This document shows, one piece after another, positions 1-64,000 of a stretch of 64,000 nucleotides of DNA. Position 1 is the first letter of the stretch, and each line of letters opens with the position of its first letter. The notes below the pieces were generated by a model. The model made no database searches and was not told the DNA's origin. It saw only the letters and a program-made list of their open reading frames with translations. The position numbers and the translations under genes were made by a program. The stretch comes from Albugo candida (taxonomy: Eukaryota): positions 62,001 through 126,000 of the forward strand of contig JBDOQK010000058.1 of the NCBI GenBank assembly GCA_040437565.1. The letters are read 5' to 3'.

Positions 1-2915
1 CTTTGCTTCCTGCCGTCTAGGCATGTCATCAGATGATGATCTTCTAGCATAAAGCACCAGCTTGTCTTTGATTCATAAACTTTCACGGACCGCAGACATA
101 CATTACATATGGAATTTATGTACTCTATTCTAAATGAGGCTTTTCTTGCAGAAGTGGGTGAAGGAACGTTTTGTCCCATCTGCAATTTGATTATCAGCAC
201 TATCCGGGACCTGTTCAAATCGAAGTTTGGTTGCATATTCTACTCAATCCTCAAGCTGCTTGTTTCTGGCGATTTAGAGGTATCGCATTGCAATCAAAAA
301 CGCACTGACCGATCATACCCGGTTTTACTTTCTCAGTAACTGCTATATTCCTGGATTCCTTATAACTTTCCCGCCTGTGTTTGCACGTTGTCAGAGATGT
401 GTATGATAAACAAAGAAGCCGCTTCACATGGTATGCATAGGGTGCACATTAATATCACAAAGATTAGCAAGAGGGCGAGTAGTCGTTTCCAAATTCCCTT
501 ATTACCAGATCTCGTAAATGTATGCGTTCATAAATAGCGTGCACATTCCATAAAAGTCTGTCAACTTGTCAACTTCCAAGTACCTCTTCATGAATTATAT
601 CGAAGCGGTGAAGTTGTGTTTTGAACCAGCTCAAGAATGCTTGCATGTGAGAAATCATTACTTGGAAAGTCAGATGTTGTTTTTCTATTGACTCTCCTGT
701 TCTTGCTTCATATAGGCCTCTTCTTCGTACGAATTCTTATATGTCAGTCCACCACACGACCACTTTCATCATCAGTAAAGCAGAATTCTTTTTGCTAAAA
801 TTTCGTTATCACCTTGCATGACTCTATTAAGCTCCCATGCATCATAGTCAATAATTTGCAGGAAGCCAAAAGTATCCCGCTCAAATGCGTGGGCTAGCTA
901 AAGTCGACGAAGACGTATTTTACCGCAGTGGTCTAGCTCTCGATCAGAACTGCACGAATTTTGGCTAGTTCATTATTTACAGCGAAAAATGTCGATGCGA
1001 ACGGTGTCGCCAAATCTCTGCGCAGTTCCTGCACCCGAAGAAAAGATACCAGCGAAAAGAGCGGGAGAATAGCATTCGCAATTGGGGGAATCTCCAGAAA
1101 GCGCTCTGGCATCTCATTATTTTGCTTCTCATCTATACCAGAAGTAATATATAACCAAACATCTATATCGGAACTATTACATAGCGTCAATGCTTTTAAT
1201 AAGTTTTGAGGCGAACCTCAGTTATCTGGCATTTTTGCATGGAATCAGCGAGCAACTCGCTGCAGCATTTTACATGTCGATCCAAGCATTGATATGTGCT
1301 TGAGAATAGCCACGTCTCCTTCGTAGTAAGTATCATTTCGCGGGAATCAGATTTTGTAGTCTTGCGAGTCATACACAGTAGTGACCTGTCCGTCCTTGGA
1401 TGAGTGTCCGGTAAAATATGGAAGTGCCAGAAAAAGTTGCAAAGAACATCACTGAAGTTAAAATGAATTTGTATTTTTGGTTTCCAATTCTTGTGGAAAC
1501 GCCTAGACATTTGCATTCGGCTGAACACCCATCGTCTTTCACTAAATTGTCAATTTTCTTTCTTGCGAAATACCCACAGTTTTGCTTCACCACTTTCCTG
1601 TATCATGATAATCGTCTAGACTCATTCCAATCCAACCTCCATTCCTACTAGTTGGCTCTAAAATTAGTTACAGGTATCGGATTTAAAGGTGACTACGAAC
1701 CTAGTCACATTAAATTATCGTCCTGACAGCTTGATCCAGTAGAATCAAAATTCAGTGAAATGATTGACTTCTATCGAAGCTGACGCGTAGAATCTCAGTC
1801 TACATTTCGTATGTGACAATCTTGATGTATATGCCAACCGCATACGCATTCCTCGACAAGAAGCAATTTATAGTCATCCCAATATCCATATAGACAGCCG
1901 ATCATTATACTTTGCTGCAGTTGATCATCCATGCTGTTCTTTTTTCTTAAATTTGAAACAAGAGGTATCCTTGCTGCCTAAGACATGATTTTTTCAAGTG
2001 AAGGGCAATGATCGTATGGAATGATGAAACTCAGGTTCCTTGTATACGCTCCCGTTCGAGGACTTTTCTTCAATCAACTACTAATGTGTGATGATAGCAG
2101 AAGCTCTGCGTGTCGAAAAAGAGAAATCGTGTGTCATAAGCTGAAAGGAACTTTGTGCTTATTTTATCAGCCACAACCGATACTTTTCTATTCAAAGCCC
2201 ATCTGTACTGAGTTCTACCAATTGAAGCGAGTTACTAAGGAGCGCACCAAGTACGGCATGAGTAACCCGCGAATGGATGGTCTATATTAAGAAGAACTGT
2301 GTCTATCATACAGCATGTCAAGGCATGTAAATATCTTTTTTTGTGACGCACAAAGCTCCTTCCCGATACATATATCTTTGCTGGCACTTGAACGATGCAT
2401 CCGTGTCATCTGCTACACATGAATGCAAAATCCTACACTTTAGGTTTCCCGTTTTCTCGTGTCACAAGAGCTGAGGGATATATAAAGTATCGTGTGTAAG
2501 TACTCCGGAAAGATCCTCACATTTTGTACGCAAATCGTTTCATCGTCTACTGTTACTCGAGAGAGCGCACAGTGAGAAAGAATTATGGTATAGATCCGCA
2601 AACAAGATCGTGCTCCTTCGTTTGAGCGCTCAAACCATACGGAGTTCGTTTGTCTATGGTCGGTTCGAGATTTTGTAAGGCAAGACGCTGTAGCGTCTTT
2701 TATCGTAAATGCTCCTAGATTACTTATATTTATTGCTTTCCAAAACATAATGAAAAGTACTACCAGTCATTGCTGGCTGACAGTAAAAAAGTGACCCTTC
2801 GTGTTTCATCGAGCTTATTTGTAGGGAGAGTAATCAAAATATTCGCCAGGTACGCGACAAGCTCAAAATCGAATGAGACCACTGGCACGTTTGGACTGGC
2901 CCTGAACTTGTCCAT
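1..2915 (-). CDS. Probable multi-exon hypothetical gene running off the window start
   Basis: Several minus-strand ORF pieces (933-1190, 1196-1528, 2440-2748) with GT..AG-like short spacers, divergent from EBP2. No recognisable domain and the exon structure is not resolved. Confidence 0.3.
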
Positions 2916-3052
2916 TAAAAGCGATCTGATAAAGAATAAAAAAGGTTTGCGATGCTACTTTTTAGTCGCAATTGCACGTTTCTAGTAATTGAATGGAGTC
3001 CACTAATTGAAGCATTCGAGCATGGCGATTTCACCAATCAAAAATTTTCATT

Positions 3053-4012
3053 ATGGGCAAAAAGAATCGAAAAAATCAGCCTGTTCGTTCTCTAAATGCA
3101 CTGATACCTGCAGAGATAGCTGCCGAAGAAGAGATTCTCGAGACTCCTGCGATCAACCTACTTGAAGGAAGGCTCGATGCATGCGAAAAAGATGAAGACG
3201 AGCATGAAGAATTGGAACTTGAACAATCGCTTGTCGCTGAAATGCGAGCAATAAACGGTTCTCAACCAGCAAAAGAAGTCGCTAACAAGGAAGCGTTGGA
3301 AGCGACAATCATAGAGTGGAATGGTGTCATGCCACAGCTTCCGTGGATCGAAACACTTGACACGTCGGATGTCGAGCTCTGTCTTCCAAACGTGAACGAC
3401 GACTTGAAACGCGAAATAACGTTTTATCAGCAGACTTTGGAATCAGTGCGCATCGCAAGAGCAAAGCTATTACAACAGAATGTACCATACCGACGTCCTT
3501 CAGATTTCTTCGCAGAAATGCTGAAAACAGACAACCAAATGGCCAGAATCAAGGACAAGCTGATTTATGAACAAAAGAAAATTCAAACTGTGGAGGAACG
3601 GAAGAAATCACAAGCGCACCGCAAAGTGGCCAAAGCCGTACAAAGTGAAAAGCTACAACAACGTCAACAAGAAAAGAAAAAGACCCTGGAATCTCTCCAA
3701 CAATGGAAGAAGAATCGTCAATTACGACAACGTACAAATACTACAGAAAAAGACGAGGAAGATCAGGAGGGTCAACTTCAGCAGATTCTAGCCGCGAAAA
3801 CAGTGCGCAAAGGAAAGAATCACAAACGCGAGTACCGTAACGAGAAGTTTGGCTTTGGAGGAAGAAAAACGGGTAGGAAAAGAAATACGAGGGAATCCAC
3901 CAACGATCTTCCCGATTTTGGACAGAAACGAAGCAAAGGCAAGCCAACATCATTAAAGAGACCTGGAAAGACGCAACGAACAAAGAATCGAAAAAGACAA
4001 CGTGCGGGCTAA
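3053..4012 (+). CDS. EBP2: rRNA-processing protein EBP2
   Basis: 319 aa ORF with LPWIETL, NDDLKREITFYQQ, PYRRPSDFFAEMLKTDNQMARIK, KFGFGG and the C-terminal KRPGK..R, all typical of Ebp2. Confidence 0.95.
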   Translation: MGKKNRKNQPVRSLNALIPAEIAAEEEILETPAINLLEGRLDACEKDEDEHEELELEQSLVAEMRAINGSQPAKEVANKEALEATIIEWNGVMPQLPWIETLDTSDVELCLPNVNDDLKREITFYQQTLESVRIARAKLLQQNVPYRRPSDFFAEMLKTDNQMARIKDKLIYEQKKIQTVEERKKSQAHRKVAKAVQSEKLQQRQQEKKKTLESLQQWKKNRQLRQRTNTTEKDEEDQEGQLQQILAAKTVRKGKNHKREYRNEKFGFGGRKTGRKRNTRESTNDLPDFGQKRSKGKPTSLKRPGKTQRTKNRKRQRAG

Positions 4013-4069
4013 TATTGAATCGTACTGAGCGTAATAGACGACATAATAGATATTGCATCGTCTTCTATT

Positions 4070-6350
4070 CTCATTATCACAGGCCAAAATTCTGCTTGAA
4101 GAAGTTCCTCATAAGGCGTCATTACTTTGTCCAGAGCTCGTAAAGTTCTGACAGACAAATCGTAGTTCATGACAGCTCACAAAAAGTCCCGCTCAAACAA
4201 TTGATTTACTGAAATAAATTTTGGCAAAACCCCAACATCAGCGTTGTTTTTCTGCAATTTTCGCTTGGTCCCTTGCAATACACCGAGGCAATTTAGAAAT
4301 CGATGGATGTGTGGTTCTGATCGTTGGCTTCCATTTTCCATAACTTTATCAGGAAGACCATGAATGGACTCCTAAATTCGAATAGTGTGAAGAGAATTTG
4401 GGCTTGTAAGGATCATTATTAGGTATGTCAAAGCTCGGGATAGCAACAATGCTTGCATGTGGTAAATTTATAGGGAGTTGTAGTTCTCCATCAAATTGTC
4501 AAAGTGGAAATGCATGCTTTGACAGTGATCACAGACATTTCCAGCACAAGAGGGACTTTTGTGCTGGAAATGTCTATAATTTTACAGAAAAGTTCCTCTT
4601 GTGCTATAACTTTTCTGTAAAATATCGCTCTAAAAGTCGCAATCTTTTTTTTTGCGTGTGAGTCTTTCATTCGTATCATGCTCGCCTCTATCAATCATTC
4701 AAGTGCGTGTGAGTCGTGAACTTCTTAAGTACTCCATTGACGACCACTCTTGTATCCGATCCAATTATGGCTGGAGTTGTTTGCATGTACATTCGTATAA
4801 AAATTCCGACAAGGGAGACGTCACTTGATGTGAACTTGACTTGGTTCAGCTTGCGCAAGAGAAGCACTAAATAAAAATACCAATTGTGTAGGCCTCATAC
4901 TAGGAATACTTACGTTTAGCCAGCGTGAAAGTTGCATGCATTTATACTCCGGATGTTCATTGGTATTTTGCGAATTGAAGATTCATTTGATAGAGCGTAC
5001 ACGGCAGCAGCTGCCAAGGTGAACCTTTTCTTGAATGAATAAGATAAATCGTAAATTCCTGTTCTACATAATTATATTGTACGCTCATGCCTTTTACACG
5101 ATCCGAATGGCAGATGTGCTTTCTAGTAGTAGGCAGATCTTGGGTGATTCAGTGCCTTTCCTGATGGGGATGTTGTCGGCCGTGCATGATCATATCCAAA
5201 ACCGCATGACTTTGTGCCAACTAGCAATAGCCACGCTTCTATTCGTCGTCGAAACTTCTCTTTTTTCATTCCAACATATTCGATTCTAAGCATTTGAATG
5301 GTATACTTGCTTTTGTTAGAGGCGAACCGCTTCAGCTATGCTGTAAGGAAATTGTCACGGTATCGATGTCTAAGGTGGCTACTGAAGCCCGCATGAAAAC
5401 ATCTGCATGAATTTAGCTGTAGGAATGAGATACCAATGTGATCATAACTGGTGATTATGGCATTGCTAAGTACCGGCCCAAATTCCGTCGGGATTTCCTG
5501 CGATTCATCTTTACCGAAAATACATGAGAGTGCTCGAGAATCGCTCACTGGCGCTATGCAAGATACCAAGTACCTGATTATGAGTCTTCTCTTAGAAGCC
5601 CTTTCTCGAATTTCAGAAACCGCATTACGTCTTTAGTTTACATAGTACTAAGATCTTTATCCTTTCTCAGAAAGGCGATTCTTCTGGAATGTGTTCACTT
5701 TTCTCGATTTCTCATATAGGTTTGTGCAGACTCGTGACCCAAAGACACTTCACAGCGCAATAAATTGGGAATTCTGATACACGCAATGCTTCAGGAAATA
5801 GGAAGACTTCCCTTCTAATCAAATTTGGTCGAGCAATAATGACTCATCTCCCATACTTTTGACATCGAAATTACGCAAGAAACAAGCATGGTGGGGAAAA
5901 ATCCACGAGCGTGCAGGATTTGGACAGGTGTCGCATCAAGAGTTTCTGAATTTTAGCCGCTATATACCAACGTGTCACTTCATGCATGCATGAAATGGGG
6001 TTCTCGCAACTTGGATAAAAGTATTCCGCTTCTGAATGTATACCTTCTTCAGCGGATTCTAGCAGCTTGAAAGAGGAAAAATGATTGAGTATTCGCACAT
6101 TCTACTCCCGGTACTCGCTATCGCAGAGAATACAATCTAATAGTTACTTTATTTTGCTCGAAAAACTGCTCGCAATATCTCGATTAGTCGAACCGTTAAG
6201 AATCAATCCACTTCCTTGGACGTACGCAACGATGGGCTAATGTTGGATCGGATACTTTCCAAGCAGATTCGTGTTCAATTTCGAGTAGCTCTGATTGCCT
6301 TCTAGGCTCAATAAGGATGCAGAGGATTATTTTTGTGTGTAATTTTACCA
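4070..6350 (-). CDS. Probable multi-exon hypothetical gene (possibly degenerate)
   Basis: Spliceable minus-strand exons, e.g. ESIHGLPDKVMENG...QLFERDFL|TLRALDKVMTPYEELLQAEFW joined across a gtgag..tcag intron near 4150-4180, plus ORF 5336-5569. The full model is not resolved and boundaries are approximate. Confidence 0.35.
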
Positions 6351-6479
6351 TGTTGCGCCAAGACAATCCTTGAAGCTATATCGGGTACATTTCCGAATCA
6401 CGATTATAATCTATCACTAGTAGTATAACGTGCGACCCGGTAACGTTTTTCCAAGCCTTATAAAAGCTCAACAACGAAA

Positions 6480-9300
6480 CAATCGCATCATACTTCACAT
6501 AAAACTGGTCGTAGTAGTGCACATGAACCTTTACTTCCCTTTATAAAGAAGTAGAAAACGAACGTACGCTTCTTCGGTTCGTTGCTGAGTGTGGCGAGTC
6601 GGGAAGTTACTGTTGGAGGACCACGCTTCATATTTGGGTTAGCGCCTGAAGAATTGTAAACGTTTGATGCAGTTGTTCTAGTAAGTAATGCTACTATCAC
6701 TAGTGTTGTTTGATACTTCTGCAGCGATTGTAATGATAGGCTTGGTCTATTAGATTATCATTTCAGGAGTGCTGCTTCCTTCTTCCGATTATATTTTTTC
6801 AAGCCAATGTCTTTTCGAGCTATCAACACTATGTTCTGAGCCGGCAGAATTAAAAAAAGGACAATATGTCAAGCTATACAGGTACTGCATGGTATCATTT
6901 ACATTGTATAGTGAAATCAATTATGTGACTTTCATGCGTACGCCGACCTCTTTGTAATGCTTACTCCCGACAATCAATTTGATGTAAGAATTAAAGAATA
7001 AAATGACATGCAAAACTCACTCGCTACAACCAAAACCCACCAGCACCATATCAGGTAAAAGCCAACAAAACTAGCAACGGAATGCTGATTACCAAGGTAG
7101 ACCATATCAAATTGAGGCCTACAGTTCATCCGTGTTTGTATCATTCATACTTTCAAGAACGATACGATTCTTCCTCCGGCTAATGAATATAAAATTCGAG
7201 AACATCTATAAAAGGTACTCTATCTTGATCAAAGGGTACTTGAACGGTATTCAGTTCAGTCAGCGCCACCACTTAGCATAGGAATTTCTATGAGAGAACG
7301 CGGTTTTGTGCTTTTGCGAATTCAACTCTCAGCTGACCTAATTCGCTGATTTTCTTCTCTTGATCTTCATATGTACTTGTTCGATCAAAGTTGCGTTGAC
7401 ATCTTATTATTAGGCACAATATCGCCAAAAAAGGCATACCAATGCTAAGGGGATTCATGTCTTTATCCGTATCAAAAAATTAAACTTTGCAGTAACCTAC
7501 TATGGTGATCTGTGGTGATGTCGTATGCTTAAGAACGACTAGCACAAGAACACGAAGATGTGATCAATTCTTAATTCTCGACGATGATTATTCGCATCGT
7601 ATACTTATATACACGAGGCAATGGATCGGATCTTCTACCTGCGATATTGCTTTTCTTGAAATGATTACTGCACCTTCAGCTTCTTTTAAGAGAATTTTAA
7701 TAAAGCACCCGGCACCGACAGAGTGATGGTAGCCGTTTCACTTAACGCACACATTCATGACCAGATNNNNNNNNNNNNNNNNNNNNNNNNNNNNNNNNNN
7801 NNNNNNNNNNNNNNNNNNNNNNNNNNNNNNNNNNNNNNNNNNNNNNNNNNNNNNNNNNNNNNNNNNCGGTATTCAGTTCAGTCAGCGCCACCACTTAGCA
7901 TAGGAATTTCTATGAGAGAACGCGGTTTTGTGCTTTTGCGAATTCAACTCTCAGCTGACCTAATTCGCTGATTTTCTTCTCTTGATCTTCATATGTACTT
8001 GTTCGATCAAAGTTGCGTTGACATCTTATTATTAGGCACAATATCGCCAAAAAAGGCATACCAATGCTAAGGGGATTCATGTCTTTATCCGTATCAAAAA
8101 ATTAAACTTTGCAGTAACCTACTATGGTGATCTGTGGTGATGTCGTATGCTTAAGAACGACTAGCACAAGAACACGAAGATGTGATCAATTCTTAATTCT
8201 CGACGATGATTATTCGCATCGTATACTTATATACACGAGGCAATGGATCGGATCTTCTACCTGCGATATTGCTTTTCTTGAAATGATTACTGCACCTTCA
8301 GCTTCTTTTAAGAGAATTTTAATAAAGCACCCGGCACCGACAGAGTGATGGTAGCCGTTTCACTTAACGCACACATTCATGACCAGATCTGTCGGAGTTG
8401 CTGATCGCTGATTAAACAGACGACGATTCCGATCGGAGTGCAGAGTCACCGCTTGCAATGAAAGCCATTAATCTGATATAATTCGCTGATGTTCCGTGCC
8501 AGCCGAATTGTTGACACAAGTGCACATGCTATATACGTCCAACGTGGACGCGAGGAGGAAATCTGATCCCAAGTAGGAAGTAGCTCCATCCAAAATTGTG
8601 CCGTGTGATCCCATTTGGGTAAGCGATTTGGATCGTATTTACCTGCTCCGCACGAGGGCTGAGTGCACAATATAATGTCGGGCGTGTATCCTTTCAGAAT
8701 CAGAAACTAGATAGAACTGACACCTATCAACGTTCAGCACATTGAAGACCGTTTATTTGTCTGAATCGCCTGCCCCAGTTGCATTAGCAGCTTGTCGCAT
8801 ATATACAAGAGTTTGTCAACTTCAACTATGAAGTTTCTTTTCTTTTGCAAGTATGCGGCTGATGTCACTGAAAAGCTCTGGTGCTTGGCTCGAAGTCCAC
8901 TCAGGCTAGGCAAAACATACTTGCGCTTTTTCCTGTGCTTGCTTGACTATACTTGCAGATGATCTGCCAGGTTCTAGAGGGCTAGACTGTCTCTCAGGAT
9001 TTCGTTCACTGTATCTGTTGGTCTTGCTCGATATCTGACGGCTTCGCTGGTATTTATGCGTAGAAATGTGTTCATAAATGCTTGGTAGGCAGGTATATTA
9101 CTTGCTTCTTGCTGCAGACGTACGAGGCGAGGCATAGATACTCAGCGCAATCAGCTCATCAAACATCGCTTGACCAACAGAGTTAGCGAAGCACTTCCAG
9201 CGAATAATGGTTAGACTGCACAGACATGTCAGTTAGCCGGATTCTATTGTGTATGCGGCGCGTGAAAATCAAGTTTGATAGGACAGCTATAATCATTGAG
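6480..9300 (-). other. Region of fragmentary minus-strand coding-like sequence (unresolved gene or pseudogene)
   Basis: Short protein-like stretches, some hydrophobic, with splice-like signals (gctaac..cag, gtatgt), but stops occur in all candidate frames. Confidence 0.2.
7245..8388. repeat. Gap-flanking direct duplication (7245-7766 = 7867-8388), likely assembly artefact
   Basis: Same 522 nt on both sides of the 100-N gap at 7767-7866. ORFs 7502 and 8124 are identical. Confidence 0.9.
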
Positions 9301-9754
9301 TAGAAACCGCTACTTTCGTTTACAGACGCAATTTGCCACGCTAAGAACAAAAGAAATCGCGAGTCTACCGGTCAGTTTTACCCTAGGCTATCTAACTGAT
9401 GAACTCGTTCCGACTGAGCTGGTGTCCGGTTACGCCCAAGTCCAAGCTATCTATAATACTATATATCTACAGCATACTATTATCGTCAAGTAGTGGTTTT
9501 TGTCAATGCACGCGCTCCTTTCCATCAAGCTCATCTTTTACAGTAGGACGTGTGATGCGTTTTCGGCCTCCCAATCAAGTTGAAGCGGACTGCGATAATC
9601 ACCCTAGATGTCCTTATAGATAGCTGCACTAGTAGAGAAAACACCAAGGAATTTTATAAGGCACGATTTACGCGCTTGCTGGATTGATTATAATGCTAAA
9701 ATAAATTTTACTGCTCAAAGTATAACAGCCAGACTGTTTCTGTTTGTTTACGAC

Positions 9755-12052
9755 CTACAGACTGCCGTCAAGTATCATTTTCTTCACAATGTTGGAGGCA
9801 GTCAAAGCAAGTCGTAGCATCAATGTGTATTCTGATTGATTGATCTGACGTCGTTCTGCATTCATGCAGCATAATGAACCTTTGATTACTTGGTCGCCAA
9901 TCGACACATGCATAGGGAATCCAATGTAAAATGACAAGCGATGATCCGAACAAACAGCTGAACCATGGAACTGCACATCTGAGGGCAGATTCTGATAAAT
10001 CGTGGGGGCTCCTTCGTATAGCATATGCGCACAGAGAGACTGATCTTTCGAAACTCGTGTAAAAAGCGGAAACAAATCTGGCGCATTACCTCCAACTACT
10101 TGTAAGAAATCTCCAATTAACAGTGTCATCACACTATACGAGCAGTTTAAGAGTTTTGCTGCAATGTCACAAATTGTAGTCAGCTCGGGAACGTGTCCAA
10201 TATCCACCTCGTGCAAGTTACATGATTGTACACAAGGTGCTTTTGGCATGGAATCTTCTGGATTGGCATACGTGAGTGGGTATGTTCGCTTTTTGGCGGC
10301 TCCCACGACACAATCTTGCAGCGCAACTGGCTGCAAACATACCATTTCAATTAATCTGCTGGACTCATCCAACGGCCGACCGGTTGACGCACCGGACTCA
10401 CCCTCTCCATGCAAATTCAATACATCCACTTTTGCTCTTGCCATTTGTGTTGAATCAGTCTGAGAGTGGTGAAAGACGTGTATGATATGTTCAAGAAGTC
10501 GATTGCCTTCCGTTTTTTCGCTGTCATTTTGTACAACCGACCGCATAAATGAACGCAGTTTGTTTGTGAGCTTCTGTGCTGATTCAGGTGCGTCGCTTTG
10601 TACTCTTGGAGGACGAAGCAGCTCTGAACAAACATCACTAAAACTTCCCATGGCTAATTTATCGAGACATCTCTCACATACACGCACACGCTCAATATCG
10701 ATACTAATACTCTCATTTGTACCGTCTTTACGGATGACATGTTGCTCTCGTTCCTGTTCTTGACAGCATGAACTAACACATATAAAAAATCCACATATAT
10801 CACATAAACACTTTTTTTTCCAACGAAATCTTTGGACGCAGCAGACACATCGTTCATTTTGCACTTTGATAACTTCGTGATCAACCAAACGCTGCATACC
10901 CAGCCGCCGTCGCATAAGCACTCGGGGTAAAGTGTCAACTGATTTGGCCAGCGAGAAAAGGCGATGTTTAAGTGTGAAATTGGATGTCCGATTTGATCGA
11001 AGTTGCGTCCAATTAGTAGTTGTTGCCAGAGGTGCTTGTGCATAGTACATGACATTGACACTGGTCTTATCTCCGAACGCGTGTTTACCATCGTCTGAAC
11101 TGACTTCTTGTATCCAGTAACTTGTGATAAGATTAGATAATTGGCTGAATGCTTCTTTACGGGTGTTTGATGCTGGCGTTGTGCTGATGTACAAATCTTC
11201 ACATGAAAGAGGCGCGCTAATCTTTCGGAAGCCATTATGCGCTTCATTTCCAAACTCGACTTCAGAACCTTCCAATGGGCTATTGCTTATAAAATCCAAA
11301 AAACACCACTGTTCGTTACGAGCGAATGGGTATGCGTTACTAAATATCGCAGTGTTGACAAAACTTTCTTGAAGTACGTCGGATCCAGCATTGTTGATAT
11401 CATTGTTTGCATTTGCATGGTGTATCGCGGTTCCATAAACGAATTCCTTCCCATGTAATGTTGACATCATGGAATTATACGGACGATGATGCTGTTTGTG
11501 GTTGTTTACTGGAACTTGGAGAAAGCTTCGGATTTCTTTTGCTGTGCAGTTTTGAATAGTGCCTCGACCAAGCACTGCAAACACTTTATTCGATTGCTCT
11601 GTCGTGTACGCACTTAAATCGGCTTCATCGTGATCAGTAAAGATTCTCGTAAAAATGGAAAAGTCGGAGATTTTCTTCTTTAATTTCCAACCACCCTCGC
11701 ATTCACTTTCTTTTACATCAGCTAGTGCTGCCCAATCAATCTTTTGCTCTGTTTTCTTAGCGAGGTATGATAATTGCGCATATCCGAGGCGAATACTGCG
11801 AGCAGGAGCGTCGGAGGCGGTACTCTCGGAATCCTCGCTGATTTGTTCAACATCCACGCTGAACTGTTCTACGTCATCGCTTGTAATCGAGTCATCTCGA
11901 TCGGTCGTTCGTGGCGAGATCATTTTAGACATTGAAAGCGTGCGATCACTTCCCAACGAAAGAGTGTCTCGCAATGATTTGGACGGCTGGTGCACGCCGT
12001 TAATGCTCTCATCTTTCTGAGCAAAATGAGACAGACACGCAGAATTGTTCAT
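9755..12052 (-). CDS. Oomycete-type START-like / FYVE-like zinc finger / GAF domain protein
   Basis: 765 aa intronless ORF. It has a START-like N-terminal part (GWKLKKK..FSIFTR), a Cys-rich FYVE-like finger (CVCCVQRF..CDICGFFICVSSCC..RVCERC) and a C-terminal GAF (ICDIAAKLLNC..SLCAH..FYIGFPM..GSLCCM). Confidence 0.8.
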   Translation of the reverse strand: MNNSACLSHFAQKDESINGVHQPSKSLRDTLSLGSDRTLSMSKMISPRTTDRDDSITSDDVEQFSVDVEQISEDSESTASDAPARSIRLGYAQLSYLAKKTEQKIDWAALADVKESECEGGWKLKKKISDFSIFTRIFTDHDEADLSAYTTEQSNKVFAVLGRGTIQNCTAKEIRSFLQVPVNNHKQHHRPYNSMMSTLHGKEFVYGTAIHHANANNDINNAGSDVLQESFVNTAIFSNAYPFARNEQWCFLDFISNSPLEGSEVEFGNEAHNGFRKISAPLSCEDLYISTTPASNTRKEAFSQLSNLITSYWIQEVSSDDGKHAFGDKTSVNVMYYAQAPLATTTNWTQLRSNRTSNFTLKHRLFSLAKSVDTLPRVLMRRRLGMQRLVDHEVIKVQNERCVCCVQRFRWKKKCLCDICGFFICVSSCCQEQEREQHVIRKDGTNESISIDIERVRVCERCLDKLAMGSFSDVCSELLRPPRVQSDAPESAQKLTNKLRSFMRSVVQNDSEKTEGNRLLEHIIHVFHHSQTDSTQMARAKVDVLNLHGEGESGASTGRPLDESSRLIEMVCLQPVALQDCVVGAAKKRTYPLTYANPEDSMPKAPCVQSCNLHEVDIGHVPELTTICDIAAKLLNCSYSVMTLLIGDFLQVVGGNAPDLFPLFTRVSKDQSLCAHMLYEGAPTIYQNLPSDVQFHGSAVCSDHRLSFYIGFPMHVSIGDQVIKGSLCCMNAERRQINQSEYTLMLRLALTASNIVKKMILDGSL

Positions 12053-12664
12053 CGAGGTGGTTGCAACGGTGAGAGCCGCGCAGGTGATAATTTATTCAGT
12101 TTTACCCTGACCTGGTATTATTGAGAACTGCTGAACGGGACCCTATCCATTGTATTTGTATCATTAAAAATTACGCACAGGAATGATTCCAGTCACGTAG
12201 GCTTTGATCGAAGGATGATTGGCTAAACAACCTCTTCTATTTGCAAAAACGGTACCTTTCTAGGCATCATATGTTTATTTCGTTCCAGTGTGCTCTGAAA
12301 TTCTAATCGACCGAAAGAGTGGAAGGATAGAGATACATTTTTACAACCAATGAGAAGAGCGGACCTGCAATCAGATTTTGATTGGTTGTAGAGAGAAATC
12401 CTAATTTACATGTGTGCCACCCTATTCCAGAATTCCATTCGAGGGGCTTTTTTTTGTCCTTTCTTCGTTGGAGAGGAAGCAGTTTGTTTTTCTTTGCTGC
12501 GTTTATTGTCGTCTCATTGCCTGTCATCTTCGACTGAGCAATCACATACTCGTAGCTATACCCAATTGTAGTAGATTTCCATACACGTACCTCGTTCGTC
12601 GCGAGACTGATCCGTTTTTGGAAAACTACACACAATTAATCGATTGTCTATCAGCGAATGGAAA

Positions 12665-15600
12665 ATGAATCCAAGTAATGGAAATCCTGGCTCACAGTAT
12701 CCTCGTCATCGTCACCCAAACTCGACAGCAAATACCCCATCAACTGCAGGTGGCTCGGGACCACCCAATGCCGTGAAAAGTCATTTATCTGGACAACCAG
12801 CGTATCAACCTCAATATAACGCTGCTTACGGAGGGCATCATATGATGAATCACCAGAGATCCTCGCGCACAGGTACACATGAATGGCGCTTATTTCCTGG
12901 AACTATTTATCACGTGAGAAATGTAGAGTATCGCGCCAAAGGAACTGGTGCTCATTCCAATCGGATAGAAAATGCACCTGTTCCTAGCGGTGAAAATGCA
13001 CCAATGGGTAGAGGGCCTACTAGCGGAAATACGATCGACGGACAGGGTGGAAATTATCCCTCAGACTCACAGCCACAAGAACCAAAAAGCGTATGTGCTC
13101 GTAATGTACCTTCTTGCATGTAATTATCTCATTATTATTGATGCGATGTAGTATGCGAAGAGCGGTGTAGATGGCAGTCAAGATTATGGAAACACATCAA
13201 ACGTATGGAACTCCAATAATGTTTCGGAAGCAATGCACAAAGATGCAAATAAAAGCGTTGAAGGCAGCACACCGACGACCATGAGTCAGACGGCAGCTCC
13301 CTCACACACACCGAGGTACCCGTATCAAAATCCTCGTGGAAATCGAAACTATGGCCGCAACATGTCAGGGGGATACATTTCCCCAGGAGGATTTATCCCT
13401 CGTGGAAATGAGCAGCACTTTATCCCGCCAATGCAGCCATCCATGAGCTCTGCTTCAATGTACAGTAATCCGTTTGGCTTTGCAAATGTGCATTATACGC
13501 ACTATAACATGGAAATGGGTGGTGGCATGTACAACACACATGCCCCTCAGCATACTTATCCTGCCACCAAACCACAAGCAGCACCTGCGCGTCGAGAGAG
13601 AAAAGCATTAGATATCATCAATCCAGCCACTGGAGCTAAAATTGTTGACGCCCAAGCTGTGAACAAAATAGCGAACGAGCCAGCGGACCAGAAGAAAAAG
13701 GTTGTGGATTCCATAATCGCGCCCGATACAGATAAAGTCAAAAGACCAGATGGTAAAGAACCAGTGCCAGTGCAAACGAAAAGCAAAGCTATCGATGACA
13801 AAAAAACTGAAATTCATCCGAATGTCGATGTCAAAAAAGTCGGTGCAAAAGCGGAAGACAGTGCTTGTGCTCCAGTTGTCCTGAAGAAAGAGACTCTAGT
13901 GATCCCTCCTACTGAAAAAGTGGAGAAACCAAAAAAAGGAGAAGTGAAAAGTCCTTCCTCTTCTGCAAGCTCTTCGTGTCAACCAGAAGTTCAGGCTTTG
14001 ATGTTTGGTACTATCTCGGTTCCTGAAATCGTCATTCCCGTGAAAAAGGATGTGAAGAAGAAAGAAGTTGAAGATAAACTTGCCTCTGGCACCTCGGCTT
14101 CAAAGCAAAAAGCGGACTCGGCTGAAGGTCCACGACATACCGAGATAAAAGATCAGAAGCAGACTCTTCAGCAAAAGACTTCCTCAACAAAGGCGAACAG
14201 ACAAGAGACTGTATCGCATGTCACAAAGAAAGCTGAAAACCTGAAAGCGCTGATCGAGCCAAAGGACGTAATTGTGCCGAAAAAGCCACAAAGCGCTCAG
14301 ATTGAAGAAGATACGAAATCATCGGCCAAGGCCGTGGAAGTAGAATGTAAGGCTGTTTCTGAGACAAAAAGCAGCTCGAAACTCAATGAAAAAGAAGCTG
14401 TGGTTCCGAAGAAACCCGTAACGATACCAAAAACGAATGGCAGATTTGTGTACAGCATGGAATTCCTGATTCAGTAAGACCTTCTAGTCGTACTTTCAGA
14501 CTTTGTAATTGCTTACTTTTGTCTGTTAGATTTCGCGATCAGTTCACAGATATTCCCAGCGGTCCAAACACTCCCGTTTGGCCATCTATGGACATTGTAC
14601 CTGAAGGTGCAAGTCGATCAGGTCGTGGTAATAAAGGTGGAAATGCAGGTTGGGATCGAGGAGACAAATCTTCTCGCCAGAGTGGTCGTGGAGGACCGTC
14701 AAGTAATGGAGGAAGTAACTGGCAACGACCTCATGATTCGAAACGTGGACGAGGTGATCGTGGAAACCGTGGAAATAGTGGTGGACGGGGAGGTCCTGAC
14801 ATACCATACGACCTCCCGTTAGAACCTTTGGAACGATCCGAGAATCGCTGGATACCAACGAAATCGACCACTAGACTCGAAGAAACTCGCAAAAACGTTC
14901 AAAGTATAATGAACAAGATGACACGCGAGAAATTTGATCCTCTAGCAGCCAAATTAGCATCTATTGATATGGAAAGTCGTGAAACGCTGGAAGCCGTTAT
15001 CCAAATGATATTCGATAAAGCTCTAAGTGAGCCTCATTTCTGTGACATGTACGCGGATCTTTGTGCTTATTTGGCTCAACAATGGCTCTCTTGGTCGTTT
15101 ATCAGAGTGGTCAAGAAAGTGGATCATGATCTCTTCTACTGGACTGTGATGCCCGAATCAGATTCTGACGTTGTCGGTCCATTTCCTTCGATTCCTGAGA
15201 TTCTCGATTCCGCCATAAGCGAAGACATTCAACCAATTCCCGCTCCATCAAACATGACGTTGCACGATGCTTGTATATATCGTCATAAATTTGTGAAAAT
15301 ATGGATTGTGGAGGAAGATGCATCCCCTCCATCGTACTTTTGGTCTGGTGAGGACGTCGAAGATTTGAATGAGGCAAAAACGATGTTTGGGCCGTATCCT
15401 ACGACGGAGGAAGCTGGTGTTTCTACTGAAAAAATGTCCTTCAAACGTATTCTGGTGAATTCGTGTCGGGAAGAATTCGAAAAAGACAACATTTACGAAG
15501 AGCTTGAATCGAAATTTCATGCCGCAAAAAACGAAGAAAAAGTAACAGCGGAAATGGAAGCAGAGTATGAAGAGAAGAGGATGCAGATGAAAAGACGTAT

Positions 15601-17549
15601 GCTTGGGAACATTCGCTTTATCGGAGAATTATTTCGTAAAGGCTTACTGAAAGAGACAATCATGCACTATTGTCTATGCAAATTGATGAGCACGGAAGCT
15701 CGAAATGTGTCCAAAACTCGCACAGAATTAGTGGCGGTCCACCCCGACCAAGCTCCCGATGAGGAGAATATCGAGTCTTTATGCAAACTCTTGGCCACGA
15801 TAGGGAAGGATTTAGAGCGACGTGTAGGTGTGGAGACGATGGACATTTACTTTCGGTATTTGGAGACAAATTTGGCAAAAGATGAACGACTTTGTTCTCG
15901 AATGAGATTCATGCTACATGACACAATTGATTTGAGAAAAAATCGATGGGAACCGCGACGTCAGGTATTAGTAACGAAAACGTTGACAGAAATTCGGAAG
16001 GAAGCGGAACGGGAACAGCGCACGGGCGGATCTAACTCTGGTAATGGTGGTTTTCCTCGTTCGGAATCTGCTCGAATGGATAATCGTCGATCAGCACCAA
16101 ACCGTGAATCCTTTTCAAATCGCTCTACATCCTTCCAGCAGCACAATTCAAATCGTAGCGGTGGCCTACCAAAAAATGCGATAAGTCTCGACCGGATGCG
16201 GAATGCAAATTCTGCCAGAGATGATTCGAATCGGTCAGGACCTCTTGGACGTCCAGCCATTTTCATGGCTACTTCTAAACGTGGAAGTGCGCGTAAAGCA
16301 CAATCAAACGCTAGCAGCGTTCCCGAGGTAGAAAATGCCAGGTCGGATATGAATGCTGAGGAGAGCAACGAGTCATGCGTCGCGTCACCAACTGAGTGCA
16401 CAACACAAAGTCTTACTGACGAAGAAGTGGCGTTTATCATCAAAAAGTCGAAATCGATCGCTGCAGAGTATTTGTCTATCTTGGATGTTGATGAGGCAGA
16501 AGCGTGCTTCGTGGAAGTACAAAAGGAGCTGGACGGGCGGGAGAATATTGCCGAGGAATTCAGTTCGGCTCTTTTGAAATCAGCTGTGGAAGCGAAACAA
16601 GCAGATCGTGAGAAAATGTTTGACCTTTTGGAAGCATTGGTTATCAGCAAGCGGGTCATTGTAGTCAAGGCGATTCAATTTGCGATCCGGCAATTATTAC
16701 GATCCGCATGTGATTTATGGTGTGATGTGCCCAAGCTTCATGAACTGCTGGGCTCATTCATGACGCGTTTCTTCGATACATTGGACTCGGACGATATTTC
16801 GATCGATTGGTTGCTATCCGGCTGCGGGCAGACTTTAGATTCGACAACGATGGGAAATCTGATCACGTCGGGTTTTCTGTCGAAAATTTGTGGAGTGTAT
16901 CTTCGACGCACGAAAGCAATCAACATTGCAAAAACTATGGCAATGGCACGTGCAACCATGATATGCTATTTGGTCATGTTTCCATCATCACGACCACGAG
17001 GACCGCAATTGGAAAAATGGCTTCAAGAGAACGATCTCGTCGACGTTTTTGAAATGTTGCAGCCTGCGTTTAAGATTGTTAGCATGCTGTCTTCATCATC
17101 GGCGACAGAACAAGTGGTCGAGTACATTGAGCACAAGATTCCCATCAGCTTACGAAGTGATCGCTTTTTCGCGATGCATGTGTGTCTCCTTATTTTAGAG
17201 AGCATTCCTGCTGATCGACCACCTTCTGTCGAGGTTGGATTGCTACTTACCGGCTTTTGTGCTGACATCGACACAGAAGCGTATGTGGTAGCTGGAATTG
17301 TTCAAACGCAATCAGACTTTGGTATGTGCAACGTCAAGCAAACATTCAATAGATGCTAACTGTTTTGTATGAATAGACCGAGTAAAACGGCTACTCAATC
17401 ATTTGCTCAGCGATGACACGCTGCATCCGGCAGCGCTCCGAGCGTGGGTCGAGCTTGGAGAGGATCATAGTTGGAATAGAAAGCACGCGATGGCTGAATT
17501 GCGGGATTATGTTGCCGAGCAGGTTTCGAAAGCAAAGAGTAGCAATTGA
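12665..17549 (+). CDS. eIF4G: Eukaryotic translation initiation factor 4G (eIF4E-binding motif, RGG region, MIF4G, MA3, W2-like tail)
   Basis: Exons joined through introns 12873-12926 (in-frame, tentative), 13091-13151, 14474-14529 and 17322-17376. Motifs: YSMEFLI (Y-x4-L-phi), VQSIMNKMTREKF, IFDKALSEPHFCDMYADLC, RRMLGNIRFIGELF, EENIESLCKLLATIGK, SIAAEYL (MA3). Confidence 0.95.
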
Positions 17550-18929
17550 CGAGTCGTTATTTTTAAAGTTGAAGATGGATCGAAATGCTTTTTGCTTTTT
17601 GCTTTTTGTGGCGATCGTTTTTGCTGTCTGTGGTATGGACGCCCTTGACCGTCCGGTATACTAACGTGGTGAAGAGACTTGACTTCTTCATGTTTAGCGA
17701 TGCTCAATTGATTAGTTGTAGGCTTCTTCTTGCTGTGCTACCACGAGTCTGCTATGTAGGCTGCATGCACCATTCCACGAGTCTGTGACTCCTTTGGTGG
17801 GGTTTCAGTACGTGACATGCTACTGGATAACATATGTCCCGCGATTGCAGCCAAGCTTCCACGCAGCGAACGCGATGCCTTCTACTTGCTTGATCCTTGC
17901 TTAATCTGGTCATCTGAAGAAGAGAATTGAACAAGGCNNNNNNNNNNNNNNNNNNNNNNNNNNNNNNNNNNNNNNNNNNNNNNNNNNNNNNNNNNNNNNN
18001 NNNNNNNNNNNNNNNNNNNNNNNNNNNNNNNNNNNNNTTTTTGAAATGTTGCAGCCTGCGTTTAAGATTGTTAGCATGCTGTCTTCATCATCGGCGACAG
18101 AACAAGTGGTCGAGTACATTGAGCACAAGATTCCCATCAGCTTACGAAGTGATCGCTTTTTCGCGATGCATGTGTGTCTCCTTATTTTAGAGAGCATTCC
18201 TGCTGATCGACCACCTTCTGTCGAGGTTGGATTGCTACTTACCGGCTTTTGTGCTGACATCGACACAGAAGCGTATGTGGTAGCTGGAATTGTTCAAACG
18301 CAATCAGACTTTGGTATGTGCAACGTCAAGCAAACATTCAATAGATGCTAACTGTTTTGTATGAATAGACCGAGTAAAACGGCTACTCAATCATTTGCTC
18401 AGCGATGACACGCTGCATCCGGCAGCGCTCCGAGCGTGGGTCGAGCTTGGAGAGGATCATAGTTGGAATAGAAAGCACGCGATGGCTGAATTGCGGGATT
18501 ATGTTGCCGAGCAGGTTTCGAAAGCAAAGAGTAGCAATTGACGAGTCGTTATTTTTAAAGTTGAAGATGGATCGAAATGCTTTTTGCTTTTTGCTTTTTG
18601 TGGCGATCGTTTTTGCTGTCTGTGGTATGGACGCCCTTGACCGTCCGGTATACTAACGTGGTGAAGAGACTTGACTTCTTCATGTTTAGCGATGCTCAAT
18701 TGATTAGTTGTAGGCTTCTTCTTGCTGTGCTACCACGAGTCTGCTATGTAGGCTGCATGCACCATTCCACGAGTCTGTGACTCCTTTGGTGGGGTTTCAG
18801 TACGTGACATGCTACTGGATAACATATGTCCCGCGATTGCAGCCAAGCTTCCACGCAGCGAACGCGATGCCTTCTACTTGCTTGATCCTTGCTTAATCTG
18901 GTCATCTGAAGAAGAGAATTGAACAAGGC
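17046..18929. repeat. Gap-flanking direct duplication (17046-17937 = 18038-18929), likely assembly artefact
   Basis: 892 nt repeated across the gap at 17938-18037, which duplicates the eIF4G 3' end. Confidence 0.9.
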
Positions 18930-19375
18930 TAGTACTATATAGAGAAGAACAACGCCAACATGTGGTTCACTGGTCTAAGAGTACTGAAGGTCAGCGCAGT
19001 ATGCTTCCACGTTTTCAGACACAAGGGCTTTACTCTGCGGACGATGAATAGAACGATTGACAAGGTGGTGGCTTACTGCTTGGAATTTGCTGGTGTGACA
19101 AATTACGAGAATAGATCTTCTTTTCGTCAGCTTGATGATCAAGGTCGCTCGCCATCTCTGTAGGATTCGGAGTGCGATATTCTTGATAAGGATTGTCTAG
19201 TCTTGCACCGGTCGATAGATTTGTACCACAGAGTTGTCACGATTCGAATAGGCGAACGAGAGTCAATTCATACTCGGTTCATCACAAAGTGGCTAGCTTT
19301 ATTGAGACAGCTACGTATATCGAAGAAGCGAGCGCCACGAATTCTTCAAACACAGCAATACTGAACGTTGAATGA
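18567..19375 (+). CDS. Possible small secreted multi-exon protein (unresolved; first part also at 17575 in the artefactual copy)
   Basis: MDRNAFCFLLFVAIVFAVC is signal-peptide-like and is followed by a gtatgg donor and a tactaac branch site. Downstream exons cannot be joined cleanly. Confidence 0.3.
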
Positions 19376-19910
19376 TTGAGTGCACTTTTATAATTAAAGA
19401 TGCGGACTGCAAGATTACTCGCAACGCAAGCATCGTAGTCGTTTTCTTGTTACCAGAGGCCTGTGTTTTCCGAATAAGAGTTAACTAGCATGCGTCCGAG
19501 CCGACATATGCTTTAACAGAGTCGTTATACGAGAGCCTGCACAAAAAGTGGAAGTTTACATCTACGAGCCTTATTCTTGTTCATTTCAAAGTGGTCCCAA
19601 TTGGACTTCGCAGACAGATTTGTCAGTAAGGAGTTTTATTGAAAGACGGCAAGTTATATTGACATGCGTTCACTTCTCATATCCGCGCCAATGCTCGCGA
19701 TTTTGTGTGATATCCTTCCTCCAATAAAGTGCTGATATATGATTCCAGTTTTTCTCTCATGGCTCTCGTCTCGAGGTGGCCAATCTCACCTGTTACATAG
19801 CGTGACAAACCCTCTTCTAAATCGTGCGTCTGTAATGAGATGATTTTCATACATATGAAACGTGAATAAAAAATCAAAAAGAAGCAGGTGCTATCGGACC
19901 AGGACATTCC

Positions 19911-21500
19911 GTGAGGACCAACATAGCTGTAGCACTTCTCGTGTATACCAGCGCGTACAGAATCGGCATAGCCTACCATCGAGTTGCCAGAAGTGTATCC
20001 AGCGATTTGTCCGCATGCGAACTTTACGTTTGGGTTTCGAAACCACACAAGGAAAGCGAAACACTTGAAGTATTGAAAAATGTTGGCGGATATCACTGAC
20101 GATATATCGTATAACTACATCTGGTTGAGTTGTCATGACACCAGCCATACATGCTGTATATTTTCCGATCAGGTTGTCAATGTTCCAGACGAAGACAAAA
20201 GAATCTACAATATTCTGGCGAAAGAGGAAGGCAGCATTGATCGACGTGGCGATATGTCGACAAGGGCTCAATCTTCTCGCATTCAAAGCAAGCAGGAGAC
20301 GAAATAAATGCGACTTTTTGGTGCTGATATTAATATTGGGGAAAAAGAAGTAGTGGCAACATTCAATATACAAAATATAATCCGTTATGGCGCGAATTCG
20401 GTTGGTGAGAGCAGCAGGGGTAACGATCCTGCACATACTGAGGTACGTGTCAGGGAAGCAATGGCGTTTAAGAAATAGAGAGATTCAATAATTCTAGCAT
20501 AGAAGAACTTGAGACGTATTGCTTACTCCTACCGAAGGACCTGCCCGATCTATTTGTAAAGCATCAAAGAGGACGGAAAAAACGTCCCCGCAGACTTGTC
20601 CAATTTCAAGCCGTTACCTTCGGATGGTTGCGAAAGGGGAGCACAAAGCACAAATCCTACTCGAAAGAATAGAAAGGCTTATATCGTTTCATGCAGCAAT
20701 TCTCACATCAGAGACTGGAAGACCGTCGACGATCAAATCTTAACATTTTAGTTGAAAGCTCCTATAGGGCCTCCGAATGTGTGAAGTGCATACTGGAAAG
20801 TCATGAGATCACAAATTTGAGAGGAAAACGGTAGAGTATCGACTTCAGTCCCTTCGGAGCGGGTGCATATTTTTTCCTGAGTTGGTATATGTGCAGGAAA
20901 TAGTAATCAGATAGGAATATATGCGTATGGATATCAGGGTCTCTCCGAACCAGTGTGTGATCTCTTGAGAGCAAGTTGGACCGAAAGGTACAAATATATT
21001 CACAATCACGCGTCGAAGCTTTCTCATACCCTCCAGAAAAAACAACCTCGCATCCTGATGCTATCCAACATCTCAAAGCTGCAACATCGAAAGACTTGGT
21101 TTGGTTTATCCAGTTCAGAAAAGGAGATGATGAGAGGAAGAATGCATTCGAAACATTGGCATATTGTATCGCGAAAGTGAGCAAAGGAGTATGAATATGT
21201 CAAAAAGATTTGCTTTGATATCAAATTCCATTCTATCGATACACCGAGATAGGCTCTATCCCGCAGCCATCAACTTTTACAATTGTGACAAATACTTTAG
21301 GGTCCAATCGTGGGAGGTAAACAGAAAAAAACACACAAGCAAGAGAAAGAAGATGTCTGACATTGAGTAGTTCGAGGGTCATAGTCACATCCAACGGGTG
21401 GGCACTTTTTTATCCTTTTTGATTTTCAATCTCATAATGAACACTATTTGATTCCTTGCTTTACAGTCTGCTTACAAGCATGTGTCTGTCAGTAAATCCA
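19911..21500 (+). pseudogene. Decayed paralog of the CHxC/CCG effector at 22750
   Basis: Start reads ttccGTGaggacc versus ttccATGaagacc in the neighbour. Fragments in different frames match the neighbour: CQKCIQRFV~CHECIQTFV, ADITDDISYNY~AEITDDIPFEY, SDQVVNVPDEDKRIYNILAK~SDQDINVPDEDKNLHNILAK, AIQHLKAATSKDLVWFIQFRKGDDE~AIQHLQAEAPKDFVWSIQFEKGDDE. Confidence 0.85.
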
Positions 21501-21841
21501 TATAACGAGGCTTCTGTCACAAGCTACGTGTCACAATCATTAGCTTGTAAATGTGAGAATGCATTAGCGACCTCTTCCGAGAAAAATCTAAGATAGGTGT
21601 ATTGAGGGCTCTTTGTATGCACAAGTATCTACATTGGTGTAATGATATTACGGATCATGACTGTGTAAGACGACAGCATTCGGTGCAACATTTGGCACTG
21701 AATTCATTATTCGCAAGTGAGCACTTTGCTCAATGGAAGTTTAAGCGTCATTGATGCAGCTGTGGCTGTGGTTGGTAATGCCCCGCCAAGCACCCGCAAG
21801 CTTGCACTCTTTCCACAATTGGTCACATAGCCATTATTTCA

Positions 21842-22099
21842 CCCAAATCATCTATGGCTAGGTCGCTGTATCAGACGACATTATATGATCAAATTCCAAG
21901 TCAACTTTTTGCAAGAGCTCNNNNNNNNNNNNNNNNNNNNNNNNNNNNNNNNNNNNNNNNNNNNNNNNNNNNNNNNNNNNNNNNNNNNNNNNNNNNNNNN
22001 NNNNNNNNNNNNNNNNNNNNCCCAAATCATCTATGGCTAGGTCGCTGTATCAGACGACATTATATGATCAAATTCCAAGTCAACTTTTTGCAAGAGCTC
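21842..22099. repeat. Gap-flanking direct duplication (21842-21920 = 22021-22099)
   Basis: 79 nt repeated across the gap at 21921-22020. Confidence 0.9.
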
Positions 22100-22749
22100 A
22101 TATGAAGGTTTCCGGTACAAGAGGTTTTAATACGACTGACCGATTGCTTAGTGGAGCGGTTTGACTGTAAGGCTCCATTCAGAAGCCTACGATGCAATGT
22201 ATAGCTACCCAAAAGACTGGGATGTTCCCGAAAGATCAAGGACCTAGGGTGAAGTATGTGACTGAGTGGAAGTAGAGAGACTACGGGTGATTCTGACTGC
22301 TACTTAGAGGCTCTGCGTCTTGAAATATCACCATACAGTTGCTTGTGTCGGATACGGTGATGATTCTTTCACATTGCACTATCCACACGAGTTGTTTTTC
22401 GATTTCCACAGGTTTAAACGACTGAGTGTTCTACGAAAGACACATCCCAACGCAAGCAATAGAAACATACTGACTCGGCTAAGGTCTGAATATCGTCTGG
22501 ATTTGTTGCAAGAAACACCTGCATGATACGAATACCTCTATAGACACGTGAACGACTTTACATTCATAGGTCTGCGGTCTAAATGTATTCTAAATTTTAC
22601 TCAAAGAAGGATGAACCATACTTTAACCTGTCGCGCGTCTGTGGTGACGTTGTTTCAATTATACTAAAAGTGGGCAGTTGTTAACCAGTGGGAAGTGCGT
22701 GCTTGCACGATCACATAACGAGAACCACTCAGTCCTTTTTCAATATTCC

Positions 22750-24198
22750 ATGAAGACCAATAAAGCTGTAGCTGTTCTCATTGGCATTTACCGAACGCTT
22801 GATTCCAGCGGCTATCAAGTCAGCATGATTGTTCATAACGATGTTCTCAAGGATGCGGTTTGTCACGAGTGTATTCAAACATTTGTCCCGCATTCAAACT
22901 TCACGTTCGCTTTTCACGGAGCACCAGGCAAAAGTGAAAACGTGAAGATGGTCGCGGAAATCACTGACGATATTCCGTTTGAGTACGTCAAATCAATTTG
23001 TTTTGAAGAATATGAAGATACACCGCTGTTATGCAAAGCAATTTCTGACCAGGATATTAATGTTCCCGACGAAGACAAAAATCTCCACAATATTCTTGCG
23101 AAAGCTAGAGGAAGCGGTGTTGTACGCAAAGATATGTCGGCAAGAGTCCAGCTTCCTCGCAATCCGAAGCCATTACGGCTTTTTGGAGTAGATATTGATT
23201 CACAAGTAGAAGAAAGCAGCGACGAAAGGGACGATATATTGCAGAGGATCTCTGATGGTGCGGATTCGGGTCATGAGGGCAGCGTCGGTAGAAAACGTGC
23301 ATACGGTGAGAGAACAAGTCGGGGAAGTGATGGCGTCCTCAAAAGACAGAGATTTAATGATCCTGGAATGAAAGGAAGTACGACGCGTTGCTTAACGCTA
23401 GAGAAGAGAAAGTCGGAACTATGGATCCTTGGTTGCCTTCGATGCTTGGAGCCTGCTAACGGAGACGAGAGATATTTGGTTTCTAGAGACGACGGTTTTC
23501 AATGGATGCTACGTTATACTACTACCGAAACCATTGAGAATACGGAGAAGAAATGCATGAGTACATGTGGCAGCATGTATTGGGGAGACAAAAGTAAATG
23601 TCTTATAGCACGTTTTTATGGTACTGTCCAGTCCAAGTCGTCATATTCCAAAACTTTTGATGACTTTAGCTTCAGTCAGGTGTATGTCCAATACATGGAT
23701 ACAAATAAGGAAAGATGTAACGATTGTATTCGAGATATAGTTTCTACTATCCAGTACATCCACGAAGGAAAAACGCATTCTCAATTCTTTATTCAGAACT
23801 TGGGGAAACTCAGGATATGTGAGAAGAAAAAATTTTGTGCACGCATTACTGCTCAGAGACAATATGTGCAGAGTTGCATATCACGCTATCCGCAGCAACG
23901 ATCATGGACATCTCAATCTGAAGAAAATATGAATGCGGAAATTGCGTCTCCGCGAGAAAAGATTTGGTTTGCCCCATATCGCTGCATGCAGCAAACCTAC
24001 TCCTATATATCAGCCGAATCTCATCAACTCAACGGTAACATCAGGGCAATATCTCGCTACGAAGATTTCTCCCAGTGTTCGGCATGTGTACTTGCAAGTT
24101 CCGCGCTCGACTCGATGATGGAAGCGGTAAATTATCGACAGACTTCAAGTCGAAGCAGTCTCTTTTCTTTCCTAAAGCGGTATATGTGGAGGAAATAG
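22750..24198 (+). CDS. Albugo CHxC/CCG-class candidate secreted effector (C-terminally truncated; ancestral frame continues to ~24851)
   Basis: Start MKTNKAVAVLIGIY (short signal-peptide-like segment), CHEC at residue 38 (22861), CLRCLEPANG = CxxCxxxxxG (23434), further CNDC and CSAC motifs, and basic clusters RKR..KRQR. Confidence 0.75.
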   Translation: MKTNKAVAVLIGIYRTLDSSGYQVSMIVHNDVLKDAVCHECIQTFVPHSNFTFAFHGAPGKSENVKMVAEITDDIPFEYVKSICFEEYEDTPLLCKAISDQDINVPDEDKNLHNILAKARGSGVVRKDMSARVQLPRNPKPLRLFGVDIDSQVEESSDERDDILQRISDGADSGHEGSVGRKRAYGERTSRGSDGVLKRQRFNDPGMKGSTTRCLTLEKRKSELWILGCLRCLEPANGDERYLVSRDDGFQWMLRYTTTETIENTEKKCMSTCGSMYWGDKSKCLIARFYGTVQSKSSYSKTFDDFSFSQVYVQYMDTNKERCNDCIRDIVSTIQYIHEGKTHSQFFIQNLGKLRICEKKKFCARITAQRQYVQSCISRYPQQRSWTSQSEENMNAEIASPREKIWFAPYRCMQQTYSYISAESHQLNGNIRAISRYEDFSQCSACVLASSALDSMMEAVNYRQTSSRSSLFSFLKRYMWRK

Positions 24199-26613
24199 CA
24201 AGAAGTTGTTGGAAGAAACGTGAATGGATTTCAGGTCTCTCCAATTCAATGTGTGAACTTTTAAGGTCGACAGAGAGTATTAAATCGGAAGATACGAAGA
24301 TATCGACGCTCACGTATCGAAGCTTCCCTTCACCTCCAAACGTAGAACAACCGTTCCGTCATGCTATCCAGCATCTTCAAGCTGAAGCACCGAAAGATTT
24401 CGTTTGGTCTATCCAGTTCGAAAAAGGAGATGACGAGAAGAAAAAGGAAGCATTTTAAAATTTGGCATATCATATTGCGAAAGTGAGCAATACTTACGTT
24501 GTGTCAACTGTTTCATACTATATACTTACGAGTTCTTTCGATTATGAACATGTGGTTATATTTCACGGTTCGATTGAGAGTTCATCAATTGAAATCACTT
24601 CCTATGGATACACCGATTTGGGCTCTATTGCACATTCATTGAGCTATACAGCTGTTGCGAATGCTTTGGATCGCAAGCTTTACAAATTGGTCAATATGGA
24701 ATACCCTTGGAAGAGTAAGAGAAGGATATACGTGCACCATGGATTTCAACTCCAAAGGATATTACAATGGTCGAGCAGGCATAAAGCTATGCAATACAAC
24801 GCAACACTTGGACATCCTATTTGCATTCATTCGGTAGGAAAAGTTTATTGATTCCGTGCTTTCCAGTCCTTCAAAAAGCATGTCTTCGTCAGTAAACCGT
24901 GCAACAAGACTTCTATGACGATTGTATCAGCTTGCACAAGTATACAATACATGCATTCATACCGAGAAGTGCAGTAGGTAAGGATTTTATGCGATATTTA
25001 GTGCTGCACTCATAATCACGACTAAGCGCTTGACTCCCGAGGTCTGCGCCTATACGCCATCACTGCAGCTGTGGTTTCTTTTATTCTCCATGTGGCTCGC
25101 GAAGAATCCGTAAGGCTGTATACTTGTCACAATTGGTCACAGATGTATATCAAGACACCATGTCACTTGTATACTAATGGCACTAGGTCATTGTATCAGA
25201 CGGAAGTACAAATCAAATTCCAAGTCAACTTTGGCAAGGGCTACGTTCATGGCACTTGAACACTTGAAAATCTGCAAGCGATCGATTATTGATTTATACG
25301 TGTGTTGCCAAAGATAAGATTTTGATACAAGTCGTCACATAGAGGAGATCAGATCTGATTTTCTAATTGATATAACATAACACTTCTATATAAGATATAA
25401 TACCTTCTTGTGTATGAGAAATTTACTATAAGTATGCGCTAGCACCTTCTAAGAAATGTATCTTTAAGGGATGCTTTGACCATAGCTAATACAGATACGC
25501 AGATCGACATAGTACAACAAACGAAGAGTATTCAATTCACAAACCAGTGATATAGCGTGAAATGGTCGTCATAGTAGATAAGCAGCATAAACATCCGAAT
25601 GCATGATACATTCGGGTGAGCTGTCTTCTTTAGTGTGCGAACAGGGTCAATGTGTAGCAGGTCCCTACATAATAAACCTTGGAGTTTCATGGAAAGCATG
25701 CAGTAGAGCATCTTTAGTAGAGGCAACTGTACTGACTTGATACTCAACACAAGCTGAACCGATTTATTTCTTACGTCCCAGGCTCTAACAGCCTCCATTT
25801 TGTGTCCGCGTGCCCTTATGACTATAACTCGACGTCAACCTACTAAATCGATACAAATACACGAGGGAGAAGGACCATATACTCAATACCGAATTCAAAT
25901 GACTTTAGACGAGGGTTATACTCGACTTAGTATGTAATAGCTGTCGCACGTAGTTGCGGCATTGAGAGACTATGGTGCGTTAAAGGGCGCAATTCTATGC
26001 CGTAGTAATCAGTTTAGGACCGGTATGGGTTGTTAGAGTACCATATTGGTAGGTAAGCGACTTTTCATTATTTGGTATTGGAAGGGTATATCGTTATACG
26101 GTATTGCGGAAGAAGAACTTGGATTATATTCAGCATGATTCCAGTCAATCCTCGTCAAAGCTCGAGGACAGCTCATTACCAAAACTAACAGATCGAGGCC
26201 ACTTGTCCGTAAATGAGTCCATCGATTGACATCAGCACGACCAGTAAGGATGCAAGCGACTCGCACCCGCAAGCGATTTCAAACCCATGTCAAAAGTACA
26301 TTCAAATCGGCACCATTCGCTCACTCAACGCGGCTCTGATTCGAAAAGATTTTTCTTCAGCGTTGGAACGCTCCGGTTGGATTTATATCTGATTCAAGTG
26401 TCGACGATAAGTTTGCGTCTATTAAATGAGAAATGAAAACGTTTGTGTATGTTCATGATCATTATCCTGTAGAGAAGAAATATAATTGCAATAACGCCAA
26501 TTTAAATAGCATATATGTGTATTAAACGAAAATACGATTTCTGTAGGCTACGAACTCTTTTGTACATGTTTGTGTGGAAATGTTTCGTTATTGGAAACTC
26601 TTGGGAGTATGAA

Positions 26614-27255
26614 TTAGATATACACCCATCCTGATCGCTCGAATGCAGACGCCTTTTCCATTGTATGGTTTTTGCGTGCATTCATTGATAAACACACAAT
26701 CCTTCGGTTGTCGACTTGCTCGTTATAGGATTCGGTGTGCTCGTTCGACACACTTGCACGTCGAGAGGCTAGTTTTTCTTTGAGTAATTCAAACATGTTA
26801 CTTGTATTTGAAATTGTTTTTTGCTTATTTGCTTTGTTACTGTGTTGCTTTGCTCACTGTAGCGAAATTTGAGTAGTGAGGCTTGTGAATCATGATAAAA
26901 AAGCTGGACGGGCGTTGTGCCATCGCTCTCTTGTACAATTAATAATGTATTATTATTGATATCAAGGGTTGGACATTTCAACCATGTTGAACCTCTGCGT
27001 TTTGATGCATTTTGTTGATTGATAATACACAAGCTTGATGTACTTCAAGTTGAATTTTGTAGATGGGTCGAGTGATGACGAAAGCGCGTCATCGCCCCAG
27101 ACCTGAGAACCAGCATGTGACGTAGAGCACGTCATCGTATACTTTAGTGTATATCCATCGTATACATGTCCACATGGGGTATAGGCTGCGTATATGCTGC
27201 GTGTGCATGTAAAAACTTTATAGAACTTAGAAATGTAGCAGAAAAACACTGTCAA
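26614..27255 (-). pseudogene. Possible degenerate ORF relic
   Basis: Three overlapping minus-strand ORFs in successive frames (26962-27255, 26769-27032, 26614-26796). No recognisable family. Confidence 0.2.
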
Positions 27256-27359
27256 TAAACGTATTCGAGATGACTGTTATATCAAATGCTTTTTACTGTA
27301 AATCCGTAGCGCGACGATCGTGATAAGCGCAGCTCAAATACTCTCTTGGTATCACGCAA

Positions 27360-28862
27360 TCAGGAAAGAGTGGCGAATGGATCATTACTGGAACGAATAT
27401 TTTTGTTTAACATATTCAGCGGATTGTTGGGTGTATACGACGCTGAAGCATTCGGTAAAAAAGGCATTCCAGCGTCCCCATAAGCGGAATTGTAAGTAGC
27501 TGGTACTGGCCCAGAAAAGTTGGTCGTATATCCAGTTTGTCCTGGAATAGCGTGCACTGGTCCCACATATTGTGGCATGGACGAAGTGGGATAAAGAGTT
27601 GGTTGCGGTGGCGGTAGCACCGGTGTTTTCTCCTTGATCGGTGCCGATCGACGAGCTTGTTCTAAAGTTTGAAATTGTTTCGCTGGCAACATCCTCCCAG
27701 CCGGTTTTGCGTTGAGGTTCAAATCGACCATATTCGACTTCCATAAGTCCCCATCATGTGCCTAGAATAAATGTTAAACTAGGATGCATTCTCAAAGTCA
27801 TCACAAACATCGTACCTGCGCTGCCTCGTTTGGCGCTGACTGAGGCTCTTCAACAGCAACTTCGACTGGACGTATGTCTACAGCTGGCACGGCGGAAAAA
27901 TCTAGGCCTGAAAGCATCGAGGCAATTTGATCTCGAGAGGTACCGGGTTCGATACCGTGCGGCTGTACTTCAGATGGTGCTACGTTTCTTGCGAACGGAT
28001 CTTTACCTCCATTGAAAGGGTCCAAAAATGGATCTGAAGGCGGCGCAGAAGGTTGAATCAGCAACACGGGCTCTGATTTTGGACGGAAATTTGTCAAGTT
28101 GGATGCCGGAAGAGCTGATGTCGGTGGATTGCCCGCAGATACATTTCGCACACGATTCTGTGTTTGAATGTTTGCTGGTTTCGCACATCCACAGACTTCA
28201 CATACTGGGGCTAAAGGCTTTGTATTGACAAGAGTACAACGAGGACATTCCCAGGATCCAAAAGAAGAGGCTCGAGTATTTGTAGCTGCATTGCCGTAGT
28301 TTCCGCTCGAATAGTTGTACGTTCGATTATTTTCTTGCTCACCAAGTCGCTCCGATGTATTCGTACCGATCTTTTTCTCGTCAAAACGGTCGGGTAGGCG
28401 ACGAAAGGATATCCCGTCGATTATGAGGTCTGATACAGCAATGGAAAGCGATATGGCACAAATGCGAAACTGGCAACTCACCATACATATCATTGAGATC
28501 CACAGAGGGCTTGATGAGCACGTGAATAACATGAGCACCAGGAAGACTCAAAACGTGCTCCCAATCGGTGAAAGAAAGCTACAAGCACAAGTCATTTGTG
28601 GCGAATGAGATGATATGGAAAAAGATTCACATACAGCACTTGAAACGTGCTTTACAATTCCATCAATTCGAATGACTTTTTTGCCTGATGCAAGTGAATG
28701 TGTCAATGAAATCTCATAATCTCGGCCTTCGAGCACTTTGATACGCCATATAACTCGTTTTTTCGAGCTCTCAATTAATTTGCCAACATTTGCGATTTCA
28801 TGGTACAACGCACAAGCTTTTGGATTGGATACCTTGATAGTAGACCAATTTCCTTGCCACAT
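27360..28862 (-). CDS. FAIM1-like beta domain + RanBP2/NZF zinc finger + DPF-motif tail (putative endocytic adaptor)
   Basis: Four exons (introns 28579-28634, 28430-28481, 27762-27815) give a continuous frame. Motifs: KKRVIW..EISLTHSLASGKKVIRIDG..YDLIIDG, WECPRCTLVN..CEVCG, four DPF, and MVDLNL. Confidence 0.8.
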
Positions 28863-29056
28863 GGATTGTAGGGGATGTATTGGGATATTTAAATGGGAAA
28901 CAAACGATGCAAAGCGATGAATTAGCTCGTGCCTTTTGGCTTGCAGCCGTTACGCGACAATTTCACTACTTTTACCCGTATACAAGGCGGCGCACGGTAA
29001 GGATATACGTATATTGAGCCACAGAATCTCTAAGTATACCGAAACATCAGGACACG

Positions 29057-29533
29057 ATGTCGCAATGTCCGCAATGCTATACGGGAACATGTCGACGTCA
29101 CACTTTACAGGATGACGGTCGTTCCAGTATCAAAGCGAACGATCCCAAGGTCACGCTGAGTAAGATGTATGAGCTTATGGTTGGATCAAAATTAAAAGAG
29201 CTCGAAAAGGAGAAGGCAAGAAAGGTGTCAAGCACAGAGCGCACATCCAAATCGTTTCGAGCTAAACTCGACGCAGAACGAGAGAAGACATTGAAAAAGG
29301 CGGTGGGTAGCTCAAAGCGGAGGAGAGAGAGAGATCATACATCCGGAAACGGATTGAATCCACAAGCATTGGCTGCAATTCTTTTGTCACCTTCGACATC
29401 GTCCAGTGAAGAAACTGTAAAGGAAATAAAGAGGAAGAAATCGCATGAAGCAAAATATAAAGTAAAGACTGATAAATCTGGTCGAAAGAAGGCAAAACGA
29501 AGAAAAGAGCACCGAAAAAGCCGAAAAGAATAG
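29057..29533 (+). CDS. Uncharacterised small basic (likely nuclear) protein with N-terminal CxxC-x4-CxxH
   Basis: 158 aa ORF starting MSQCPQCYTGTCRRH, with a Lys/Arg-rich tail. Confidence 0.75.
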   Translation: MSQCPQCYTGTCRRHTLQDDGRSSIKANDPKVTLSKMYELMVGSKLKELEKEKARKVSSTERTSKSFRAKLDAEREKTLKKAVGSSKRRRERDHTSGNGLNPQALAAILLSPSTSSSEETVKEIKRKKSHEAKYKVKTDKSGRKKAKRRKEHRKSRKE

Positions 29534-29738
29534 AACAATAATCAGTAGTGTGACGCTTCTGCATTCACACGTGGTTTATTACACAAATACTCATCATACC
29601 CTCGCTATTTACATAAATCACAATGTAGCAAGAAATTAATTCTCATCAGTAGGGTGGACTATCATTCTCTCAATAATATAATATTACACAGGTATCTCCC
29701 GCCTTTGTTCAGCCATTCTATTTTTCAATTTGCGTTCA

Positions 29739-30812
29739 ATGAGCAGCTTGGACTCCGCCATTTACAACCGCTACATGGCGCTGGAGATTCCGGAAGGAGT
29801 CGTGTTAGCCGAATACGTTTGGATTGGGGGCTCGGGACAGGATTTACGTTGCAAAACGAAAACATTGACGTCTCCCGTCACCTCTTTGGCTGATTTACCT
29901 ATCTGGAATTTCGATGGATCCAGCACCGGTCAGGCACCAGGGGAAGATTCAGAAGTGCTCTTACGTCCAGCTGCAATTTACAAAGACCCTTTTCGTAAGG
30001 GGAAACACATTCTCGTGCTTTGTGACTGCTTGAAACCCGATGGAACGCCAATTTCCAACAACACACGAGCCGATGCTGCTCGTGTGATGAAAGCTGCTGC
30101 ATCCCATGAACCGTGGTTTGGAATCGAACAAGAATACACTCTGTTTGAAGCTGATAACGTGACACCATACGGATGGCCGAAAGGCGGATTCCCGGGGCCC
30201 CAGGGACCGTATTATTGCGGTGCGGGTGCACATTCGGCGTATGGACGGATGATCGCAGATGCACATTATCGTGCGTGTCTGTATGCTGGTATCAACATCA
30301 GTGGGATTAATGCAGAAGTGATGCCAGGACAATGGGAATATCAAGTAGGACCATGCACTGGAATCGAATCTGGCGATCAATTATGGATTTCTCGTTATGT
30401 TTTATTGCGTGTGTGCGAAGATTTCGGTGTCAATGTGTCTTGGGACCCAAAACCGATTCCAGGCGATTGGAATGGTGCTGGATGTCATACAAACTATTCC
30501 ACCAAGGAAATGCGTGAGGATGGTGGTATGGGCAAAATTATCGAAGCGATCGAGAAGCTCAAGATCAAACATCACGTTCACATTGCCGCGTACGGGCAAG
30601 GTAACGAACGTCGTTTGACTGGAAGACACGAGACTGCCAGTATCGACTCATTTTCTTATGGTATTGCGAATCGCGGAGCTTCCGTTCGAATTCCTCGAGT
30701 CGCAGAAACGGAAGGCAAAGGATACTTTGAAGATCGTCGTCCATCGTCCAACATGGATCCGTATCTCGTCACTTCTCGCCTGGTGAAAACGACCATCCTG
30801 AACGAGCCGTGA
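29739..30812 (+). CDS. GLN1: Glutamine synthetase (GSII)
   Basis: [79 protein letters not shown]. Confidence 0.98.
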
Positions 30813-31166
30813 ATTGTGAGTAGGAGGAAAGAGCGTTAGTCGTTTGTTGAATTTCATTGCATTTCAATATACTTTGTAGCGACTTGGCGATTTGGTACGC
30901 AATCACTGTAATGCTTTGTCTTAAACGACTGCGTACGTGTTGTGATTCACGCAAGTCATTCTATAAAATAAAAAAGGCATAAAGACGTGCGCGACAGTCC
31001 AATGCGCCATTTGATACCATTGAAGCCGCCATTGCCTCTAATCCCACAGCTATACACATGGGTTTACAGTATACCTATGATATAGTAAAAACTATTTTGT
31101 CATTTCTCAATTTATCGGTTCCAAGATATCCTTTCCAACATAATACAATCACAACCTCATTGTACG

Positions 31167-33503
31167 ATGTCATCCCTCCTTCCCTATGCTTCCATTCAAA
31201 AATTCATTCTCACCGCAATGGCGACGGGATTCGCTCATTATCTCGATTCCAAGCTGTTGCTATCCCTCGACCTTGAAAAGCTTCCTCTTCTCAAAGCGCA
31301 ATTCATCGCAAAAGACCACGCCCGACGCCACATTCTCCTCTGTGACCTCATGGAGCAAAGTGCGGATCAATGGCCCCAGAAATCCTTCCTCGAGTCTCCA
31401 CAGACCAAATACACATTCCACCAAGCAGATCTCTTTATGAATCAAGTGGCGCATTGGGGTCTCTCCATCAACCTCAAATCCGGCGATATCGTCGCTCTCC
31501 TCATGAGAAATCGACCAGAATATATTCTCCTTTGGCTCGGTCTCGGGAAAATCGGAGTGGTCACTGCATTCATCAACATCCGATTGAAGAAACCCGGTCT
31601 TCTCCACTCGTTCCGTGTCATTCAGCCGAGTATTCTCATCATCGATACCGAAATCGCCGATACAATGCTCGAGAGAATCGATACTTCCTTCTCGGGTCCC
31701 ATTCACACATTTTCGCCTCCGTCGTCTCCAAGCGATCACACATCGAATTCGCTGCACGGAATGCCAACAACGCGTCCAAATCGATCGATTCNNNNNNNNN
31801 NNNNNNNNNNNNNNNNNNNNNNNNNNNNNNNNNNNNNNNNNNNNNNNNNNNNNNNNNNNNNNNNNNNNNNNNNNNNNNNNNNNNNNNNNNNCTTTATGAA
31901 TCAAGTGGCGCATTGGGGTCTCTCCATCAACCTCAAATCCGGCGATATCGTCGCTCTTCTCATGAGAAATCGACCAGAATATATTCTCCTTTGGCTCGGT
32001 CTCGGGAAAATCGGAGTGGTCACTGCATTCATCAACATCCGATTGAAGAAACCCGGTCTTCTCCACTCGTTCCGTGTCATTCAGCCGAGTATTCTCATCA
32101 TCGATACCGAAATCGCCGATACAATGCTCGAGAGAATCGATACTTCCTTCTCGGGTCCCATTCACACATTTTCGCCTCCGTCGTCTCCAAGCGATCACAC
32201 ATCGAATTCGCTGCACGGAATGCCAACAACGCGTCCAAATCGATCGATTCGAAGTGGAATCACCACATCCGACACTGCACTTCTCATTTTCACAAGCGGA
32301 ACCACAGGTCTTCCCAAAGCGACTCGAGTCACACATTTCCAAAGTCTTTTACGCGGTATCCGCTTTCATCTTTTCATGCAAGTGAACGCATTCGATCGCA
32401 TTTTCACGTGTCTTCCATTGCATCATACCGCTGGCGGTGTCCTCACTCCAATTCTCGCAATTCTTTCGGGAGCAGCAATCATCATATTTCCAGGCTTTTC
32501 CTCTGATATTTGGACACATATTCGATCGACTAAAAGTACGATTCTCCAATACATTGGCGAAATGTGTTCTTACCTGATGGACGCATCTCCATCGCTGTTG
32601 GATGCTGAGAATCAGCTTCGAGCAGCATTTGGTAATGGGCTTCCACGTCGAATTTGGTCGGAATTTCAATCGCGATACCGAATTCCAATCATTTACGAGT
32701 TTTACGGCTCGACGGAATCGCCAATTGGACTTTTGAATCGATGTGCATCGTCTTTGGAACAAGGACATTTAGGTCGTCGTGGAATGCTCGATGTCGCGTT
32801 CTCAGGCACACGACTTCTTCGATACGATTTCCAACAGAATTCCCTCTTTCGACATCCGATCACCGGCGCGTATCAAAGCTGCCACGCCGACGAAATCGGT
32901 GAATTGGTCGTCTTACTGCATCCGTCGAATATGTGTCGACGCTTTGAAGGGTATTACAACGATCCAAACGCTTCCCAATTGAAACTTCTTCACAATGTAT
33001 TTCTTCCTGGCGATATGTATTTCCGCACGGGCGATCTCTTCCGAGTGGATCGAAAGCATTGCTGGCATTTCATCGATCGAATTGGAGACACATTTCGATG
33101 GAAAGGTGAAAATGTATCGACAGCTTTTGTGCGTGAGATATTGACTTCGTTTTCGGATTTCCGTGAAATTTGCGTTTACGGAGTCGAAATTCCATGCGTT
33201 TCCGGGAAATGTTGCATGATAGCAGTCGTTCTCCATCCACACAGAGATACCATCGACATTGACGCGCTGAGTGTCTTTGTAGAAGCCCATTTACCCGATT
33301 TCGCGATTCCAATTTTCGTCCGTCACGTCCGAGAAATTCCATCAACGTCGACATTTAAGCTGCAAACAAAAGGTTTTCAGACGGAAGGGATTCAAAATCA
33401 CGTCCTTTTCACGGATCCCTGCTGGTATTTCGATCGTCAATGTCGTCGATACATTCGTTTGCTTCCCAGAAGCATCACAAAAGTGCTCCAAAGTCGTCTC
33501 TAA
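31167..33503 (+). CDS. FATP: Fatty acid transport protein / very-long-chain acyl-CoA synthetase (true length ~625 aa after removing the gap duplication)
   Basis: IFTSGTTGLPKA, QYIGEMC, EFYGSTE, YFRTGDL, FIDRIGDTFRWKGENVST, and C-terminal SRL. Confidence 0.93.
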   Translation: MSSLLPYASIQKFILTAMATGFAHYLDSKLLLSLDLEKLPLLKAQFIAKDHARRHILLCDLMEQSADQWPQKSFLESPQTKYTFHQADLFMNQVAHWGLSINLKSGDIVALLMRNRPEYILLWLGLGKIGVVTAFINIRLKKPGLLHSFRVIQPSILIIDTEIADTMLERIDTSFSGPIHTFSPPSSPSDHTSNSLHGMPTTRPNRSIXXXXXXXXXXXXXXXXXXXXXXXXXXXXXXXXXXFMNQVAHWGLSINLKSGDIVALLMRNRPEYILLWLGLGKIGVVTAFINIRLKKPGLLHSFRVIQPSILIIDTEIADTMLERIDTSFSGPIHTFSPPSSPSDHTSNSLHGMPTTRPNRSIRSGITTSDTALLIFTSGTTGLPKATRVTHFQSLLRGIRFHLFMQVNAFDRIFTCLPLHHTAGGVLTPILAILSGAAIIIFPGFSSDIWTHIRSTKSTILQYIGEMCSYLMDASPSLLDAENQLRAAFGNGLPRRIWSEFQSRYRIPIIYEFYGSTESPIGLLNRCASSLEQGHLGRRGMLDVAFSGTRLLRYDFQQNSLFRHPITGAYQSCHADEIGELVVLLHPSNMCRRFEGYYNDPNASQLKLLHNVFLPGDMYFRTGDLFRVDRKHCWHFIDRIGDTFRWKGENVSTAFVREILTSFSDFREICVYGVEIPCVSGKCCMIAVVLHPHRDTIDIDALSVFVEAHLPDFAIPIFVRHVREIPSTSTFKLQTKGFQTEGIQNHVLFTDPCWYFDRQCRRYIRLLPRSITKVLQSRL
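31433..32250. repeat. Gap-flanking direct duplication (31433-31791 = 31892-32250)
   Basis: 359 nt repeated across the gap at 31792-31891, with one mismatch (C31499 / T31958). Confidence 0.9.
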
Positions 33504-35564
33504 TGCGAATGCAATCCCATTCCCCATCCAAGTTTCACGCGTTTATCGGGGCTATTGGACCTTCGTTCCTGGCTGGAAAAGCGTGTCATCGACGGCTTGG
33601 ATTGTGTGCACGCTCCAGGCGACGATGTGTGACGTAAAAGCGTCGGTAATGGCGGCGTCATTTCCGTTTGGATCGCAATTGGCGTTCGTTTTTCTTTCTT
33701 CTTTGACGTTCGAATAAGAGGTCTCATTTTTTTCTTTGCAGTCGAAAATGTCGTTTCCACGTCCGAAAATGTGAATGGCTCCATTTTCGATCGCATAAAT
33801 TCGAATTGTAAGAGCTTTTCCGCAGAGAATCGTTTGTTGGGATCTAATTGCAGCATTCCGCAAAGCATTTCGATCATTTCGACATCGACTTTGGCGGTCT
33901 CCAAAAGACTTTGCAGACGTGAATTCCCATCGATTTTCGGCGTCACCGTCGCGTACTTTGACAGTGTCATTGCGTCTTTCCACTCGCATTTCGGTGTGCC
34001 GCAAAGACGAAATATGAGATCCATTTGATGTGTCCAGGAATTCCCGTGCAATAAAAGCGATTTGAGGTCTAACAGTTGGAGACAAAGACATCCCAATGCC
34101 CAAATATCAGCTTTCCAAGTGAATTCTCGACTTCCCAGCAGCACTTCCGGCGCGCATGTGTGCATCCACGCGCCATTCAAATGTTCTTTACGCTCGGAAT
34201 CCGACAGAATATGTTGCTTCCCGCGAATTCTTCGGATGGCATGGAAGCCTCCAACGTGAACGCTCTTCTCGTACAGAAACACATGCGTAGAGGTAATCGA
34301 TCGATGCACAAAGCCATTGGAATGACACATTGCCAAAACGGATAAAAGCGCATGTAAAAGCCCACGAATTTGATGTTGGGAGAGTTTCTTCTTCGCTTCC
34401 AAACGACTCGCAAGTGTGTGTATCGGTTGTCGGAATGCGAGGTAATGCGCTTGGAGATCCATCGATGCATTTGTGCCGTCGGAAGGGAATACGATGCCGA
34501 GGAAATGTGAAAACAGACTCGGAGCCTCACACGCGAGCGTCAGCACATGCGCCAATTCCGAGAGACTTGCGGCCGGGACGCCATAGCGCATGTCGGAAGC
34601 CGACATCGAACGATACGGCCACGGCTGAAGATAGAGCTCACGAGGACCAAATGAAGTGATTGAAATGTGAGCGATAAAGCCGCGTTTTCGTACGCGTTCA
34701 ATTCGCATCAAATCGCGTGTTCGGATTCTCAATCCTTCGGAATCGCATCGACGCGGGAAATTGGAAGGTGTAACGAGTCGATTCTCTGCTTTCCAAACGC
34801 ATTCTTTAGCGATTTTCATGATTTCCTGACGCAACGAAAGTGATGTGACTGTGAGCACATTCGTTTCGTTCGTTAGAGACTCCAAATGCTTCCAATGATG
34901 CACCAAAATGGGAAGCAGGAAATCGAGACACCGAGTGACCTGACGCGCATCCGCGACATATTCCAATGATTCCCGACGCATACTCGCGTTTGCGATACAA
35001 ATGAGTGCCTGAACGATTGTTTCCACAGAGAAATACATCCACACGGAACATTGAAAGGCTTCCAGCAGTAAAAGTTCCAATTGCGTACGCACATCCGACT
35101 CCAAAGACGTCAATCGATTGCAAATTGCATACAAATTGTCAGTGTGAATATCATATCGCAACGTTTCGAGAATTTCCATTTGGCAGTCTGTGATTTGTGC
35201 GGCAAAGACACGAAATGCTTCTGTTTCGTGACGCAATTCGCGTCCAATTGTCGCGTCATTGATCGTAATTCGCCACGAAATAGCAATTCCTTTGGCTGTG
35301 TACGCGGCATTCACAAATTCAATCCATTTATATCGCAAGCCGTGTGCTTTGAGTGCGATATGAAGCACTCCAATTGCCATATATTCCATTTTGTCGACGT
35401 GCGCGCCGTGGAAATGTAAAAAACGATGGAATAACATCACAGCCGATGTACCGATCGATTCGTCCAATTTGAGTTTGCGTGCGATCCAAAGAAGCAGACG
35501 GATACAGCGCGTTCGAATGTGTGCGTGGGCATCGGATTTCTTCGGAAGTAAAGGAATCAGCCAA
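33500..35564 (-). CDS. Cyclin-box + CDK-like pseudokinase fusion protein (start probably inside gap 35565-35664)
   Basis: One uninterrupted frame. Cyclin fold: IARKLKL..TSAVMLFHRF..IALKA..QMEILETLRYDI. CDK-like domain: GVPAASLSEL, HRS, GGF, APEVLLGS, ADIWALGC, QMDLIFRLCGTP, MLQLDPNKRFSA. Confidence 0.85.
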
Positions 35565-35738
35565 NNNNNNNNNNNNNNNNNNNNNNNNNNNNNNNNNNNN
35601 NNNNNNNNNNNNNNNNNNNNNNNNNNNNNNNNNNNNNNNNNNNNNNNNNNNNNNNNNNNNNNNNGGAAAAAACTCGTACCAATTAATATTCCTATATTAA
35701 AAAATAATTGGCTTAAACTGTGCATTTTCAACCAATCA

Positions 35739-37017
35739 ATGAAAGCAATGCGCGAAATGGCGCGATCTCTTTCCGCTCGCGTTCTCAGCCTCCATTTCCG
35801 CTGCATTTCTCCATCCTCTCACTGCCACTACACACACAAAAAGACCACAGTCCTCTTCTCCATACCACGCGCTTCCAACCACACACACGCATCGTCCACA
35901 AAAGTGAATCTTGTGCGCATAATGTCGCCTTTTATCCTGTGTTTGCATCCCGATACATGTCGACACTTCTCCGCCGAACACGCCGCCAGTAATGAGAACA
36001 CATTGAAGCAGCTAAACAGTTTCATCGCAATCGCGTCGCTTGGATGTAATTCCGACATTCAAACACTTCAAAAACGCCTCCAAACGGATTCATTTCTCAG
36101 AAATCAAAACATAATGCGATTCCCATTGGCTTTCTATGTGTCGGAATCGAATGGAAATGAGACGTCTTCGGCATCCCAATGCATACGATACACAATCAAT
36201 ATCCCATCGTCGCTATTGCGTCACACCCTCGCAGCCGATAGTGTCCAATCGATCCATTCCCTCGCAGACAATTGGCGTCGAATTACAAAAAGAATTCTTT
36301 CCGATCTTTCAATTGTGACAAAAATCCCATTCGCTGAACTTTCGCAATTGCAATTCGAATGCGAGGAATCGCCCGATTTCGCGCAACTTGGATCGATTTC
36401 TCGTTATAATCGACGACAATTCCGGCAAGTGGTTGACACTGCATCTCTCCAAAGCTCAATTTGTCACGTAGGCAGCATCAACGCTTCCAAAAAGATTTCG
36501 ATAAAGTGCTGAGACGTGAGAAATCTTTAATGCATCCAAAAGCGACGGGAAGAGAAGATGTTCCGCGTACGTGGAAATGATTGATATCAGTGAGATGCTA
36601 ATTGTCTTCTTCTCAGTTCACAACCATTCCATTTTGCATTCGCTGTTGTCCGAACGCGTCCGAGTCGAAAAACAAGTTGTCATTTCATCAGAATCCATCG
36701 AAAGAGAACATCACTATCTTGTCTTTGCATGGATCGCCAATACGCTTCTCATCCATTTCGAGCAGCTCGGACTCCATCGATTGGTTTGGAATAAGATATC
36801 TCTTCTTGTAATGTGTCGAAATGAATCCATACGCCACGGAATTCCACAAATTGTGTACAATGAGAGAAATCCACGACAAGGAATGACACTTTTGCTTCCA
36901 TTTGAAATGGAAACAACGCAATTGATCGAATTTCTGAGCAAACAATCGCACATTTTGGCAAAAGCTTTGGAATCGAAATCGCTAATTGCTCCAAAAACGA
37001 GCAAATGGAATCAATGA
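35739..37017 (+). CDS. TCAIM-like (DUF4460) mitochondrial protein
   Basis: Arg/Ser-rich presequence, then PFILCLHPD..NENTLKQLNSFI. Two short introns at ~36425/36429-36471/36475 and 36568-36615. Confidence 0.7.
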
Positions 37018-37027
37018 GACATTCCGT

Positions 37028-40000
37028 TCATCGAAAGTCACACGCGATGCAAATTTTCCCAATGACAACACCTTCCAATGGTTTTTGATGTTCCGTTTTC
37101 ACTTTCGGAGGCTTTAAAAGTCTCATTCGCACATCCAAATATCCAATGCATTGATCTTCTTTGTCCTTTTCGGCGCTGTAAAGCTTTAACGTATTCATTT
37201 CATTGCTTTCTTTCAGCGATTCGGTTGGGATGTTGAGCGTCGCATTTGCAAGCGATCCGTCGTGGAAAGTGCTTTTGTCTTTCACAGCGAATTGTGCATT
37301 GATAGTTCTTCTCGATGGATCATACACAAATGTGAATGTCTGATTCCATTCGGCAGTAGCGATACATTCTTTCTCGCCATGCTGTCCATTCGATGGAGAT
37401 GCGTACGTCGGCTTTGCAATCTCCGTCTTGCACATTGCTTGGCCCATACTGATGATCACATACGGCGACAAATTCGGATGATCTCGACGTATAAGTGCTC
37501 CCATTCCAAAGTTACTTGCACTCAGTGTCGATGTGTCAAAGTGATGCATTTTCGATACAGTGATTGCGACTTCATACAATTCCGCCATTCGATCTTTCGT
37601 CGACGCTTCTGCGGGCTTTAAAAGAGGATACTGCTTCTCGCGAACGTGATGACTTGAATTCTTGCTGGTGTCTCCGGGCTTGACGCCAGTCATGACCCAT
37701 TTCGCGAGATCGGAGCCGTATTTCGGAGGTCGAAAGTCTTCGCGTAATTGTTCGATTGTCAGAATCGATTGCCCGATCGCACGTTCGATGGTTCCGCCGT
37801 ATGTGTCGCGAACTTCCAATTGCACTTTTTTCTCACTTCCTTTGAGTTCAACAGCAGTCTTCTCTTGCCACGTTGGATTGCAAGTGTTGTACAGCGTTTT
37901 TGTTTTCAATATGACACGTCCATCCAATTCCACGACGCAAGACGCGTCGGTAGATCTTCCAGAGACGAGTTCCTTTGCAGCAATTACTTCCAAAACCATT
38001 TCTGTCGGTTTACTTTCAGTTTCGTCGTGTTCGTGTGCATCGATTGAATCTTTTCGAATTGTTGGCTTCACATAACGACGTCTTCCACCAAAAGGCGAGC
38101 GATCCACAACTGTCGATTGAACGCCAAGTGCCAGCGAGTGAGTCGTTGATGTGATTTGCTTTAGAATGACGACACCAGGACCAGCGATTCCTTGTACAGC
38201 TCCTTGCATCAGACCAGTGACACCACGTTTCATAGCGCCTTCCACAGGTTTTGTAATGATTCCCGTCACTCCTTTTCCGAAATCTTTAGCGAATTTAAGA
38301 CCTCCATCTAAAACGCCAATGCCTGTCGTCCCCGGACTCGAATCTTCGCTACAATCCGAGTTGCGATGTGCTGTTTCTTCATCTGCAAATTCTCCGATAA
38401 AACGATCCAACGATCCAGTAATTTTTGTGATTGTATCGGCACCTGATTTCGCAAGAGTTTTGCCCAACACGCGAACACCTTCGCCGCGTGTTTGTGCGTC
38501 GCCAGTGACTTCATCTTTTGTGATTTTGAAAAACTCAATGACACCAGAACCGAGATCTTCGACAAGTCCAATTGGATCACCGATGATATCCGCACTTCCG
38601 ATCAGACGATACGCTTGCACAACTGCTTGCCGTACGAAATTCTGTATCAATTGATTTTTGAGTCTTTCTTTGGTCGAAAAGCAGCGTGCAATGACAATTT
38701 GATTAAAGCGTAAATACGGTGAGCCGCCCAAATTCGATCCAATAAGTCCAACCACTTGACTCAGTAATCCAAATACAACCGAATGACTGCCGCCTTGCGT
38801 CGTTGAAACGATATCTTTCCGCGTCAGAATGTATTCGAGATCCACCGATAACGCGTGAATACGCAAAAGATCAAAGTAAATCGCATTGCTTCGGATATTC
38901 TCATCCGCACTGAACAACGTCATGGAAGGAGCTGTTCGTTTCAAAGTCTTCTCACGCATTCGTCTTGATGTCGCAAGTATTATTTTACTCGATGAGAAAT
39001 AGGGATCCAAAAGCTTGACGAGGCTGAACACGTAATCCAAATCGATTTTGACGCAAATACTTCCAAGATTCACATCGAGAAGTTTGAAAATACCGATTTT
39101 CGCGCTTAGATCGGCTTCCAATGAGATTTGAAATAACGGAGCCGCATCTTCGTTTGTTGATTTGACGGAGAAGCCCGAGTTCAGCGGGTTTAGAATCACA
39201 GGAAATCGAGCAGTTGACAGCATGTTATCGACTTGACAATGGAAAATGGAGCATTTCCACGCGAGAGACGAAGCGCTTTTCTGAATTTGAAGAAGATCGA
39301 CGGAAATCAATAGGATTTCCTGTGGCAATGCGTCAAATAAAGAGAGTCCAATTCCAAGAAATCGAATATCAAACACCGACGCGTAAAGCACTTTGCGTTG
39401 CTGTAATTCGACCACAAGTTCTGCCTCTTGACTTTCAAATTGACGCAATTCCACGTCCTTCTCAATCAGTTTCAGCACTCGCGTGTTCTCTGCGACGAAA
39501 ACTTGCACTGAAATCTCACTGCATCGAGTCGTTTTTTCCGTCGGAATTTCTATTTTCAGTGGTGTCTGATAGCCAACATAATCGAGATCGAGTTTCTGCG
39601 GCAAAGTCTTCCCATTACAATGCGTCACACGCACTTCAATCATCCGCTCTTTGGATGCTGGATTGTGCCAAGCAAGTGCACGCCATCGACCCGATTTGAC
39701 AACTTCTTTAGACTCGCGTTCGGTGCCTGAGAAAAGAGAACCAGACGATCCCAATTGACAATATTCGATAGAGAACGGCGTGTAGTTTTCGATTCGATAC
39801 GGTGGCGCAGTTGATACATCGCTCAGAATGACGTAAACGTACATATCCACAATTTGAATGCTCGCAAGGCAAATGATCATTTGCTTCCGTGTCGGAGAGT
39901 ATAATTGGAAGTACATATCGGACGCGACAGTAAGCGGAATCACAAATGACCACCCGTTTCCATGATCCCACTTCTCTGTGAAGGAAATCGACATAAACTT

Positions 40001-43000
40001 ATTCGCTTTGGCGGTCGAGTCTTTCCGTAAAGAGGCGAAATGATACAACGGAACGACCTCATCGTCTTTCAATCCGATTCGAACTCGACTGACGTCTTCT
40101 GCGTTTCTCTTTTTGAATGGATCCATCACTTTCTCACTTGACGACTCGGAACTGCTGAATACTTGCAGCCAAATGTCTTGTTTCAGACGATTTTGCACAA
40201 AATAGCGCGGACTCAATGTCAATGCAATTGTGCTTTCAAAAACGCCGTATAAACCTTCAATTTTGACTGCAATCACATTGGCACCGCATACACATTCGCC
40301 TTCAGTGCTTATCGCTGTTGTGTTGATGGGATCACACCACGTGCTATTCTCGAGTATCTGATCGTTGAGTGGGATTTTGGCAAAGATAGAGTCGCTGATG
40401 GAACCAATTGCTGTCCAAGATTGCGGGAGTTCAGACTTGAGTTTTGCAGGACGGAGACGCAGTCGATTCTCCGGCAGTTCAGTGATTACTGGATACTGGA
40501 ATTCAGCTGACTGTGGGACTTCGACTGCATTTTTCGGCGAGTACATAAGGTCGAGAGACGTGTTGTTGACGATCCAATACGACACTGAGAAACGAACCAT
40601 TCGAGGATGACTCGAGTCTGTGAGTCGATCCATGTTGAATTGAACGTCTTTAGACACCGAAATGATCTCACGTTTGGTTGGAAAGTGATCGACTGCTCCG
40701 TGAACAGCCATAAGGAGTGCTCGTGACCACGGAGAAACCATTTTTCCAACACTTGTTGTGGCGACTAGACGAACGCAAAGGTATCCTGGCAGCATGCAAG
40801 ATATCTCAGACACTTCAGCGTCTTGTCCTGACTCAATTGTCCCATGAACGACATTGTCTGATTCGCCTGCGTGTAATTCCGACTCGACTTTCTCCAAAAG
40901 TGTCCGTGGACTCCATTTCGTTGTTTGTACTTGATACTCAAGGAACCGATATTCCAGACGATATGGAAGCGAATTGCGCAATACAAACGCGGGTAAAATG
41001 CATAATTCCCACTCGAAATGTGTGCGTAAATGCCATCGACGAAGAATGACAGTTGGGGACAATTGCTTGATAAATGTCGCACTGCTATCTTCGGTTTCGC
41101 CATATACGATCGCTCCGCCTTTGCGTTGTGCCAGCTTGTTGTCTTTCGATTCTTGAGCGATTTCAATCTCTCTGACCACTGCTTCCGATACAAAGAACTC
41201 GTTACTCATTTTTGNNNNNNNNNNNNNNNNNNNNNNNNNNNNNNNNNNNNNNNNNNNNNNNNNNNNNNNNNNNNNNNNNNNNNNNNNNNNNNNNNNNNNN
41301 NNNNNNNNNNNNNNATCCATGTTGAATTGAACGTCTTTAGACACCGAAATGATCTCACGTTTGGTTGGAAAGTGATCGACTGCTCCGTGAACAGCCATAA
41401 GGAGTGCTCGTGACCACGGAGAAACCATTTTTCCAACACTTGTTGTGGCGACTAGACGAACGCAAAGGTATCCTGGCAGCATGCAAGATATCTCAGACAC
41501 TTCAGCGTCTTGTCCTGACTCAATTGTCCCATGAACGACATTGTCTGATTCGCCTGCGTGTAATTCCGACTCGACTTTCTCCAAAAGTGTCCGTGGACTC
41601 CATTTCGTTGTTTGTACTTGATACTCAAGGAACCGATATTCCAGACGATATGGAAGCGAATTGCGCAATACAAACGCGGGTAAAATGCATAATTCCCACT
41701 CGAAATGTGTGCGTAAATGCCATCGACGAAGAATGACAGTTGGGGACAATTGCTTGATAAATGTCGCACTGCTATCTTCGGTTTCGCCATATACGATCGC
41801 TCCGCCTTTGCGTTGTGCCAGCTTGTTGTCTTTCCATTCTTGAGCGATTTCAATCTCTCTGACCACTGCTTCCGATACAAAGAACTCGTTACTCATTTTT
41901 GCTTTGACGATCCAATCTTGAAAATGCTCCGGACGAGCTTTGAAAGCGGTACTTCCCATAAGCACTGATATCGGTAGTGCGTGATGCCCGCCTGAACGCA
42001 ATTCGATTGGTGTCGCTTCTTTGTACCCTTCGGTGTCGTAATGAACGGTGTACTTGTCTGCTGTCGCATTGGCGATATAAACGCTGGACTTGAATGTAAT
42101 GCATCTCCGTAGAGGATCCTCCAGGCGACAGCTTATTGTCAAATGTAATGTTTCTTTTCCGTTATCGAAAGCTCTGATCGGCGCGTTGATATTCCCATAA
42201 GACGGTAACAAAATGGACGAATGTAATTGTCCATAATTCACAATTTCGAGCCCTTTCAGTTTGTGTGGTGGATTCGTTAATGCTTTCTCGCGCGTGTACA
42301 CTCGTCCATTCGGTTCTAATTCAAGTGGATCACCTTCACCCGTTCCGATTTTGAGCGTGGATCCGGTCAGATTCTGGATTAAGATTTCATCTCCAAGTCG
42401 ACTTCGCGTTCCAGGAAGGTTATGTGGCTCATGCACTTGTTCCGTCATGCGTTTTTCCACATTATCGTCGACGAGCTCGGAGATGGATTGATATACTTTC
42501 AAAAGACTTGGTGAGACATTAATTTGAAAGCGTTCTTGAGCTTCCATCAGTACAGATACGCCGCTCTCTCCTTCTTCGGAAGATAAACCAGCAAGTACTT
42601 GCCAAGGCTCTACACAATACTCCACGGATTCCACCAAATCATTGTAAAATGTCGATGAGATTTTCGCACTAAATAAAAACGCCCATTCTGTCGACTCCGC
42701 ACTGAGGATCTTGGCGACATTTAATTTTTGAAGTGGGATGATGTCTCTCGCAAAGAACGAGATTGAGCAACGCACATCGCCGATGAACAGATTGGCTCGA
42801 CTGTATTTGCTTGGGATATCGGTGTCCAATAACATCGACTCGATAGCTCCGATTTCAAAGCGAGTTGACACGCGTAGTTTCTTTGTTTCAGATTGACCTT
42901 GGCGATTGTCGAGTTGTCCTGATCCAGCACAGAGAATCTCGACTTCTGCTTCTTCTAGCTCGCTGGCACGAACAGCGAAAAGCTCCTCACGTTTCTTCCT

Positions 43001-46000
43001 TGTTAAAACGCTTATCGCGTCCATATACTCGCTGCTTCCACCACAATGCATGTACGATTTGAGCATCCAGTCGAGAACAGGTCGATCATTTTTCTTCAGT
43101 TCTGGTGAGATAAGTGAGCTCCATACGAGTTCGGCCGCTCGGTAATTCTTCAAGAGCCTGACGAGCTTCTTTTGCGTTGTCAAATAAGAGCTTTCAATAC
43201 AATTTCGACTTTGACGCGTCTCTGTCTCATAAAGGGTCCAAAACTGTTCTATAAATGTGGGCAACGTAATTGTATATCCCAACTCCTTTTCAGTGTCGAT
43301 GCGTTTCCCAGCGATTTTGCTCACTTCTTCAAAGGAAGTGTACTCTCCAGCTCGAAGATCCAACGAGCCATATAAATCACCATTCCGATCGAGATTACAA
43401 TTTCGAAGTTTGGCACAAGTCAATGTCGATCGAAGAAACGAATCCATTTCTGCAAATTCGATATTGCCACGTCCATCGTGATCGATCGTTGCATATAGAT
43501 CCCGCATAAAGCTCACCAATTCGTGTGTCAGTAGATCTTCTCCAATGTGAGCATGACGGACAAGTTGCATCAGATCATCAAAGCTCACGCGACCGCTTTC
43601 ATCGGATCCAACCTGCTTCCAAAGCCGTCGTATTCTCTCCACAGCAACATCCATTTCCGTCTGTTCTCGCAATTGGCCTTGACGAATCTCACTCTCGACT
43701 TTTAGTCGCTGTTGCTCATTTGTTGTCACGTGAATTGATTGAAGTGCTTTCCAGCAAGAAGCAGCCAAGGTGACACTCTGATTGGAAAATCCAATGGTAA
43801 CATCGGGCGAACGGAAGGTGATATCTGCGAGAGCTAGGAATGCATCCGTTGTGTCTTGTTCCAGTCGGTAGCGACAGCCATAAGCGGCAGGAGTTAGCAC
43901 ACTCTCATTGTGATGTTCATTGTCGTCGTCTGATGGAATTGCTGCTTTGTATTGAGCTAAGATTCCGAATTCAGTGATATCAATTTCAAACTCCTCTTCA
44001 TCTGCGGAACTTTTCACGCCAACTTGTATGGTGATCGGAATATCCAAACAGTTTCTTAGAGTGCTGTTACGAGCGTCGCCGTGTGGAGTGTGCAACTTGT
44101 CAAATTCAGCCGTTGGAAGAAGAAGCAGACGAACATTGTTGATCGCTGCTTTCACTTGTAGTTCTCTTCCACCGAGAATTGTAAACGGTGCAAGATGGGG
44201 TAAATCAAAGACGGATTGCTGTGGTGTACTGGTTTCCAAAGCATTGACATCCGTAACCGGACGAGCGATCGATAGGGAATGAATGGCTCGACTAAAAAAG
44301 TTCGCCACAAATAATAGGAATGATTCCAGAGGCTCTGCCTTTAAAAGGAAAGTCAGATCCGAAACGTCTGCAGTGATTGCTTGTAATCCCGACGAGAATA
44401 GCTGCACATTCATCGTGATCATCCGAGCTGTACGAGTATCATCCTCTTGTGCAGTGTCGGCGTAAAATAACCGATCGGCAGCGGCATCCACGCCTCCTGT
44501 GATGCTGTCAGACCTTTTAGCAACGAGTGATGTTTGCTCCAGCGTCAAATCAGCCTCCACACACGGTATGGATGTATCACTTGGATGTGTCGTCATTGTC
44601 AAATTTCCACCGAGATTCTCAAAGAGCATATGTGCTACCTCCTCATAGTTTCTCATGCTGAAAAGAATCTTCACTTTTTTCACAAGAAGCGTAGCCTCCA
44701 TTTTGGCAAACTTTGTAAACTCTGGTTTCGCGCTATGGTGCTCTAACATTGCTTTGAGGTCAGCGGTAGACACTCCTTCTCCCACTTGAACTTCAGATGA
44801 GGCATTCAGAATACGCGACCATCCGTGTGCAGCATCTCGAAGTTTCAAAATGTCATCCAAAAGTAAATTTGATTCAATAGAATAGATTTTCTCCGCGATT
44901 CCTTGCTTTTCAGCAGCAGAAAGTTTGCTGGTTGTCTCAGATTTTTGACAATGCGTGATGTAAAATTCACGATCTTCTTCGTTTAATTGATATCCACGGC
45001 TTTGTTCATCGGCGAGCTGTTTCAGTGTATCGATTGACGTACGATTGTTCAAAAAAGGAACGCAGAATGCTTGTAAGATGTCCATGCTGACTTGTGTTTG
45101 CAATTGTATAGTTTCGACTTGATCAAACATTACATCTACTCGTCCTTGACGATGCAAGTATGGTATCGGTGAAACATCGGGATCAACAAGTCCAAGCAAT
45201 CGAGGAATTGGAGGTACAGATACATCCAATCCAATGATTGGTATCGAAAGTATGTCAACCCGAGTTTCTTTGTCTAATTTATCGCCCTTCCGTTCCGAAA
45301 TACTGATTTTGCTGATTTGTGCTTTATAGGCAACTTTAACCTGTGATGACATTAACAAGTCGTCCAACGCATGGTCTTCCCGATCGCTATGAATGACCGT
45401 ACGCAACTCCATTTTCTCAAGTGAAAATCCCAATTCCAATCCAATTTTTGGCGATGTCTCATCAACGCGCTTGAGAATAGACTCACCATTTCTTTTATTC
45501 GTTTCCTCCATCGAGACGGACGATGATTTGAGAACTAAATCGACATTCTTGACACGTACTTCAATCTGTCCAAAAATCATCTGCAGCACTCGATCTTTGA
45601 GTGTAAATTTCCGAGCGGGACTCAGCCCAAAACAATTTGCATCAGTTCCATTGCTTTGATCATTTCCTTCTGTTTCGGACACTGATGTTTTGACAATTTG
45701 TGACTCAAATTGCTTCCGCCCTTCATTCTCCTTCAACTCTTGCTCTACTGCTTCTTGAAATATTTCGCTCCAATTAGCAGCCTCTTTCAATTTCAATGCG
45801 ATCACATCGTTAATTTCCAACGCTGCCAGTGCCGCAGGTTGTAGCACACTTCCCATAACCTTAATATCATCCACTTCGACAACAATGTGCCACGTTGACG
45901 CGATATGAATTGTGACGCAATTGATTTCCGCTTTTTCGATTTGAATGGGCGCAATCGCTTTCTTATCCAAAGCGAATGTGCTCAGCCAACTTTTCTTACA

Positions 46001-46267
46001 TTTGATATCGTGCGCGGCCAAAGAAAAACCGCGTAATTTGCTTTGGTGAGAAGCATTTCCTTCTTCTTTGCGCGTTGAAGTTTGTGCATTAAATGTACCG
46101 ATCCAAAAGTCCAAACGAAGGCAAGAGTGAATGTAATTACCAGTAAATCGGTACACGAGTTTCGTGAGTAAAGGAAAGACTGTAAATCTGGCCAACGGCG
46201 GGATAAAGCAGCAGAAGAGGGGGAGAAGGACGGATGTTGCGATCGCTACGATCACAAGCAGCATGTT
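37028..46267 (-). CDS. VPS13: VPS13-family bridge-like lipid transfer protein with EF-hands, VAB/SHR-BD region and C-terminal C2 domains
   Basis: Intronless giant ORF (3103 aa including gap and duplication). Motifs: FYNDLVESVEYCVEPW, YWIVNNTSL, TLSPRYFVQNRL, PPYRIENYT, QVDNML, IGSADIIGDPIGLV, KGVTGIITKPVEGA. The start could be up to 46339. Confidence 0.92.
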   Translation of the reverse strand, partial: NMLLVIVAIATSVLLPLFCCFIPPLARFTVFPLLTKLVYRFTGNYIHSCLRLDFWIGTFNAQTSTRKEEGNASHQSKLRGFSLAAHDIKCKKSWLSTFALDKKAIAPIQIEKAEINCVTIHIASTWHIVVEVDDIKVMGSVLQPAALAALEINDVIALKLKEAANWSEIFQEAVEQELKENEGRKQFESQIVKTSVSETEGNDQSNGTDANCFGLSPARKFTLKDRVLQMIFGQIEVRVKNVDLVLKSSSVSMEETNKRNGESILKRVDETSPKIGLELGFSLEKMELRTVIHSDREDHALDDLLMSSQVKVAYKAQISKISISERKGDKLDKETRVDILSIPIIGLDVSVPPIPRLLGLVDPDVSPIPYLHRQGRVDVMFDQVETIQLQTQVSMDILQAFCVPFLNNRTSIDTLKQLADEQSRGYQLNEEDREFYITHCQKSETTSKLSAAEKQGIAEKIYSIESNLLLDDILKLRDAAHGWSRILNASSEVQVGEGVSTADLKAMLEHHSAKPEFTKFAKMEATLLVKKVKILFSMRNYEEVAHMLFENLGGNLTMTTHPSDTSIPCVEADLTLEQTSLVAKRSDSITGGVDAAADRLFYADTAQEDDTRTARMITMNVQLFSSGLQAITADVSDLTFLLKAEPLESFLLFVANFFSRAIHSLSIARPVTDVNALETSTPQQSVFDLPHLAPFTILGGRELQVKAAINNVRLLLLPTAEFDKLHTPHGDARNSTLRNCLDIPITIQVGVKSSADEEEFEIDITEFGILAQYKAAIPSDDDNEHHNESVLTPAAYGCRYRLEQDTTDAFLALADITFRSPDVTIGFSNQSVTLAASCWKALQSIHVTTNEQQRLKVESEIRQGQLREQTEMDVAVERIRRLWKQVGSDESGRVSFDDLMQLVRHAHIGEDLLTHELVSFMRDLYATIDHDGRGNIEFAEMDSFLRSTLTCAKLRNCNLDRNGDLYGSLDLRAGEYTSFEEVSKIAGKRIDTEKELGYTITLPTFIEQFWTLYETETRQSRNCIESSYLTTQKKLVRLLKNYRAAELVWSSLISPELKKNDRPVLDWMLKSYMHCGGSSEYMDAISVLTRKKREELFAVRASELEEAEVEILCAGSGQLDNRQGQSETKKLRVSTRFEIGAIESMLLDTDIPSKYSRANLFIGDVRCSISFFARDIIPLQKLNVAKILSAESTEWAFLFSAKISSTFYNDLVESVEYCVEPWQVLAGLSSEEGESGVSVLMEAQERFQINVSPSLLKVYQSISELVDDNVEKRMTEQVHEPHNLPGTRSRLGDEILIQNLTGSTLKIGTGEGDPLELEPNGRVYTREKALTNPPHKLKGLEIVNYGQLHSSILLPSYGNINAPIRAFDNGKETLHLTISCRLEDPLRRCITFKSSVYIANATADKYTVHYDTEGYKEATPIELRSGGHHALPISVLMGSTAFKARPEHFQDWIVKAKMSNEFFVSEAVVREIEIAQEWKDNKLAQRKGGAIVYGETEDSSATFIKQLSPTVILRRWHLRTHFEWELCILPAFVLRNSLPYRLEYRFLEYQVQTTKWSPRTLLEKVESELHAGESDNVVHGTIESGQDAEVSEISCMLPGYLCVRLVATTSVGKMVSPWSRALLMAVHGAVDHFPTKREIISVSKDVQFNMDXXXXXXXXXXXXXXXXXXXXXXXXXXXXXXXXXXKMSNEFFVSEAVVREIEIAQESKDNKLAQRKGGAIVYGETEDSSATFIKQLSPTVILRRWHLRTHFEWELCILPAFVLRNSLPYRLEYRFLEYQVQTTKWSPRTLLEKVESELHAGESDNVVHGTIESGQDAEVSEISCMLPGYLCVRLVATTSVGKMVSPWSRALLMAVHGAVDHFPTKREIISVSKDVQFNMDRLTDSSHPRMVRFSVSYWIVNNTSLDLMYSPKNAVEVPQSAEFQYPVITELPENRLRLRPAKLKSELPQSWTAIGSISDSIFAKIPLNDQILENSTWCDPINTTAISTEGECVCGANVIAVKIEGLYGVFESTIALTLSPRYFVQNRLKQDIWLQVFSSSESSSEKVMDPFKKRNAEDVSRVRIGLKDDEVVPLYHFASLRKDSTAKANKFMSISFTEKWDHGNGWSFVIPLTVASDMYFQLYSPTRKQMIICLASIQIVDMYVYVILSDVSTAPPYRIENYTPFSIEYCQLGSSGSLFSGTERESKEVVKSGRWRALAWHNPASKERMIEVRVTHCNGKTLPQKLDLDYVGYQTPLKIEIPTEKTTRCSEISVQVFVAENTRVLKLIEKDVELRQFESQEAELVVELQQRKVLYASVFDIRFLGIGLSLFDALPQEILLISVDLLQIQKSASSLAWKCSIFHCQVDNMLSTARFPVILNPLNSGFSVKSTNEDAAPLFQISLEADLSAKIGIFKLLDVNLGSICVKIDLDYVFSLVKLLDPYFSSSKIILATSRRMREKTLKRTAPSMTLFSADENIRSNAIYFDLLRIHALSVDLEYILTRKDIVSTTQGGSHSVVFGLLSQVVGLIGSNLGGSPYLRFNQIVIARCFSTKERLKNQLIQNFVRQAVVQAYRLIGSADIIGDPIGLVEDLGSGVIEFFKITKDEVTGDAQTRGEGVRVLGKTLAKSGADTITKITGSLDRFIGEFADEETAHRNSDCSEDSSPGTTGIGVLDGGLKFAKDFGKGVTGIITKPVEGAMKRGVTGLMQGAVQGIAGPGVVILKQITSTTHSLALGVQSTVVDRSPFGGRRRYVKPTIRKDSIDAHEHDETESKPTEMVLEVIAAKELVSGRSTDASCVVELDGRVILKTKTLYNTCNPTWQEKTAVELKGSEKKVQLEVRDTYGGTIERAIGQSILTIEQLREDFRPPKYGSDLAKWVMTGVKPGDTSKNSSHHVREKQYPLLKPAEASTKDRMAELYEVAITVSKMHHFDTSTLSASNFGMGALIRRDHPNLSPYVIISMGQAMCKTEIAKPTYASPSNGQHGEKECIATAEWNQTFTFVYDPSRRTINAQFAVKDKSTFHDGSLANATLNIPTESLKESNEMNTLKLYSAEKDKEDQCIGYLDVRMRLLKPPKVKTEHQKPLEGVVIGKICIACDFR
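40628..41901. repeat. Gap-flanking direct duplication (40628-41214 = 41315-41901)
   Basis: 587 nt repeated across the gap at 41215-41314, with one mismatch (G41148 / C41835, Ser vs Trp). Confidence 0.9.
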
Positions 46268-47135
46268 CCCTTCCAGTTTATGGTCAAACGTGGTGGACAC
46301 TTGGGAAAGCGATTGGGCGTTCTTTATGGAATGTATCACCCTTGGATCTTTGATGTCGGTTGTGTACCTTCGTACGACATCTGAATGTCACACGGAATCT
46401 AGAAACCTATCGAGTTGTTTTTCGACTTTTGGAATCAAACAGTCGGATTGCGGGGTGTGCCAATTCATCAATTGTTCTACTCGTCCTTTCATTTATTACA
46501 GGCACTGTGTACTAATGCGGTACAATTGCTGACTAAGTTGACTTTTTTGCCATGTGTTTCCTGATACATATGTGAAACATTCATAGAATCCCCTACTTGG
46601 GAGAGGTGAGCAACATGCACGCGCAAGTCAATTCTTTTTTATGGTCCAATCTCTTAAGTATTGTCCATTCTATGCGAAAAATTTATTAGCTACATATAAA
46701 GATAAAGAGTGTACGTTTCTGAAACTGCACACACACATCTACTGAGACATGCATGCTCGGTATAGTAAGAGACTGTCAGTATTTGGATACTATAAATGGT
46801 CGGTCGATAAAGTTAAACTTATGTCCGGAACGAATCCGAATTCGCAGATCCCAGCCCCTAACCAGTTCCGTCCGCCCTAAAACAATATTGCCTAGCAATA
46901 CAAACATCAAGTATATACTCTCTTAGAATGCAACCGACCAACTGCTTACGTCAGTCTCATGTGTAACAATTCACCGACCATCAAACGTTTTGATGACCCA
47001 ATCTATATACAAATCGAGAATATTACGACTATCAAGTTCGACCGACCAGCTGTGGTTTAATTTTCTCGGTTTGTTTCGAAATTGTTTGAGCGGAGCTCAT
47101 TATCACAATTACTTTGTATTGATCATTTACAAAAT

Positions 47136-47426
47136 ATGACTTTATGCGTAATATCGCCGATTGATACATCTGAGAAATGCTTCTCGCGCAAGCGTGGACA
47201 TGCTCAAGTTGAGGATCTGGCTATCTGGGAACCCATTGAGTGTGGATCGAATGAATTGGACGATGATCTGAGTTGGGAATTGGAAATGGAAAACACTAAA
47301 CGACATTGCCACCGCAACGAGATTTTCATTGGTCTGAAATGGGACGTCAAAGTTATAGAAAGTCAATTAGTCGAAGCGGAAGCCAAGTTGCGCGATTTGA
47401 AAGCACTCCTATTATCAGCGCAATGA
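47136..47426 (+). CDS. Small hypothetical protein with C-terminal coiled coil
   Basis: ORF ending VKVIESQLVEAEAKLRDLKALLL. The start is uncertain. Confidence 0.45.
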   Translation: MTLCVISPIDTSEKCFSRKRGHAQVEDLAIWEPIECGSNELDDDLSWELEMENTKRHCHRNEIFIGLKWDVKVIESQLVEAEAKLRDLKALLLSAQ

Positions 47427-47642
47427 ATGATTTCAACATGTGAAATATGACAACATCAAAATCGCAACTCTTCTCTATGCAGAAATGGTGGTGGCTCCCA
47501 TTTCCGCATTATCTGCGCGGTTCTGACAGAGGAATTAAATGGTTTAAATGATTGAATTGAAACTTGTAGACTATTGTATAAATATAATCAAATCTTATAG
47601 TGCTGTTCCATAACCGTAGTACCGTATCTCTCACTTTTCATC

Positions 47643-48689
47643 ATGACGGAATGCGCAGAACAATTGGATCAATTGCTTTGGGAGGGTCAAATTCCAGTCT
47701 GTTTCTCTCTAAATGCTTCAGAAGCATCCGTAATGAATCCACCAGAGCCATTCTACGTACGTGAGAAACATTTCATTCATAAGTGCGCTTTTTAATTGAA
47801 CTCAGGCGATGATTCCGCGCTTGAGTTATCTCCCTGCATATATCCAAGGCGTAATAAGTCATTTCAAGCATGCGATCCCTTCTATTCACCTTGGCAATGC
47901 TTTGAAACCCAACCAAGTCTGGTTTGACCATGAAGGAATTCCTTTGAAATGGCATTATCCTGTTGGTGTTTTATTCGATTTATTTCTCACGGAAAGGAAC
48001 CAACAGAAGCCCCGATGTCCATGGAAACTCGGCGTACATTTCCATTCGTTTCCGAATCGAATGGTACATTCAATAGACATTCATACAACAGTTTCCAATG
48101 TTGCAGTTTGTAGGTGCTGCCTCTGGAAAATGAAAAATCTATCGAGAGTCATTTCATGCAAAGTTTGAAGCAAGTACGTTGATTTCACGCAAGTTCAGCA
48201 GCAGAAAGTGATAGATGTGCTATGAATAGTCTACATTTGCGCGTCTTGGGAGTAGCAAACTCATTATGCGCATGTCGGAAGCACAACAACGCCAAATGTG
48301 GCAGAGTGTAGTTCAAAGTATGTTGCAGTATAAACTTATAAAGGCTCCTTCATAATGCGTTTTTTGTTGCAGGAAGTGGAGCGAAATTCAATGAAGCGAT
48401 CAAAGAATTGTACGATACAAACACCGCCGATAGCCCGATTCCGGTCCGTTTATTGGTCGGGAACGCGCCTTTTGTTCAATTACGCGTGCTGCCAGAAGAA
48501 CACGGTACGCTCCAAAAGTTGTTATGTTGGGCGTGGAATGGATCTTCCACGGATGCTGGAAATGTGGATAACGTCATGATTCATGGTGTCCTTGTACCGA
48601 CGTCTTTGGCAGTAGCGCTGGTGTACCGCTACTTTGCGTATCCGGATGGTTTCTTGTACATTGTTGTTGGAAGGTTGCAGGAAGAGTGA
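47643..48689 (+). CDS. ATG5: Autophagy protein ATG5
   Basis: Five exons (introns 47757-47805, 48064-48113, 48174-48229, 48318-48372). Motifs: LWEGQIPV, PRLSYLP, PLKWHYPVGVLFD, PWKLGVHF, FMQSLKQ (conjugation Lys), YPDGFLYIV. Confidence 0.96.
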
Positions 48690-48734
48690 TGGGTCGTTAA
48701 GGTCAAGCCTGGAGAGACACTTATAATCGCGATT

Positions 48735-51206
48735 ATGAGAGTGTTTGTCCATGATCTAACAACGACGCTGGGGAAGGAGCTAATAGCGTTATTTGAAAAG
48801 ACGGACGATGAAGAAAGATATCAAATTGTTGGAGCTGTTTCAAAGCAGAGTCAAGTTGCACAATACACCAGTCGACTTACTAGTGGCAATGTCGCAACCA
48901 TTGAGGAGCCAGTCGTATGGATTGCTGATTCCAAGAAACTGGAGGAAATGGTTAAGAAGTGTGATATTGTTATCGCATCGATAATACCATACCTTCCACC
49001 GCCATTGTCGTTTGAATTTCGTGGAGCCAAAGGATTGGAAGATGCGAGCAATACTGTTATAGTGCCAACCAGTCCGCCAGGATTGAAACACTCTGCATTG
49101 GAAGTTTTGAAATACCTCACAGTGGGCTGTGAACAATCGGCAGAAGCCAATACAGATATTCCTCGTCGGTTTATCGCGATCTCGAGTGTTTTATCCTGGG
49201 GTAACAATGATGCTTATTCAAAGACAAAAGATCGGCTTTTTTACAAGGAAGAGCAATTCAAAATACGAAAGCCAAACAAGCGATATTTGAGTTTGAAGGC
49301 TATTGAGACACAAATCCTATCAGCAAAGAGACCAGGTAAATTAGACACATTCGTGATTGGTGCGGGACTTATTTACGGAGGATTGGAAACACAATTGGGC
49401 CTTTTGTTTAAGAAAGCTTGGATGCATCCTGATCAAGATTTGATGGTTCCATGTGTGCAGCAGACGCTGCATGGTGGCAATCGTATACCGAGCATTAGTG
49501 TGTTTGATCTTGCAATCTTCACGCATGCGCTTGCTTGCATACCAATTGCTTCTCAGTCTAAGCAGTACTTGATCGCGGTCGATACCGCATCGAAGCGTGT
49601 CACATTACGGGATGTATGTCGTGGGATAAGCTGTGCATTGGGAAATGGACGTATTCGCATTGTGGACGATGTTTTGAACGACAGACAGCTTAGTGAATGG
49701 ATGATCACGGAGGATGATGAGCAGTGGGAACCGCTTCAATTGAATTTGTGTTTTGACGTCGATGAATCTCAGTTGAATATGATTTCGGAGGAAAATGGCG
49801 AAAATAACGAAAATGGGATCAAAAATGGGACAGAGTTTCCTCTGATGTTTCAGATTGTCGATTCCAAACGCTGGAAACACATGGAAGGTGGTCTTCTTGG
49901 TCATTTAACGTTTTTCGTCAAAGACTTCATACAGCAATTTGACTTAAAGCCGACCAAGATCATCGTATTGGGATGCCCCCAAAGTGGGAAAACGGTACTG
50001 AGTCACAAATTAGCCTTCGAGTATCACGTCGAGCAAATCACAATGGGGCAATTGGTGCTGAACTTGCTTACTTTGGACCCAGCACCTGCGTCCATGCAAA
50101 GTATTCAAGATCAAATACGGACATGGAAAGAGACAATGGAATCGGAAGATAGTACCGCGAAGCATTTTTCCGATGAAGAATGGACACATCTTGCGTTAAA
50201 AGCGCTCGATGAAGGCACTCTGGTAAAGCTCGTATGTTGGAAGCTTTGGAGCCCACGATGTCGGAATCATGGTTACGTTCTGGATGGATTTCCAGGATCG
50301 TCTGCACTTGCAGAAGCGCTCTTTGCTGCAGATAATTCAAGATTCCAACTTTTGACGGAACATTTGACAACTGATCTGACAGCTGAAAACGAATCTCCAG
50401 TCGAGGAAGAAGCAATCATAACGGAAGAAGAGAGGCTGGAGAAAGTATTGGCTTCTCTACAACCCATGGAACGTTCATCATGGCCAAATCGAGTGCTTAT
50501 GCTGCATGTGACCCGAGAATTGGCAGTGGAAAGAGCACAAAATCTATCTGAAGAAATAGCTATTCGCACTGGCAACACGCAACTCGACTTTGAGAAACGA
50601 TGGGAAGAGTTTGAGCAGAAGAGAGACTCACTTTTACACGTATTTGAAACCGGTTTGACAACTTCATCTGCGGAAGCAGACGGAGCTCAATCTGATGCCA
50701 TAACACCGGTGAAACATGTCCTCGATCAAGACGATGAGCGCTCAGGTATCGAAATATTCGAGCTGCAACTTGAATTCCCAACCGCTTACATGGAAGAGTA
50801 TCTCTACGCCCAACCTATCCGTCAATACATCGAAGGAGCGAATCCCCGCCATAATTTCCACCCGACGACCACCGAGATTCAAGAATTCAAGGATCAAAAG
50901 GCTTTAAAAAAGCACGAAGAAGAGCTCAAAATTGCAAAATTGCAGCAAGAGGAAGATGAGCGTCTTGCTGAAGAATCAATGCAAAAGCTTGCTGCTGATC
51001 AAAGACGTTTCGAGATCCTCGAGAGGGAAGAAAAGGAACTCCTTGAAGCTCGAGCAAAGCCATTACGAGAATACCTTATGGATAATGTCCTTCCAGCGTT
51101 GACCGAAGGTGTCTTAGAGATTGTCAAAAATCAACCAGCCGATCCCATCGATTATTTGGCGGAATTCTTATTTCGAAAAGCGGTCGAATACGAAGAAATC
51201 AAGTGA
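48735..51206 (+). CDS. AK7: Adenylate kinase 7-like (ciliary), with C-terminal Dpy-30 motif
   Basis: N-terminal Rossmann-like part (FIAISSVLSW, GAGLIYG), P-loop GCPQSGKT, CRNHGYVLDGFP, and PLREYLMDNVLPALTEG..QPADPIDYLAEFLF. Confidence 0.92.
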   Translation: MRVFVHDLTTTLGKELIALFEKTDDEERYQIVGAVSKQSQVAQYTSRLTSGNVATIEEPVVWIADSKKLEEMVKKCDIVIASIIPYLPPPLSFEFRGAKGLEDASNTVIVPTSPPGLKHSALEVLKYLTVGCEQSAEANTDIPRRFIAISSVLSWGNNDAYSKTKDRLFYKEEQFKIRKPNKRYLSLKAIETQILSAKRPGKLDTFVIGAGLIYGGLETQLGLLFKKAWMHPDQDLMVPCVQQTLHGGNRIPSISVFDLAIFTHALACIPIASQSKQYLIAVDTASKRVTLRDVCRGISCALGNGRIRIVDDVLNDRQLSEWMITEDDEQWEPLQLNLCFDVDESQLNMISEENGENNENGIKNGTEFPLMFQIVDSKRWKHMEGGLLGHLTFFVKDFIQQFDLKPTKIIVLGCPQSGKTVLSHKLAFEYHVEQITMGQLVLNLLTLDPAPASMQSIQDQIRTWKETMESEDSTAKHFSDEEWTHLALKALDEGTLVKLVCWKLWSPRCRNHGYVLDGFPGSSALAEALFAADNSRFQLLTEHLTTDLTAENESPVEEEAIITEEERLEKVLASLQPMERSSWPNRVLMLHVTRELAVERAQNLSEEIAIRTGNTQLDFEKRWEEFEQKRDSLLHVFETGLTTSSAEADGAQSDAITPVKHVLDQDDERSGIEIFELQLEFPTAYMEEYLYAQPIRQYIEGANPRHNFHPTTTEIQEFKDQKALKKHEEELKIAKLQQEEDERLAEESMQKLAADQRRFEILEREEKELLEARAKPLREYLMDNVLPALTEGVLEIVKNQPADPIDYLAEFLFRKAVEYEEIK

Positions 51207-51267
51207 TTGAATGCATCCGATTGGTCAAAAAGTGTCTGTCATAGCAGCCGCTCATTTATCGCATTCC

Positions 51268-52656
51268 ATGTCGACGTTTTTAACTCGTCCATTTGTTTTG
51301 TCAGCATCTCGACTTTCCGGCGTTCGCTTTGGAAGTAGTGCTACTACAATCCAATCTATCCATGCGCGAGAGATTCTTGACAGTCGAGGTAATCCGACGG
51401 TCGAAGTGGATCTCAAATTGTCCAATTCCGACATTACTCATCGAGCATCTGTGCCTTCTGGAGCCTCAACGGGAATTCACGAAGCAGTGGAAATGCGTGA
51501 TGGGGGATCACGATATTTAGGGAAGGGAGTTCGAAATGCCGTCAACAATGTGAACAAATTGATCATGCCGAAACTCAAAGGAATGGATCCCACCAATCAG
51601 CGTGAGATTGATACGATATTGCTTCATTTGGATGGAACCGAGAACAAGAGTAAACTTGGTGCAAATGCGATTCTTGGAGTCTCGCTAGCGGTTGCAAAAG
51701 CAGGTGCAGCAGCTAAACATATTCCTCTATTCCAACATTTTGCCGATCTCATCAAAAATGAACATCTGGTACTACCTGTGCCCTCACTTAACGTAATCAA
51801 TGGTGGATCTCATGCAGGAAACAAACTCGCATTCCAAGAATTTATGATCATGCCGACCGGAGCGGATTCATTCTCGGAAGCAATGGCAATTGGCAGTGAA
51901 GTGTATCATCATCTGAGAAACGTGATCAAGAAAAAGTATGGCCAAGATGCCACAAATGTCGGCGATGAAGGTGGTTTTGCTCCGAGCATCCAAAGCAATC
52001 GCGAAGGTGTCGAGCTCCTAATGACCGCCATCGAGAAAGCCGGTTATACCGGTAAAATCGATATCGCAATGGATGTGGCGTCTTCAGAGTTTTACACTGC
52101 CGACAAACAGTATGATTTGGATTTCAAAGGCGGAGAGAACAAAGATCAAACACAGCTGCTTAGCGGAGAAGCGCTTGGACAATTGTATCAAGATTTGATC
52201 AAAGAATTCCCAATTGTTTCCATCGAAGATCCATTTGATCAAGACGATTGGTCGAATTATTCTCAATTGACAGCAACGATTGGTCAAAATGTCCAGATTG
52301 TCGGTGATGATTTATTATGTACGAATCCAAAACGGATTAAGACGGCTTTATCGAAGAAAGCATGTAATGCGCTTTTACTGAAAGTGAATCAGATTGGAAG
52401 TGTGAGTGAATCCGTGGATGCAGTGGCGCTTGCGCAAGAGAATGGATGGGGAGTCATGACAAGCCATCGAAGCGGCGAAACTGAAGATTCATATATCGCG
52501 GATTTGGCCGTCGGATTGAGTACGGGTCAAATCAAAACGGGCGCTCCATGTCGATCGGAACGTCTCGCAAAGTACAATCAATTACTTCGTATCGAAGAAA
52601 TGCTTGGGAAGGATGCAAAGTACGCAGGCAAAGCTTTCCGTAACCCAAAGCAGTAA
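51268..52656 (+). CDS. ENO: Enolase with mitochondrial targeting presequence
   Basis: [67 protein letters not shown], preceded by [24 protein letters not shown]. Confidence 0.97.
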
Positions 52657-52852
52657 TCGCGTAATGTGTTGCATGAAGGACAGTGTAACTGAACTCTGGT
52701 TGGTCAAAATAAATAATCTCATTCGGAACTAACAGAGCGTTCTTGTGAGTTCATTTTCGGAATTTAAGCATGTTATGCTTAATACCAATGTAAACCACAG
52801 TACAACTAATTCGGACTTAAGCGACACACTCGAGTACATCAGCGCGGCTACA

Positions 52853-54792
52853 ATGTCAAGAAGTGCGCTCACGCGCCATGCGATGCAAAAATCGGTGGCA
52901 TCGTGCGCACAGGTGGCTCCGGATGAAGAAATTCCATATGTAAATGAAGATGAACACACACGACACATAAAGCATGATGAGTTACCGATGTAAGTAATCT
53001 TATTTTTGCAGTTTTGACTCCTTTTTGGAATCATTATTGTGGGTGCTACATCGCTCGGATCTTTCCACCGCACTTGGACGAAACTCGTACAATCAATCAT
53101 GGAAATTGTATATGATTGCGCTTTTGATGATACTTGCTCTCTTTTGTAGTTATGGCAATACCACAACATACAATCTCAACACGTTATTGTATCAAAACAT
53201 TCTGCATTCCGATTATTTCCGACAACTTTTGTACGCTCAATCCTATCCATCACTTCGTACTTATGATCTCTACTACAGTAATCTCAAAACGTACCATGAA
53301 ATCGTCGACGAAATTTACTATCGCGTCGACAATGCAGGTAATACCTCCATCCTCTTATACCCTGCCATTACTCATACACCAATATTGATAGAACCTCTAT
53401 GTCCCGGAACCGCGAGAATTCCATCGACGTGCTTTTGCTTGCTTTTAAAATGCTTCACAATGCGACTCACAATGCGGCAAATGCAAGGATTACTCAAACA
53501 CACGGTACCTCTTCCAAATCCAATTCCTTCTGTCAATCAATTGTGTGCAAACGTATAGGACTCGCCGTATATTCGCGTCGTTGGATTTCTCTATATTCGA
53601 TACGCATGTGACCCCGAAAAGCTCTGGTCATGGTTTGAGCCATTTCTGGATGATCAGGAAGCATTCAATGCTTCGGCAAATGTGAATGTACAAACGTATA
53701 AAATATTTGGCTGAGAAAGCGAATTGGAAGATTATCAGCTTCGATTTGTAGTACAATTGGCGCGTGGCTGAAATCGATTTTGGAAGAGAATAATTATTTT
53801 GGGACCATTCTGCCACGAATTCCCAAAAAGATTCAAGATAGTATTAAAGTGAAGGTGCTCTCCTTCCACTCAATTGCTGATACAAAACTCACTTTGATCG
53901 ATCAGTTGCTACTTCACGCGCGTAAGAAGGAACGAGAGAAAGAAAATGCTTCTATTACGCATTTATTGGAGCCTGGCGTCAAAATTCGAGCAATGTACGC
54001 CGATGAGGATAACGAACCAGCAGTATGTGTTCGTACTCACTTTTAAGCAGCTGTCTGATGACTTCTGCAGATGTATGACGCTGTGATCGACACTGTCAAT
54101 CAAGATAATACATTCTGGGTCACATTTCCAGAATATGGAAATCTGAAAAAGTCGGACTCGGTGATATCGAATTGAATGCTCCGAAATATCGTTTTACATC
54201 CAATTCACGTGATCGTCATCACCGGAAATCACGCAGCAATTCCCCTCGAGATTCAAGATCGCGCTCCATCAAAGGACGACATTCTCGACGACGTAATGCA
54301 TCTCGATCCGCTTCGAGATCAGCGTCTCGATCAAAGAAACGACCACGTCGCTCGGATCGAAGGGATCGCTCCTTCAGTCCAAGCCCAAGTCAGAGGTACA
54401 CGCAGATAACAAGTTGTCATTTACACTCTCATTTTCGTGTCATTAGTGAGAGCAAATCCAATTTAACGGAAGATCTCTTACAACAAGTCCGCAAAAAAGA
54501 ACGTCGCAAGGCCGAAGCTGTTGGAAGAGATTATGCTGCTCGTCCTGCCAGCTACAAAGGCTCACTTTCGCTCAAGTTGGACCGATTTACTATCCGTAAA
54601 CGTTCTGTCAGCCCGAAACGAAGAAATGACAAAATGAAAGCCCGAACGCCATCGACTCCCGCGATTGAAACGGATAGCCGGATAGAGGAGAGGAATATTC
54701 AGAGATCCAGGGAAGCAGAAGTGAGATTGCAAAAGTTGAGAGAGCTGTACGGCGATGCGTCTTCCAAGCGCAACGAACTTGAGGAAGAGTGA
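52853..54792 (+). CDS. PRP38: PRP38B-like splicing factor with Tudor domain and RS region (apparent 1-nt frameshift at ~54143)
   Basis: Multi-exon. Motifs: YNLNTLLYQNILHSDYF, EIVDEIYY, PSTCFCLLLK, DSPYIRVVGFLYIRY, YFGTILPRIP; Tudor IRAMYADED..MYDAVID..FWVTFPEYGN; then RS repeats. Confidence 0.9.
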
Positions 54793-55000
54793 CTATGTGG
54801 TGTAATATTCATAGTTTATATGACTATATCGCAAATATTTGGGCTTTCTGACAGCAATATAGCATTATTCTATCTAGCAATTACAAAGGTAGCCTCTTAT
54901 TTTACAGATGTTGCAAATAGTTACAGAATAGTCACAGTATCTATCAAGTATACTCTTTCTGACTGCTTGATAAACTATATTTACAATACTAGCCACTTCC

Positions 55001-55144
55001 CTCGCACCATTCATTTCATTTCNNNNNNNNNNNNNNNNNNNNNNNNNNNNNNNNNNNNNNNNNNNNNNNNNNNNNNNNNNNNNNNNNNNNNNNNNNNNNN
55101 NNNNNNNNNNNNNNNNNNNNNNCTCGCACCATTCATTTCATTTC
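55001..55144. repeat. Gap-flanking 22-nt duplication
   Basis: ctcgcaccattcatttcatttc occurs on both sides of the gap at 55023-55122. Confidence 0.85.
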
Positions 55145-55253
55145 TCATTTCTCATTTCACAATTTGATTGCTTTAATAACAGCCTTTGCATGCTCGATCG
55201 CATTGCATACAACGGTATAGAAAGAAGCACAACCAATCGAACATGCGTTGTAG

Positions 55254-55484
55254 TCACTTACGTCCCTCTCTGTCACGTACTCTCCGCCAACGAACGAGAT
55301 ATTTAATCTCTGCAAGAAACACTCTGTGTTCAGCTTTATCACATAGCTGAGTCCAATTTTTCTTCTTGCAATATGAATTGCAAGCCAACTCACCAAATGC
55401 CTTTTGTAGTCTCTTTGGTCTTGCGCTTTGCGACATTCTATTTCTGATTTTCAATTCTAATTGCAACGATCGAAATGATGCCAT
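55254..55484 (-). CDS. Small basic hypothetical protein (probable intron with gtgagt donor and ttgcag acceptor)
   Basis: MASFRSLQLELKIRNRMSQSARPKRLQKAF|EIKYLVRWRRVRDREGRK. No family recognised. Confidence 0.4.
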   Translation of the reverse strand: MASFRSLQLELKIRNRMSQSARPKRLQKAFGELACNSYCKKKNWTQLCDKAEHRVFLAEIKYLVRWRRVRDREGRK

Positions 55485-55511
55485 AAAATAGAGTGATTAT
55501 AATGATCCATT

Positions 55512-56108
55512 TCATTGACTACAATTCTCTGATCGATCGTAAATACTCAATTTCTGAAAAAGTATCGTCTTCTCATCACTTGCAAAGTGAAAGTGCCCGT
55601 AAACACTTTTTCCGCAGAGCACATGCGGCAGCCAAATGCGATCGTCCGGCCACATTTCATCATAAGGAAGATTTTTTTCCTCAAACCATGTAGGCCTCAT
55701 TTCCTCCGTTTCGACGCCCTCACCTCGCATCTTGGAGGTTACGTAAACGTGCACTTGCTGTTACATAACATGTGAAATAACGTGAGTCTTCTCCTCCGCA
55801 CTCATTCCTCAACCTCAACGTACCATAACACTCGGAACTCCCTCAAATGTAAAGTAAAGAGTTCCGTGAGGCAAAAGATCCTCCTCATCGACGTGAATCA
55901 TGGATTCCTCATACACTTCTCGAGCTGTTGCTGCCAAAACACTCGCATCCGAAGGTTCGACTTTCCCTCCAAAACCATTCCACTTTCCCCGGCCGAATCC
56001 TCGTTTCTTCATTCCAAGAAGAACCTCCTTGCATGAGGGTGACTCACGTCGTAGAAACGCGAGAGTTAAAATCCGATGAGGCAAATGGTTCCATTTTGAG
56101 TCTAACAT
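55512..56108 (-). CDS. NUDT1: 8-oxo-dGTP diphosphatase (MTH1/NUDT1), two exons
   Basis: VLLGMKKRGFGRGKWNGFGGKVE, Nudix box AREVYEES, ETEEMRPTWF, YDEMWPDDRIWLP. Confidence 0.95.
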
Positions 56109-56202
56109 CCTAACACGAATGAGTGGCTACGAAAGCGCGACTCAAAAGGTCGAATCCGTTACAAAATGTCCTTTAAAGATCTTAAACACAAAGCGCTGTT
56201 CC

Positions 56203-57497
56203 ATGACATCGCTTAATGGCGTCGATATTACACCGCTGGATGGCTGGATGGTCAAAATCAATAACAAGCCTTCTGTTTTCGGCAAGTCGACAAATCGCCG
56301 CTGGTTTCGAGTCTCTGAAATCCAATCGGATCAAAAGCCTTCCCTCTTGCTGACGTACGCGAGTACCAAGTAAGGTCTCAAAATTTCTTCCTCAATTACT
56401 CCTTAGAAATCGCTTTTAGAAATTCCAAAGAACCGCGAGGATCTTTTTTGTTGAGCACAGTCACAAAAATTCGATGCAGTCCGGTCATTAGGCTTGTGAC
56501 TTGACTCATTGTGTTCTTCTCATTTTCATCAAATTGAGTAGGAATGTATCGAACTTGTGACGCCAATGCGAACTTTGCGCTTTCGAGGTGAAAATGTGAT
56601 GGAACATCGACTTTGGGAAGACGCACTGGAGCGAATTTGCTGTAAAAGCGATCAAACGGCCAATTTCGACGCTGAGACATCACCGAAGGAGCTCAAGCCT
56701 GTGGATACTTGTCAAGACGCAGTAGAGTCTTCAGAGAATCCAGAAGCGATCCAAGATCAAGCGGAGTCTCCGGCCAGTTCCGAGGAGGAAAATGAGGACA
56801 TNNNNNNNNNNNNNNNNNNNNNNNNNNNNNNNNNNNNNNNNNNNNNNNNNNNNNNNNNNNNNNNNNNNNNNNNNNNNNNNNNNNNNNNNNNNNNNNNNNN
56901 NAGGAATGTATCGAACTTGTGACGCCAATGCGAACTTTGCGCTTTCGAGGTGAAAATGTGATGGAACATCGACTTTGGGAAGACGCACTGGAGCGAATTT
57001 GCTGTAAAAGCGATCAAACGGCCAATTTCGACGCTGAGACATCACCGAAGGAGCTCAAGCCTGTGGATACTTGTCAAGACGCAGTAGAGTCTTCAGAGAA
57101 TCCAGAAGCGATCCAAGATCAAGCGGAGTCTCCGGCCAGTTCCGAGGAGGAAAATGAGGACATTAGAGAGGAATCCGAATCCTCCGAGTCGCAGGCTGAA
57201 AATATCGTCAGCTCTATAAAAGACGATCTTTCAAGCAATCGGGAAATCGCGTTTAGTGATGAGGAAGAAGTCGCTAGTCCCACACACAATCTCGGCAGCG
57301 TGCAGATAGAGTCACCAGACGACTTGTCAGTCTCTGCCGAAGACAATCACCAAGAAGCCGATCCGGTGGACGTCGTCGAGGCTAATGTGAGTAGTGCTGG
57401 ATAAGGCTTCGACACGCTTATCATTCTTTCATAGACACTTCAATCTGGAGGCGTGAGGACCGATAAGGAATGGGTGACGGAAGATTGGGATGAATAG
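56203..57497 (+). CDS. PH-domain protein with acidic tail ending in EDWDE
   Basis: LDGWMVK..RRWFRV..LTY..EPRGSF..RTLRFRGE..HRLWEDALERIC. The last exon, 57435-57497, follows intron 57387-57434. An alternative start lies at 56119. Confidence 0.8.
56540..57163. repeat. Gap-flanking direct duplication (56540-56801 = 56902-57163)
   Basis: 262 nt repeated across the gap at 56802-56901. Confidence 0.9.
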
Positions 57498-57533
57498 TTT
57501 TTAATTCTATTTGCATTATCTGACCAAAGTTTA

Positions 57534-58959
57534 TCATTTTGTTTCGATCAGCTGAAGGAGATACGGCCACAGAAAACTTGTCGTGCGGTCGAAAATCGAA
57601 TAAATGAAGCAATAAATGACCCAAAATGTGTACACTGCAAACAGAATTTAGCTGATTGAGAATGTTGTGACTGAACGTACGCGGCAAAAAGCTCAATGTG
57701 ACGAATGGAAGCACAATACATAAACAGAAAAATCCGATCCATAATTTTAAAACAATTGATTTTGACGCCTACGTGACACGGATGAGCAAAGTGCATGCAG
57801 AAGCTCTCATTCGTACCGGTAGCACCACATGTCGAGCCGAATCGGAGCTGGGGAATTTTTGATGCTTTGTAAAGTGCTTTAGCAATTCTTCCTTTGCTTT
57901 CCAACGCGTATCCAAAAACGTCTGTAAATCCTCTCTGACATGCTGATACTCAAACTTTTGTCCGTGGATCCAAATCGGTTTCCGAGACGATCGTCGTGCT
58001 AATAAAGTTTTCATCGACGGGATCTCTGTGTCGTGCTTCCGAGTGTACCCCATAGCTGTTGTGGGAATTTCTCCGGAATAACTGGGGAAGGCAATCGTCA
58101 TGTCGTAGATATCGGGCTCGGCTGCATCCACAGCGTCCAAAATGACTTGGAGGCCTGCGACTCGGGGAAGTAAAACCTTCTCGAATTTCGGTCGACCTTG
58201 CCTGAAAAACAAAGATTCAGCCTCTGACGAGCCGTACAATGCGCACTCATACTTTTCTGCAAACATTTTCGATTTCTCGACATATTCTTTGTGAATTGTA
58301 GTTCCTTCCGGGAAAAATACGAGCCAAAATGGGAATTCATCCTGAATGAGGCTTTACATATAATCTGTAGAACAGAGAGCCTAAGAGCCTGAGGGTTTGA
58401 GAGGGCATTCAGAATGGAATGCTTGCCTCGAATATGCTTGAGATCGTGATCCAGTCGACGACGAAGGAACAGAAACTCGAACCATCGCATTCCCCAGCCA
58501 ACGATCGGGACATACTTAAGCTGTTCCTTAAGTACGATTTTTATATTGCCGGCAGCTTGCGCTGATCGCGCCATTTGGAAGAGAAACCACCAATCCGAAT
58601 CGATTTGGTGATTGCAAAGGATTATGATTGGACGTGATGGATCCGTTGGAATGTCGCCGCTGTTGGTAGGAACTTATAATATAATTTTGAGATTGATTAT
58701 AAGAACGAACCAAAGCATTAAATTCGTTTTCGGGAAACAGGAGGACGCAATTTCGATCCATAGCGCTTGAATTGTAGAGCTAGATGCGATTAGAAGGAGA
58801 ATTGCTGGTAGAGGAGATTGCGTACCCTATGATTGTACGATACAGCGAAGTGTCAAATGGACGGATTAGGTAATATGTAGACACTTGAATTATATTGACG
58901 AGCATGGAATTCCATAGAAGCCATATTATATTAAAAACAGATCGCAAAAGCACAAGCAT
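57534..58959 (-). CDS. Lysocardiolipin/1-acylglycerol-3-phosphate acyltransferase (LCLAT1-like), with apparent in-frame TAA
   Basis: CNHQIDSDW, KIVLKEQLKYVPIVGWGM, FLFLRR, FFPEGT, VLLPRVAG, IYDMTIAF, RWKAKEELL. Multi-exon. Confidence 0.88.
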
Positions 58960-58996
58960 TCGGAATGTGGAATAAAGATGCGTTCGACCTAGCCGA

Positions 58997-59390
58997 TTAG
59001 GTACGATTTGAGCTCAAGTGATCGATTAAGTGCGAGGTATAGTGCAACGCATCAGCGTATACTTCAACAACGCCATCGATGTCACCCATCCCCGCCCATT
59101 CTTCAACCGAAGGACTACACACATCTGCGAGGTAAATTTGTATACAGATATACAGAAAAACTCGTATACTTTGCAAACTATTTTCATCACTAGAGNNNNN
59201 NNNNNNNNNNNNNNNNNNNNNNNNNNNNNNNNNNNNNNNNNNNNNNNNNNNNNNNNNNNNNNNNNNNNNNNNNNNNNNNNNNNNNNNNNNNNNNNAGGTA
59301 AATTTGTATACAGATATACAGAAAAACTCGTATACTTTGCAAACTATTTTCATCACTAGAGCAACGCTGCCTCATCTCGTTATATTTCAT
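58997..59390 (-). CDS. Possible small hypothetical protein
   Basis: Short spliceable ORF interrupted by a gap (MKYNEMRQR..|..EEWAGMGDIDGVVEVYADALHY). Confidence 0.25.
59130..59361. repeat. Gap-flanking direct duplication (59130-59195 = 59296-59361)
   Basis: 66 nt repeated across the gap at 59196-59295. Confidence 0.9.
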
Positions 59391-59575
59391 GTGGCTTCAG
59401 CCAAGTGCTCAGAAAATTACGGATATCTGTCATACAAATAATAATCCACGTTGTGTAAGCCGACCGTTCGCAAATACTTTGCTAAAATGCGATTGCTAAC
59501 ATCGCGTCGACAGCAACATTCCCTGTAGGCGTTAATTTATTGTAAGAAATTATATAGATATCACGCTTCATCGCA

Positions 59576-61396
59576 TCAGCTATCCAAAGCCAATGCCGGG
59601 CGCTTGGATGGCGGAATCATTGAAACTGACAATTCTGTAGGCATTGCGTCACCGTCTTTCGCTTTGTTGCACAAATACATTGCAACCGCAAACTCATCCT
59701 GATCAAGAAAACCATCCTTGTCCATATCAGCGAGCTCCCATATCGTCTTTAAAGCTTGCTGAGGGCACCCAGTTGCCTGCAGAGGAGCCATACAAATTGA
59801 GCCTGACGCTCGATTTGTCTGGGAATCAAGCTGCAAGGCCTGAAAAACGGCATCGAACTCCTCCTTAAACGGTGCGATATCCCAAATCGATTCGGCAGAT
59901 GCAAAGGGATTCGTAGTCGAAAAACTCGGCTGCCCATCAATAGCTTTGCCATCGTCCTTTTTTGGTAAAGCAGCCATCAGCTTTGGAATGTCTTTTGAAA
60001 GCAATTCATCGATTTCTTGTATTCCTTTCACATTCAAAGTAGCAAATTTTTGGAATTTGTGATCGATGAGTTTCTTCTGAAATTCGTCCAATTGCGGAAA
60101 ATCCCCAGGGGGAAGATGGTACCGTCGTTGCACTTCGCGGAAGGTTTCTCCGAGGTTCTCGATCAGTGCTTTTTGCTTCTTCTCCTTGCCAATCATCGCC
60201 GGCATTTTATCTCTCAAAACACCGATCAAGAAACAATGAACTTTAGCGAGACGAGCGCGTTTGACAAATTCATTGATTTTTCGTATGGCAGCGTTTTGAG
60301 GTAAATTACGCAGTTCGGTCAGCAAATCGTTTTCTTCTGCCTCAAATAACTCGGCGTTGTCGGTGAATGCCATTGGCTGATCCCAGAACGAGCCAATAAA
60401 AACACGCAAGACTTCTGGAGTTTTTAATACTTTTCCCATTGACCACATTAGTGCGCCGTACCTATTGGAGACTCATTAGGATCAGTGACTCGGAGTGGAA
60501 ATGATCAGAAAAAAGTGTGTGGTTTTTCATAGGCAAGAATGTGAATTCTCGAGCGCCTCAAAACCCCTGCGCAATGGGCGTTTTTCATCCTTTCATTTTA
60601 ATGGTACAAGTAACTTACACTCGCATGAGCCGCTGCCGATCGATTTGATCGGCTTTGTTGAGAACACATCGAATTTTATCATCGTGACCTACTCCAAGAA
60701 AGTAAGTGTCATAATTAATATACCTCAAGAAATAATAATACCTTTCAAAACCTCAATGACGCGCTGAAATTCGTCTGAAATATCTAATTTATGTGCGTCA
60801 AACAGTAGCAAGATCAAATCGGAGCGCTCTGCAAACCATCGAGCGACCTGTACGAAATCATAACCTCTTTGTATACGTTGCTTCTCACCCGATAAGATCC
60901 CTGGGGTGTCGATGACCGTAATATTTTCCAGCACTTTCGACGGCAATTGTGCGGCCTCAAATTTATTAAGGAATGCTGTTCCAAACATAGAGAGTCCTCC
61001 ATAAGGGAGATCGGGCGATACTGCAACCGCATTTCCAGGAATCGTGCGCTCTTCGTCTCCATACATAACTGCTACAAATCGGTCTGTCGTAGGCTCGGGG
61101 CCAATTCGTTGTCCAGGGAACGATCGACCCAATAAATACTCGATGAATGAAGTCTTACCGACAGAATACTGTCCAATCATAAGCACTTGAGGCTTCGCAT
61201 CAAAATCGGCATCACTCAACAACGGTGAATGAAACTCATCAAATTCGTATTTCTTTTCAAGAGGTCGGAGCTTTTGAGCGTAAAGTTTTTTGAGTCCATC
61301 GACAACAACTTTGCTTTTACTAACAACATCGACACCGTCTGCAGATAACAAAGCGCTCACGAGTCCAGAAACGGTACTTGCACTATGATCCGTCAT
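59576..61396 (-). CDS. EHD1: EH domain-containing ATPase (EHD1/RME-1)
   Basis: Three exons (introns 60689-60741 and 60462-60618). Motifs: GQYSVGKT, IGPEPTTDRF, DTPGILSGEKQR, LFDAHKLDISDE, FIGSFW, and the EH domain IWELADMDKDGFLDQDEFAVAM. Confidence 0.97.
60499..60598 (-). ncRNA. Intronic box C/D snoRNA, predicted guide for U6 snRNA 2'-O-methylation (C62, human numbering)
   Basis: Terminal stem AAAUGA/UCAUUU, C box AGGAUGA (60591-60585), D box CUGA (60508-60505), D' UUGA (60561-60558) preceded by UUGCGCAGGGG, which is complementary to U6 CCCCUGCGCAA. Confidence 0.8.
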
Positions 61397-61844
61397 CTTG
61401 CAGAGTTGAAGAGTCGCTTGCCGGGATCTTTTTTTAAGCGGTAGGTTGGGGCGACTGGTCAGCGAAAGGAGGGTATTCCGTAACCAGGATACATCTGCCT
61501 GAACGCGTAACCGACGAATGCTGAAATGAGTTGAGTTTGTGAAGTTCGTTATAGAGGGCGGCGAAATGGGTTCGCTGAGTCATTATATCGATAATCGGTG
61601 ATGATTGGACTAAATCAAGTATTGAGAAGCATCGAAACAGAAACTCGTCCCGGCCAGTACGCACTAAAAAGTACAGTTTGCACCGACGCAAGATATAAGC
61701 GCTATTTTTTTGATCACAGTAGTAGCGTGCAAAATGACAATACCTGAATGCAAATCTCACTCACAGTACCGAGGGTCGCGTGAGGAAGGTTACCACCACC
61801 CTAACCATTTTGAGAGTACAGGTGTACAGTTCCAATCTGATTCA

Positions 61845-63866
61845 ATGCGGAAGGAGGACGTCCCATGCGGGCGAAAAGGTACAACGGGCTGGAGCCGGAT
61901 GCAGCCTTCACACGTGACAAAGCATGGAGCAGCGCAGGAAAACAGCTCAGTCCTTTGCTTGATATGCTATGCTAATCATGTCAACGCTATCTTGGTACCA
62001 TGTCATCACCGATTTCATACGGGCTGTATACACAGCGAGTTAAAAAGCGGTCATTGTCCCGTTTGCCTGTCAGTGATCCAATCGGTACATCAATTGATAC
62101 TGCCAGAAGGACGGAGTACTAGAGCGAACTCAGAAGAGGACGTGGCGTGTGGTCGACCCACGGGGAATGGCTCGAATTACGCGATTACTTCGTCAGGTTA
62201 TGATTACAGCATTCATTCAGCAAACAGTGGTGAGGATGTGCAATCAACGGAGATTTTGAGGCGAGGGAAGTGGACTCGTGAGGAAAGTGAGTATTGTGAT
62301 CGACTGATTGAAGAATTCAAAAATGGTAATTTAGCACTCGCAGAAGGAACGACTTTACGTGCGTTTCTGTCAAGATTATTAAGGTGTGATCCCATGCGTA
62401 TATCTAAAAAGTATACTGGAGATCAGTGCATCGGAAAGGTATACTGTAACCTCACTTTTAAGAATTGTATCGTGTGTAACCTTATTTCTGATTCTACTCA
62501 GATCGTGTTTCGGAGAAAAGATCATGCAATTCCACAAGCCAAAATCGACAAAGCCCGTCACGATTTAGCAAAATTGGAAAAAGCATTTCTTGAACGTGAT
62601 CAGCTCAATCGACAGCGAAGAGAAAAACGGCTACGATGTCAATACAGCGATGAGACTTATCAGCCTCAGGTGTTTCGATACACTCAGAATCAGATTCCTG
62701 AATCTCACTATACATCTGCCTCAAACCTCACTTCAATGAATCTATCACGCAACGTACCCTTCACTTTGAATACCAATACATACATTATTCAGAATCAGAC
62801 TCAGACTCAGGACGCCAGGGTAAATGTGGAAAAAAATGAAGATATCAGTACGATACATCTTGCAGAAGCAAAGGCACCCAGTCTCAGCACATCCGTTAGC
62901 GCTATAGCACTTGCTTCCCTTGCACAAGATAGCTTAAACCCCTCTTGTATCTCTCAAATCGCATCCTTTGAGAATCTGGTCTCATTATTCCCTCGTGTCA
63001 CGTCGTTTGAGAATTTCGCGTTACTATCAGCTGGATCCAATACTCACATACAAAGCGGTCTGGATATCACAGAAGTATTCTCAGTATCCACAAGTGACTT
63101 TGAAAACTCCTTAGAACTTAAGAAAGAATCGGATTTTGCCTCGCATTCAATGGAACTACTTCTGACCAATTTGCATCCGCAACGAGCCAATATCTCCATA
63201 GAGCCACAAGATTCCGCATGGAAATCATCCAAATCCATTATGCATTTATCCCGATTTTCTGAAAATCCAGAACCATACGACCAAAAGGACGATACAAGTA
63301 TGGAAGACCTTACGGATAATGCAAGGCTGACTGAAATGAATAGACGGAAGCTATCAAATATGTCGGACTCTTCAACGAAGAAAGCCGCTTTAGAGACTGC
63401 TTCGAGCACAACCTCACTAGAAAAGTTATCGAGGATCGCCTCGAGCGATTTTCTAAGTCGTATCAACTCTGCGGATCATTTCACAACATTTGGTACAATG
63501 AGTAGTACATCATCTTATGGCTCTTTGACGAACCTCGTGGCATTTGGACGGTCTTGTCTACCACGTACTTCTTCGATAGAGGATATACTCTCGTTATTAG
63601 CTCCATCAGAAGCAAGTATGAGTACGAATTTTGGTCAAAATGAGACTCATGAGCGAATACATTTAGAATCTTGGAGTGAAGATAGCGTATCCGCTCTGAC
63701 TAGGAATAGTTTACAAGACGAAAAAAAAAGTGGTATGAATGAAGTGTCCGGCTACAGAAGCTTTGAGGAGACTGCAGCGACGCTACTTACGCTGGAAGGA
63801 GCACGATACATGAAGGGGAAGTCTGATCGACGAGATCTTGACAATATTTCAGATATAGACATGTAG
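61845..63866 (+). CDS. RING finger + stramenopile Myb-like (LRRGKW..CDPMRISKK) putative transcription regulator
   Basis: RING: CLIC..PCHHRFHTGC..CPVC. Myb-like: LRRGKWTREESEYCDRLIEEF..GTTLRAFLSRLLRCDPMRISKKY. In-frame intron at 62439-62501. The start codon is uncertain. Confidence 0.8.
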   Translation: MRKEDVPCGRKGTTGWSRMQPSHVTKHGAAQENSSVLCLICYANHVNAILVPCHHRFHTGCIHSELKSGHCPVCLSVIQSVHQLILPEGRSTRANSEEDVACGRPTGNGSNYAITSSGYDYSIHSANSGEDVQSTEILRRGKWTREESEYCDRLIEEFKNGNLALAEGTTLRAFLSRLLRCDPMRISKKYTGDQCIGKVYCNLTFKNCIVCNLISDSTQIVFRRKDHAIPQAKIDKARHDLAKLEKAFLERDQLNRQRREKRLRCQYSDETYQPQVFRYTQNQIPESHYTSASNLTSMNLSRNVPFTLNTNTYIIQNQTQTQDARVNVEKNEDISTIHLAEAKAPSLSTSVSAIALASLAQDSLNPSCISQIASFENLVSLFPRVTSFENFALLSAGSNTHIQSGLDITEVFSVSTSDFENSLELKKESDFASHSMELLLTNLHPQRANISIEPQDSAWKSSKSIMHLSRFSENPEPYDQKDDTSMEDLTDNARLTEMNRRKLSNMSDSSTKKAALETASSTTSLEKLSRIASSDFLSRINSADHFTTFGTMSSTSSYGSLTNLVAFGRSCLPRTSSIEDILSLLAPSEASMSTNFGQNETHERIHLESWSEDSVSALTRNSLQDEKKSGMNEVSGYRSFEETAATLLTLEGARYMKGKSDRRDLDNISDIDM

Positions 63867-64000
63867 CTCCACACGACATGCGTGGATACTATTCCACTCG
63901 TGGTCCACAGAGCCGATATCATGTTTTTGAGTTGTTGGGAAGTATATGTACTGAACAAAGGAAATCTCTCTCGGAACGTTCCGCTTGTGATTGTCTTGAT

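Follow-up and report, generated by a model that had tools for sequence, protein, structure and literature searches.

Human cyclin K and its kinase partners CDK12 and CDK13 are separate polypeptides that assemble into a kinase active on the Pol II C-terminal domain (CTD). Cyclins and CDKs have also been joined artificially, since the engineered fusions used in yeast cell-cycle work place a cyclin and then a CDK in one chain. Among natural proteins, the 2010 survey of the Phytophthora infestans kinome described PITG_14137, a histone methyltransferase joined to a CDK-like kinase that is inactive (Judelson & Ah-Fong 2010, PMC3019232). The passages of that paper on PITG_14137 mention no cyclin domain and state that other species, H. 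arabidopsidis among them, have no orthologues of it; they also set apart four further CDKs with cyclin domains at the C-terminus, an order opposite to the one found here. Below we describe an oomycete gene in which a cyclin domain, a CDK-like domain without its catalytic motifs and a SET methyltransferase are combined.

The locus and the gene it belongs to

The window (the whole stretch of 64,000 nucleotides that was analysed) contains on its minus strand, at 33503-35563, a frame of 687 codons without internal stop, closed by a stop codon at 33500-33502. As the first-pass annotation had proposed, this single frame encodes a cyclin domain and then a CDK-like domain, the latter a complete kinase fold. 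Both exceeded their Pfam cut-offs: Cyclin_N matched amino acids (aa) 8-139 of the product (P0001) with 27.9 bits (cut-off 23), and Pkinase matched aa 383-590 with 67.5 bits (cut-off 31.7), over profile positions 84-263 only. The AlphaFold2 (AF2) model of the 687-aa product showed a pLDDT of 80.4 and a pTM of 0.78. The same annotation had taken the protein as self-contained and as starting at 35564, and here it must be corrected, because 35564 is no protein start but borders on a 100-N assembly gap (35565-35664, unstranded), and of a longer protein only residues 441-1127 lie in the window. This was seen with the 99% identical P0002 (1127 aa), of which tblastn found just these residues. A 4870-nt contig from public runs spans 33000-35564 and extends 885 nt further; the first 30 letters of its extension, read on the minus strand, encode ALITFGQRLH in frame, which are residues 431-440 of P0002. 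The gap conceals the 5' part of the gene, at least 440 aa that include SET/postSET, a beta-barrel and an RRM, and, by analogy with Albugo laibachii, probably also AWS and an Arg/Ser-rich N-terminus. The window thus carries the 3' two thirds of one Albugo-like oomycete gene for a multidomain chromatin enzyme. In a neighbouring gene, duplicated sequence flanks its own assembly gap on both sides.

Concerning the part upstream of the window, P0002 has a SET domain (85.9 bits, Pfam), and the A. laibachii orthologue P0006 (1414 aa, 74% identical) shows the order AWS, SET, RRM-like region, Cyclin_N and Pkinase, with the postSET cysteines present. When ranked against the PDB, the SET region of P0006 matched NSD1/2/3, SETD2, ASH1L and Set2 with E values from 1.6e-47 to about 1e-39, whereas H3K4, H3K9 and H3K27 enzymes reached about 1e-20; NSD1-3 scored slightly above SETD2, in a close subfamily ranking. 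We infer a specificity of the H3K36 type (NSD/SETD2/ASH1/Set2). The SET motif NHSC was present in 40-41 of 42 sequences, the catalytic Tyr in all 42, and the postSET Cys residues were invariant, so that judged by their residues the SET catalytic motifs are intact while those of the kinase are lost. No match to the SRI domain (PF08236) was found in any family member scanned, nor in the family entries of a homologue listing in which the SETD2 entries do carry it. In the full-length model (pLDDT 75.7, pTM 0.61) a beta-barrel occupies residues 171-247 and a beta-alpha-beta-beta-alpha-beta fold of RRM topology residues 307-405, and long low-confidence linkers separate the SET part from the C-terminal module.

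A homologue search across 1.84 billion representatives yielded 11 oomycete-type representatives with SET and kinase, plus 26 distant ones. Named members belong to Globisporangium, Pythium, Phytophthora, Achlya, Aphanomyces and Thraustotheca, and further ones to 15 named Phytophthora species, Peronospora, Bremia and Plasmopara; outside the oomycetes there were members in Chrysoparadoxa, the brown alga Nemacystus and the diatom Fistulifera. The SET-cyclin-pseudokinase order is found across the oomycetes and in one diatom, and in the brown alga and Chrysoparadoxa SET occurs together with the pseudokinase. The domain order of the window protein was seen in independent assemblies from more than 30 species, and every full-length member found has the cyclin-pseudokinase module joined to a methyltransferase. 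The two Albugo proteins share 73-74% identity in the pseudokinase and 62% in the cyclin.

Cyclin and pseudokinase domains

The cyclin K-like domain (aa 14-262; 34778-35524, minus strand) was delimited from the Cyclin_N match and from the all-helical AF2 model, which shows two cyclin-box-like helix bundles. Cyclin_N was above cut-off in the relatives P0002, P0007, P0011, P0012, P0013, P0026 and P0030, and below it or absent in P0006, P0008, P0009, P0010, P0014, P0024, P0025, P0027, P0034, P0039, P0053 and P0209. A single cyclin sequence searched alone against the PDB gave no match; the ranking was obtained by searching the PDB with a family profile (A2, 10 sequences). This profile scored highest with cyclin K (73 bits, E 2.7e-19), narrowly, by about 5 bits, ahead of T1/T2 (67-68), and then with L1/L2 (61-62), the lower scores being those of cyclins C (35), H (19), D1 (18) and A2 (15 bits). 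By profile score, then, the domain is closest to the transcriptional K/T/L group and not to the cell-cycle cyclins, which agrees with the transcription-type cyclin of the first-pass annotation. The linker to the pseudokinase (aa 263-278; 34730-34777, minus strand) has a pLDDT below 50 over aa 264-277. At this position other oomycete orthologues carry much longer insertions, the Albugo linker being of only about 16 residues.

The second domain (aa 279-591; 33791-34729, minus strand) comprises a complete N-lobe and C-lobe and resembles CDK12/13 by Pfam, phmmer and Foldseek. A phmmer search against the PDB placed CDK13 first (5.1e-24, 87.9 bits) and CDK12 second (1.2e-23), with the next family at about 63 bits. 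In the Foldseek search of the model CDK12 chains were at the top (E 5e-16; target TM 0.76-0.85 over about 340 columns), followed by CDK13, CDK9, CDK11 and CDK2.

We looked for the catalytic elements of kinases in this domain. Alignment to CDK13 and CDK12 placed HRS instead of HRD at 34298-34306 (minus strand), with the catalytic Asp gone. In the 37 aligned family representatives this column never holds Asp; the residues seen instead are S, F, Y, Q, T, N, V, A, H and W, and since the replacing residues vary freely among relatives there is no conserved substitute catalytic residue at this position. At the DFG position the alignment to CDK12/13 gives GFH (34241-34249, minus strand), so the Mg-binding Asp is also gone. 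This Asp is absent from all 37 aligned representatives and from the 42 sequences of alignment A3, where the column holds G in 30, S in 4, C in 3, N and A in 2 each and R in 1. Between the first two kinase strands of the AF2 model no GxGxxG was present. Strand beta3 (aa 308-315 in the model) contains LQPWP (aa 312-316; 34616-34630, minus strand), whose Trp-Pro is a family signature: in A3, Q is found in 34, W in 38 and P in 40 of the 42 sequences. From its place in beta3, in an N-lobe that the HMMER alignments do not cover, Gln313 would replace the VAIK Lys. Other elements are retained. The PSTAIRE-equivalent alphaC helix (aa 331-346; 34526-34573, minus strand) is predicted by AF2, includes AASLSEL and keeps its Glu ('LSEL', 41 of 42 sequences). 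The P and E of the APE motif (34145-34153, minus strand) are invariant in all 42, and the activation segment is present, with a conserved acidic stretch S-D/E-x-E-R-K-E-H at 34181-34204. Because of HRS, GFH, the missing GxGxxG, Gln313 in strand 3 and the loss of both Asp in the relatives, the domain is, on its motifs, a pseudokinase and not a working CDK, predicted to be unable to transfer phosphate in the usual way. Most of this pattern had been recognized in the first-pass annotation: the retained helix and APE stand, as does HRS at the very same coordinates. Its GGF for DFG lies one residue away from the aligned GFH, the Asp being lost in either register, and of the two N-lobe losses that it listed the Gly-rich loop is indeed missing, while that of the VAIK Lys is deduced from strand position.

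The pseudokinase is followed by a polybasic helix in the AF2 model (aa 605-625; 33689-33751, minus strand; residues 1046-1062 of the full-length model), which may serve as a nuclear localisation signal or correspond to a CDK12-like C-terminal extension. The remaining tail (aa 627-687; 33503-33685, minus strand) is predicted to be disordered (pLDDT below 50) and ends in the conserved motif KLGWGMGL (33512-33535), which Albugo, Globisporangium, Pythium and Phytophthora have and Saprolegniales lack.

Possible roles of the module

Our preferred reading, to which we give a probability of about 0.4, is that a fossil cyclin-CDK pair lets the methyltransferase dock on the machinery of transcription elongation. 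The cyclin would probably pack against its own pseudokinase as in the cyclin K-CDK12 complex, and the pair, having lost phosphorylation, would be kept as a docking module for the Pol II CTD or for other former CDK12 substrates or partners; the RRM could contact nascent RNA, and the module would take over the job that the SRI domain has in Set2/SETD2. The argument for this role is one of family resemblance, both halves being nearest to the CTD-kinase pair cyclin K-CDK12/13, combined with the lack of SRI in the family. The pTM of 0.78 of the two-domain chain suggests a defined mutual arrangement. In a complex prediction made without alignments, the pairing of the cyclin part with the pseudokinase part received weak support, scoring 0.55 against 0.00 for the best of 3 controls, with a contact agreement between runs of at least 68% and a partner pLDDT of at least 69. 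Overall, 51 of 78 solved complexes passed the mark used, as did 2 of 108 mismatched pairs, and the passes at 0.60 or less comprised only 5 of the 78 solved complexes together with all 4 passing mismatches of 180. Complexes like this textbook pair have already been solved, so that the pass may reflect memory; we count this, the low score and the shortness of the Albugo linker against the docking reading. A more tentative proposal concerns the history of the module: in the stramenopiles (oomycetes, diatoms, brown algae and relatives) an H3K36 methyltransferase may have captured a cyclin K-CDK12 pair, which lost catalysis and was retained over hundreds of millions of years to read, or dock on, the Pol II CTD or the elongation complex. 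A device for recognizing kinase substrates would in that case have become a functional replacement of the SRI domain. This would be a second, independent solution for coupling H3K36 methylation to transcription.

Other readings have to be weighed against docking. The module could regulate the enzyme internally, through autoinhibition of SET or by sensing a ligand or nucleotide in the degenerate ATP pocket, and would then tune activity instead of targeting it. Many pseudokinases are allosteric regulators of an attached or partner enzyme, SET domains of the NSD/ASH1 type have an autoinhibitory loop, and the whole fold, the alphaC Glu and APE have been conserved despite the catalytic loss. Yet the pTM of the full-length model is only 0.61 and its linkers are of low confidence, so no defined contact between SET and pseudokinase is predicted, and nucleotide sensing would have to do without the Gly-rich loop, the Lys and both Asp; we regard internal regulation as rather unlikely. 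Slightly less probable still is an action on other proteins of the CDK system, in which the cyclin would capture or activate an active CDK in trans, or the pseudokinase would act as a decoy for cyclins, CDK inhibitors or substrates, and kinase activity would be brought to, or withheld from, sites of H3K36 methylation. The good conservation of the K/T/L-type cyclin domain is in its favour, and oomycetes are described as encoding separate cyclins of the C, K, L and M families and many CDKs (PMC3019232). On the other hand, the short linker and the predicted co-location of both domains (the pTM of the two-domain chain and, weakly, the complex prediction) would leave the CDK-binding face occupied, and the full-length members keep the module within a methyltransferase. 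The first-pass annotation had suggested a scaffold, a decoy or a regulator of transcriptional CDKs; the last two are less likely than scaffolding or targeting of the methyltransferase, because the cyclin is tethered beside its own pseudokinase inside a chromatin enzyme.

Some 'pseudokinases' have later been found to be active, and the complete fold, the activation segment and APE could be taken to indicate that this domain is still a kinase by an unconventional mechanism. We consider this improbable, since four independent catalytic elements (the Gly-rich loop, the beta3 Lys, the HRD Asp and the DFG Asp) are missing together and nothing conserved replaces the HRD Asp. Least credible of all is that the fusion is an artefact, because the frame arose by chance or belongs to a decaying pseudogene, or because assembly or gene calling has joined two genes. 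The sequence of the window is in draft state and has nine 100-N gaps, one of them in the neighbouring gene with duplicated sequence on either side, and none of the public runs that contain the stretch is recorded as RNA, so support for a single transcript comes only from the continuous frames of P0002, A. laibachii and other gene models. Nevertheless, the cyclin-kinase junction lies in unbroken sequence that independent public contigs cover without joints; 6 of the 8 differences between these contigs and the window inside the frame are synonymous; the same order recurs in the separate assemblies of more than 30 species; and the dead motifs are conserved in the orthologues and not decaying, both Asp being missing in 37 of 37 representatives.

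Comparison with known systems

The closest described protein is PITG_14137, whose make-up, an N-terminal histone-lysine methyltransferase and a C-terminal inactive CDK-like kinase, is that of the family analysed here. Proteins of about 1500 aa from P. infestans, P. ramorum and P. sojae belong to this family, and the P. infestans member P0190 (1501 aa), with PF00856 and PF00069, is presumably PITG_14137 itself. The window protein appears to be a further member of this already noted SET plus inactive-CDK family; the cyclin does not figure in the 2010 account of PITG_14137. Compared with that account, the family also reaches further, into Albugo, Pythium, Globisporangium, Saprolegniales, three downy-mildew genera and three ochrophytes. 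Natural single chains of kinase and cyclin, probably inactive, are likewise found among the oomycete and ciliate CDK-cyclin fusions, such as PITG_21617 (PMC3019232), to whose type P0005 belongs. As described, these have the kinase first, a single Asp-to-Asn change in subdomain VIb and no SET. Membership of the window protein in this type was rejected, as its cyclin precedes the kinase and Ser stands at that Asp position.

The engineered yeast fusions have the same order as the protein studied here, and show that a chain of this kind is able to form an intramolecular complex; unlike it, they are artificial cell-cycle constructs with catalytic activity and without a chromatin enzyme. With Set2/SETD2 the family has in common, at strong similarity, the AWS-SET-postSET core and, we presume, a role in co-transcriptional H3K36 methylation; the diatom member is in fact named SETD2 by its source. 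Where Set2/SETD2 has SRI, the C-terminal part of the family proteins has an RRM and the cyclin-pseudokinase module instead. Finally, human cyclin K-CDK12/CDK13 (PDB 4NST, 5EFQ, 5ACB) is the best match for the kinase sequence, the cyclin profile and the kinase fold. Compared with this active pair of separate polypeptides, the oomycete module is one chain with the cyclin first, has lost all four catalytic elements and lies within a methyltransferase.

The reading frame and the gap at its 5' end

The minus strand of the window carries a single stop-free frame of 687 codons at 33503-35563, closed by a stop codon at 33500-33502. Both domains that the first-pass annotation had seen in this frame, a cyclin and a CDK-like domain, are real according to Pfam, PDB searches and AlphaFold2. 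The start it had proposed, 35564, turned out to be merely the edge of a 100-N gap at 35565-35664. An ORF lister carries the frame to an ATG at 35806 solely through this run of Ns; we dropped that start because the residues preceding residue 1 are different both in P0002, a close relative from an independent public assembly, and in the loose end of contigs from public sequencing runs. The stretch 35665-35806 that the lister joins to the frame is unrelated to it. Nine 100-N gaps are present in the window, which is thus a draft scaffold.

P0002 was found by a word-based search. It is 1127 aa long, is 99% identical to the window protein (6 of 687 residues differ) and has a SET domain in front; tblastn places only its residues 441-1127 in the window. 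The public-run contigs span 33000-35564 without a joint and then continue for 885 letters past 35564, and the first 30 of these, on the minus strand, read ALITFGQRLH in frame, which are residues 431-440 of P0002. The in-frame extension and the match to P0002 indicate that the 5' part of the gene is hidden in the gap, and they contradict the proposal of a self-contained cyclin-pseudoCDK. These contigs, from four public runs of uncertain kind, are evidence of sequence continuity and not of transcription; those of run X5 covered 12 of 30 bins, and no RNA source for the stretch appeared among the 10 public sequencing runs listed.

On the plus strand, a convergent gene for an AMP-binding enzyme (31167-33503) ends at 33503, so that its stop overlaps the stop at 33500-33502. 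This gene is broken by a 100-N gap at 31792-31891 with about 170 identical residues repeated on both sides; the repeat seems to be a duplication made in assembly and not a biological one. Beyond the gap at 35565-35664 lies a DUF4460 frame (35667-36509, plus strand, 34.5 bits).

A cyclin K-like domain followed by a CDK12-like pseudokinase

Pfam places Cyclin_N at aa 8-139 (27.9 bits, cut-off 23), within a region that AlphaFold2 models as all-helical (aa 14-262). As a single sequence the cyclin region gave no match in the PDB at E up to 10, and matches were obtained only with a ten-member family profile. With this profile cyclin K ranked at the top (73 bits, E 2.7e-19), followed by cyclins T1/T2 (67-68 bits) and L1/L2 (61-62 bits), and at lower ranks by cyclin C (35 bits), cyclin H (19 bits) and cyclins D1 and A2 (18 bits or less). 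By profile ranking the cyclin is of the T/K/L-like type, as the first-pass annotation had it, with cyclin K ahead by a narrow margin. Cyclin K is the natural partner of CDK12/13, which are also the best matches of the kinase part.

The Pkinase match at aa 383-590 (67.5 bits, cut-off 31.7) covers only profile positions 84-263, that is, the C-lobe. In a PDB sequence search the top matches were CDK13 (5.1e-24, 87.9 bits) and CDK12 (1.2e-23), the next families scoring about 63 bits or below. The AlphaFold2 model of the frame, built with 33 aligned relatives (mean pLDDT 80.4, pTM 0.78), shows a low-confidence linker at aa 264-277 and then a complete kinase fold with strands at 279-315, an alphaC helix at 331-346, in which the PSTAIRE-equivalent AASLSEL recognized earlier does sit, and a C-lobe reaching to about 591. 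Foldseek ranked CDK12 chains at the top of the PDB (E about 5e-16, target TM 0.76-0.85), followed by CDK13, CDK9, CDK11 and CDK2; as about 340 columns were aligned, the N-lobe is present although HMMER leaves it unaligned. A polybasic helix (aa 605-625) and a disordered tail follow the fold.

In the CDK alignments HRS lies beneath HRD and GFH beneath DFG. Both Asp residues are therefore lost, as had been read from the sequence alone, along with the change of HRD to HRS; the reading of DFG as GGF was one residue out of register, which makes no difference to the missing Asp. The glycine-rich loop and the VAIK lysine had also been reported missing. There is indeed no GxGxxG between the first two strands of the kinase fold, and from its position in modelled strand 3, Gln313 of the conserved LQPWP appears to stand in place of the lysine. 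Two short motifs were noted in this part of the protein. The activation segment (34181-34204, minus strand) contains the acidic stretch SDSERKEH, conserved as S-D/E-x-E-R-K-E-H in Peronosporomycete orthologues, which might mimic a phosphorylated T-loop. The C-terminal KLGWGMGL (33512-33535, minus strand), perhaps a short linear motif that mediates binding, is kept in Albugo, Globisporangium, Pythium and Phytophthora and is absent from Saprolegniales orthologues.

The loss of catalytic residues extends to the whole family. Asp is missing from the HRD position of all 37 representatives aligned, where S, F, Y, Q, H, N, T, V, A or W is found instead, and from their DFG position as well; the dead motifs are conserved in orthologues. 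In a 42-sequence alignment the DFG-Asp column contains G (30), S (4), C (3), N (2), A (2) and R (1). The fold is conserved as a whole: the alphaC Glu is kept in 41 of the 42 sequences, the Pro and Glu of APE in all, and the Q, W and P of the LQxWP strand in 34, 38 and 40, respectively. The SET domain has its NHSC motif in 40-41 of 42 and its catalytic Tyr in all 42, and the postSET cysteines do not vary. Judged by these motifs, the kinase is dead across the family, and the methyltransferase, with its catalytic motifs intact, is not. The two Albugo proteins, P0002 and the Albugo laibachii orthologue, share 92% identity in the SET domain, 79% in the barrel/RRM region, 62% in the cyclin, 73-74% in the pseudokinase and 77% in the tail. 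Inside the frame, the public contigs differ from the window at eight single letters, six of them synonymous and two changing residues (G546E and V329I). Motif conservation and the mostly synonymous differences point to purifying selection on a non-catalytic fold rather than to decay.

A family of probable methyltransferases with a pseudokinase tail

The nearest named relative is P0006 of A. laibachii Nc14 (1414 aa, deposited as 'histone-lysine N-methyltransferase, putative'), with 66% identity over the middle region and 74% over all matched stretches. It shows, in order, an Arg/Ser-rich N-terminus, AWS, SET, postSET cysteines, an RRM-like region, Cyclin_N and Pkinase. Its AWS-SET-postSET part matches NSD1-3, SETD2, ASH1L and Set2 at 1.6e-47 to about 1e-39, and H3K4, H3K9 and H3K27 enzymes at about 1e-20. 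A model of full P0002 with 42 aligned relatives (pLDDT 75.7, pTM 0.61) contains the SET domain, a beta-barrel (171-247), a beta-alpha-beta-beta-alpha-beta RRM fold (307-405), the cyclin (454-699) and the kinase (725-1031). Residues ~44-65 of P0002, which fall in the gap and so outside the window, form a 22-residue insertion in the SET domain that is found in no orthologue and is modelled at pLDDT below 50. The insertion probably stems from an intron left unspliced, and in frame, by ORF-style gene calling, in which case the true gene has at least one intron. By analogy with A. laibachii, the gene probably has an additional 5' part encoding AWS and a region rich in Arg and Ser. On domain content the feature is better described as the Albugo member of a known, uncharacterised family, an H3K36-type methyltransferase carrying a fossil cyclin K-CDK12 module. 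Database names such as 'CMGC/CDK protein kinase' mislead annotation; what the gene encodes is most likely a methyltransferase that ends in a pseudokinase tail.

A first word-based homologue search gave four matches, swamped by kinases, and the relatives were recovered with a middle-region query and an exhaustive HMMER search, which returned 49 proteins at E up to 1e-30 among 1.84 billion cluster representatives. Among the 150 matches listed, local phmmer found SET and kinase together in 11 oomycete-type representatives, ten of which also have a cyclin match (P0014 being the exception), and in 26 more distant representatives of 1261-2178 aa the SET domain stands in front and a kinase-like domain behind. 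Named members include Globisporangium ultimum, Phytophthora boehmeriae, Pythium insidiosum, Achlya hypogyna, Aphanomyces stellatus and Thraustotheca clavata, together with fifteen named Phytophthora species, P. infestans among them. Further members come from Nothophytophthora, from additional species of Pythium and Globisporangium, and from the downy mildews Peronospora (three species), Bremia lactucae and Plasmopara halstedii, the last as a partial model. The distant members with names are Chrysoparadoxa australica, the brown alga Nemacystus decipiens and the diatom Fistulifera solaris, the last labelled SETD2 by its source. Pfam finds the order SET, Cyclin_N, Pkinase C-lobe in the distant proteins P0026, P0027, P0030, P0034, P0039 and P0053, and no Cyclin_N match in P0024, P0025 and P0209. 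The same architecture in oomycetes and ochrophytes would thus predate their split or have spread between the two groups. A protein atlas queried with residues 800-1850 of P0026 returned mostly viral and generic kinase clusters and one unnamed SET+Pkinase cluster without taxa. The T. clavata protein P0013 (1832 aa, deposited as 'CCR4-NOT transcription complex subunit') has about 650 N-terminal residues with TPR repeats before the SET-cyclin-pseudokinase part and probably represents two adjacent genes fused by gene prediction.

Possible role and relation to published work

CDK12/13 with cyclin K act on the C-terminal domain of Pol II. We propose that the fused cyclin would pack against the pseudokinase of the same chain, in the manner of the active complex, and that the pair would persist as a binding module placing the methyltransferase at the elongation machinery, where the RRM would contact nascent RNA. 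Set2/SETD2 is recruited to elongating Pol II via the SRI domain (PMC10013772, PMC10421102). This domain (PF08236) was found in none of the family members scanned or of the family's database entries listed, among which animal SETD2 entries do have it. No SRI domain is reported for Phytophthora sojae, and the PsKMT3 paper states as an open point how H3K36 methylation is coupled to transcription without it (PMC10013772). According to the same source, a PsKMT3 knockout leaves about half of H3K36me3 and the PsKMT3 clade has no Albugo homologue. We take this to mean that another H3K36 enzyme must exist, for which the present family would be a candidate.

Intramolecular packing of the cyclin on the pseudokinase is modestly suggested by the models. 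The two-domain chain reaches a pTM of 0.78. A complex prediction of the cyclin part with the pseudokinase part, run without family alignments, gave weak support, with a score of 0.55 (best of three controls 0.00), contacts agreeing at least 68% and partner pLDDT at least 69; the mark is passed by 51 of 78 solved complexes as against 2 of 108 mismatched pairs, but scores of 0.60 or less came from only 5 of the same 78 and from all 4 passing mismatches of 180. Since cyclin K-CDK12 complexes are already solved, the pass may reflect likeness rather than binding.

Other readings have to be weighed against docking. The module could act allosterically on the SET domain, to which it is joined in one chain; in the full-length model, however, the linkers separating the two are long and of low confidence, and a defined contact is not predicted. 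It could instead work in trans on real CDKs or cyclins, as the first-pass annotation had supposed, a role that suits a well-conserved cyclin of K/T/L type but is less likely for one joined through a short linker to the pseudokinase beside which it is predicted to lie. That annotation is confirmed in its observations of frame, domains and lost Asp residues, and only partly supported in their interpretation, the protein not being self-contained. The complete fold and the kept activation segment and APE would agree with an atypical residual kinase activity, and the loss of the glycine-rich loop, the lysine and both Asp, with no conserved substitute at the HRD position, makes it unlikely. That the fusion is an artefact might be suspected in a draft scaffold, yet the contigs cross the frame without a joint and the fusion recurs in many species. 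Docking at the elongation machinery remains our preferred reading: a methyltransferase bearing an inactive version of the kinase-cyclin pair by which elongating Pol II is marked makes a concrete hypothesis that can be put to deletion and binding assays, and oomycete plant pathogens with working genetics exist for this purpose. In a lineage without SRI, the conserved dead holoenzyme offers a direct, testable hypothesis for the coupling of H3K36 methylation to transcription. The protein is also a clean natural case of an entire cyclin-CDK holoenzyme turned into a non-catalytic module, which is of relevance to pseudokinase biology.

Parts of this family have been met before. A survey of diatom SETD2 reports extra conserved motifs IV-VII, left unnamed, and the word kinase is absent from its available text (PMC10421102); the portion available of a brown-alga chromatin paper has no mention bearing on the family (PMC13076208). 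Automatic annotation gives a hint of the cyclin in a Plasmopara entry, 'protein kinase domain, Cyclin-like superfamily'. The P. infestans kinome paper of 2010 reports PITG_14137 and, in addition, four CDKs in which the cyclin domain is C-terminal and an Asp is changed to Asn (PMC3019232). The SET-cyclin-pseudokinase family matches the description of PITG_14137 but not that of the four CDK-cyclin proteins. These are resembled by P0005, a metagenomic protein of 766 aa and a weak match in the homologue search, with the opposite fusion order (kinase first, a weak Cyclin_N behind). The same paper gives no orthologue for Hyaloperonospora arabidopsidis (PMC3019232); as the gene is present in the downy mildews Peronospora belbahrii, P. 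farinosa, P. matthiolae, B. lactucae and P. halstedii, this absence may be an artefact of an early draft genome. The existence of the fusion is already in print. For the cyclin part or the wide distribution, the 2010 kinome paper was the only relevant prior work in the literature searched, supplements aside. Relative to that literature, the additions made here appear to be the cyclin K-like domain between RRM and pseudokinase, the CDK12/13 affinity of the pseudokinase, the presence of the family in Albugo, Saprolegniales, downy mildews and ochrophytes, and the universal loss of both Asp residues.

What the first reader, a model, noticed from the sequence alone, without database searches (positions are those of the whole stretch)
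60499..60598. Unannotated box C/D snoRNA in an EHD1 intron predicted to methylate U6 snRNA C62
Seen: EHD1 intron 2 is 157 nt, whereas most introns here are ~50-60 nt. It contains a 6-bp terminal stem, C and D boxes in k-turn geometry, and an 11-nt perfect complement (plus two G-U pairs) to the conserved U6 ISL sequence GGCCCCUGCGCAA just upstream of D'. The D+5 rule points to C62 (human numbering, U6 sequence recalled from memory). Established: human U6 Cm62 is guided by SNORD94. Inference: U6 ISL methylation guidance exists in oomycetes, hosted in an endocytosis gene. The segment before box D (ACCACACACUUUUUU) may be a second, orphan guide.
Basis: partly seen in the sequence, partly recalled or inferred. 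Interest (0 to 1): 0.75.

Follow-up and report, generated by a model that had tools for sequence, protein, structure and literature searches.

The report
Intronic guide RNA for U6 methylation
An intron of an oomycete endocytosis gene holds what is very probably a small guide RNA that directs a methyl mark onto the catalytic stem-loop of the splicing RNA U6, a job known from a human RNA but not, as far as we could find, described in this group of organisms.

Summary
Observation confirmed. RNA contigs splice the 157-nt EHD intron exactly. On the sense strand it holds a 6-bp terminal stem, boxes C and D, and 11 Watson-Crick plus 2 G-U pairs to the host's own U6, in 4 of 5 distinct U6-like loci. 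D+5 gives the C62 equivalent. Chance is unlikely: this was the only such k-turn with a stem of 5 bp or more in 455 kb, and the guide matched in 57 of 100,000 shuffles. I add an internal C'/D' k-turn and a possible second 9-bp grip on U6 67-75 (about 1-5% by chance). The 'second orphan guide' has no support. Not shown: expression, methylation, conservation of the intron sequence. It works like human SNORD94 but fails the Rfam family test. C62 equivalents are methylated in Arabidopsis, and apparently fission yeast, with no guide assigned. The scan noted SNORD94-like guides before on other DNA. New member of a known kind; real snoRNA about 0.9, C62 target about 0.8.

The parts
59576..61396 (-). 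Host gene: EHD (EH-domain dynamin-like ATPase), three coding exons 61396-60742, 60688-60619, 60461-59576, about 536 aa; start codon inferred
   Evidence: ORFs; Pfam; homologues; splice joints
60689..60741 (-). Intron 1, 53 nt
   Evidence: skipped in contigs of X4 and X8
60462..60618 (-). Intron 2, 157 nt, GT-AG; host intron = 20-nt 5' flank + 100-nt element + 37-nt 3' flank
60499..60598 (-). Predicted box C/D snoRNA, 100 nt including terminal stem
   Evidence: below-threshold Rfam C/D model RF00353 spans 60498-60599 (17.4 bits, E 3.6)
60593..60598 (-). 5' arm of 6-bp terminal stem (pairs with 60499-60504)
60585..60591 (-). Box C (AGGAUGA; G instead of U at position 2), after a 3-nt bulge in k-turn geometry
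   Evidence: sequence
60562..60574 (-). Guide: 11 Watson-Crick pairs to U6 60-70 plus two G-U pairs to G58/G59 (human-equivalent numbers); D+5 = C62
   Evidence: duplex including a small 5' extension -28.0 kcal/mol
60558..60561 (-). Box D' (UUGA)
   Evidence: sequence
60532..60557 (-). Stem-loop between D' and C' (3-bp stem I plus 6-bp hairpin)
   Evidence: pair probabilities 0.85-0.90 and 0.68-0.99
60533..60541 (-). Candidate accessory pairing element, 9 bp (one G-U) to U6 67-75, the 3' strand of the ISL
   Evidence: reached by 112 of 4000 loop shuffles and 49 of 4000 genomic 26-mers against U6 38-90
60524..60530 (-). Box C' (AUGAAAA) after a 3-nt bulge; its A-run pairs with the U's of D', replacing the consensus U-U and G-C pairs
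60509..60523 (-).
   Evidence: rRNA not available
60505..60508 (-). Box D (CUGA)
60499..60504 (-). 3' arm of terminal stem
60475..60479 (-). Branch-point-like CUAAU in the 3' flank (inferred from the motif, consensus recalled)
   Evidence: sequence printed

Best explanation
The intron encodes a single-guide box C/D snoRNA (or scaRNA-like guide). Shown: the host pre-mRNA is transcribed and the intron is removed; the boxes, stems and U6 complement are in the sequence. Inferred from the known pathway: the lariat is debranched and trimmed to the terminal stem (about 90-100 nt); Snu13, Nop56, Nop58 and fibrillarin assemble on the C/D and C'/D' k-turns; the guide before D' pairs with U6 58/60-70, opens the internal stem-loop (ISL), and fibrillarin 2'-O-methylates the C62 equivalent. 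A 9-nt element between D' and C' may first dock on U6 67-75 and help open the ISL (weaker inference). Its output would follow EHD transcription.
For: Splicing. Target present in the host's U6. The guide 11-mer occurs 9 times in the genome: 4 U6 antisense, this one, and 4 others with no D' box after them, all four in open frames over 100 codons. Only terminal k-turn with a stem of 5 bp or more in 455,112 bases, both strands. Of 735 real C..D motif pairs, the 2 with an 11-nt U6 guide are both this element. 57 of 100,000 interior shuffles reach 11 nt against U6, and 79 of 10,000 against a random 6.5-kb target. Strict internal C'/D' geometry in 9 of 100,000 shuffles and 5 of 735 real pairs, this one included. 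As a control, 0 of 11 chance U6 10-mers followed by TGA had both a C box upstream and a D box downstream. C62 is a known methylated site guided by SNORD94 in human (PMC6894857). The Arabidopsis site C57 maps to it in the only offset fitting 7 of 7 sites, and S. pombe C56 in the only offset fitting 5 of 5. U at the last guide position is the preferred base in active yeast guides (PMC5389607 section 11).
Against: No direct evidence of the small RNA or the methyl group. No orthologous intron sequence was available: 0 of 9 metagenome EHD loci looked oomycete or had an intron at this site. No Rfam family reaches its threshold, and the SNORD94 model does not hit this locus even at E up to 10. Box C departs from consensus at the flipped-out U. 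With lenient rules the internal k-turn is common (109 of 735), and the test was designed after seeing the sequence. Protein-free folding is unremarkable (z -0.61) and stem II pairs have low probability (0.01-0.25). No other U6 guide was found in the genome.
Confidence: 0.78

Rival explanations
1. Real snoRNA, but the register slips: D' lacks its 5' C and sits in a U-run that pairs with an A-run in C', so a 5-nt D' form would methylate C63 as well as, or instead of, C62.
For: In yeast U18, a non-C first D' base and a U at the last guide position let stem II form two ways and modify two adjacent nucleotides (PMC5389607 section 9). Here both bases are U and stem II is a homopolymer A-U helix. C63 is also methylated in human U6 (PMC8599867) and its equivalent in S. 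pombe.
Against: U18's C' has an inserted base, which this C' lacks. Arabidopsis shows only the C62 equivalent in this run. No experimental data.
Confidence: 0.2
2. Chance assembly of motifs, or a decayed snoRNA remnant, in a somewhat long intron.
For: 11-mers are common (4 unrelated genomic copies). Box C and D' are both non-consensus. No Rfam hit. No expression or conservation shown. The scan reads very many windows.
Against: My estimate is about 10-25 chance 6-bp terminal k-turns per genome times 5.7e-4, about 0.01 expected, before counting the internal k-turn, the intronic sense position or the hit on a known methylated site. No second copy exists that could be the live gene.
Confidence: 0.1
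3. Dual-guide snoRNA: the segment before box D guides a second methylation in rRNA or another snRNA.
For: Box D is perfect, and dual guides are common (recalled).
Against: The six bases nearest box D are all U, so the D+5 pair would sit in a weak U-run. That run can also pair with the A-run after box C (sequence; probability only 0.01 in protein-free folding). Best U6 pairing is 6 bp, out of register. Host rRNA and other snRNAs were not tested.
Confidence: 0.12
4. The U6 complement acts in cis, in the pre-mRNA, to slow or tune splicing of this intron, and no snoRNP is made.
For: The sequence is antisense to the catalytic ISL and lies in an intron.
Against: Would not need boxes C, D, C', D' or terminal stems. 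The laid contigs show clean splicing (contigs drop rare forms).
Confidence: 0.02

Closest known systems
SNORD94 (U94; Rfam RF00613), vertebrate box C/D guide for U6 Cm62
   Same: Same predicted target nucleotide (PMC6894857 passages). The guide lies in the 5' half just after box C, as the SNORD94 5' primer in PMC6124571 shows (passage). Pairs with the same ISL stretch.
   Different: 100 nt against a 137-position model. No RF00613 match at this locus. 10-nt spacer between box C and guide. Non-consensus box C. Host gene is EHD. Homology beyond the target-imposed guide cannot be shown.
Unassigned U6 ISL methylations of Arabidopsis (C57) and S. pombe (C55-C57)
   Same: They map to human C62 and C61-C63, the site this RNA targets.
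   Different: No guide is listed for At C57 in Table 3 of PMC8053127 (its Table S12 was not reached), and none could be found for S. pombe C55-C57 (PMC10484740). Here a candidate guide is in hand but the methylation is not measured.
Yeast snoRNAs with accessory pairing between D' and C' (e.g. snR70) and with unusual C'/D' motifs (U18, snR48)
   Same: Accessory elements lie mainly between D' and C', pair next to the target and may overlap it by up to 5 nt (PMC3116282); here the overlap is 4 nt. Non-C first D' base as in U18.
   Different: Those act on rRNA and were defined by conservation. Here the element is a single-sequence prediction, partly tied up in a hairpin (-4.9 kcal/mol against -12.6 for the U6 duplex).
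Other U6 guides: snoZ30/SNORD7 (RF00288), snoU6-53 (RF00377), S. pombe sno530
   Same: Box C/D guides for U6; sno530 also has a box C one base off consensus.
   Different: Different target sites (A47, A53, A70 equivalents); the two Rfam models gave no over-threshold hit in this genome.

Membership tests
Box C/D snoRNA (class) | Box C near the 5' end and box D near the 3' end, closed by a terminal stem in k-turn geometry | tested here: met
   6-bp stem, 3-nt bulge, box C 6 of 7, box D 4 of 4; unique in 455 kb at 5 bp or more
Box C/D snoRNA (class) | Internal C'/D' motif | tested here: met
   Tandem GA dinucleotides, stem I and paired stem II; strict geometry in 5 of 735 real pairs, lenient in 109 of 735
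Box C/D snoRNA (class) | Guide of 10 nt or more complementary to a cellular RNA just upstream of D or D' | tested here: met
   11 WC + 2 G-U to host U6; 57 of 100,000 shuffles
Box C/D snoRNA (class) | Stable small RNA bound by Snu13/Nop56/Nop58/fibrillarin | not testable with these tools
   Only contigs were served; no cover over the intron in 4 of 4 runs laid, which is uninformative
Box C/D snoRNA (class) | Boxes and guide conserved in relatives | tested here: inconclusive
   Intron position kept in a relative about 91% identical in exons (X8), but its intron sequence was not seen; no oomycete locus; no look-alike
SNORD94 (RF00613) | Guide directing 2'-O-methylation to U6 C62 by the D+5 rule | tested here: met
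   Prediction only:
SNORD94 (RF00613) | Match to the covariance model at the 60-bit gathering score | tested here: not met
   No hit at this locus at gathering score or E up to 10
SNORD94 (RF00613) | Methylation of C62 depends on the RNA | not testable with these tools
   Needs RiboMeth-seq and depletion
LARP7-dependent U6 guide snoRNAs | Host has a LARP7 with xRRM that binds the snoRNA | tested here: inconclusive
   L075 has a La motif and an RRM whose best La-family PDB match is LARP7 (E 5.7e-8), but no xRRM was found in the 5 of its 6 frames scanned that lack the La motif, nor in that one; a longer-homologue search found nothing

The most novel reading that the evidence does not exclude
One oomycete snoRNA grips both strands of the U6 ISL (main guide on 58-70, accessory element on 67-75) and, through a slippery all-A-U C'/D' stem, writes both Cm62 and Cm63. 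It would be a lineage-independent solution for an ISL modification that goes back to early eukaryotes, and a template for finding the missing plant and fission-yeast guides.
Probability: 0.15. Interest if true: 0.65.

Novelty: new member of a known kind. Interest (0 to 1): 0.42.

Why it matters
In human U6, Cm62 and Cm63 sit opposite G72 in the catalytic stem-loop and together license m2G72 (PMC13109388, passages). That paper suggests the ISL guides co-evolved with the U6 of 'higher' eukaryotes. A C62 guide in a stramenopile, together with the unguided equivalents in plants and fission yeast, would make Cm62 an ancient mark that predates the vertebrate-only THUMPD2 step (PMC11014329; no THUMPD2-like gene seen here). 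It gives a direct test (RiboMeth-seq of oomycete U6) and a search pattern for orphan sites. It does not change the mechanism of snoRNA action.

Tried and rejected
Rfam: no hit at gathering score in the window. In 501 bp, one chance bacterial sRNA hit. In 116 bp, 3 of 4 weak hits were C/D families, none significant. SNORD94, snoZ30 and snoU6-53 models on the own genome gave 4, 3 and 4 weak hits; all 11 were inspected, the best U6 complement was 9 nt, and none was convincing. A47-type pattern: 11 hits, 0 with both boxes; G-U pairs or odd D' boxes would be missed, so this does not show absence. Paralogue search: only the locus itself. Conservation: 9 metagenome EHD loci, none oomycete by best hit, none with an intron at this codon, none with the guide core on the sense strand. 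The 34 of the first 35 homologues in which both anchor motifs were found show no read-through insert at the site (one search was a faulty first try). Sequencing runs: no RNA holder on record among 19 listed. 4 of 19 were laid; none covered the intron, which says nothing on expression. rRNA targets: only a 180-nt LSU fragment and no SSU in the assembly, so the D-side segment could not be tested. THUMPD2: PF01170 found a TRM11-like gene (my reading of the sequence) and a TGS1-like cap methyltransferase; weak negative, since introns can hide domains. Intron-length test inconclusive. Literature: searches 'snoRNAs + oomycete + box C' (9 papers), 'Albugo + snoRNA' (10) and 'Phytophthora/snoRNA/U6 snRNA/fibrillarin' (20 of 179 listed) showed no description of an oomycete U6 guide in titles or abstract starts. 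PMC6461891 passages had nothing relevant. Subscription journals are not covered, and the LARP7 papers of 2020 could be seen only as citations.

Full report
1. What is there. The window lies in a 36.6-Mb genome. The gene at 59576-61396 on the minus strand is an EHD protein (Pfam EHD_N, Dynamin_N, DUF5600, EH) whose best homologues are oomycete proteins at 69% identity. Earlier scan notes call the genome Albugo candida (not tested here). Intron 2 runs 60462-60618, 157 nt, GT..AG. Four of 19 listed runs were laid. Contigs of X4 (identical to the window) and X8 (51 other letters in about 590, a relative) skip both this intron and the 53-nt intron 1; X9 and X10 did not reach them. So the intron is real and its position is kept in a relative, whose intron sequence was not seen. 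The element has 20 nt before it and 37 nt after it; these flanks sum to 57 nt, close to the 53-nt neighbour, as if a 100-nt unit sat in an ordinary short intron. That most introns are 50-60 nt was not established (weak peak only).

2. Anatomy. On the sense strand, 60598-60499: a 6-bp terminal stem (pair probabilities 0.51-0.98), a 3-nt bulge, box C (one base off consensus, G at the flipped-out position; such a G is tolerated in U3 box C', recalled), a 10-nt spacer, the guide, D' UUGA, a stem-loop (probabilities 0.68-0.99), a second 3-nt bulge, C' AUGAAAA, a 15-nt segment ending in six U, box D, and the 3' arm. D' and C' face each other with tandem GA dinucleotides, and the two consensus stem II pairs are replaced by A-U pairs on both sides. 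Overall folding is not better than shuffles (z -0.61), and stem II pairs are improbable without protein (0.01-0.25); the folding program does not model sheared G-A pairs.

3. Target. The genome has five distinct U6-like loci over the Rfam cut-off. Four carry the target; the guide makes 11 Watson-Crick and 2 G-U pairs with each, and the diverged L005 has no such match. With the first A of ACAGAGA set to 41, all ten human positions checked agree with the host letters, and the fifth pair from D' is C62. Human U6 has eight 2'-O-methyl sites including C60, C62 and C63 (PMC8599867, passages). SNORD94 guides C62 and its knockdown lowers the mark (PMC6894857, passages). Arabidopsis U6 is methylated at C57 with no guide in Table 3 (PMC8053127, passages; supplement searched but cut, Table S12 not seen). 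Seven of its eight sites were mapped (G84, outside the shared core, was left out), and only offset +5 fits 7 of 7, making C57 = C62. In S. pombe no guide was found for C55, C56 and C57 (PMC10484740, passages; evidence is stated there for C57), which map to C61-C63 (5 of 5).

4. More than chance. The 11-mer alone proves little: 9 genomic copies, 4 of them U6 antisense, 1 this locus, and 4 unrelated with no D' after them. The combination is rare. In 455,112 bases (40 ten-kb stretches and the window), both strands, terminal k-turns numbered 2 with a stem of 4 bp or more and 1 (this one) with 5 or more. Among 735 C..D pairs without a stem requirement, 2 had an 11-nt U6 guide, and both contain this guide. 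Interior shuffles reached 11 nt in 57 of 100,000 against U6 and 79 of 10,000 against random 6.5-kb targets, which allows for a reader trying all rRNA and snRNA. The strict internal k-turn arose in 9 of 100,000 shuffles and 5 of 735 real pairs (this one included); a lenient version arose in 109 of 735, so it adds a factor between about 0.005 and 0.15. Extrapolating the stem-length counts gives roughly 10-25 chance 6-bp k-turns per genome and about 0.01 with such a U6 guide (my estimate). These tests were framed after seeing the sequence.

5. A possible second grip. Bases 60541-60533, between D' and C', pair over 9 bp (one G-U) with U6 67-75, the other strand of the ISL, in all four U6 copies. 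Chance rates: 112 of 4000 loop shuffles and 49 of 4000 genomic 26-mers against U6 38-90, and 203 of 4000 against all of U6. Yeast and human C/D RNAs carry such accessory elements mainly between D' and C'; they can overlap the guide target and raise methylation up to five-fold (PMC3116282, passages). This is suggestive only. The element overlaps the main target by 4 nt and competes with the internal hairpin; a two-strand fold kept the hairpin and used the main guide alone.

6. Not supported. Its six D-proximal bases are U, its best pairing to U6 is 6 bp and out of register, and rRNA is not in the assembly. It remains untested against rRNA and the other snRNAs.

7. Mechanism. Shown: transcription and splicing of the host intron, the motifs, the complement. 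Inferred from the established C/D pathway (PMC5389607 introduction): release from the lariat, trimming, assembly with Snu13, Nop56, Nop58 and fibrillarin, pairing with U6, methylation five pairs from D'. Less sure: accessory docking, and register slip to C63 as in U18, where a non-C first D' base and a U before it give two adjacent marks (sections 9 and 11 read). Partners in the host: a La-motif/RRM gene resembling LARP7 without a detected xRRM, beside a genuine La, and no THUMPD2-like gene, in line with THUMPD2 being vertebrate-specific (PMC11014329, passages). So the Cm62/Cm63-to-m2G72 circuit of PMC13109388 (passages) is probably not present here.

8. Against. No small-RNA or methylation data. 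No orthologous intron sequence. No Rfam membership. No companion A47 or A53 guide found, although those searches are insensitive to divergent guides.

9. Known or new. It works like SNORD94, with the guide on the same side (PMC6124571, passages), but is not filed under RF00613 because the model test failed; common descent and convergence cannot be told apart. Three literature searches showed no oomycete U6 guide in their listings. The scan has noted SNORD94-like guides on other DNA, in an animal and in an unidentified freshwater eukaryote, and several other U6 guides in fungi and a Perkinsus-like genome (unchecked notes). Verdict: very probably a real intronic C/D snoRNA (about 0.9), aimed at U6 C62 (about 0.8), a new member of a known kind in an unsampled lineage. 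Interest 0.42.

Noticed in passing
L075 (G000:C6:396678-399818), locus positions about 806-1689, minus strand: La-motif plus RRM gene whose best La-family PDB match is LARP7; the frame stops soon after the RRM and no xRRM was detected, so it may be a truncated LARP7-like gene or have exons I missed.
   Followed up: partly
L001 (G000:C496:1330-1469): A full U6 on the minus strand overlaps a partial U6 (model 1-52) on the plus strand at the contig end, head to head; probably an assembly fold-back.
   Followed up: no
L003 and L004, 70 bases upstream of U6: These two U6 copies share a similar upstream sequence unlike that of L002 and carry point changes; it looks tRNA- or SINE-like by eye, so they may be linked genes or retroposed copies.
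   Followed up: no
L005 (G000:C2838:394-496): Strongly diverged U6-like sequence (50.8 bits) with altered ACAGAGA region and ISL; scored as U6, not U6atac. Pseudogene, or another organism's contig.
   Followed up: partly
window 59133-59361: About 63 bases are repeated on both sides of the run of N at 59196-59295, an assembly gap artefact.
   Followed up: no
window 61668-63866, plus strand: Neighbouring divergent gene: RING-like Cys/His motif followed by a Myb-like segment (my reading of the translation), with a likely intron near 62440-62500.
   Followed up: no
window 60482-60485, minus strand: A second CUGA lies in the 3' flank, 23 nt after box D; it has no terminal stem with box C and may be an alternative branch-point-like motif.
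   Followed up: partly
L089 and L090 (G000:C25 near 5760 and 244628): Two near-identical coding stretches on the same contig, a recent gene duplication.
   Followed up: no
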